A DNA stretch of 64,000 nucleotides from Dictyostelium discoideum (lineage: Eukaryota). The position numbers and the translations under genes are program-made. Below the pieces are notes generated by a model, which worked only from the letters and a program-made list of their open reading frames with translations, was not told where the DNA came from and ran no database searches. The DNA lies in contig CM000152.2 in assembly GCA_000004695.1 (NCBI GenBank), positions 1,152,001 to 1,216,000 of the forward strand, written 5' to 3'. How positions within the stretch are numbered: the first letter of the stretch is position 1; every line of letters starts with the position of its first letter. Positions 1 to 64,000 of this stretch are shown here, one piece after another.

Positions 1-306
1 AAAAAAAAAAAAAAAAAAAAAAATAAATAAAAAGATTTTTTGTTGACTTTAGACCTTTATTTTGTTAAAAAAAGGAAATCATCACAAACAAAACGATTCT
101 TTTCCCGCCATTATTTTTTTTTAAAAAAAAAAAGTTTTTTCACAAATTCCAATTTTTTTTTTTTTTTTTTAAAAATAAATTTTGTTCTCCTCAAAAAAAA
201 AAAAAAATTAAAAGAAAAATATATATATGTAAATATACTATTTTAAAAAGTTTAACATAAATAGATAAATAGATAAAAAATAAAATAAAACAAAAATTAA
301 AATAAA

Positions 307-877
307 ATGTCACAAGATCACTCAGTTTCAAAAAGACTACAAAGCGAATTAATGAATTTAATGGTAAGGAAATATTACATATATAATATACACAAAAAAA
401 AAAAAAAAAAAAAAAAAGTATTAATATTAATTATTTATTTATTTATTATTATTATTTATTTTAAAATATAAGATGGGACCAAGTCCAGGTATTTCAGCAT
501 TTCCAGATGGTGATAATATATTTAATTGGATTGGTACAATTCAAGGAGCTAAAGATACAGTTTATGAACAAATGGAATTTAAGATGTCATTAAAGTTTCC
601 AACTGATTATCCATATAAACCACCAACAGTTAAATTTGAAACTCAATGTTTTCATCCAAATGTAGATAATAATGGTAACATTTGTTTGGACATTCTCAAA
701 GATAAATGGTCACCAGTTTACAATGTTAGAAGTTTATTAATCTCAATTCAATCCTTATTGGGTGAACCAAACAATGAATCACCTTTAAATTCATATGCTG
801 CAAGCTTATGGTCAAACCAAGATGAATATAAAAAAGTTTTAGATAAAAGATATCAAGAAGCAACTTCAAGACCATAA
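307..877 (+). CDS. ube2c: Ubiquitin-conjugating enzyme E2 C (UbcH10-like); exons 307..363 and 473..877
   Basis: UBC fold with the active-site motif [40 protein letters not shown]. The N-terminal exon ([19 protein letters not shown]) joins via a GTAAGG donor at 364 and an AG acceptor at 471-472, giving a protein near-collinear with human UBE2C. Confidence 0.85.
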
Positions 878-884
878 ATTTAAG

Positions 885-938
<54 letters not shown>

Positions 939-1088
939 TTATATTATCATCATCGTCATCGTCCATAATAGGATTGTTGGCTAATTTTCAATCAAACTTT
1001 TTTTTTTTTTCTTTTTATTTTTTTATTTTTTTTTTTTTAAGCAACACTTTGAATAATGATTATTCCTTAACGCTTATATATAATATAT

Positions 1089-1126
<38 letters not shown>

Positions 1127-1852
1127 GTTTTCCAAATTTTTTAAATTACTTTTTTTTTTTTTTGAAATAAAAAAAAAAAATTTTATTAAAAAAAAAATCC
1201 ATTATTATAAAAAAAAAAAAAAAAAAGAGGAAAATCTCGATTAGATCTAATTCAGATTTAATCCATTTTTTTTTTATCCATTTTTTTTTTTTTTTTTTTT
1301 TTTTCTATAATTTTTTTCTCTTATTTTTTTTTTTTTTTTTTTTTTGCCAAAATAAAAATAAAAAAAAAAAAACAAATATTTACATCAGGTTTATATTTTT
1401 TTTATTTCTAAATAATAATTATTAATTTAAAGGTTTTTTTTTTATTTTTTTATTTTTTTTTTTTTTTTAAATAAAAATCAATAAATGATTTATTATAAAA
1501 GCACTAAAAATATTTTTGTTTTATTTCTAATAAATAAAAATAATAAATAAATATATGACGTGGGAAGAACAATTTCTTATGAAATGACGAGCATGGTCGG
1601 AAACAAAAAAAAAAAAAAAAAAAAAAAAATAACCACAAAGTAAAAATAAACATGAAAATAAATAAATAAATAAATAAAATTATTTGTTTTATTTTTATTT
1701 TTTTATTTTTTATTTGTTGTTTTTTTTTTTTAATTTTTTTTTAATTTTTTTATTTTTTTTTATTTATTTAAAATAAAATATTTTAAAATTTTAACACCAT
1801 TTGTATTTGCTGTTGCCATCATTGTTGGCCAAAATTATTTTAAAAAAAAAAG

Positions 1853-1894
<42 letters not shown>

Positions 1895-1907
1895 AAAAAA
1901 AAAAAAT

Positions 1908-1938
<31 letters not shown>

Positions 1939-2207
1939 CAGTTTGCAACATTAAAAAAAAAAAAAATCAAATTGGGGGTGGAAAAATATTTGGGTGATCG
2001 TAACAAAACATTACCTAAATTTGTAACAACAACACAACAATAATAATAACAATACCAATAATAATATAATACAATTTTTATAAATTTTTTAATTTTTTTT
2101 TTTTTTAAAAAAAAACAAAAACAAAAACAAAACCAATTATAAAAATATAAAAATATAACCTTTTTGTAATAACAACCTTAAAATTAAAAATAAATATTGT
2201 GTAATTT

Positions 2208-2238
<31 letters not shown>

Positions 2239-2368
2239 ATTTTATTTATTTTTTTTTCTTTTTTTTTATTTATATTTATTTTATTTTAAAATAATTATTT
2301 AAAAGATAGTATATAAAATAAATAAATAAATAAGCGAATTGTCATACTTTCACACCCACCCACAACAG

Positions 2369-5300
2369 ATGAATAGTATTGAAAGTTCTTCTAATGATAG
2401 CAATGAGATAAATAAAAATTCAAACAAAAATAATACACACTTAAACTCCAACTATAATAATATTTATAAAAATAATAGCACTAGTAGTAATAATAATAAT
2501 AATCATAATAATATTGAAATTATTGGGATAGATAATAATAAAAATAATAATAAAAATAATAACGATAATAATAATAATAATAATAATATAGATAAAAAAA
2601 GAAAGGATAGTAAAAATAAACAAAACCAAGAAATAAATCAAGAAATGTCAGAAAATAAAAAAATTTATAATAGTAATGATAGTAATTGTAGTAGTGGTAG
2701 TAGTAGTGGAGGACATGTAAATAATGGTCATCATATATTAATTGAAGAGAATGAAAGATTAGAACATGAAAATCAAGAGATTCAAGAAATTTATAAACAA
2801 AAGGGTATGGAATTTCAAAAAAAAGATTTAAGATTTGGATATGATGTTAATAGTAATAATAATAATAATAATGGTGGTGGTAGTAGCAGTGGTAGTAGCA
2901 GTGGTGGTAGTGATGAATCTGCTTCAAATCAACCTATAATTAGAACTAGAAATAGAGAAGGTTCAATTTTAAATTTAAAGGTAAATTAAAAAAAAAAAAA
3001 GAAAAAAAAAAATCCAGGATTTCCAATATTTTCCAAGAAATTTCTTTATTTATTATATTAACTATTAAAAAATAAAAAATAAAAAAATAAAAAAAAATTA
3101 TTTAGAAACAAGGTCTTGTAAAAGAAATTAGTCAAAGATTTCAAACACCAGATACAGCATCATATACAAGACCAAATGCAAATAATATTTCAATTAAAGA
3201 TAAAATTTCTATATTAAAAAAGGAGCAAGAAAGAAGAAAACAAGATTCAGAAGTACAACAACGAGAAAAGGTTATAGTATTATCAGCAGATAGTTCAAAT
3301 ATTCAAATTTATCATCCCTCTGTTTTAATAGAAAAAATGAATAGTAAATTGGATACCGAAGAAAAGCCAGCAACAACGACAACAACTACTACTACAACAT
3401 CAACATCAATATCAACATCAACACCAACAACTACTACTACTACTACAACTAATACTTCTACTACTAATGATATTACAATTAAACCAAAAACATCACCAAC
3501 AAAAAATAATGAAGAAAGATCACAATCACCAATTACAACACCAAAACAACCAGTTGAAGAAATTGTTAAAAAAGTATCAACACCAAAATCAAATAATACT
3601 TCTAAAAAGACATCATCCGATACAACACCAACAGGAAAAACAACTAAAAAAGATAAAAAAGATAAAAAAGATAAATCAAGAGATAGTGGTAATTTAGTAA
3701 TTGTTAATAATACTAATAATACTAGTAGTAATAATAACAATAATAATAATAATAATAATAATAATGAAACAATTATAAAACGTAGAGGTAGAGTTTTAGT
3801 TACACCATCAAGTGATTTAAAAAAGAATATTCAAATTTATTTTACAATTCCAATAAATCCACCAGTAAATAAAACCAATAAACCAAATCAATTATTATCA
3901 AATACATCACAACAATTTTTAAAAACATTAATTTCAAATGAAATTCCAATCGATTGTAAAATCAATGATATCAACGATACTGATGCATTTTCCGATTTAT
4001 CAGCATCAGCATCATCATCATCATTTATAACAAAATCATCACAATCATTATTAAATGTGCAATCATTAAGAGTTAAAGCAATTAAAACATCATTTAATAT
4101 TTTATTTTTAATGCCAAATCAATCTAAAAAGATTTTACAAGTTAAAGGTTCAGATACAATTGAAAATTTAAAAGAAAGAATAATTTCAGATTATTTATTT
4201 AATAATAATAGTAATAATAATAATAATAATTGTAAATATGGAGCAGATTCTTATTTAATATTAGATTTTAATGATAATCCAATGGAAAGAAGTTTAGTAT
4301 TGAATAAAAGTGATTATATATTAGATAAAAGAGCACAAGGTTTAATACCAAAATTAAAAGTTATTGAAAAATCAACAATTTTAGATTCAGATCCATCTGA
4401 TGAATTATCACCAAGTGAATATGAAATTATTAGAAAATTAATACCAGGTACAGATACATGGAGAGGTGAAGAAGTTGAATACTTTAGAAGAGTTACAAGT
4501 AGATTAAGATATGAAGCATTACCATTGATTAAAGGATCAATTCAGTCTACTCTATTGGTTAGATTATCACCATTACCAATACCAATAGTTGGTAATAAAA
4601 TATTGATTTCTATATTTTTACCAATTACTCAAGTTACTAAAACATTGGATTTGGAATTGAATGAAACTGCCGATCAATTTACAAATAGATTATTTACAAA
4701 AAATTATTCAAAACATTTACCAAATGTAAATTCAAATGATTTCATATTAAAAGTAGTTGGTAGTTCAGATTTTATTCATGGTCCACATGATATTCGTACT
4801 TTTGAATCAATTAGAAATCATATAATTCAAGGTACAAAACCACAATTAACATTAATTCAAAGACCAAAACCAGAATTAGATCCACAACCATTTAAACCAC
4901 GTTTTGATTATCCACCAGAATTAATAATTGATCATAGTTGTAGTAATGCAATTAATTGTAATAATAATAATACAAATAGTACAAATAATAATAATATAAA
5001 TTTTGATAATTGGGATCAAATTACACATATTTCTATTAGAGAAATTAAAAAACCATTTAGAGTTAAAGTTATGGGATCAACTAGAATACCATTATCATGT
5101 ATTAAAGATATTGATAGTAGTAGTGTTATTGTTTCAATTTCATTATATCATGGTATTGAATGTTTTTCAAAAGCATTCACTCAACCAATTATACCACCAC
5201 CATTTGCATTTTTAGCTGAAACTTTATCAGTTGATTGGTGTGAATGGTTAGTTTTTACAAATATTGATTATTCAAATTTACCAGTGGATGCACGTTTATC

Positions 5301-7209
5301 AATTAGTGTCTATAGTGCAAATGAAACAGTTGATGATGTTGAAGAAATTAAAAATCTTGATGAAGCAACTAAAAAGTTAACACCAATTGGTTGGATTAAT
5401 GTTATGATTACTGATTTTAAATATCAACTTAGACAAGGTATGGTAGAATTATCGTTATGGCCATCTGATTTTTCAAATCCACTTGGTACTTGCTCAAATA
5501 ATCCATCAAGTAGTCAATCAGTTGGTTTAACATTAGAATTTGAAGAATTTAATTTACCAGTTTTATTCCCAAGAAAAACTAAATTCTCTACAAGTGTCTC
5601 AGTTATTGAACAACCACCAACCAATATAAATTCAAATGAAATGAGAGAATTCTTTGAGCAAATTACAGCATTAGACCCATTATCAGATTTAAAACAAGAG
5701 AAATATAATCAACTTTGGACTTTAAGACATTATTCAATTTTATTCCCACAAGTTTTACCAAGATTAATGTTAAGTGTACCATGGACTCAAGCAACTGCAG
5801 TAGATGAAGCAATTTCATTACTTGATAGATGGCCAAAACTTAAACCTTATGAATCATTGGAATTATTGGATGCAAAACATGCAAATAGAAAAGTTAGAGA
5901 ATTTGCAGTTACATGTTTAGAGGATCTTAGTGAAGATGAACTATTAGATATTCTATTACAATTAGTACAGGTTTTAAAATATGAACCATTCCATGATTCA
6001 AAATTATCAAGATTCTTATTAAGAAAAGCAATTTTAAATAGAAATATTGGTCATTCATTCTTTTGGTATTTAAAATCAGATTTACATGATAGTAATTTAT
6101 CAGAAAGATTTGGTATACTTTTGGAATCTTATTTGTATGCATGTGGTGCACATAGAATTGAGTTATTAAAACAAATGGAAGTTATTAATAATTTAACAGA
6201 GGTTGCAAAGAAAATTAAACCATTAAAAGATCAAGATAGAAGAGAATTTATGATTAAAGAATTTGAAAGTTTAGAATGGCCAAAACGATTTCATCTTACT
6301 TTAAATCCACGTTTTGAATCAAATGGTTTAATAATTAATAAATCAAAATATATGGATAGTAAAAAGTTACCTCTAAGATTATCTTTTACAAATACCGATA
6401 TGAACGCTGACCCTATTGAAGTGATTTTCAAAGCTGGTGATGATTTAAGACAAGATATGTTAACTTTACAAATGATTAGATTAATGGATAAGTTATGGCA
6501 AAAAGAAGGTTTAGATTTAAAATTATCTCCCTATGGCTGTATTTCAACTGGTGATATGATTGGTATGATTGAAGTGGTGTTAAATTCTGAAACCACTGCT
6601 AAAATTCAAAAAAGTGAAGGTGGTGGCGCTGCTTCCGCTTTCAAGTTGGATCCTTTGGCCAATTGGATATTGCAACATAATAAAAGTGATATGGAATATC
6701 AAAAAGCTGTAGACACATTCATACTCTCTTGTGCTGGTTATTGTGTTGCAACTTATGTACTTGGAATTGGTGATAGACATAATGATAATTTAATGGTTAC
6801 AAAAGGTGGTAGATTATTTCATATTGATTTCGGTCATTTCCTTGGTAATTATAAAAAGAAATTTGGTTTCAAAAGAGAACGTGCTCCTTTTGTTTTCACT
6901 CCTGATTTTTGTTATGTAATGGGTGGTAAAGAATCTTTTAAATTTAGTCAGTTTGTAAATTATTGTTGTACCGCTTATAATATCGTTAGAAAGAATGCTA
7001 AATTATTTATGAATTTATTCGCTATGATGGTTTCTACTGGTATTCCAGAATTACAATCTATGGAAGATTTAAATTATTTAAAAGAATCTTTTTCAATAGA
7101 ATTATCTGATGAAAAAGCAAGGGAGAAATTTGTTGCTTTAATTCATGAAAGTTTAGCTACAAAAACTACTCAACTTAATAATTTTTTTCATCATCTTGCA
7201 CATGCTTAG
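2369..7209 (+). CDS. pikA: Class I phosphatidylinositol 3-kinase catalytic subunit with an Asn-rich N-terminus, Ras-binding/C2/helical region and PI3/PI4-kinase catalytic domain; exons 2369..2980 and 3106..7209 (1571 aa)
   Basis: The catalytic region carries FKAGDDLRQDMLTLQMIRLMDKLW and GIGDRHNDNLMVTKGGRLFHIDFGHFLGN (DRH and DFG motifs). The first ATG after an in-frame stop is 2369, because the ORF-track start at 2339 is a TTG. A phase-0 intron runs from the AAG|GTAAAT donor at 2981 to the TTTAG acceptor at 3105, and both exons are open in frame. The spliced length of 1571 aa matches my recollection of D. discoideum PI3K1. Confidence 0.85.
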
Positions 7210-7218
7210 TCAGCCAAT

Positions 7219-7253
<35 letters not shown>

Positions 7254-7929
7254 AAAACAAAACAAAAACAAAACAAAAAAAAAAAAACAAAACAAATAAA
7301 TTATTTAAAAAAACAAAATAAAATAAATAAACTTTTTTAATATAGTTTTAATTAAAAATAATTATTTGAATATTTTTTTTATTTTTTATTTTTTTTTTAT
7401 TTTTGGGGTAAATCTATTTTTTGTTTTTTTTTTTATTAATTTATCCGAATATTACCCCTCTAAAAATGACCCTAAAATATTTTTTATTTCTGACAGACAA
7501 TATAATAATTATTTTATAATTAAAAATTTCTAAAAATGGAAAATAATTTGGGTCCATAGATTTTTTATGGTAATTAAAATGCATTATTTTTAAAAAAAAA
7601 AAAAAAAAATTCCCAAAAAAATAATTTTTAATAATATTAAAAATAAGTTACAATTTTTTTGAAATTTTTTCCCTTTCGTCTCTTTATAGATATCAATACT
7701 AATTTTAAGTCTCCTTTGACTTAATTTTTTAAAAATTATTCCCAAAAATGTTGGATAGTAACTCGCTCTAGAATCAACAATTTTAAATTCTGAAACCCAT
7801 CAAAAATATCCATCAAAATCAATTTGGTTTTATATCACAACCTACAGGTAGGTATATCAAATCAAAAAATTGACAAAGGTATTTTATAAGCTAACAAAAG
7901 AATTAATTCATTATTAAAAGACAAATAAG

Positions 7930-9600
7930 GAATAATTATTCATATATAGATTCAGTTTTTAGTGAAATAATTGATGTTTTAATAAAATCAAATACTTCAA
8001 ATCCATTTCCTTCTTCAGAATTTTCAAATGGTATATATGAATTTTTCTTCAAAAAATTTATTAAAAATCAACAATCACCAAAATCAATTTTTTATTTATT
8101 CTTTGGATTAAAACCTAAATTAAGAGAATATGATGTAGATTTGGTAATAGATTTATTCCTTAAAGAAAGTTTAGATAATCAATCTTTGTTTTATAGATTA
8201 TTTTCATCTTCATATTTGTGTAATCGAGAATTAGTTTTAAATAATCTTTTTGATAGATTTGTCAAGTCTGAAAATAGGAATTTTAACATAATAGATAAAT
8301 TACTTCGTTTATTATAAGTTCATAGATTTGGTACTATTAAAAAATCAAAAACCTTCCAAACATTGAAATCCTTTGTTAATGGTAATGATTATCCAATTTT
8401 TTTGGATTTCAAGGTCTTATTATCCATTTTTCTCTCAAAAAAACTTGGGTTCAATTTATTTGATCATTTTAAAAATGATTTATTACCAGATTTTTTTAAA
8501 AATTACAATCAGTCTTTCATTATTTTAAAAAACAATTTTCCAAAATTTTTTAACAATTTTTCGCTAAACCATTATAATGCAGAGCCTTTATTAGTGTAAG
8601 TTTAATACATGATAAAATAAAATAATAATAATAATCTTTATTTATTAATTGTTCTTTTTTTTTTTTTTTAAAAATTAATTCCAGTTTATTAAATTCAAAT
8701 GGTTGGACCATCTTCAATAGTACCATCAAAAATTTTAGTTAATTACTTAAATCAATTTCTAATAATTTCTGAATCAATTGAAGAACCAATTTTTACTTCA
8801 AATTTTCAAGTTTTTTGTACAGTTTGTAATACTCTAACTAAATCAAATCCAATAATATTTGAATTTTCAGTAAATCGATCAAATGATATACAAAGTTGTG
8901 TTGAAAATAGTTTATACAAGTAAACTGGTCAAATTGAATTTTGTAAAAATTGTAAAAAAGATAATATTGGAAGACTATCTTTAAATAATATTCCATCACA
9001 TTTATTAATCTCTATTGATAGAGTAAAAAATGGTGAAATTTCATTCCAATCATTCAATTTAATTGAAAAAATAAGTATTGGTGATTTTAGTTTTATTGGT
9101 AATCCAATTCCATTAAATAATCAATTACATTCAATCATTATGTCAAATGGTGAAAAAAGTTCAATTCATATTAATCAAATTGAAAATAAAGCAATTAGAT
9201 GTACGAGTGGACATATATCATATTAATAGAAATGATTTTTTGGATTATGAAAAAAGAAATTCAATTTTAATAATTTATAAAAATAAAAATAATAACAATA
9301 ACAATACGAATAATATAAATAATAATATTATTTATAATAATAACCAATTTGAAATTATTAAAGATATAAATAATTTTAATAATTTATCCAAACAACAAAT
9401 TATTGATAGTGGTCTCAATAACTATTTGGTTACTTGGGTAAATAAATTACCAATTGGTGAAAATCAACTTTTTGAAATTTCCAAGAATTTAGAGACAAAT
9501 AACATAAATAATTTCAAAAATGCTTTTTCAATTTCAGATTGGGACTCTATCATCAGTACAAATGGTCCCAAGAATATATTTTTAGAATACCTTAGATAAC
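7930..9600 (+). pseudogene. Cluster of frame-shifted ORF fragments (ORFs 8363..8599, 8699..8923, 9147..9599 plus an unlisted 134-codon open frame 7949..8328 that lacks an ATG); possible decayed gene or an unresolved multi-exon gene
   Basis: Coding-like composition lies between two convergent gene ends, but the reading frame switches at least three times and there is no credible initiator. I recognise no conserved domain. A GTAAGT/CCAG intron candidate at 8597..8686 does not restore a single frame. Confidence 0.2.
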
Positions 9601-9693
9601 AATAAAAATAAATAAAAATAATAATAATTAATTAAAAGATAAATAAATAAATTAAACTTTTATTTTTTAAAAAAACATATTATTGTAAAGAAT

Positions 9694-12600
9694 TTAATTT
9701 AAACTTTCAATAAAATCTTTTAAAGTTTTTAAAATTTCATTAAAAGTGAAACCATCGATTGGATTCCAACATTTATGAATAAAGTTTTTAATGTTTGGAT
9801 CAATTTTATCTAAACCTATTGATGGTTTTTCTTGGCCAAATTTGCGAGTATCACCAACTAAAATTTCATCAATTAGTAATTCATAAGATAAGACTGCAAA
9901 TGAATGAATATTATACTTTAGTGAACTACTATTATTACTATTATTACTATTATTATTATTATTATTATTATTATTGTTGTTGTTATTATTATTATTATTA
10001 CTATTATTACTGTTATTAAAATCATTGTTTTGTTTTGGATCTCTTATAATTGAAATTTCTCTGGTTAAATTAATTGGTGTATCAACTCTTTCTATATAAT
10101 TATTACAAGCTAATCCTTTAATAGTTTTACTTGATGTTAGATCTAATACTTTAGCACAAACCTCTGCATTTTCATTGGTATCATAAAGGAAAATATTTCT
10201 AGCTCTTAGAGTTTTTTGAATGATTGAACTTTGTTGAAGGAATTTACAACCTTTGGCAACATCAATAAGAATTCTAATCTTTTGAGTGATTGACATTTTT
10301 AGTTTCTTTTTTGAAATTATATAATCCAAACTTCCAAGGGGTGGATATTCAAAGGCTAAACATAAATAATCCTTTGAAATTACACAACCAATCAATGGTA
10401 AAATATTTTGATGTTTTAATCTACTAATAATATTTAATTCTCTATAAGCTTCTTCACAATTTTTTGTTTTTAACTTTATCAATTTAAGTAAAGCATTTTT
10501 ATCTCCAACTGTTCCTCTATATAATATCTCCCATGAATATTTCTCTATCAACTCTTGGAAATGAATATCATTAAAATCCAATCTTGTCGAGGATTCACTT
10601 TCAACCTTTATTTTGAGTAGAGTATACATTTCTTTAATATTATTTGAATTGATTTGAATTGAAAAATTTTCAAAAAACCTTGTTGTACAATGTAAAGTAA
10701 TTGAAAATTTTATTGAAAATGTTTCACCTGGACCAAGATCAAATGATGAATGATCTGATGTAAAAGTGGCTGAATGATTATCCATTGGTAAAATTAAAAA
10801 TGCTGTAAATCTTATTGTTGAATCATTTGTAATTGAAAGAGTATCATAATAGGTTTCACCTAATTTTGCTTTTCCATTAATTAAACCAAATGTTATTATA
10901 CTTTGATTAAACCTTAATGGGAAATTTGAAAAATCTTTAAAATCTGATAATGCGCAACATGTCAATATATCATTTGTTGTTCTAAATGAAAAATCTAATC
11001 TCTTTTCTCTTTTTAATATTTCAAATGCTAATTTTTGAAATTCTAAAGTTTGAAATTCATCTGGAAATGTACTATTTATAATTGGTATTGTATCATTACT
11101 AATTTCATCAATTTTAAAACTTTCTAATTTATTTGAATAAATTTGATAATTATTATTACCATTACTGTTACTATTACTATTACTATTACTATTACTATTA
11201 ATATTAATATTACTATTACTATTACTATTATTATTACTGTTACTATTATTATTATTATTATTATTATTACTATTACTATTACTATAATTACTATTACAAT
11301 TACTATAAATAATATTATTACTATTATTATTATTACTATTATTATTATTATTATTATTATTAAAATAATTATTATTATTTAAACTTTGATTTTTAAATTT
11401 ATATCTATTATTATTTTTTGGTATTTGATTATTAAATATTGAATCTGATGATATTGTATCTAATATTGATATTGATGGATAAGATGAATGACTTGTAATT
11501 TTTGGTAAAACTTTAATTTCAATTTCATTATTTTGGGCATATTCAATATCTTTATTTGATTTTGAGAGGAATTGAGATAATCTTTTTCTATGTTTAACTA
11601 TTAAAATTGTAATGATTGATAAAGCCAAAGATCCTAAAACTATTGATAAAACAATTGCCAAAATAGCTGGTTTACTAGCTTTAACACTTTCAATGGGTAA
11701 TAAGGTTGGTGTTATTGGATCAATAATTTGAGGTAATGAATCACTAACTGAAAAGATTGCCAATGATGTTAAATAAATATCACCACGACTTGTGAATGAA
11801 ATATTTAAAAAATCGAGTGATTGTGTGTTATTATAAACAAATGTTAAATTTTTTGAAAAAGGTTGATCGCCAGCGAATGGTTCCATCACTAAAACTGGAT
11901 TTTTTTGAATAGATACAGATAATGGACTTGAATATTGATCGATTGGTTTATAAAAAGTGAAAAATAATTGAACTTGTAAAGTTGCTATTGATTTATTAAT
12001 AAATAAATCAATTATAACTGGATCATATTGAACATCTGATGTAATTCCCCAAGAAAATAAACTATTTAATGTTGATGAGGCTGTAACATTTGGTAAACCA
12101 CCAACATATTTTGCATTACTTGAAAGTTGGCAACCTAAAGTTTTTATACAACCACCTTGAAATTTTAAACCATCCAATTCATTTATTTTATTATTATTAT
12201 CATTAACTAATTGATTATTATTTGTTGTTGTTGGTGTTGATGTTGATGTTGATGTTGATGTCGATGTTGGTGTTGGAGTTGGTATTATTGTTGTTGATGT
12301 TGGATCAATCATTTGCCAACCAGCATTAAATAAAGATTGTCCATAAACAGTTATAATTGGAAAATCAATTATAAAATAATAACTTGAATCTTTAGAATAT
12401 TCATTTTTAATTGTAACACGAATATTATGATTACCTAATTTTTCAGATACATAAAGAAAACTACATTTTGTTGAGATTGGATTATATTGAACCTCTTTTG
12501 ATTCCATACCATTGGATGAGAAAATACAAATGATTGGAGTTTTTAAACCCATATTATTCAATTTAACTGAAAGAGAAACTGAAGAATTGAAAAACATTTT

Positions 12601-14399
12601 ATGAGGTTCATTTGGATAAACAGTTTCAACTTTTAATGAATCCAAAACACTTTTACTAAAATAATAAATTGGAGTAATCGATGACCCAAATACTTTTTCA
12701 GGTGGTTCAGTTGTTTCTGGTGACCCATAAATATAAGTATTTTGAAAGTTTGTGACTGTAGTTGTTGTTTCATCAAAAAACTTTTGTGTTGAAGTTAAGT
12801 TTGTATTAAAACTTGAATTTATAAAATCTAATCTTGAAACTGTACCATTGAATGAAAAATTTTCGGTTGCATTTAAATTATTAAATACTAATGCACTATT
12901 TGGTAAATAAGCTGAAACTGTATCTGATGCTACTAAATCTTTAATTGTAAAAAATCTTCCTGGTGAATTACCATTATTATTAATATTTAAAAGATAATGA
13001 TTTTGTGAATTATTATTATTATTATTATCATCATTATTATTATTTTCATTATTAATATTTAATAAGTTAAAATTGTTTGTATTATTATTATTATCATTAT
13101 TATTATTATTTAATTTATAAAAATAAGTTGAATTATTAATTTTAAAATCAACAGGATATTGAATTAAATTTGAAAATAAAATTGAAGTATTTGTACAAGG
13201 TGAGTAACAATCATTATCAAAACCTGTTATAATGGACCTATTACCAATGAAATTAAAATTAAGAGCAATCAATTGAGAAATAAAAGTATCATTTATTGAT
13301 TGAACATTTGGAGATAATGAATAGATTCCATTACCTTCAAATCCATAATCCATACTAAAAGGTGAAGGAAAATTGATAGGGGAATTTAAACCGAACGGTT
13401 GTGGTAGTGGTGGTATTAAAAAGTAATGATTTAATTTTGATTTTATAAATTCAGTGCCATATTGAGCGATTAAATTTGAACCTGATTTACTAACTATTAA
13501 ACTCTCTGATAATGATACATTTGAACTAACGAAAATGAGTGGTGCTCTAGATTCTTTAACTCTATCAATGATAGCACAACCTTTTATAACTACACTATTT
13601 GAAAATTCTATATACAATGAGTTTCTAAATCTTTGATTTTCACCCTTTATTATATCGATCACTTGATTTGGTTTATCATTTGAGAAAATTAATTTCGTAT
13701 CATTATAAAGTTTATTGGTGGTTTTACCTATTGAATCCAATGTAAAATTTTCAATTTGAACTTGTGAATCACCAGTTATATATATAGATGATCCAACAGT
13801 CGATGTAGAATCTATAAATGATTCACTTGAACCACCTAATAAATATTTACAATTAAAATGAACTATTATATTTTTATCATTTTTTGAAATTGGTAAACAA
13901 TTGGTTCCTCTTAATGATGACGATGATGATGATGTTAAATTAATTTTATCATTACTTGCTCCAAATGAAAATGAACATGTTTGACCTTCTGAAATTTGTT
14001 GACTATAAATTGTAACTTTTGAACCTAAATATATATTGTTTGTCAATGATCCTATTTTTTTGAAATCTTCAATTTGTAATTGATAATCATCAATTCTAGT
14101 GGCTTGGAAAATTCTTTTTTTCTCTCCAATCAATGATAATGATCCTCCCAAAACCATCATACCTGGAAAGAAATTAAATGGATCCATTTTTGAATTATAA
14201 GGATCTAAATCTGTAAATCTGATACTTGATTTACTATTTAATACACCACCTGGTAATATAAATAAAGCTCCAACATTAAAAAATGATATACCTTCTGGAA
14301 TTTCTAATGTTCCTTCAATACATAATACATTAATTTTATAAATTGGTATTCCACCATTACCAACTCTGTATTTCATTTTTGTCCCTATTTAATAATTAT

Positions 14400-14439
<40 letters not shown>

Positions 14440-14498
14440 ATTAGTTATTTTTGACCTTCATAGTTTTTTTTTTGATTTTGATCAGTTTTTTTTTTTTT

Positions 14499-14531
<33 letters not shown>

Positions 14532-14856
14532 CGAAAAAAAAAAAAAAAAAAAAACAGTGATAAAAATTTTATATAGGTACCTCTTGTTATCATTAAATTT
14601 GAAGATTCTTGTGCACCGGGAAATGATGATCTACCAAAATATAATGAACCAGGTATGTTTTGAATAGTACCTTCACAAATATCAGGATAAAATAAATCAT
14701 GAAACGATGATGAATATATGGTTTTATTATTTCTTTCGATCTGAATTTTTGAAAATTGTTGAAATTTATCAATCTTTTTTAAGTTATAATATCCAGGTGG
14801 AGTATCAATTAATTCACATTCTGAACCTATTTTTAAAAATTAAAAGTTAGTATTAT

Positions 14857-14887
<31 letters not shown>

Positions 14888-26607: not shown

Positions 26608-26709
26608 GAAAGAGTGGTAGTGGGTAAAAACTTGTTTGATTTATAAAAACTAGTTTTTTTTTTTGAAAGAGTGGTGGTGGTTAAAAACTTGTTTAATTTA
26701 TAAAAACTA
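26608..26709. repeat. Tandem duplication of a roughly 45-bp unit (26608-26652 and 26665-26709, about 90% identical) with a G-box-like core GAGTGGTAGTGGGT/GAGTGGTGGTGGTT; each copy is preceded by a T-run
   Basis: Direct reading: ...TTTTGAAAGAGTGGTAGTGGGTAAAAACTTGTTTGATTTATAAAAACTAG then TTTTTTTTTTTGAAAGAGTGGTGGTGGTTAAAAACTTGTTTAATTTATAAAAACTAT. The repeat lies 190-290 bp upstream of the minus-strand gene starting at 26418. Confidence 0.7.
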
Positions 26710-27601
26710 TATATAGTTTTTAAGCACCAAAATTTTCAGTTATCAACAAAAAAAAATAAACAAATCTCAATATCTATTCTTAAGATTTGACCTTAACTGC
26801 CAACTTTTTTTTTTTTTATCAAAATAACTTTATTTATTGTTAAACTACAAAAACCCTATTGTAAAATCATGATATTTTTAAAAAAAAAAAAAATTTTAAT
26901 AAAGGACCATATCCATTTTTAAAAAATTTGGTGGCTCTAACAAAAGGAATCTAAAAAATTAAATCAGAGTAGAGAGAGAGAGAAATAATAGTTTATAAAA
27001 AACACTAAATTTAGAAATTATTTTAAAATTTAGAAAATTGGTCAATGTTTCATTAGGCCAAATATATAATTTTTTAAATAAATTCATATAAAATCGAGTA
27101 TATTATTATAAATTATCTTTAATTTTTTTTTTTGGTGATATACAATTTGTTTATAGTTGGGATTTAAAATAAAATGAAAAATAGTTTTTTTTTTTTTATT
27201 TTATTTTTTATTTTTATTTTTTTTATTTATTACAAATCAAATTAATGTTAGTCGGACAATTAAAAATAAAATTTTAATTTGATGAGGCAGTTGGGAAAGA
27301 AGCCATTGTTGCGATACCTATTTTCAGTTGGAATTTGGCAGTATTTAATTATAGAAACATTGTTTGGTCAATGTTTATATAATTAATAAATTTGGAATTA
27401 ATTTTAATGTATAAAAAAATGTTTAGTTAGTATTGTATTCCAATTAATTAATTTTATATAAATATATTAAAATTACTATACATACCACAACTTTTAAAGG
27501 GTTAAATTGTAAAAATAATTTGTAAAATTTTAAAATAAATCATAAGTTAGTGACTCTATCCTATTTTTTTTTTTTTTTTTTAAAGAAAAACTTGGAATTA
27601 C

Positions 27602-29013
27602 TTACTTGTTATTTCTATCTTTGCTCATAAAAATGTAACCATCCATACCCCATGAAGTACCCCATGAGTTTTTAACGATCCAGTAGTTACCAGATGAGGC
27701 CTCAACAGCACCTGAGCCTGAACCTGAACCTGAACCTGAACCTGAGCCAGAACCAGAACCTGATGCTGATGCTTGACCAGAAGCAGAGGTTTGACCTGAT
27801 TGTGAACCGGTGGATTGGCCTGATTGGCTACCTGATTGGGAACCTGATTGAGAACCAGAGGTTGATGAAGCAGCAGATGAAGTTTTACCTGATGATGATG
27901 ATGATGAAGCTTTGCCTGATGATGATGATGAAGCTTTACCTGATGATGATGAGGATGAAGTTTTACCACCAGTTGATGATGATGATGATGATTTACCAGA
28001 TGATGAACCAGATGATGAACTTGAACCTGAACCATAACCAACAACTAAAACACCATGATCAAGTTGGGTTGGAGAACATGCTGGTTCATAGTAGATACCT
28101 GATTCATATAATTGGAAGGATTCATTTGAAGCATCAATTGCAACAGAGACTGGAGCATTGTTTGATGCTGATTGTAATGAAGCTTCAGAACCAGAGGTAA
28201 CATTTTGGTATGAAACAATTTGAGCACCAATGTTTGATGTTTTGAATTTACATTCTTTACCATCTTCGGCAGTGTATGGATAACTACTTTCAGTATCAAT
28301 ACCTTTGTTATTGATGATATATTCAAAGGCAAGAGTCATTAAACCACCTTCACAACCATTGTTACCGTATGATTTTGAACAATCGATCAAGTTTTGTTCA
28401 GATAATGAAACTAAATCTTTTTTTGTTCCAGATGCAATAAAGTGAGCACCTTCAGTTGAACCAGTGGTTGAGAATGACCAGCAGCCACCACATTGACCTT
28501 GATTTTTAATTGGTGTGACAGCACCTTGAGCTCTCCAATCAACAGTTGGGGCTGGGGTGGAGAAGATTTTCTCTTCTTCAGTACCAATGAGGGCTGAACC
28601 ATCGAATGGGGTACCCAAGTAGGTAGTTCTATATTCTTGGTTGGTAATATCAGCGAAAACATTTAAACCCAAAACGGTTTCACCACCTTTTGAATTCCAT
28701 TGGTGTACATAATCCATATTGGATTTGAAGATTTGATAACGAGCATTAAATTCTTCAGAGGAATAAGTTCTAAAAAAAAAAAAAAAAAAAAAAAATTAAA
28801 AATTAAATCCTTAATTATTTGATTAATTTTACTATTTAATTATTTTTGATTATTTAATTTATTTGTTTTTTTTTTTTTTTTTTTTTTTTTTATATACCTT
28901 TGGTGAGCTTGCATCCAGTTGGTGAAAGCATTTCTGTATTGTAATTCAGAGAATTGTTGTTTAGCAGAAGCGTAGCTAACTAATAATAAACAAAGGAATG
29001 ATAAAACTCTCAT
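27602..29013 (-). CDS. Papain-family (C1A, cathepsin L-like) cysteine proteinase with an I29 propeptide and a roughly 110-aa Ser/Gly-rich insert, cprD-G-like; exons 29013..28898 and 28769..27602 (about 427 aa)
   Basis: A signal peptide (MRVLSFLCLLLVSYASA) and propeptide (EEFNARYQIFKSNMDYV) precede the catalytic Cys motif QGQCGGCWSFS, His motif LDHGVLVVGYG and Asn motif YWIVKNSWGTSWG. A (SSSSSGK)n/(SGSQ)n/(SG)n insert lies between the His and Asn motifs. The GTATAT donor at 28897 and TTAG acceptor at 28770 join in phase 2. Confidence 0.8.
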
Positions 29014-29517
29014 TTTTAGTATATATATATTTAATTGATGGTAAAAAAAAAAAAAAACAAAATAAAAAACTAGATTTATATTTGAAAAAAAAAAAAAAAA
29101 ACAAAATAAAAAACTAAAAAACAAAAAAATTTAAAAAGAAAATTCAATTGAAAAAAATCAGAAAAAAAAATATCTTAAAACCCTCTAATCTATTTTTTTA
29201 ATTTTCAATTTTCCACTCAATAGTTTATTTGCAAATTAATTGATGGGTAATTAAGAATTAATTTGCAACAGGTTCGAAATTTTAATTTTAAAATTTAATT
29301 TTTTATTATTTTTTTTGGTTAGATATTATTTTTTTTATTTTATTTTTTTTATTTTTAAATGGGATATTTGAAATAAACAGAATTTTTAAAGAAAAGTTAT
29401 GTTAATATTTTCTTTTTAAAAATTTAATAAATATCAAAATTAAAAAGTGATAAAAGTTTAAAGAACATTTTATTTTTTTTAGTTCTTTAATCATTTTTCT
29501 TTTTTTCTCCATTCTTT

Positions 29518-29562
<45 letters not shown>

Positions 29563-29772
29563 GGAAATTCAACAACAGTGTGGATTTCAATTTCGCTCTT
29601 TTTTTTTTTCTCTATTTACCCACACTTTTTTTTTGGATTTAGAAACCTCGAAAAAATTATTATTATTTTTTTTTTTTTAAGTGTAAAGCTTCAATTAAAA
29701 AATATATTAAATATAATTAAAAAACTATATAAATTTCATTGATTTTTCAGGAAAATAAAAAAAAAAGAAACT

Positions 29773-29822
<50 letters not shown>

Positions 29823-30120
29823 AAATAATGTAAAAATAATTGAAAATAAAAAAAAATAAAATAAAAAAAAATATTTTTTCGAAAATTTTGAACGTTAGTC
29901 ATATGACACATAATTTTTTCGCTTGAAATATTTTTTTTTTTTTTTTTTTTTTTTGATTTTTGCCATACAACCAACAATTACAACAAAAGAGTTACTATTT
30001 ATTACTTTTTTTTTGAATATTAAAAAAAAAAAAAAAAAAAAGAAATTATATAAATAGACCAAAATTATTTATTAATATACTAGAGATTTTTAATTAAATC
30101 TTTAAAAAAAAAAAAAACTA

Positions 30121-30208
30121 AAAAAAACAAAAAAAAAAAAACTAAAAAACTAAAAAACTAAAAAAACTAAAAAAACTAAAAAACTAAAAAACTAAAAAAC
30201 TAAAAAAA
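30121..30208. repeat. (AAAAAACT)n-type microsatellite (units CTAAAAAA/CTAAAAAAA x about 9) immediately upstream of the dnaJ start codon at 30227
   Basis: Direct reading. Confidence 0.8.
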
Positions 30209-30226
30209 AAAAAAAAAAAAAATAAA

Positions 30227-31696
30227 ATGAACATCGAAATTGGAAATAAGTCTAAAGTTTTATTAACTAGATTATTATCTCAACATGTAAACAAACAACA
30301 TATATTACGATATAGTACCACCAATAAAAAACCAATACCATCTTATAAAAGCAAAACATTTTTGAATAATAATAATAATAACCACAACAATGAAAATAAT
30401 AAAAGATACTTTAGATCAACTTCACCAATACTTTCAGAGAAAAGAGATTTATATGAAGTTTTAGGAGTTTCAAGAGATGCTTCAAAACAAGATATTAAAA
30501 AAGCATTTTATGCTGTAAGTATTTAATAAATAATATATATTTCTTAATTGTTTATAAAAAATTGACAAATAGTAACAATAATATTAATTTATTTATTTTA
30601 GTTAGCAAAAAAATATCATCCAGATACAAATAGAGATGACCCAAATGCACATAAAACATTTGCAGAGATTAGTAATGCCTATGATGTATTATATGATGAT
30701 AAAAAGAGATCAGTTTATGATACAGCAGGACATCAAGGAGCAACACAAGAGAATATGGAACATGGTGGATTCCCAGGTGGTATGGGTGGTCAAAATGTTA
30801 ATCTTGAAGATTTATTTGGAGGTGGATTCGATTTGAATGATTTATTTGGTGGCGGTGGTGGTGGTGGTGGCGGTAAAAAGAGTTCAGTAGGTGCAGATAT
30901 GGAAGTTAATTTACATTTAGATTTTATGGAAGCAGTGAATGGTGCAGAGAAGGATATTTCATTCTATGGTGGTACAAAGTGTACACCATGTGATGGTAGC
31001 GGAGCAAAACCAGGCACAAAGCCACAAACTTGTAAACAATGTGGTGGTACAGGTTCTCAAACTCGTTCCAATGGTTTCTTCCATATGGCAACCAATTGTC
31101 GTGCATGTAAAGGTACAGGTAAGGTCATTAAAGAACCATGTTCAAGTTGCAAAGGTAAGGGTATCACTCAAGGCGAACGTACCGTTAACATCAAAGTACC
31201 AGCAGGTATTAACAATGGTACCACCATCAAATTGGCCGGTGAGGGTGAACCTTCAAAAACTGGTCGTCGTGGTAATCTCTTTGTTCATATCACAGTATCT
31301 GAACATGAATTATTTAGACGTCAAGGTAACGATATTCATTTGGATGTTCCAATAACAATTTCTCAAGCTATCCTTGGTGATACAGTTTCAATTCCAACTC
31401 TATCTGGTGAAGTCGAACTTAAAGTACCAAAAGGTACTCAACCAAATGAAAAACGTGTACTCAAAGGTAAAGGTGTACGTTTTGTAAATTCAACAGAATT
31501 TGGTTCACAATTTGTTCACTTTATCGTTTCAATACCTAAAAATATTAATCAAAAGCAACAAGAACTCATTAAAGAATTTGACCAAGAAGAAAAAAAAAAT
31601 AATGGTCCATTAGATAGTTTATCTCATCCAGTTTTATCTTTTTGGAATAAAGCAATGAAAAGATGGAGAGATTATTCAAATAAATTTAAGAAATAA
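30227..31696 (+). CDS. Mitochondrial type-I DnaJ/Hsp40 (DNAJA3/Mdj1-like) with a J domain, G/F region, four CxxCxGxG zinc-finger repeats and a C-terminal domain; exons 30227..30514 and 30602..31696 (about 460 aa)
   Basis: A presequence-like N-terminus is followed by a J domain split by the intron ([23 protein letters not shown]|[13 protein letters not shown]...KRSVYD). A Gly-rich linker and [24 protein letters not shown] and CSSCKGKG repeats follow. The GTAAGT donor at 30515 and TTTTAG acceptor at 30601 join in phase 0. Confidence 0.8.
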
Positions 31697-32008
31697 AAAA
31701 AAAAAAAAATTAAAAAAAGATATATCTCATATATATATATAAAAAAAAAAAAAACAAATAAAAAAAAAAATAAGTAATAAAATTAATTTTTACAATTATT
31801 AAAAAAAAAAAAAATATATAATTTTTTTAAAATTTAATTATTTATTTAAATTGGAAAAGTAATATATCTATTCATTTTTTTATATTAAAAATATCAAATT
31901 ATTCTACATATAATTTTTTTTTTTTATAATTATTCTAAATTAAAAATTACAATGATAATTAAAATTTGAAATAAATAAATAATATTTTTTTTTATTTTAT
32001 ATAAATAA

Positions 32009-33447
<1,439 letters not shown>

Positions 33448-34076
33448 TCTTTTTTTTTTTTTAAACTAAAAAAGAAAAAAAAAAGTTGTTATGTTTTAAC
33501 GATTTCAAAAAAAAAAAAAAAAAAAAATAAAAAAAAAAATAAATTAAAAAAAATAAAAATCGAAAAAAATAACAGGGGTTAAATAATAAAATAATAAAAA
33601 TTCTAATATCATATTGTAACAACATTTTTTAGATATAATTTTATCTTTTTTAATTTTATTTAATTTTTTTTTTTTACTTTTTGGATTGATCTTCCTTTCA
33701 TATTGAAGGCAATATGAGAACGAATACCAGAAACAAAAAAAAAATAAAAAAAAAAAGAAAATAAAATAAAAAATAAAAAATAAAAAAAACAAGTAATCAA
33801 AAAAATTTAAATAACAATCATTTTTGGTTTATAAATAAAAAAAAAAAAATCTATAAAATAAAATAATTTTCATAATAAATCTGAACTGTGCTTTTAAATA
33901 AATATCTTTTTTTTTTTTTTTTATTTTTTTTTTGGAATAAAATTTAAATTAAATTTTATTTTATTTTAATTTTTTTTATTTTTTTTTTCATTTAAAAAAA
34001 GAAAAGTTTTTTTAATTTTTCTTTTTCCTTTTTTTTTTTTTTTTTTTCATAGTGTTAATTAAATAAAAAAAAAAAG

Positions 34077-34599
34077 ATGTCAAGTGCTCAAAAAATTGTT
34101 GATAAAGTAGACCAACTTCACCTCGAACGTGAGTTTGTAAAGATTTCAGAATTATTAACTGAAGGTCACAAACAATATCCAGAAGATGTCGAGATAATGT
34201 GGAGACTTGCCAGATCATACTTTGACAAGAATGAAGAAGTCGCTAATAAAGATGAAAAGAAAAAACTCATTGAACAAGCTTTAGAACTTACCAACAAAGC
34301 CTCAACTATTAACCCAAATCATTGGGCTGTTCATAAAGTAATGATTAATCATTATTATTTTATTTTTTTTAAAAAAAAAATACATATTTTACTAATTTTT
34401 TTTTTTTTTTTTTTTTTTTTTCTATTCTAAAAGTGGTTAGCAATTTTAATTTCAGCTTTAGGTGATCATATTTCATCAAAAGAAAAGATTGCAAATGCAT
34501 TCAAAATCAAAGATCATGCAGTCAAAGCAAATGAATTAAAACCAAATGATGCAACCACATTACATTTATTAGGTCGTTGGTGGTATGTTTTATAACAAT

Positions 34600-34689
<90 letters not shown>

Positions 34690-35040
34690 AATAACAATTA
34701 AAACAAATATTATTTAGCAATTTAAAATTTTACTAATTCCTTTTATATTTTTTCCAATAGTTTCTCAATTTCCTCAATTGGTTGGATTGAAAGAACTGCC
34801 GCCAGCGCTTTGTTTGGAACCCCACCAACATCAACTTATGATGAAGCTTTGACTTACTTTTTAGAAGCATACAAATGTGACCCAACCAACATTCGTAACG
34901 CCCTCTTCACTGGTGACACCTATGCTGCCCTTAAAGATAATGCCAAAGCTAAAGAGTTTTACAAAATTGCTGCTGCAATCGAACCAAAATCAGAATTTGA
35001 TAAAAATTTAGTCAAAGAAGCCCAAAATAAAGCTAAATAA
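34077..35040 (+). CDS. Regulator of microtubule dynamics (RMDN/FAM82) family TPR-like protein; exons 34077..34337, 34434..34582, 34761..35040 (about 229 aa)
   Basis: RMDN family signature PNHWAVHK|WLAILISALGDHISSKEKIANAFKIKDHAVKANELKPNDATTLHLLGRW|CFSISSIGWIERTAASALFGTPPTSTYDEALTYFLEA. The donors are GTAATG at 34338 and GTATGT at 34583, and the acceptors are AAAAG at 34433 and CAATAG at 34760. Confidence 0.65.
34594..34688 (+). repeat. (CAA)n microsatellite of about 30 units located inside intron 2 of the RMDN-family gene
   Basis: It lies between the GTATGT donor at 34583 and the CAATAG acceptor at 34760. The upstream exon frame hits TAA at 34592, so the repeat is not coding. Confidence 0.7.
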
Positions 35041-35327
35041 ATAAATATTTAAATTTTATTATTTGTATAAAAAAAAAAAAAAAAAAAAAAAAAAATATTA
35101 TGTAGCCCACCAAAGTTTTAAAAAATTTATATATTTGTTAAACAAATCAATAAAGCAATTTTTTTTATACAACAATAATTTTATTATATGTTTCTTTTTT
35201 TTTATTAAACTTTTTTTTTTTTTATTTATTTATTTTTTTTATTTGTTTTTTTTTTTTTTTATTTGGAATTGAATCTACAAAGGCTTTGTACAAGTTGAAC
35301 TATTATTTAATTAGTGATATATTTTTT

Positions 35328-37572
<2,245 letters not shown>

Positions 37573-38165
37573 TGATTATGATTTTTATAAAATAAAAAAA
37601 ATTGTAATATAGATTTTAAATTGGAAAATAAAAATAAATATAAAGGAAAAAAGGAATTTTTTTAAAAAAAAACAAATAAATAAATAATATTATTATTGTG
37701 TGTTTGAGTATAACCTATTTTTTTATTTTTTTTATTTATTTATTTTTTTTTTTTTTTTAAAAAAAAAAAAATTATATTTAAAAATATATAATAATAGTAA
37801 TGATAATAATAATAATAATGATAAAAATAATAATTGATAATAAATAAATATTTAAATAATAATAATTGTTAGTTATTTTGATAGAGATGATAAATAATTA
37901 TATTATTTTTTTTTTTTTTTATTTGTTTTTTTATTTTTTTTTTTTTTTTTTTTTTTTTAATTAAAAAATTTTTAAAAATTAAAAACAAAATAATAAATTT
38001 TTAAAATATAAAAAAAAAAAATAAAAAATAAAAAAAAAAAAGGGTTAAAAGAGTGGTGAGTGTGGGTGGATTGAGTATGACTAATTTGTGTTTAATTATC
38101 TGTTTTTTATTTATGAATTACTTTTTTGGATTCGCCTTATGTGAGAATGTGAAAAAAAAAAAATT

Positions 38166-38213
<48 letters not shown>

Positions 38214-38388
38214 AAGAGTGATGCTTTTGATTAATTAAAAAAAAAATGCAAATTTACAACAGTTTTCACAAAAAATTTTTTTTTTATGCACCCACCAAAG
38301 TATGAAAGTTTTAAAGTCATCAAAATTTTTTAATTTGAAGAATTAAAAAAAAAAAAAGAAAAAAAAAAAAATTGGTGAAAAAAAAATA

Positions 38389-38449
<61 letters not shown>

Positions 38450-38539
38450 AAAATTACACAAATTTTAAAATTAAATATAAAAATATTAATGATGACGGAT
38501 ATCCGATTGAGTGTGTGGTTGTGAATTGCATAAATAAAA

Positions 38540-38580
<41 letters not shown>

Positions 38581-38859
38581 GTGGGTGTGGTGTGGTATTT
38601 ATTTAAACAATTGCCAAATTATTATTTATTATTGAAAAGTATTGGTTTCCAAAATGAATTAAAAATCTATTGATTCGCTAATGCAATATATCTACATACA
38701 ATGTAGCATATGTATTGTTTTATTTTTGGTGGTATATATTTGTGTGTGTGTATATATGTGTGTGTGCATATGAGTGAAAATGAGTGGAAATGAGTTGTTT
38801 TTAAACATTGTGATATATATTTATTTCTAAAATTAAAATTTAGTCCTTACTTTTTTATT

Positions 38860-38891
<32 letters not shown>

Positions 38892-39006
38892 TTTTTCTTC
38901 TTTTATTTGTATTAAATAAATTAATTTGTTTATCTGATTCTAATTAAAAGAAAAATGAAAAAAAAAAAAAAAAAAAAAACTTTTAATTTTAAAAATTTAA
39001 TTTAAA

Positions 39007-39057
<51 letters not shown>

Positions 39058-39520
39058 TGATTTTTTTTTTATTTTTTTTATTTTATTTTTTTTATTTTAT
39101 TTTATTTTTTTTTACTTTTTTTATTTTTTTTTTTCCAAAAAAAGAATCATGGAATTTTTATTTTTTTTTTGACATCCAATTATTCCTTTTCAAATTTAAA
39201 AGTACTCTCTCATCAAAAAATCTTTACAAAATTGGAATGAATTTAAATTTGAATATTCCCATATTTAAATAAAAAATCAATAAAATCCATCACCTGTAAT
39301 TATCAAAAAATGATAATTTTTTTATAAAAATCAGTAAATTTTATTCTATTTATTTGGTTATTTTTATTTTATTTTATTTTATTTTATTTATTTTTAATTT
39401 AATTTTTTTTTTTTTTTTTTTATTTTTTTATTTTTTATTTTTTTTTTTTTTTTTTTTTTTATTTTTTATTTTTTTATTTTTTTATTATTTTTTTGGGGAA
39501 ATTAATTAAATTAATTAATA
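37573..39520. promoter_or_regulatory. Divergent intergenic promoter region (IPK gene leftward, NEDD8-protease gene rightward) containing several G-box/GT-rich (CA-rich on the opposite strand) elements
   Basis: GC-containing islands sit in otherwise pure A/T DNA: GAGTGGTGAGTGTGGGTGG at 38051-38069, GAGTGTGTGGTTGTG at about 38510, GTGGGTGTGGTGTGG at 38581-38595, and (TG)n plus TGAGTGAAAATGAGTGGAAATGAGTTG at 38741-38795. These resemble Dictyostelium G-box/CAE elements bound by GBF. Confidence 0.4.
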
Positions 39521-40327
39521 ATGTCAGATCCATTAATAGTTTCATACAATGATTCAGCAATTTATCAAAGTGATATCAATATACTCAAATCAAATCAATG
39601 GTTAAATGATTCAATTATATCATTTTATTTAGAATGGTTAAAAGATGGAGGAGAAGACAATAAAAATAAAATACCAAACCAAGTATTATTGTTAAGTCCA
39701 AGTGTTGTATTTTGTTGTAGTTTTGTTGAATCAGAACAAGAGATTCAATTAATGTTTGAACAACCACTTTCATTAAAGACCAAAGAGGTAATATTCTTTC
39801 CATTAACTAATAATAGAGATCCAAATGTAATTGGTGGTGGTACTCATTGGTCATTATTAATCTTTATAAAAAGTTTAAATAAATTCATTTACTATGATTC
39901 AATAAATAGTTTTAATTCTAGTGATGCAATATTTATAATTTCAAAATTTAAATTTCTATTATCATCACCACCACCAAAAACTAATTTAAAAGGTAAATAT
40001 TTTTTTTTTTTTTTTTAATTTTCTTATTATTTCACAACATAATTAACCCTTTTTTTTTTTTATTTAGAATTTTTAATAAATCAAAAAACACCACAACAAC
40101 AAAATGGATATGATTGTGGATTATATGTTTTATCAATTATTGAAGAACTATTAAAATTAATTATTAAAGAAAATGAAAATAATAAGGGTGAAGAAAATAA
40201 AATTTCATATAAAGATTTATTATTATCAGAATTTACAAATGAATTATTATTTAAAGAGATTACACCAAATTATATTAAAGATAAAAGAGTTGAAATTTTA
40301 AATACAATTTTAAAATTAAAAAAATAA
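39521..40327 (+). CDS. Ulp1-family cysteine protease, NEDD8-specific (SENP8/DEN1-like); exons 39521..39992 and 40068..40327 (about 243 aa)
   Basis: The N-terminus WLNDSIISFYLEWL, the catalytic His in GGGTHWSLLIF, Asp in YYDSINS and Gln/Cys in QQQNGYDCGLYV are all present. The GTAAAT donor at 39993 and TATTTAG acceptor at 40067 join in phase 1. Confidence 0.75.
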
Positions 40328-40385
40328 TAATAAAAAAAAAATAAAAAAAAAAAATAAACATTATCATTGATAATTTTATTTGTTT

Positions 40386-41519
40386 TTATAATAGATTTCT
40401 TTGTTTTAACCATTGAATATTTTCATTAATCATATATTCTAAAGTTTGAGATTTAAAATTTAATTGGTTATTTGCTTTGGTTGAATCGATTACAAAATTA
40501 ACACTTTGAATACAAGAGAGGAAGAAAGATTGATAAGGTGTTGGACGTGGTTTTGATTTCGATGCTTTTGTAGTTTTAAAATCATCATCCGCTAAAGAAT
40601 CGGTTGCTTCTGATGAAATTGGTTTAATAGTGGTTGAAGTGGTTGTGGTTGAAGTTCTGCCAAACCATTTGGCCATTAAATCATTCATTTTACCTGTTAG
40701 AATATATTTCAATGGGGAAACGGCAACAACAGGTTTTTCAATCGAGAGTTGAAATAAAACTTGTTCATAAAGTTCCTTCCAACTGATCAATGTACCACCT
40801 ATACAATAGTCACTTCCATTTGGTGCAACCTGTGCTGCTGTTATATGAGCCTTGGCAACCTCGTCCGCTGATGAAAAGTTGGTTTTACCTACGCCCACTG
40901 ACACAGTTTGAGAAGCTTGATGAGCGACCATTAATATAAACGAGCCAACACTATTTTCATCATATTTTCCAATGATAAAGCCCGGTGAGATGATCACCGC
41001 CTCCAATCCCCTACGTATGGCATCCTCCACATATAGCTCGCCAATTCTCTTTGTACGCGAATAACCAGACCTTGGTAGATTCTCTTTTGGGCATTGTTCA
41101 TTGATGATTCTATCTTTTACATCGTAGCATGCTATTGTGCTTGTGTAAATCAATCTTTTTACACCCTTTTTGAAACATGCCTCTACAACATTGGCAGTGC
41201 CATTTACATTGGTTTCGTATTGTTGAATTTGTTGTTCCTTCATTGATTGTTGTGATTCACTTGCATCTAAATCAATGAGAGCTGCAGCATGAAAACAGTA
41301 AAGACATTCATCTGGTATACCTTTTAACAATGATTTATAATTTGTAACATCACCTTTAACCAATATCAATTGATCTTGTTTATTCAATCTCTTTGCTATT
41401 GAATTTAATTCTAATACTTTATTCTTATTTCTATATAATGCATAAACTTGATATCCTTGAATTAATAATTGTTCAACTATATTACATCCTAAAAATCCAG
41501 TTGACCCTGTTACAAAACA

Positions 41520-41591
<72 letters not shown>

Positions 41592-41618
41592 GTTATTTAT
41601 ATTTATATTTTCACTCAT
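40386..41618 (-). CDS. NAD(P)-dependent epimerase/dehydratase (extended SDR, 3beta-HSD/cinnamoyl-CoA-reductase-like) with a poly-Asn N-terminus, single exon, 410 aa
   Basis: Rossmann motif CFVTGSTGFLGCNIVEQLL, the catalytic YxxxK in SGYSRTKRIGE, and overall extended-SDR architecture. Confidence 0.65.
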
Positions 41619-41763
41619 TCTTTTTATTTTTTTTTATTACTTTTTATTTTTTATTTTAAAATAAATTAAAAAAAAAATAAAAAAAAATTTAATTTAAAAA
41701 TTAAAAAAAAAATTAAATAAAAAATAAAAAGATTTTTTTTTATGGGAACACACAAAAGGCGGG

Positions 41764-41807
<44 letters not shown>

Positions 41808-41823
41808 TCCGTTTTGCAACCAA

Positions 41824-43937
<2,114 letters not shown>

Positions 43938-44416
43938 ATAATATTTTTTTGGAATAAAAAAAAAAAAAAAAACACATCGATTTCATAAATATTTTTTTTA
44001 TTTTTGTTTTTTTTTTATTTATTTATTAATATAAATTTATTTATTTTATTTATTTATTTATTTTTTTAAAAAAAAAAAAGTCCTAAATTGGGGTTTTTAA
44101 GTTTCATTTATTTTTATTTATTCATTTTATTTTATTCAATTATTTTAAATTATAATTTTTTATTTTTATTTTTTTTTTTACTTAATTATATGATATTTTA
44201 CAAAAATTGTGGGAATTTGTGTTTTTAATTATTAATTCATTAAAAAAGGTAAAAACAAGCAATATGTTTTGAAAAGTTAAAAAAAAAAAATTTAAAAAGG
44301 AATTTAATAATTTTTTTTTTTTTTTTGTCCCACAGAGGAATTGTTCAAACCAAGAGTACTAATAGTTCCTTTTTTTATTTTTTTATTATTAAAAAATTTA
44401 AAAAATTATTTGTTGA

Positions 44417-44450
<34 letters not shown>

Positions 44451-45001
44451 ATTAAAAAATCATTTGTGTTTAGAAAAAAAAAAAAAAAAAAAAACACATA
44501 CTACAGCTTATTTATTATTTGTATAAAAAAAAAATAAAAAAATAAACAAATTTATTTGTCCATATTGTTATGTGAGTACAAACAAATAATTAAATAAATT
44601 ATATTCACACACTCACACTTCACACATAACACCACAAACAAATTAATATCATTCACTACTCATTTATTTTCCCACTCTTTTTCATTATTATTTCTTCTCA
44701 CACTAATTTCAAAGTACCACTACCATTTTTTTTTTTTTTTTTTTTTTTTTTATTATTATAATAATAATTAACAAAATTTTTTAATTGTAAAAACACTCAA
44801 CTAATACTATTATTATTGAGATATTATTGTTTTTTTGTATTGTTTTTTTTTTTTTTTTATATTGAACACACTTTACAAAAAAAAAAAAATAATAATAAAT
44901 TACTAATAATCTTACCTTCAAACTATATTATAGTTATTTATTTATTTTTTTTTTTTCGAAAAAAATATTATTATTAGTTTCTATATGATTTAATATTAAA
45001 A

Positions 45002-45064
45002 ATGCTAAATTTTATAGTTTTATTTATTTTATTTTTATTATGTTCACCCTCTTTACAAATTAGT

Positions 45065-45095
<31 letters not shown>

Positions 45096-48000
45096 TTATT
45101 AAATCAATACTAACAAAAAAAAAAAAAATTAATAAAAAAAGATATAGAAACAGGAGAAAAACAACCAAATATTTATAAAAATTATGATATATCAATACTT
45201 AAAAAAGAATATGAATCAATAATTAAGTAAATATTTCCAAAAAAAAAATAAAAAAAAAACTTTTCCAAAAAAAAAAAAAAAAATTAAAAATTTTCTAATC
45301 AACTTTTTTTTAAAAAAAAAAAAAAATAGAGATCATAATATAAATGATGTTGATTATGAAAAAGATTTATCAAATATATATACTCAATTAAACAATATAC
45401 AGTTTTCAAATATTACAAATTTTAATAATTTAGGTTAGTATATTTTTATTTTTTTTTTTTAATTTTTTTTTAATTTTTTTTTTTTATTTTATTAACTCTA
45501 TTTTTTTTTTTAGATTGGTTTTTAAATTTAATTAATAATCAAACAAATATTAATAATGGTATCGAAAACAATAGTAATAATAATGAAAATATTAATGAAA
45601 AATTAAATATTGGTATAATTGTTTCAAGTTTTGAAGGAATGTATTCAACATCTGGTATTGGTACAGTTTATTCTATACTTTCAGATTTTTTAGTAAAGAC
45701 TGGTAAATATAATGTTACAGTAATATATACAAGAGATGATCCACCCGAGAAAAAGAGTTTTTATAATTGGAAAGTCGATCTTAAAGAGAGAGGTATCAAT
45801 TTAGTTCATTTACCATCATCTGTGATTAGAGTTGATAATCCATTGTTTGTTAGAAAATCCTATCAAGTTTATCAATATCTCAAGACTCAATCATTTGATG
45901 TTTTACATTTCCCAGATTTTGAAGGTATGGCATATTATAGTTGTTTGGCCAAAATCAATGGTGTAGAGAAACAATTTCAAAATGTTACCATTGTAATTGG
46001 TCTTCATGGTCCATCTTCTTGGGTTAGTAAATCAAATACAAAAAAGGTCTCACTGGATCACGATCAAGTTGAATTGGATTTTATGGAAAGAAAATCAGTT
46101 GAAATGGCCGATATCATTTGGACACCAAGTAATTATATCGTTAGTTGGTTAATAAAAGAGGTTGGTTGGACAATTCCACAAGAGAATCTTTATCTATTAC
46201 CTTTTCTTCCACCTCCATCTCCATCAACTGCAATCACCAACAATAAGAAAACTTCAAGTTCAATTAAAGAAATTGTATTTTTCGGTCGTTTAGAACAAAG
46301 AAAAGGTATAGTTTTATTTTGTGATGCTTTAGATCAATTGGTTTCAAATTCAAATTATAAATCATTATCAAATTTAAAGATTACATTTTTGGGTCGTTCT
46401 TCTGATATCATCGTTACTGAACCAAATGGTGGTGGTGGAAAGGTTGATGCAATTTATTATATTAGAGATCGTTCAATTAATTGGCCATTTGAAATTAAAT
46501 ATTTAGATGAAAAATCATCAAGTCAAGCAATCGAATATTTAACTGATGATTTACATAAATTGGTAGTTATTCCATCATTAGAAGATAATGCACCTTATAC
46601 TCTCTATGAATGTCTTTACAATAGAATACCATTCATTGCTTCACATCAACTTTCAATGGTACCACTTATTGAATTAAATGATCAATCTACAGTACTCTTT
46701 GAAATTGATTCTAAATCATTATCAGAGAAATTAGATCAAATTTTATTAAATGGTAAACATTTAATTGGTCATCCAATCATTTCAAAAGAAAAATCAGAAT
46801 CTGCTTGGTTAAAATTTTATTCAACTACAATTTTTACAAATTCAATTAAAAATAGAAAACAATTTATTTTAAAATCAACACAACAACAACAACAACAACA
46901 ACCATTAGTAACAATATGTTTAACTCATTTTAATAGACCAAACTTTTTAAAACAATCAATTGAATCAATTGAAAATCAAGATTATAAAAATTTTGAAGTA
47001 ATTTTAGTTGATGATGGTTCAACTTCAATTGAATCAATTGATTATCTTTATTCATTAAAAGATAAATTCAAAGAGAAAGGTTGGAAAATTATTATGACTG
47101 AAAATAAATATTTAGGTGCTGCTCGTAATACTGCTGCCTCTCAAGCCAAAGGTAAATATTTAATGTTTTTAGATGATGATAATTATATGTATCCAAATGC
47201 AATTTCAACCTATGTTTCAATCGCTACAAATACAAATGCCAATGTTGTTAGTTCACCACATTCAATATTTAATTCAACCAATACTCCAATATCAAATGAT
47301 GTTATTATTCAAAGACAATGGGTACCATTAGGTCCATCACTTTCCGTTGGTCTCTTCAAGAATTGTTTTGGTGATGCAAATTTCTTTATTGAAAAGTCAT
47401 CATTTAATTCAATTGGTGGTTTCACTGAGGAAGTTGGTGTTGGTTTAGAAGATCATGAAATTTTGGCAAAACTTGTTATTCAAGGATTTAAACTTTCCGT
47501 TTCAACTGAACCATTATTATACTATAGATTCCATGATTCAGTCAATCAAATGATTTTTACAACCGATTCAAAATCAAATCAAATGCGTTATATTCGTCCA
47601 TTCTCTGAAATCCTAAGTAATGGTCATGTTCCAGTACTCAAGGTTTTAGCAAACAATGCAATTCATGCTCAAAGTAAACGTGTTTTGGTAAACACTTGTA
47701 ATATCACGCTTTCATCGATCCATCCAAATTATGGTCCAACTTCTGGTGGTTCATTGGTATCTATTAGTGGTTCTGGTTTTAATTGTGGCATTAGTAATGT
47801 ATTGTTTGGTGGTGCTGCATGCTCAAATCCAAAGGTTAAAACAGATGGACTCTTAACTTGTACAACTCCTTCCTCTGATAATAATGGTCCAGCTGATATT
47901 GTTGTCAAAGGTTCTGATGGTAGTACCGTTACATTAACTGAAGCCTATAACTATGTTTCAACCATTGCAATTACTTCATGTGCACTCGGTGCAAACAATG

Positions 48001-51000
48001 GTAATTTCTTTAGTTGTGATATCTCTTCTCCAGTTGATACTTCAAATAGGCCTTCATGTAGTTCTCTTTTCTCTTCTGCAACTTTACAAACTTTGGGTAG
48101 TTCTCCAAGATGTGAATATACTGCTTCAAACATTCTAATGGTTACATTGGGTAGTGGTGAAAGTGTATCAGTTGGCCAACAATTGGAATTTTCTCAAGGT
48201 GGAATCACTTCAAAAGATGGTAGTAAGAATAATTATCAAACTATAACATTGGAACCACCACAAGATTCAACTCCAGTGGTAGATATTAAAGCTCCAAATG
48301 TTTTAGATTCATGTAGTCCATTGGTATTAGATGCTAGTCATTCAAAAGGTGGTAATGGAAAAGCATTAACCTATGATTGGTCGGTTAGTGGGGCAGATAC
48401 AAACACTCAATTAAATAATCTATTGGATCAAAATAATGCAACCATAACAATTCCAAATGATCTTTTGTCATCTGGTCAAACTTATACTTTTACACTTAAA
48501 ATCACAAATTGGTTAAAGAAATCTGATAGCGCAAGTGTTTCAGTAACAAAGAAAGAGGGTGAAGTTTTAGATGTAACAATTCAAGGTCCAAGTATTCATC
48601 GTATGGGTGCAATTGATCTAACTCTTAAAGGTAATGCTTCAGTTTCAAGTTGTTCAGTTGATGGCGCTTCACAAAACACCAACACAATCAAATATAAATG
48701 GTCAATTGTTCCAGAGATTCAATTGGCAAGTTCAAAAGATTATACAGGTCCAACTTTAAATATTCCTTCAAGTAAATGGGTTTATGATACAACTTATGTT
48801 ATTACATTAACTGCAACCTCTGGTAAAGAGACAAACTACGATAATGTTACAGTTATCATTTCAAAGAAACCAATCACTGCAGTAATTGATGGAGCCGATA
48901 AAGAATTCCCATTAAATACTTTAATAACTTTAGATGCTTCAAAATCTTTTGATCCAACAACTACTTCAACAGTTTCCAAAGAACTTGATGATTCAACCTC
49001 TACACAACAACAATCATTTACTTATGCATGGAGATGTATCAATAAAAGTGGCAAAGATTGCGGATTAAATTTAGAATCTGAACCAATTATTACATTTAAC
49101 TCTTCAAGATTGAATGTTGGTGTTTTCCATTTCTCTGTTGATGTTACCCCAAATGGTGATGCCACAAGAAGTGGTTCTGCTAGTGCCACTGTTACCATTG
49201 TAAATACTCCAGTAATTGATGTTATTATCTCACCATTACCAACAACCATTGATCCAACTCAAAAATTGGTACTCTATACAGTAGTTAGTGGTAATGATGC
49301 ATCTTCATCAAATTTAACCTATGAATGGAATATGCTCGAAGGTACTCTTGAACTTCCATTAAAACAAGCCTATAGTACCCCAATGAATAGTAGAAATTTG
49401 GTATTAAAGGCTGGTGCACTCGGTTCAAAAGTTGTCTATAGATTTTCAGTAGATGTTAAAAATAAGAAAACTGGTGCCACTGGTAAAGCAATGGTAACAT
49501 TCACCACTGAAGCAATCCCCCAAGGTGGTGATATCACTTGTTTAACAACAAGTGGTGATGTTACCGATACCTATTCAATTACAATGGGCGATCAATGGAC
49601 TGATAATTCTGGTATTAAATCCTACAATTTCCGTTATCGTGTAGGTAGTGGCCCAGCAATCGCACTAAGTGAATCCTCCTCTGATAATTCTATCTCTACA
49701 ATTCTTCCACCAGGTCAAATTACAATAATTGGTTATGTAACTTCAAATGATGGTATCACTGCAAGTAAATCATGTAAAATTCAAGTAAAAGAAGCAAGCA
49801 ACATTGAGGAAGCAATCAACTTTTTAAGTACAACTATAACCAATCCAGATGTTTCACTTTATCAACTTAGTGTAGCATTGAAAATTGCCAATTCATTGGT
49901 TCCTGAAACTTTGAGATTAGCCAAGGCATCATCAAAGAATGTTGTTTCAGAAACTGATGAACAATTCCAAGTTATAATGCCAGAAACTCCACAATCTGCA
50001 AATAAAGTTGTATTTTCAAAGAAACCAACCAATCCATACCTTGAACAACAAGAAGAAACAAAACAATTTGATCAACCAACAGTAAATAAGAAGATGTCAG
50101 CAGCTGCAGTTGCCACTCAAATATCTCAATTTAAAGCCAATGGTATTCGTCAAGTAATGGACCAGGTTGTTAAACAAAAAAAACAACTCTCAAACTATGG
50201 TATTTCAACAGTTGTCGATTTGATATCAACCTCTACAGATACTTCAGCAGTTGTTCATCCATCAACTCTTAAAGAATCAATGAATATTATGAAAGTAGTT
50301 AGTCCAATGATGGTTAAATCACAAGTTTTACCAAGTGATTTCATTTTATCTGTTAACTATTTAAGTAATGTCAATCAACAAGTCATTGGTCAACAATCAA
50401 ATATCACTCAAGGTAAAACTGCACCAACCTATGCTGATATGGTTTATAATGTTTCTTCAGACATTTTAGTGGTATCCAATTCATTGGCAGATGGTATTCT
50501 TCAAAGAACTGCAATTGGTGAAGAACCATTTACAGTTGCAAGTGATAAAGGTTTCTCGATTACAACATTTAAAACTCTACATATGGAATTAAGTAAGAGT
50601 GGTCAATCGATTGGTTTCAAAAAGGATGATGAAGGTCAATCTCTTGATGGTGAAAAACTTGCTTTCACTCCAAAATTCAGTATTCCATCAAGTGTTTTAT
50701 CAAAGAATAAATTAAAACAAACCTCTGAAATCACTGGTAAACTAATTACAGTTCCATCAAATATTCATTTCAATCATAAATCTGATCAAACCATTTTCCC
50801 AAAAACTGTTTCACTTGAACTTTTCAATGGTGGCTCTCAATTATCAATCAATGGCCTTAAAGATCAAATTATCATTGATATGGGAAAACATTCACCACCA
50901 AAAGATAAAGAATTTAAATGTGGTTGGTGGAGCTCCAATAAAAAAGAATGGTTAACAGATGGTTGTTCAACCCATAAAGTAGATGGTAATATTCAATGTA

Positions 51001-51965
51001 AATGTAACCATCTTACAGAGTTTGGTTTAATTGAATTTGCAAAATCCTCTCAAAACATTTGGATCATTATTGGACCAGTAGTTGGTGGTGTTGTATTTGC
51101 AGCTGCAATGGTTGGTACTGTTGTATTGGTAAAGAGAAAGAAAAACAAAAACAAAAAGAACAAATCAAAGAAAACCAAAGAACAAATCAACAAAGAAAAA
51201 GAAGACAAAAAGAAACAAGCAAAAGAAAAGAAAGAAGCTGATAAATTGGAAAAAGAAAATAAAAAGAAAGAAAAAAAAGACTCCAAAAAACAACAAAATG
51301 ATAATGCTGAAGCCTCAGGATCTGGTGATCTTCCAATACCAAAGAATAAAAAAGATAAATCCTTTGGTGATGAAAATGATGTTCAATATATTCTTCAAGA
51401 GTTTAAAGATATCTTTGCTGAAGCTAAAAAGAGAGAACAACTTAAACTCTTGAAAAATCATCAACCAATTTCACCTGTAACTTCAATTGGTAATGTATCA
51501 AGTACAACTTCAACTCCAATAACTTCTACAATTCAACCAGTTATTGATGAATCTTCAAGTAGTAATAATAATAATGATAACAGTAATACAACAACTACTA
51601 CAACAACTACAACTACTACAACAATAAATGATAGAGATAAAGCAGCCAAGACAATTCAAAAGGCATGGAAAAATTATTGTAGTATCAAACAACTTAAAAA
51701 AGAAGCTGAAGTTGAAGAATTACTTGAAAATATTGGTGAATTGTTATCTGATAATGAAAGAGATCCATTTGAAAATTATCAAACATTAGATACTCAAATC
51801 GATGATGATGAAGATAATGATCAACCACAAGACGATAACAATAATGAATCAAACGAACAAATTGAATCAAATGAAGATATTGAAAATAAAGATGAAGATG
51901 TTGAAAATAAAGATGAAGATGTTGAAAATAAAGATGAAGATGAAGAAGATCAAATCGAAAATTAA
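45002..51965 (+). CDS. Large type-I membrane protein with a signal peptide, GT4-like (GT-B) glycosyltransferase domain, GT2 (GT-A, DxD) glycosyltransferase domain, IPT/TIG domain, at least 4 PKD/REJ-like repeats, a GPS motif, one TM helix, a Lys-rich tail with an IQ motif and an acidic ENKDEDV x3 repeat; exons 45002..45062, 45142..45226, 45330..45433, 45514..51965 (about 2233 aa)
   Basis: Three short introns (GTAAGT 45063, GTAAAT 45227, GTTAGT 45434; acceptors AAAAG 45141, AATAG 45329, TTTAG 45513) link a signal peptide MLNFIVLFILFLLCSPSLQI to the 2108-aa ORF in phase. The GT4 domain shows IGIIVSSFEGMYSTSGIGTVYS...FFGRLEQRKGIVLF...VVIPSLEDNAPYTLYECLYNRIPFIAS. The GT2 domain shows VTICLTHFNRPNFL...EVILVDDGST...LMFLDDDNYMYPN. 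The IPT domain shows ITLSSIHPNYGPTSGGSLVSISGSGFN. REJ-type repeats show LDASHS...YDWSV, YKWSI and YAWRC. The GPS motif is CGWWSSNKKEWLTDGCSTHKVDGNIQCKCNHLTEFGLIEF, the TM helix is IWIIIGPVVGGVVFAAAMVGTVVLV, and the IQ motif is KAAKTIQKAWKNY. Confidence 0.8.
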
Positions 51966-52267
51966 ATATATAAAAAATTTTAAATAAAAATAAAAATAAA
52001 GAAATAATAAAAAAAATATTATTTTTTTAATTTTAAAATAATTTCTTTTTATTTTTATTTTTTTTTTTGATTATTTGTTCGAAAATATAAATTGTTTAAA
52101 TAAAATATCTTTTATTTAATTTTTTTATAAGGAATAATAAAAAAAAAGAACAATAGAAAAAAAAAAAAAAAAAAAAAGTAAAAAAGATTATTAATAATAA
52201 AAAAAGATATAATATAAATGGAGTTACCGGATTTTATTTTGCCAAAGTTGAAATTCTATATTATTAA

Positions 52268-52401
<134 letters not shown>

Positions 52402-52492
52402 GTTATTGTTTTTATTTTTATTACTATTAGTAGTATTATTATTATTTATTATTATTATTTATTATTATTATTTATTATTATAAAAATATGAT

Positions 52493-54040
<1,548 letters not shown>

Positions 54041-54108
54041 TATTTATTTAAATTGTTAATGTGTTGAAAATTAAAAAAACTGAAATAAAAAAAAAAAACC
54101 AAAAAAAA

Positions 54109-54139
<31 letters not shown>

Positions 54140-54395
54140 ATAAAAAAAAAAAAAAAAAAAAAATTTATTTATTTTTATTCTTGGTCAGTTCCAAACTTTC
54201 CAGTTACATAAATCCAAACAAAAAAATAAAAAATAAAAAAAAAAATATAAAAAAATAAAAAAAATAAAAAAAAAAAAAATAAAAAAAATAAAAAAATAAT
54301 AAAAAAAAAAAAACAAATAATTAAAAAGTTAAATTAATTTTTAAACATTAAAAGAAATGGTTTATTTTTTCTTTTGCCTTTATTTTTCATTTTTT

Positions 54396-55886
<1,491 letters not shown>

Positions 55887-55983
55887 TATTTGTTGGGGAA
55901 AAAATAAAAAAAAAAACTGAAAAAATAACAATAATAAAAACTAAAAAATTAAATAAAAGAGCAAACGTTTTTTTGAAATTTCT

Positions 55984-56019
<36 letters not shown>

Positions 56020-56251
56020 AAATCCTTTTTTTTTTTTTTTATTTTTTTTTTTTTTTTTTTTATTTTTAAACCGACTTTATCGATAATTTTTTTTTTTATA
56101 TTATTTGTTCTTTCTTTTTTTTTTAAATCCCAATTCAATATAAATTAATTAAATAATTAATTAATTAAATTTTTTTATTTTTTTAATTAAAAAAAAAAAA
56201 TAATATAATAAATAATAATAATAAATTAATAAATAAATAAATTAATAAATA

Positions 56252-57409
56252 ATGTCAATATCATCAAGTGAAATTTTAGATAGTTCAAAAAATTATAATC
56301 CAGACGAAGAAGAAGAAATTGAAGAAAAAAAAGATAATATTATAATGAATCCAGTTATTTCAAAATTAGGTGGTTATGAATTTTTTAGAAATGTATTAAA
56401 ATCACCAAAAAAGACAGTAGCACCAATGGTTGATCATACATTTTTAGCATTTCGTATGTTATGTAGAAAGTATGGTGCAGATATGGTTTATACACCAATG
56501 TTTCATAGTAAGAATTTTGCAACATGTAAAACCTATCGTAGAGATTACTGGTCAACCTGTCCAGAAGACAGACCCTTGGTAGTGCAATTTTGCGGCAACG
56601 AGCCAGAGTGGGTGGTAAAGGCCGCAAAATACATCGAGGATCATTGCGATGCCATAGACTTGAATTTGGGTTGTCCACAGCAAATTGCACGTCGTGGTAA
56701 CTATGGCAGCTTCCTCTTGGACAAGCCTCATATCATTTTACCAATAGTCCAAGAGTTGCACAAACACATCAAGGTGCCAATATTTTGCAAGATCAGGTTA
56801 CTACCAAACCTTGACGATACCATAAAGTTGGCATTGCAATTACAAGAAGCCGGTTGCCAATTATTGACAATCCATGGCAGAACAAAGGAGCAGAAAGGCC
56901 ATAACTCTGGTATCGCAAATTGGAAAGCAATTCGTACAATTAGGGAACAGCTTTCAATACCTGTCATTGCCAATGGCAGTGTTGTACAATACGAGGATAT
57001 CGATAGATGTTTGGAGGAGACCGGTGCCGACGGCGTTATGTCGGCAGAGGGTATCTTGGCCAACCCATCATTCTTTTCTGGTTTAAAAGTACCAATTTAC
57101 CAAGTCGCTCGTGAATACATTGACTTTACAGAAATCTATAAAACTTCAATTCATGTCACTCGTAGTCATATCTTTAAAATGTTAAAAGAGAAACTCGATG
57201 TCTACAGTGATCTCAGAGAAACAATGGGAGCAACACATACCAATGATGGTTTCAGAGATATCATAACCGATTTAGAAACTCGTGAAAAAAATAATTTACC
57301 ACCTGTCAAAATTTTAACAAATAAACAAAAAAGAGAATTAAAACAAAAAGAAAATAATGATATCGATTCTTTAAAAAAACAAAAACTAGATGATAATAAT
57401 AATAATGAA

Positions 57410-57470
<61 letters not shown>

Positions 57471-57559
57471 TAAATGAAAATAATAATAATAATAATAATA
57501 ATACGGAAATTAAAAATGAAGATGAAAAAGAAAAAGTTTTAATAAATAATTCAAATTAA
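56252..57559 (+). CDS. tRNA-dihydrouridine synthase, Dus1/DUS1L family (FMN TIM-barrel), with a C-terminal Asn-rich tail; single exon, 435 aa
   Basis: The protein is collinear with human DUS1L (VAPMVDHTFLAFRMLCRKYGADMVYTPM, DLNLGCPQQIARRGNYGSFL, FCKIRLLP, LLTIHGRTKEQKG, IPVIANGSV, GADGVMSAEGILANPSFF). Confidence 0.8.
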
Positions 57560-57710
57560 ATTTTAATTTAAATTTTAATACCTATACCAAAAAAACTTTT
57601 TTGCCAAGCGACCAATTTTTTTTTTTTTTTTTTTTTTGACTTTTTTTTTTTTTTTTTTTTTTTATTTGTGATTTGTTTTGATTCATTCCTCAATTTCTTT
57701 TAAAAAAAAA

Positions 57711-58757
57711 ATGAAAGATTATTTACAAATTGTTGCAGAAGAAATTCATTATCCCTCATTTCCAGGACCATATCATGAACTTACAAAAGATGCACAAAGT
57801 AAATATCTTAAAAAATAAAAATGAAATTTAAATTGATTAAAAATCTAATAATTATTTATTTTAAAAATATTAGTTAGAATTGATTTTATTGAAGAAGTTC
57901 AAACTGGTATTAGTTTAAGTTTAGATAAAAAAAAAGGTGGTAATAATTTTTCAGCAGATTGTGGTTTAATGCCAATGTTTTATAGATTAGAAGTTGGTAG
58001 AGATATAAATGATAATCAAAAATTAGGTGCAATTATTCAACCAGAGAAACTTGAACTTAATTATAACTTTTCACCAAGTAAATTATTATTTGGTGGAATT
58101 TTAGGTGGAAAATCATCAAGAATTGGTGGTGACATTTATGTTGGTGTACCAATGACACCTCAAATTAATTTTGAAAAATTGGTTAAAAAAATATCAACAG
58201 TTGGTACAATTACACATGAAACTAATAAAACATCAACTGAATTCAAAGTATCAAGGATCTATATGGGAGATATTGATCATCGTTTGGCAGGATTGACATT
58301 TTGTTATGGATTAAAACCATCACTATCATTAGGATTTGAATTGTATTGTAAATTCATTCAAGGTAGTGGTGCATCGATTGGAGGTGCCTCACTTGGCGCT
58401 AGACATCGTGGTAGAGCAATGGGTATTCAATATGATTTAGCAGGTACTTGTAATATTTTTGGTGATCTTCAATTAACAAGTTCAATTGGTATCATACCAA
58501 ATAGATTATCTTTTTCAACTAGGTTCAATTTAAATACAAGTAATATCATTAGTAATATACAATTTGGTACTCGTATAAATGGTAATCCTATAATTGGTAA
58601 TCATGAAATTCCAATTTGTCTTAAACTTCGTACTGATACTAATTTTGAAAATGCAATTGCTTTAGATATTGATACTCCTTTCACTAGTATTAGTATTGGT
58701 TGTTTTGGTAAAAAATTAGATTTATTTAAAAATTATGGTATTAATTTTTCATTTTAA
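57711..58757 (+). CDS. tom40: Mitochondrial outer-membrane import channel Tom40 (porin-3 superfamily beta-barrel); exons 57711..57798 and 57874..58757 (about 323 aa)
   Basis: The N-terminal FPGPYHELTKDAQ resembles the Tom40 PGTFEECHRKCKE region, followed by alternating amphipathic beta-strands and a C-terminal beta-signal-like FGKKLDLFKNYGINFSF. The GTAAAT donor at 57799 and ATTAG acceptor at 57873 join in phase 1. Confidence 0.7.
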
Positions 58758-59911
58758 TCAATAAAAAAATAATAAAAATAATAAAAAAAAAAAAAAAAAA
58801 AAATAATAATAATAATAATAATAATAGTTTATATTTATATTTAAAATAATAACACCTTTTTTTATTATTTATTTTTTTTTATTTTTATTTTTTTTTTAAA
58901 AAACACTTTTTTCTAAACTTTTCAAAAATGTATTAAAGTAATTTAAAAAAAATTTTTTAATTGTCATAAATATAACTCATATTATCTTTAAAAAATTTAG
59001 TAAACAGATTTGAGTGAATATTCTTTGACACTTTTGATGTGGTTTATTTAAATCTCATTTTAATATGATAAAAAAAATAAAAAAAATAAAAATTATAAAA
59101 TTTATTAATAAATATTTATTATTATTTATTATAATTTGCATTTACCCCTTTTATCAATAAATTTGTAATTATAGTAAAAAAAAAAAATAAATAAAAAAAA
59201 AAAAACAATCTGATTTAAATCAAATTATTATAATAATAAAAAAATATAAAAATCAGTTTCATAAAAAATATGTAAACTAAAATCTATTAATTTTTTAATA
59301 ACCAATCATTAAATATTAGAATTAAATTAATTATATTAATAATAATAATAACAACTATTTATATAAATTTAGAGATTTGAAACAATGATTGGTTTTTTTT
59401 TTTTTTTTCAAAAATAAAATATATTTTAATAATAATATTTTATTACATTGAAATTAAAAAAAAAAAAAAAAAAAAACAATGAAAATTAAATATTATTATA
59501 ATATTATTATTTATTTAATAATAAATAAACCTCATATTCAATAATTCTTAATACTATATATCCTAATCTATCTTTGGTATGGACTTCAAAAAATCTTTTT
59601 TTAAAATGACCATAGGAAGATTCTACAATAAAATTATTTATTTATTTTTAAAAATGCATGATATTTCTCGTTTAGTTTGCAAAAGCAAATAAAAAAAAAA
59701 TAACAATTTATTTGAAAGTGAATTTTAGGTGTGGGTGTTTCATACATTTTTGTATGCATATGTTGACAAAATAGAAATAATTTTTATTTTAATTTTAGTT
59801 TTTTAAATTATTTTATTTTTTTATTTTTTATTTTAATTTTAATAATATTTCGAAAATAGCATCATCTTCTGAAACTGTTTCAAATAATTATTTATTATTG
59901 TATTTTTATTT

Positions 59912-59944
<33 letters not shown>

Positions 59945-61733
59945 TTTATTTTATTTTATTTTTTATTTTATTTTTTTTTTTTTTATTTTATTTTTATTTT
60001 TTATTTTTATTTTTATTTTTTTTGACATGGTTTGTCATGTTTGCGCATTTTTGATAATAAAAAAAAAAAAAAATCTTAAGTTTTTCAAATAAAAATAAAG
60101 ATTTTTTTTTTTTATTTTTTTTTTATTTTTTTTTATTTTTTTTTTTATTTTTTTTTTTTATTTTTTTTTTTGGCAGTATAAATTTTTTTATTTATTTTTT
60201 ATTTCCAATTAAAAAAAAAACAAAAAAAAAAAAAAAAACTTTATAGCCTTTAAAGTATGTACATGATTTGATTATCTTTTTTTATTTATTTTTTTTTTTC
60301 ATTTTTTATTTTTTTTAGATTATTTTTATTGTTAAAACTTCTTAAAAATAAGCAACCAACAAGGTGTTTGCACACACATGCCCCATTATTTTTTGTGAAA
60401 ATGAAACAACAACGGTTTCTTTTCCTAATTTGGTTGTTTTTTTTTTTTAAATTTTTTTTTTTATTTTTTTTTTTTTAAAATTTTTTTTTTTAAAATTTTT
60501 TTTTTTTAATGTTTTTATTTTTTTATTTTTGTTAAAAATTTTTGTCTTAGCCAGCACCCCAACAATATTCATTTTCATTCCAAAGGTTTATTAATAAAAT
60601 AAAAAAAATAAATAAATAAAAATAATAATAAAAATTTATAATTAAAGTAACTAAAAAATAAAAAAATAAATAATAAAACATAAAAAAATAAATAATAATA
60701 ATAAAATTTCAAAAATCAAAAGAAAATCAAAAAAAAAAAACAAAATAATTATATTTTTTCAAGTAAGAGAATAAATTATTGTTAATATCAATATTTCACC
60801 AAAGCTTTCTTTAATTAGCAGCTTTGATTTTTTTTTTTTTCTTTTTTTTTTTTTTATTTTTTATTTTTTTTTTTTTTTATTATCAATTGCAGATACACAA
60901 TAAAAACATAACCACCACCACTACTACCACTACCACTACCAAAATCAAATACATTTACATCATATATTATCAAATTCAGATTGTTGGAAAAACTCACAAA
61001 AAAAAAATCAAAATTATCATTTTCTTCTTGGGGGTTTGTTAAATTTATTTTTTATTTTTATTTTTTTTTTTTTTTACTTTTATTTGCTTACTTGTGTGGT
61101 ATTGTGTTGAATTCAACACATCAAAAGCGTTTATCATAATGCCACACTAAATTTAGTGGCAATAAAAATAAATATCCATGATTGCAACAGTAATAAAAAA
61201 AGGAAAAATAAAAAAAAATAAACCACTTTTTTTTTTTATTTTTTATTTTTTTTTATTATTTTTTTTTTTTTTTGCCCATTATTAGATATAAAAAAAATTA
61301 ATAAAATTAATAAAATTAAAAAAAAAAAAAAAAAAAAAAATGGGGGTGGATAGTTTAATTTGATATATCAAATTTGACAATCGCCCCCACTTCATTAAAA
61401 AAAAAAAAAATAATAATAATTTTTTCTACCCCCTCCTCACACGCACTTTATTGTTTTTTTTTTCAATAATTATATTTTTAATTTAATTTAATTTAATTTT
61501 TATTTTTATTTTTTTTATTTTCATTTTTTTTATTATTATTTTTTTCTTTATTAATTGAGTTTTTTTTTTTTTTTATTTTTTTAATTTCATTTGATTTCAT
61601 ACTTTTTATTATTATAAATTTTTTTTTTAGATTCTCTCTAACATTTTTTTTTAATTAAATTTTCAAAAACAAATAAATAAAATATTAATACAAAAAGTAG
61701 TAAAAAACTTTCAAACAACATCAAAAATAAAAA

Positions 61734-62120
61734 ATGAACTCTTTCTTTGGTAAGTTATAATATTAAATTTTTTTTTTTTTTTATAATTATACTAATTAAT
61801 ATATATATATATATATATATTTTTTTTTTTTTTCTTCTTCTCTCATTTAAAATAGACCTTTTCAAATCACCATCAAAAAATACCAAAACTGGTTTATCAA
61901 GTTCAATGGACTCAATAACTGAACCAAAATCAAATATGTCTTCACCATCTTTAAATTCATCCACATCAAGTTTATCTTCACCATCTTTAAATTCATCTCC
62001 ATCATTAAGCTCATCAACTGATGGTGCTTTCATAATGAGAACAACATCTTCTCCATCAATTGATATTCCAAATAGAGAATCCTCTTACTTTAGAATGCTC
62101 CAAGTTGTTGAAGCTGGTTC

Positions 62121-62127
<7 letters not shown>
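61734..62127 (+). CDS. Small Ser/Pro-rich protein of unknown function; exons 61734..61749 and 61856..62127 (about 95 aa)
   Basis: A 5-codon first exon (MNSFF) ends in a canonical GTAAGT donor at 61750, and an AAATAG acceptor at 61855 joins in phase 1 to ORF 61747..62127. Repeated SPSLNSS units are present. Confidence 0.4.
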
Positions 62128-62172
<45 letters not shown>

Positions 62173-62578
62173 AACTTTGTACATATCGAAGAAAATAATA
62201 ATAATAATAATAACTTTACCAATTCAATTTTTTGTTGTAAATATTTCATAAAACAAAAACAAAAAGACAAAAAAAAAAAAATAATAATAATCATAATAAT
62301 TAAGCAAGAGGTATAAGTAAATTCTTGTATTTCTTGAAAAATGTGCATTTTTTTTATTGTAAATAATTAATATCAAACAATACATCCAATGATAAGGGAT
62401 TTATAATTTCTATCGCTTGTAAATAATTTTTTAAAAATAAAAAATAAAAAAAAAAATAAAAAAATAAAAAAATAAAAAAATAAAAAAAAAATAAACAATA
62501 CTCCCATCAAACGTACTTTAAAACTTCTTTTTCTTTTTTTTTTTTTTTTTTTATTTTTTTATTTTATCGTTTTAATTT

Positions 62579-62626
<48 letters not shown>

Positions 62627-62677
62627 TCGGGGTGATTTAATTTCATTTTTTTATTTTTTTCATTATGTTTTTCAAAA

Positions 62678-64000
<1,323 letters not shown>

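Follow-up and report, generated by a model that had tools for sequence, protein, structure and literature searches.

The locus examined here joins two glycosyltransferase (GT) modules to a REJ and GAIN assembly of the kind seen in surface receptors, and it poses the question of whether its product is an enzyme, a receptor, or two genes wrongly read as one. It lies on the + strand of the window, by which is meant the whole 64-kb stretch (64,000 nucleotides) of Dictyostelium discoideum DNA that was analysed. The answer favoured here, with a probability of roughly 60%, is that the gene encodes a membrane-tethered polysaccharide polymerase that works in the secretory lumen and whose ectodomain GAIN autoproteolysis would be able to release.

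Gene structure

The gene spans positions 45002-51965 (+ strand) and comprises four exons, which together encode a type I membrane protein of 2233 residues:

45002-45062, + strand: exon 1, with the start codon and a signal peptide beginning MLNFIVLFILFLLCSPSLQ; hydrophobic window at residues 1-23
45142-45226, + strand: exon 2, in frame, with GT..AG introns and a residue-by-residue match to annotated orthologs
45330-45433, + strand: exon 3, in frame, with GT..AG introns and aligning with annotated orthologs
45514-51965, + strand: exon 4, encoding residues 84-2233 and the stop codon; splice acceptor at 45513/45514

All three introns (79, 103, and 80 nt) are of the GT..AG type and the reading frame is kept throughout. 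Over 2215 aligned residues, starting at residue 1, the product shares 2186 (98.7%) with KAM9963093.1, an annotated protein of D. discoideum, and the N-terminal hydrophobic stretch is also kept in orthologs. Frame, splice sites, and ortholog alignment therefore agree on the four-exon model put forward in the initial annotation. Profile matches and topology likewise bear out the order of parts proposed there for a single polypeptide, namely a signal peptide, a GT-B (GT4) module, a GT-A (GT2) module with a DxD motif (DDD in the sequence), an IPT/TIG domain, REJ/PKD repeats, a GPS, one transmembrane (TM) helix, and a tail in the cytoplasm.

The glycosyltransferase cassette

The two GT modules and their motifs are as follows:

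45600-46763, + strand: GT4 module (GT-B, retaining), residues ~113-500; assigned from Pfam, AF2, Foldseek, and the WbbY alignment
GT4 motifs: SGIGT at residues 130-134, FFGRLEQRKG at 339-348, and PSLED441NAPYTLYE449 (EX7E-type)
46899-47633, + strand: GT2 module (GT-A, inverting), residues ~546-790; assigned from Pfam Glycos_transf_2 and from PDB sequence and fold matches
GT2 motifs: VDDGS at residues 582-586, FLDDDN at 635-640 (DDD at 637-639), and GLEDHE at 727-732

The GT4 module scores 31.8 bits against Pfam Glycos_transf_1 (cut-off 26.4) and 26.9 bits against Glyco_transf_4, slightly below the cut-off of 28.5, with precomputed matches present in orthologs. Its AF2 model (pLDDT 85) has strands and helices alternating in the Rossmann manner, and 6eji is the sole GT-B chain among the top Foldseek PDB matches (TMt 0.73). 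Pfam Glycos_transf_2 matches the GT2 module with an E-value of 1.1e-24, and the fold of this module matches SpsA, TarP, K4CP, and PmHS2 (E about 1e-12 to 1e-13), with RmlT also among the PDB matches.

Residues 116-780 are colinear with Klebsiella WbbY, GT4 preceding GT2 in both; over ~677 columns, 36% of positions are identical and 56% similar (E 2e-130). The WbbY ORF (L045:9992-12214) was identified by its 740-aa length and its divergent 269-aa WbbZ neighbour (PMC4237132). WbbY is the O1 D-galactan II polymerase and possesses two GT modules, of which the alpha1,3-GalT module is abolished by the substitution E318A (PMC10629545; PMC4237132). It polymerises ->3)-alpha-Galp-(1->3)-beta-Galp-(1-> from UDP-Gal, with the retaining GT4 and inverting GT2 sites alternating (PMC10629545). 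This colinear match strengthens the "bifunctional polysaccharide-synthase-like" description given at first; since identity to WbbY is just 36%, neither donor nor acceptor specificity is transferable. Module order, colinearity, and catalytic motifs are shared by the two proteins, but their contexts differ: WbbY works in the bacterial cytoplasm, where it extends a lipid-linked O2a glycan, and has no signal peptide, IPT, REJ, GAIN, or TM segment.

Within the GT4 module, the carboxylate pair D441-x7-E449 aligns with WbbY E318 and E326, respectively. The first carboxylate is Glu in WbbY, whereas it is Asp in the Dictyostelium protein, as in all amoebal copies compared, and either Asp or Glu in bacterial copies; the second is kept in at least 90% of bacterial and amoebal copies. 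In an alignment of 14 bacterial and amoebal sequences, the motifs VDDGS, DDDN, and FFGRLExRKG, as well as the Glu-Asp pair of GLEDHE, either do not vary at all, as with VDDGS and DDD, or are kept in at least 90%, which argues against a dead, lectin-like domain.

K4CP (E. coli chondroitin polymerase) and PmHS2 (Pasteurella heparosan synthase) also carry two alternating GT sites in one polypeptide and make a disaccharide-repeat polymer. The GT2 module matches both by sequence (E 1.6e-12 and 9.7e-9, respectively) as well as by fold. They are, however, soluble or peripheral bacterial enzymes, and they are matched by the GT2 (GT-A) module only, the partner module in the Dictyostelium protein being a GT-B GT4.

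The same catalytic-motif and domain evidence would also suit an active transferase that is not a polymerase, one that caps secretory glycoproteins (for instance mucin-like spore-coat/sheath proteins) or N-/O-glycans in the Golgi with a short alpha/beta disaccharide, or attaches it as a side chain. Many GT2 and GT4 enzymes are non-processive, the fold matches TarP, RmlT, and SpsA besides polymerases, and the acceptor is not predictable from sequence. We nevertheless consider this alternative rather unlikely, for the sole characterised full-cassette homologue found, WbbY, is a polymerase with two alternating sites (PMC10629545), and the fused GT4-GT2 order, which is kept in at least 561 loci of bacterial genome assemblies, fits a coupled, repeating reaction. 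The cassette is accordingly best read as a putative active polymerase of the WbbY kind.

The stalk and the GAIN domain

Between the cassette and the membrane lie the following features:

47709-47933, + strand: IPT/TIG domain, residues 816-890; Pfam TIG 1.5e-10
48270-49874, + strand: PKD-like repeats and REJ module, residues ~1003-1537; Pfam REJ and K319L-like PKD
49800-51041, + strand: GAIN domain, residues ~1513-1926, with helical subdomain A and beta-sandwich subdomain B
50916-51029, + strand: GPS motif, with predicted cleavage in H1916-L1917-T1918 (51009-51017), between L1917 and T1918

The IPT/TIG domain has PDB sequence matches to the plexin and Met IPT domains. The REJ module is matched by Pfam REJ (PF02010) at 4.9e-81 and 273 bits, its best stretch (residues 1129-1537) covering model positions 2-451 of 452; K319L-like PKD matches four stretches (1e-14, Pfam), and LDAS..W repeats start at residues 1020, 1119, and 1221. 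Among 1.84e9 representative proteins, 798 REJ relatives were found at E<=1e-3, and within the 150 best of these the GT4-GT2 cassette is carried only by the Eumycetozoa family. REJ identity to the closest relatives outside the family is about 26-31%.

Pfam GPS matches at 5.4e-8 (33.7 bits; cut-off 22.5), with cysteines C1886, C1901, C1912, and C1914 and with CNHLTEF at residues 1914-1920. In the AF2 model of the GAIN domain (pLDDT 75, pTM 0.74), HLT is placed where the chain turns from the penultimate strand into the last, and the top five Foldseek matches are all GAIN domains, of BAI3 (two chains), BAI2, CELSR1, and latrophilin-1 (E 2.4e-11 to 3.1e-8, probability 1.00). The canonical GPS recognised earlier directly before the single TM helix is thus intact, and the fold around it is truly that of a GAIN domain. 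Arac et al. 2012 (PMC3321182) had earlier pointed out a Dictyostelium GAIN domain.

The GAIN domains of the adhesion GPCRs latrophilin-1, BAI2/BAI3, and CELSR1 share with this one the two-subdomain fold, the GPS pattern of four Cys and Trp, and the H-L-T triad in the turn that leads into the last beta-strand, although sequence identity is about 10-14%. In those receptors a 7TM bundle follows the GAIN domain, whereas the Dictyostelium protein has one TM helix; a tethered agonist would thus be left without an obvious target, and shedding is the more plausible purpose of cleavage. With one TM helix and no 7tm_2 match by Pfam, the protein falls outside the adhesion GPCRs.

As the autoproteolysis site is intact, the protein should become a two-part, non-covalent pair. 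Cleavage between L and T, 14 residues ahead of the TM helix, would yield a catalytic ectodomain (residues ~20-1917) and a membrane stub of 316 residues. Dictyostelia and Clastostelium retain HLT and the four GPS cysteines, which the Echinostelium ortholog and four related ones (P0013-P0017) have lost, and cleavage is therefore not essential for the core function of the family.

Membrane topology and cytoplasmic tail

The membrane segment and tail contain the following:

51057-51131, + strand: single TM helix, residues 1932-1956, followed by KRKKNKNKK; conserved in orthologs
51132-51962, + strand: cytoplasmic tail, residues 1957-2233 (277 aa)
51363-51416, + strand: tail block FGDENDVQYILQEFKDIF, conserved from D. 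discoideum to Clastostelium
51642-51701, + strand: IQ-like block AAKTIQKAWKNYCSIKQLKK, conserved from D. discoideum to Clastostelium; below the Pfam threshold
51708-51752, + strand: acidic block EVEELLENIGELLSD, conserved from D. discoideum to Clastostelium
51871-51942, + strand: ENKDEDV repeat, a 21-bp tandem array of 3.4 copies with 98% matches

Just two hydrophobic segments occur, at residues 1-23 and 1930-1958, and the ectodomain carries 15 N-glycosylation sequons. The large N-terminal part would face either the secretory-pathway lumen or the outside of the cell. The tail holds a Lys/Glu-rich stretch, and the acidic ENKDEDV repeat reported there at first is present as the tandem array listed above, with a copy number that varies between strains. 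An IQ calmodulin-binding motif had also been claimed, but a Pfam IQ (PF00612) search of the protein at E<=10 gave no match, and the best-scoring ortholog, from Acytostelium, reaches 16.3 bits (E 0.0079) against a cut-off of 20.3; the motif therefore stays below threshold. The sequence AAxxIQxxW[KR] nevertheless persists throughout Dictyostelia and in Clastostelium, and the conservation of the tail suggests that it may be more than a passive anchor.

The large REJ module, the PKD-like repeats, and a GPS/GAIN directly before the first TM are shared with polycystin-1 and the sea-urchin REJ proteins. Members of the polycystin-1 family, however, also possess PLAT/LH2 and, in most cases, 11 TM segments with a channel-like C-terminus, whereas the Dictyostelium protein lacks these and has enzymes at its N-terminus. 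No PLAT match was found in the protein by Pfam, even at E<=1, nor was a C-type lectin, WSC, LRR, 11-TM, or channel domain found by Pfam and topology. With REJ and GPS present and PLAT/11-TM absent, modules are shared with polycystin-1 (PKD1) but orthology is ruled out. A single TM after REJ-GPS had been counted as part of an unrecognised architecture, yet sea-urchin SpREJ1, 8, and 9 also have one, and SpREJ1 binds polysaccharide (PMC1934368).

REJ and GAIN are receptor hallmarks, and the protein might be a mechanosensor or cell-surface receptor comparable to polycystin-1, suREJ, or adhesion GPCRs, which would sense matrix or cell contact through them, use its GT-like domains for glycan binding in place of catalysis, and signal through the tail, for example at an IQ-like calmodulin site. 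The one-TM SpREJ1 offers a precedent, for it binds a polysaccharide of fucose sulfate and sets off Ca2+ entry (PMC1934368), and the three conserved tail blocks, one of them IQ-like and scoring 16.3 bits on Pfam IQ in Acytostelium, point the same way. Such a receptor is nonetheless improbable. Both GT modules keep their catalytic motifs in bacterial and amoebal copies alike, whereas pseudo-enzymes usually lose theirs; a 7TM, 11TM, PLAT, or channel domain is absent, leaving a tethered agonist without anything to activate; and the IQ motif is below threshold in the Dictyostelium protein. Of the two functions entertained in the initial annotation, a shed polysaccharide synthase fits the evidence better than a Ca2+/calmodulin sensor.

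Distribution and origin

The whole fusion is present as one gene per species in Dictyostelia, and the architecture is found in more than 10 species. It had been left open whether the fusion is confined to dictyostelids; it occurs also in Myxogastria and Protosporangiida, and hence in all three eumycetozoan clades. Single Clastostelium and Echinostelium TRINITY transcripts, marked complete, carry the same architecture. Exon 4 contains an unbroken ORF of 2108 codons (45639-51965), from inside the GT4 module to the tail, and there is consequently no stop or hidden intron around 47600-47700; ORF, species, and transcripts together place the GT and REJ/GPS parts in one gene, as first proposed. An annotation or assembly artefact, in which the two parts are separate genes or the upstream exons are foreign, might draw on exons 1-3 being short, AT-rich, and deduced from sequence alone, but it is effectively refuted by the unbroken ORF, the presence of the architecture a single time in each of more than 10 species' genomes and again on complete transcripts, the canonical splice sites, and the residue-by-residue alignment of the N-terminal exons with independently annotated orthologs.

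In a neighbour-joining tree of sequences, the amoebal cassettes form one clade inside a broad bacterial radiation, which suggests a single ancient gain of the cassette from bacteria. All three eumycetozoan clades form walled spores on stalks.

A proposed cleavable polysaccharide polymerase

Under the polymerase hypothesis, the cassette would work in the lumen of the Golgi or of a post-Golgi compartment, in Dictyostelium the prespore vesicles, and make a matrix or spore-wall polysaccharide in which alpha and beta linkages alternate and which resembles a galactan or a Gal/GalNAc polymer. The long stalk of IPT, PKD/REJ repeats, and GAIN would hold the cassette and may bind glycan too; the enzyme would be released as vesicles fuse with the surface, and the conserved tail probably serves trafficking or regulation. 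Counting against this proposal, Golgi glycosyltransferases are mostly type II, not type I, membrane proteins; the cytoplasmic, lipid-linked setting of WbbY, the loss of HLT in some orthologs, and the conserved tail weigh on the same side. The GAIN/GPS module would gain a non-receptor context, in which it tethers an enzyme and may release it, and this bears on the role of the GAIN domain in the time that preceded adhesion GPCRs and polycystins. A eukaryote would likewise have captured a polymerase cassette of the bacterial O-antigen type, relocated it to the secretory lumen, and kept it throughout the history of Eumycetozoa.

A Gal/GalNAc polysaccharide reaches the Dictyostelium spore coat by secretion from prespore vesicles (PMC2115956; PMC2323390), and titles cited by PMC2113895 and PMC4831088 document a prespore UDP-galactose:polysaccharide transferase activity. 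The properties expected of this orphan enzyme, a galactosyl-type, polymer-extending enzyme of the secretory pathway, would fit the protein described here. A literature search found no gene for the transferase and, to our knowledge, none has ever been identified. Its activity, reportedly described by Sussman and Lovgren in 1965, is said to be particulate and to be released at culmination. We tentatively propose that the gene may encode this transferase, known as an activity since the 1960s; it would then polymerise the Gal/GalNAc polysaccharide of the spore coat and be released at culmination through GAIN autoproteolysis. If so, GAIN would here be a programmed release latch for an enzyme, not a receptor switch, and the catalytic cassette would derive from bacterial O-antigen machinery acquired by the ancestor of all fruiting amoebae. 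The locus thereby offers a concrete candidate, in a genetically tractable model, for both the spore-coat/matrix Gal/GalNAc polysaccharide and a classical orphan developmental enzyme, and an old question becomes directly testable.

A CA-rich element upstream of the gene

One further feature lies outside the exons:

44596-44641 (core 44606-44641), + strand: CA-rich element CACACACTCACACTTCACACATAACACCACAAAC, ~360 bp 5' of the ATG; candidate promoter element

This element, noticed from the start, is the only clearly intergenic one of such composition in the 64-kb window, others lying in or beside ORFs, and presumably resembles the CAE/G-box elements bound by GBF. It is real; D. citrinum and D. 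firmibasis have it too, conserved in sequence and equally far from the gene, and the upstream region of D. purpureum contains GTGTG-rich and CCCCACACACA blocks.

Gene model and domain architecture

The four-exon model proposed for the glycosyltransferase (GT) gene joins in frame to give a product of 2233 residues, referred to here as the window protein:

45002–45062, plus strand, exon 1
45142–45226, plus strand, exon 2
45330–45433, plus strand, exon 3
45514–51965, plus strand, exon 4

The introns are of the GT..AG type and measure 79, 103, and 80 nt. The window has a G+C content of around 22% with very AT-rich intergenic DNA, and its closest protein matches are from Dictyostelium discoideum and near relatives. 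From residue 1 onward, the window protein is 98.7% identical to KAM9963093.1, a D. discoideum protein of 2230 aa that was annotated independently; the two differ chiefly in homopolymer and repeat tracts. Exon 4 contains an uninterrupted ORF of 2108 codons spanning both the glycosyltransferase and the REJ/GPS parts, and thus no stop or intron divides them into the separate genes that the initial annotation had considered. A gene-fusion artefact is excluded by this continuous ORF, by single transcripts, and by annotated orthologs.

Every major domain assignment made from the sequence alone was recovered by Pfam, with Glyco_transf_4 the only one to fall just under its cut-off; Pfam detected no PLAT, 7TM, or channel domain in the window protein.

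Pfam matches of the window protein
REJ: 4.9e-81
Glycos_transf_2: 1.1e-24
K319L-like PKD: four stretches, 1e-14
TIG: 1.5e-10
GPS: 33.7 bits (cut-off 22.5)
Glycos_transf_1: 31.8 bits (cut-off 26.4)
Glyco_transf_4: 26.9 bits (cut-off 28.5), just below

The single transmembrane (TM) helix was likewise confirmed: the only hydrophobic segments are residues 1–23, the signal peptide, and residues 1930–1958, the TM helix, which is followed by KRKKNKNKK. The ectodomain carries 15 N-glycosylation sequons. Signal peptide, single TM, and sequons together define a type I protein, with both transferase modules therefore directed towards the secretory lumen or the outside. The window protein is thus a secretory-pathway protein with a REJ/PKD stalk and a membrane-adjacent GAIN domain in which the cleavage site is intact.

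Although polycystin-1/suREJ and adhesion GPCRs have modules in common with the window protein, it belongs to neither family: the absence of PLAT and 11TM rules out the former, and the absence of 7TM the latter. One TM following REJ-GPS, which had been listed as an unrecognised feature, is already present in the REJ-GPS proteins SpREJ1, 8, and 9 (PMC1934368). In the literature searched, no description was found of a WbbY-type polymerase fused to REJ-GAIN.

The glycosyltransferase cassette

The main new result is that, on sequence comparison, the GT4 and GT2 modules are one colinear cassette and not two independent additions. Bacterial proteins of around 2000 aa align to residues ~111–800 of the window protein at 33%–39% identity in a full-length protein search, and a GTDB genome scan placed the cassette at no fewer than 561 bacterial loci, with Klebsiella pneumoniae ATCC 13883 and Raoultella among the genomes bearing it. 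The Klebsiella cassette ORF (L045:9992–12214) encodes 740 aa and has a divergent neighbour of 269 aa; wbbY and wbbZ were published with precisely this pair of sizes and this layout (PMC4237132), and the ORF is therefore identified as WbbY. WbbY, the O1-antigen polymerase, uses UDP-Galp as donor and possesses two GT modules, one for each linkage of D-galactan II; its alpha1,3-galactosyltransferase module is inactivated by E318A (PMC10629545).

The colinear alignment of the cassette with this polymerase covers 677 columns at 36% identity and 56% similarity (E 2e-130) and strengthens the bifunctional, polysaccharide-synthase-like reading suggested by the initial annotation. Residues E318 and E326 of WbbY align with D441 and E449 in the window protein; the amoebal copies all have Asp at the first of these positions, and the bacterial copies have either Asp or Glu. 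In an alignment of 14 bacterial and amoebal sequences, conservation is complete or at least 90% for FFGRLExRKG, VDDGS, DDDN, and the Glu-Asp of GLEDHE. AlphaFold2 modelled the cassette with confidence (pLDDT 85, pTM 0.87), and in a fold search the model resembles GT-A transferases, including polymerases (K4CP, PmHS2, SpsA, TarP, and RmlT); its GT-B match was one chain, 6eji. The WbbY-like dual transferase thus appears to be intact.

Such a cassette would polymerise a glycan of alternating alpha/beta disaccharide repeats in the Golgi or post-Golgi lumen. It is possible that the window protein is, instead, a glycoprotein transferase that does not polymerise. The conservation of the catalytic residues and the absence of a multi-pass signalling domain speak against a receptor whose GT domains are dead and lectin-like. 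For a luminal polymerase, GAIN autoproteolysis would render the catalytic ectodomain releasable, and the tail would serve in sorting or regulation.

The UDP-galactose:polysaccharide transferase activity of prespore cells is released at culmination, and we know of no gene for it. The GT gene is a natural candidate, though we consider the assignment rather unlikely to hold. Judging from titles cited in PMC2113895 and PMC4831088, this activity has long been known, and Dictyostelium prespore vesicles deliver a Gal/GalNAc polysaccharide to the spore coat (PMC2115956, PMC2323390).

GAIN domain and cytoplasmic tail

A Dictyostelium GAIN domain has been on record since 2012 (Arac et al., gi66815909; PMC3321182). 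In an AlphaFold2 model of residues 1500–1960 of the window protein (pLDDT 75, pTM 0.74), the GAIN region folds into a helical subdomain and then a beta-sandwich, with H1916-L1917-T1918 in the turn preceding the last strand. A Foldseek search of the PDB gave GAIN domains in all of its first five places, namely BAI3 (two chains), BAI2, CELSR1, and latrophilin-1 (E 2.4e-11 to 3.1e-8). All four GPS cysteines are present and the Pfam GPS match exceeds its cut-off, in agreement with the canonical GPS described initially.

The HLT triad is retained in all Dictyostelia and in Clastostelium in the ortholog alignment. Both the triad and the GPS cysteines are gone from the Echinostelium ortholog and four related orthologs (P0013–P0017), as read from the alignment columns of window-protein residues 1885–1920, and Pfam finds no GPS match in this group (Echinostelium bisporum and relatives). 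The same proteins keep the GT cassette, TIG, REJ, and the single TM. Their GAIN-like region is probably non-cleaving, and cleavage would thus be a lineage-specific refinement of Dictyostelia and Protosporangiida.

Conservation from D. discoideum to Clastostelium is seen in three blocks of the 277-residue cytoplasmic tail:

Block 1: FGDEN..YILQEFKDI
Block 2: IQ-like, AAxxIQxxW[KR]
Block 3: acidic, E.E..L..I..LL.D...DPF

The IQ motif proposed earlier is thus conserved as a pattern, but the window protein has no Pfam IQ match; the Acytostelium ortholog scores 16.3 bits against a cut-off of 20.3. Calmodulin binding by the tail is possible. The ENKDEDV repeat was found as described, encoded by a 21-bp tandem array whose copy number varies between strains, and no sign of a specific function was seen for it. 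No dileucine or YxxPhi sorting motif is claimed for the tail; EVEELL fits [DE]xxxL[LI], but its conservation is not strict.

Distribution and origin

A search with the full-length protein recovered 17 orthologs. In Dictyostelium, Polysphondylium, Synstelium, Cavenderia, Acytostelium, and Heterostelium, each species has a single full-length ortholog. The family is not restricted to dictyostelids, a question raised by the initial annotation: orthologs extend to Clastostelium (Protosporangiida), Echinostelium (Myxogastria), and environmental contigs, and the Clastostelium and Echinostelium transcriptomes hold the entire architecture on single assembled transcripts. Searched exhaustively with HMMER, the REJ-GAIN region gave 798 relatives at E≤1e-3; within the 150 best of these, the GT cassette is found only in members or fragments of the window protein's own family.

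In a neighbour-joining tree, calculated without support values, the amoebal cassettes form one clade among diverse bacteria, with an internal order that tracks the species groups. The simplest history suggested by these sequences would be that the cassette passed once from bacteria to eumycetozoans and was then fused, in their common ancestor, to an IPT-REJ-GAIN-TM module. The literature searched contained no description of a bacterial origin of the fused cassette, nor of conservation of the WbbY-type/REJ-GAIN fusion across Eumycetozoa.

In the annotated Heterostelium album protein (P0011, 2238 aa), the N-terminus of GT4 and the GPS strand are missing, and Pfam matches to TPR_19 and RMD1-3 are present. 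Since D. purpureum has an RMD1-3/TPR gene (L082:1186–1933) directly upstream of its ortholog, the P0011 gene model may have been wrongly merged with the gene upstream of it.

Upstream elements and neighbouring genes

3337–7209, plus strand, class I PI3-kinase with Ras-binding, C2, PIK, and kinase domains
9697–14376, minus strand, 1560-aa protein with a C-terminal TKL-type kinase domain
16708–18747, minus strand, aconitase ORF (Pfam 7e-139)
40389–41618, minus strand, SDR protein of 410 aa (NAD-dependent epimerase/dehydratase family) with a poly-Asn N-terminus, located 3.4 kb upstream of the GT gene
44391–44494, 54-bp direct repeat, two copies, 86% matches, containing AATCATTTGTG..TAGAAAAAA
44606–44641, CA-rich element
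52277–52481, (TTA)67 microsatellite, 89% matches, adjoining the LUC7-like gene
52493–52963, minus strand, zinc-finger exon of the LUC7-like gene

The CA-rich element noticed upstream of the GT gene was confirmed as the sole clearly intergenic element of such composition in the window, and it is kept in two sister species at an equal distance from the ATG. We take it to resemble the GBF-binding, CA-rich elements found in promoters of the post-aggregative and prespore kind. One copy of the repeat-associated AATCATTTGTG..TAGAAAAAA motif also aligns upstream of the D. citrinum and D. firmibasis orthologs; the repeat may act in the promoter, or it may instead signal the 3′ end of the SAP-domain gene that lies upstream. 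In both of these species the ortholog's downstream neighbour is likewise LUC7, and local synteny is therefore conserved.

Among solved structures, the SDR protein is closest to vestitone reductase, cinnamoyl-CoA reductases, and a sterol dehydrogenase rather than to UDP-sugar epimerases; hence, the idea of a UDP-sugar epimerase clustered with the GT gene was dropped, and no functional link between the two genes is evident. G+C content rises sharply over the aconitase ORF, reaching 43% and 37% in 1-kb bins where the background is ~20%. The PI3-kinase and TKL-type kinase genes are ordinary Dictyostelium signalling genes.

Follow-up and report, generated by a model that had tools for sequence, protein, structure and literature searches.

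A sub-kilobase exonic island of AT→GC substitution in the dus1 gene of Dictyostelium discoideum, with GC-biased gene conversion as a possible cause

Accelerated regions with an AT→GC substitution bias have been described in mammals and birds, as hotspots of GC-biased gene conversion (gBGC) or 'biased clustered substitutions', and clustered substitution of this type is an already known kind of phenomenon (for which Duret and Galtier 2009 are cited as a review in PMC4683709). The tract described here lies in the gene for a predicted tRNA-dihydrouridine synthase (dus1) of Dictyostelium discoideum, and resembles such hotspots in its size of a kilobase or less, in an AT→GC excess that is lineage-specific and blind to codon optimality, in the involvement of replacement sites and in an unchanged level of AT↔TA substitution. 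Unlike the mammalian and avian hotspots, it occurs in a haploid protist without Spo11, in a genome of 22% GC, and is wholly exonic. A further difference is that D. discoideum lacks a genome-wide gBGC signal, no evidence for the process having been found in a genome-wide study (PMC8321536), and the species has been used as a model 'without gBGC' to separate selection from neutral forces in codon usage (PMC8321536).

Closer in taxonomy are the GC-rich exons at lost introns of Dictyostelium, for which gene-conversion hotspots have been proposed (Ma et al. 2015, PMC4683709). The dus1 island is similar in belonging to the same genus, in its raised exonic GC and in containing the position of an ancestral intron, but it extends for ~580 bp, compared with ~100 bp at the junction in the exons of Ma et al., and the intron was lost long before the island arose. 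Nor could cDNA-mediated conversion supply the roughly 55 AT→GC differences. Expression-linked codon bias in D. discoideum, for which Sharp and Devine (1989) are cited in PMC8321536, likewise raises GC3 in the coding sequence of a very AT-rich genome. However, that bias extends over whole genes, is C-ending and keeps GGT, GAA, CAA and CCA, whereas the dus1 island covers part of its gene, is rich in codons ending in G and is confined to one lineage. Islands acquired horizontally or by introgression share with it a sharp compositional step and atypical codons, but the protein encoded by the dus1 island is native and the change was stepwise. No description of sub-kilobase exonic AT→GC islands in Dictyostelium was found in the literature searched.

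The dus1 gene and the extent of the island

The gene occupies 56252..57559 on the + strand of the window (the whole 64-kb stretch of D. discoideum DNA that was analysed, with 22.7% GC) and, according to the open reading frame (ORF) list and Pfam, is intronless and intact, with 435 aa encoded. The Pfam Dus family (PF01207) matches the ORF with E = 1.2e-73 and 248 bits (cut-off 20.4), residues 56-346 aligning with profile positions 2-297 of 311. The translation contains the NLGCP catalytic-Cys motif and a poly-Asn tail, and the motifs DLNLGCP, FCKIR and HGRT are all intact. From these features the product is predicted to be a Dus1-type enzyme, that is, a Dus1-like tRNA-dihydrouridine(16/17) synthase acting on tRNA U16/U17. 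An identical gene, encoding exactly the same 435-aa protein, is present in a second D. discoideum assembly. In a protein database search with the conserved part of Dus1 as the query, identity was 99% to D. cf. discoideum, 94% to D. firmibasis, 93% to D. citrinum and 78% to D. purpureum, followed by Polysphondylium (74%), Tieghemostelium (72%) and Acytostelium, Heterostelium and Cavenderia (57-64%). Beyond the dictyostelids, matches to Physarum and Acanthamoeba (~52-54%) preceded those to animals and fungi (~50%). The order of the matches is that of the dictyostelid species tree, and dus1 is an ordinary gene, vertically inherited and under strong purifying selection.

Within dus1, GC measured in 150-nt windows is 0.40-0.50 at about 56475-57150 and 0.05-0.32 on either side, and the rise is due to third codon positions. 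In 30-codon windows, GC3 reaches 0.33-0.60 over codons ~91-285 and remains at 0.03-0.17 in the N- and C-terminal parts. With its bounds set by the outermost derived AT→GC codons, the island covers codons 99-291 (56546..57124, + strand; ~580 bp), a tract that is wholly exonic, with no non-coding DNA, and that has changed stepwise from AT to GC at silent sites and at a number of replacement sites. Within it GC is 0.446 and GC3 0.472, compared with a GC3 of 0.116 in the remaining ORF. Background GC3, taken from 199 non-overlapping 60-codon windows in 32 further ORFs of the window, has a mean of 0.134, a standard deviation of 0.081 and a maximum of 0.43, the last being found in aconitase and reflecting a bias of the C3 type. 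By contrast, G3 is 0.19 in the island and 0.04-0.07 elsewhere. The island codons include GGC (6/13 Gly), GAG (9/12 Glu), TTG (10/19 Leu), GCC (6), GTG (3) and AGG (2), together with CAG, TGC, GAC and ATA.

A previous reading of the window from its letters alone (the sequence-only reading) had described a sharp compositional step inside the dus gene, marked by GTG, GGC, GCC, GAG, AGG and TTG codons, and had proposed a sliding-window GC3 plot as a check. The step was confirmed (GC3 of 0.47 in the island and 0.12 in the flanks), it is seen at codons ~91-285 in such a plot, and all six codons are found in the island. The placement in the central dus region was also correct, except that the island starts at about 56546 and not at 56500.

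Conserved cores often have more biased codons, and in the window aconitase and a cysteine protease both have raised GC3, so ordinary codon bias deserves consideration, either as translational selection in the conserved Dus core or as a constraint on all dictyostelids. The codons concerned are, however, non-optimal. GGC accounts for 6/13 Gly codons in the island and 0/68 in aconitase, and GAG for 9/12 Glu codons in the island and 2/35 in aconitase. The bias of aconitase and the cysteine protease is of the classical C-ending type, with GGT, GAA, CAA and CCA kept, and the codons gained by the island (GGC, GAG, CAG, GTG, TGC, GAC and AGG) are never or rarely used in either of them. Preferred codons of D. 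discoideum are, moreover, reported not to be GC-rich (PMC8321536). Translational selection is ruled out by these codon tables, and the absence of the profile from D. firmibasis, D. purpureum and T. lacteum, despite nearly the same proteins, speaks against a constraint on all dictyostelids. Codon bias in either form is extremely improbable as the source of the island.

For comparison between species, the orthologous dus loci were fetched, three intron-containing coding sequences were rebuilt and codon alignments were constructed. In tblastn exon maps, the introns of P. violaceum and H. album both map to Dus1 residue 112, and the ancestral intron position at codon 112/113 (56585..56590, + strand) falls inside the island, close to its 5' edge. 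Loss of this intron is older than the D. purpureum split. The island is not a by-product of intron loss, because the loss predates it, and that explanation is ruled out.

Lineage specificity, direction and tempo of the change

The dus GC3 profile is flat, at about 0.1-0.3, in D. firmibasis, D. purpureum and T. lacteum, the first two having ~0.1-0.2 over the island region. In D. citrinum and the second of two D. cf. discoideum genomes (L012), only a weak core is visible, with GC3 of ~0.3 at codons 150-240. In the first D. cf. discoideum genome (L008), GC3 rises to 0.33-0.60, and the window sequence has the highest values. The island is thus lineage-specific and graded. The sequence-only reading had regarded it as a local event and had considered that the same GC3 profile in other dictyostelids would indicate a lineage-wide constraint. 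Such a profile was not present in the orthologues of D. firmibasis, D. purpureum and T. lacteum, which supports a local event.

Comparison with D. firmibasis and D. citrinum separates the protein from its codons. Identity of the island protein to these species is 95-96%, and that of the less constrained flanks 76-90%, whereas codons for the same amino acid differ at 41-50% of positions in the island and at 11-19% in the flanks. The species ranking for island identity is the same as for the rest of the gene. Among three genomes of the D. discoideum complex, synonymous codon differences amount to 18-29% in the island, compared with 4-5% in the flanking parts of dus and 2-6% in four genes nearby.

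Substitutions were counted as third-position changes in codons with the same amino acid in five genomes, sorted by presence pattern and polarised onto branches by parsimony. The island sample comprised 174 codons, and the control 990 codons from the adjacent genes for a glycosyltransferase/REJ protein, LUC7, a 511-aa protein, an MDM10-like protein and Suv3. AT→GC changes in island and control numbered 13 and 6 on the branch leading to the D. discoideum complex (p = 1.5e-7), 17 and 3 on the stem uniting the window with L008 (p = 3.5e-12), 11 and 5 on the window tip (p = 1.4e-6) and 4 and 6 on the L008 tip, given a tree of the three complex genomes that rests on few sites (7 vs 5 vs 1). No excess was found on the side tips leading to L012 (1 island, 18 control) and D. 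citrinum (4 island, 31 control). When the three polarised trunk branches are pooled, AT→GC change affects 41/174 island codons and 14/990 control codons (odds ratio 21, p = 1e-24), and AT→GC changes outnumber GC→AT changes by 41:3 in the island, compared with a ratio of 14:21 among the neighbours (p = 3e-7). From these counts, the island would reach an equilibrium GC3 of about 0.81, and the neighbours one of about 0.14. The dus flanks and the adjacent genes are unaffected by the excess.

Other classes of change behave differently. On the polarised branches AT↔TA is not raised (2/174 island, 12/990 neighbours), which indicates that general mutational input is not raised. Changes neutral with respect to gBGC (AT↔TA and GC↔CG), with the unpolarised class included, number 7/174 in the island and 46/990 in the neighbours. 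GC→AT per S site is 3/45 in the island and 21/200 in the neighbours (odds ratio 0.61, p = 0.58). Transitions make up most of the island changes, T→C and A→G are about equally frequent, and strand asymmetry is absent; this symmetry rules out an origin by RNA editing and subsequent retro-conversion. The trunk also carries replacement changes in the AT→GC direction, namely N172H (AAC>CAC), L245V (TTA>GTA) and I262V (ATT>GTT). The change is local and lineage-specific, runs in one direction, was built up stepwise and has no link to codon optimality. Across the coding sites of the tract the drive behind it is indiscriminate, and it appears to act at the level of DNA, filtered by purifying selection on the protein.

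Over codons 99-291, derived sites from four successive branches are intermingled and not grouped in blocks. The island therefore grew one site at a time, on one branch after another. A one-time event with later decay towards AT is ruled out, since GC→AT reversion on control tips affects only ~1% of S sites, a rate that falls far short of explaining the 11 window-only and 4-6 D. cf. discoideum-only differences.

These observations also bear on replacement of the core from a GC-richer source, whether by horizontal transfer, by introgression between dictyostelids or by ectopic conversion from a paralogue or retro-copy. The sharp tract of ~0.6 kb with its many AT→GC differences would fit such a replacement, and the biggest batch (17 sites) falls on a very short internal branch and could represent an allele imported from an unsampled member of the complex. 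Nevertheless, the Dus1 protein phylogeny is the species phylogeny, amino-acid identity of the island to its sister species exceeds that of the flanks, and all known close relatives are AT-rich at the island. The interleaving of sites from four successive branches, and the independent origin of AT→GC excess on the window tip and on the D. cf. discoideum tip, are likewise contrary to import. Reversion in neighbouring genes, at about 1% of S sites per tip, is too rare to convert one import event into the observed tip differences. Any source within the complex would have had to undergo the same AT→GC drive, and a donor with a native-looking protein yet a foreign composition is not credible. A blastn search with the island within the 64-kb window found no similar sequence and no ectopic donor. 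Horizontal transfer and introgression are rejected on the ranking of protein matches, the 95-96% island identity and the interleaved, nested sites, and import of the core as a whole is very improbable. The suggestion in the sequence-only reading of a converted, introgressed or horizontally transferred TIM-barrel core from a GC-richer donor is not supported by this evidence; its mention of gene conversion holds in an allelic, GC-biased form, which is the mechanism favoured below.

A second GC3 island is present ~15 kb from the first, at 40809..41213 on the - strand, within a gene of the NAD-epimerase / 3-beta-HSD family (ORF 40389..41633; identified from Pfam and codon tables). It too has non-optimal, G-ending codons, and among the genuine ORFs of the window no third segment is comparably loaded with non-optimal codons ending in G or C. 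GC3 of this segment is raised in the window (0.3-0.5) and in D. citrinum (0.23-0.43), which have the island in common, but not in D. purpureum (0.10-0.17), where it is absent. When the window is compared with D. citrinum, the level of synonymous difference is 0.32-0.62 within the island and 0.07-0.3 in the rest of the gene. On the window lineage, AT→GC change affects 8/125 codons inside and 2/229 outside (p = 0.005), and GC→AT change is zero. No motif common to the dus1 and epimerase islands was found beyond chance, and likewise no common repeat or hairpin. The presence of the same signature in two unrelated genes 15 kb apart argues for a regional process at the DNA level and not for a function specific to dus.

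Biased conversion and local mutation as possible sources of the drive

The explanation that we favour, with a probability of about one in two, is that the dus1 island marks a narrow and persistent hotspot of GC-biased gene conversion. Such a hotspot would have a width of about 0.6 kb, close to conversion-tract length. Mismatches in the heteroduplex DNA of heterozygous zygotes would be repaired preferentially to G/C within the tract, and AT→GC alleles would then reach fixation far more often than under neutrality. Most replacement changes would be eliminated by purifying selection acting on the catalytic core, leaving the drive visible almost only at third positions. The drive was weak at first, before the D. 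citrinum split, became faster within the D. discoideum complex and was still at work on the tip leading to the window strain. We infer that the bias acts at fixation, through conversion, and not at mutation.

The footprint matches that expected of gBGC in several respects. The sites lie within ~580 bp with sharp edges, in keeping with a conversion size of about 2 kb or less, and the locus is AT→GC-specific with AT↔TA flat, is blind to codon optimality, includes replacement sites, and is both persistent and recurrent. A correlation between GC and chromosome length, consistent with gBGC, has been reported in this species (PMC5635611), and the conversion hotspots proposed for GC-rich Dictyostelium exons (PMC4683709) also speak in its favour.

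There are, however, difficulties for gBGC. Fixation of GC→AT changes should drop in a hotspot, yet the 3/45 per S site observed in the island, although lower than the 21/200 in the neighbours, is not significantly so. The fold-increase would imply a very strong drive, with a population-scaled B of the order of 10-30. The tips leading to D. citrinum and L012 show no excess, and a hotspot would need to have been active along one lineage only. In addition, gBGC is not seen genome-wide (PMC8321536), and the crossovers mapped so far in D. discoideum, which are few, lie in AT-rich non-coding DNA (PMC6369745).

Several of the same observations suit the main rival of gBGC, an AT→GC-specific local mutator, in which error-prone repair or replication of the tract, with Pol-eta-like misincorporation opposite A:T on both strands, would generate the changes with no bias in fixation. 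Genome-wide tests without gBGC (PMC8321536) are as such a process would have it. A GC→AT rate per S site that is not significantly reduced is what pure mutation bias predicts, transitions predominate with T→C about equal to A→G, and the side lineages lack the effect, as though a local DNA feature had been switched on. On the other hand, AT↔TA is not raised, and a mutator would therefore need strict AT→GC specificity. Spontaneous mutation is almost universally GC→AT-biased. Persistence through several speciations at one 0.6-kb site, and at a second site, would require a stable local cause; none is visible in the sequence, and the dus1 and epimerase islands have no repeat, hairpin or motif in common. 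Local mutagenesis is on balance unlikely.

If biased conversion is the cause, the dus1 and epimerase islands, and presumably many more, may be long-lived, sub-kilobase sites of heteroduplex formation in a Spo11-independent meiosis, with gBGC confined to narrow exonic hotspots; this extension is offered tentatively, and we would sooner doubt it than assume it. It is equally speculative that genome-wide tests for gBGC average such hotspots away. A site-specific AT→GC mutator process would be an equally new alternative to exonic hotspots.

A tract of 0.6 kb that is heading towards about 80% GC3, where silent sites are otherwise near 10-15%, means that a strong local AT→GC drive exists, and two such tracts occur in 64 kb. 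Were the drive conversion, the islands would be natural markers of recombination sites and would confound analyses of codon usage and dN/dS in dictyostelids; were it mutational, an unusual AT→GC-specific process would be at work. In either case, caution is needed before intragenic GC islands are read as horizontal transfer. D. discoideum recombines at high frequency without Spo11, by an initiation mechanism that is not known (PMC6369745). If exonic hotspots are indeed responsible, comparative genomics of the complex could provide the first map of where recombination starts or is resolved in a eukaryote without Spo11.

Folding and reading frames of the island tract

A different source of the GC gain would be selection for a GC-rich feature specific to D. 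discoideum, such as mRNA structure or stability, expression mediated by GC, an antisense transcript, or a chromatin or nucleosome property. Folding of the island offers some encouragement for this view, with z = -1.96 (sense) and -1.80 (antisense) against dinucleotide shuffles and z = -1.81 (2/60) against synonymous-codon shuffles, compared with -0.08 for the D. firmibasis orthologue. Open stretches on the antisense strand are also marginally long (synonymous-shuffle P of 0.045-0.07). However, the fold z is similar on both strands, which suggests an effect of composition and not a stranded RNA; an Rfam search of the island returned nothing at E <= 1, and in the five-genome RNAalifold consensus the covariation term is a penalty (+2.4), with many broken pairs. 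Antisense stop counts are not reduced, and a Pfam match is absent. To yield about 55 independent silent substitutions at 13-35x the neutral rate, selection on each site would have to be implausibly strong; replacement sites shift from AT to GC as well, and the same pattern occurs in the unrelated epimerase gene. Selection for such a feature is accordingly improbable.

Among the specific candidates, an embedded structured RNA is rejected on the Rfam result, the covariation penalty and a z of only -1.8 to -2.0 that appears on both strands, and an antisense gene is rejected on a marginal shuffle P of about 0.05, stops that are not fewer and the lack of a Pfam match. The sequence-only reading had listed an embedded structured or antisense RNA and selection on mRNA structure among its explanations; the first finds no support in the Rfam and covariation results, and the second retains a weak hint from folding (z about -1.8) and is otherwise unsupported.

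The additional ORFs in the island are by-products of raised GC. Pfam searches of the stretches at 56388..56732 and 56731..57096 and of the ORF at 56874..57086 gave no match. The first of these is an antisense stop-free stretch of 115 codons (- strand) that contains the listed ORF 56385..56690 and has a shuffle P of 0.069; the second, also on the - strand, has 122 codons, contains the listed ORF 56728..57063 and has a shuffle P of 0.045. The sequence-only reading had considered three antisense ORFs to be artefacts, and with P of 0.045-0.07, antisense stops that are not reduced and no Pfam match they are by-products as proposed, but the third, at 56874..57086, is an alternative-frame ORF of 70 aa on the + strand.

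Silent changes in the genes around dus

The direction of silent change in the neighbourhood of dus, the Dus1-type tRNA-dihydrouridine synthase gene, was examined in control genes on either side (window positions 49700-55940 and 57852-63535), compared with L001, L002 and the two 'D. cf. discoideum' genomes, L008 and L012. On each terminal branch, AT→GC changes exceed GC→AT changes, with a ratio of 60:13 across the four tips. In the class of changes that sets D. firmibasis apart the corresponding ratio is 78:19, which agrees with tips rich in AT→GC, provided that these changes fall on the D. firmibasis tip. The opposite direction, with an AT→GC:GC→AT ratio of 6:18, is seen on the stem of the D. 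discoideum complex. This contrast between tips and stem may reflect a parsimony artefact, polymorphism or a non-equilibrium base composition.

Variation of dus among dictyostelids

In other species dus has local GC3 rises of its own, located elsewhere in the gene. Codons ~271-330 of the D. purpureum gene (L003) have a GC3 of 0.30-0.43, compared with 0.17-0.33 in relatives, and in P. violaceum (L004) GC3 is raised over codons ~151-330, the C-terminal two-thirds of the gene showing values of 0.30-0.47 against 0.07-0.23 in the N-terminal third. Local heterogeneity of GC3 may be recurrent across dictyostelids. The C-terminal poly-Asn tail of the window's dus (57390-57510) has a GC3 of about 0, and its length differs between close relatives, in which the whole protein has 435, 419, 440, 421 or 445 aa. 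The gene lacks introns in T. lacteum and in every Dictyostelium species examined. P. violaceum and H. album have an intron in common, at the equivalent of codon 112 of the window gene (codon 112/113, ~56585-56590), and the C. fasciculata gene is interrupted by introns at codons ~57 and ~313.

Codon usage in other genes of the window

A second GC3 island, with non-optimal codons ending in G, lies at 40809-41213 on the reverse strand, inside a gene of the NAD-epimerase/3-beta-HSD family (40389..41633, reverse strand). This island is present also in D. citrinum and is missing from D. purpureum. In the window lineage, AT→GC changes affect 8 of 125 codons within the island, as against 2 of 229 in its flanks. 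The encoded protein has a very restricted distribution: no more than seven database proteins match at E <= 1e-30, from the D. discoideum complex, D. citrinum (95%) and D. purpureum (55%), the next at 41% and 35%, and D. firmibasis is absent among the matches of this protein search.

Shadow ORFs with a GC3 of up to 0.92 occur on both strands at 27628-28197, overlying the Ser/Gly-rich repeat region of a papain-family cysteine protease gene (27605..28795, reverse strand); they represent alternative frames of that repeat rather than genes. The aconitase gene (16708-18786, reverse strand; GC3 0.30) served as the contrast case for codon usage in the dus island. Its GC3 derives nearly entirely from C-ending codons (CTC 24), with GGT at 67/68, CCA at 35/35 and CAA at 21/21, a pattern of classical expression-type codon bias.
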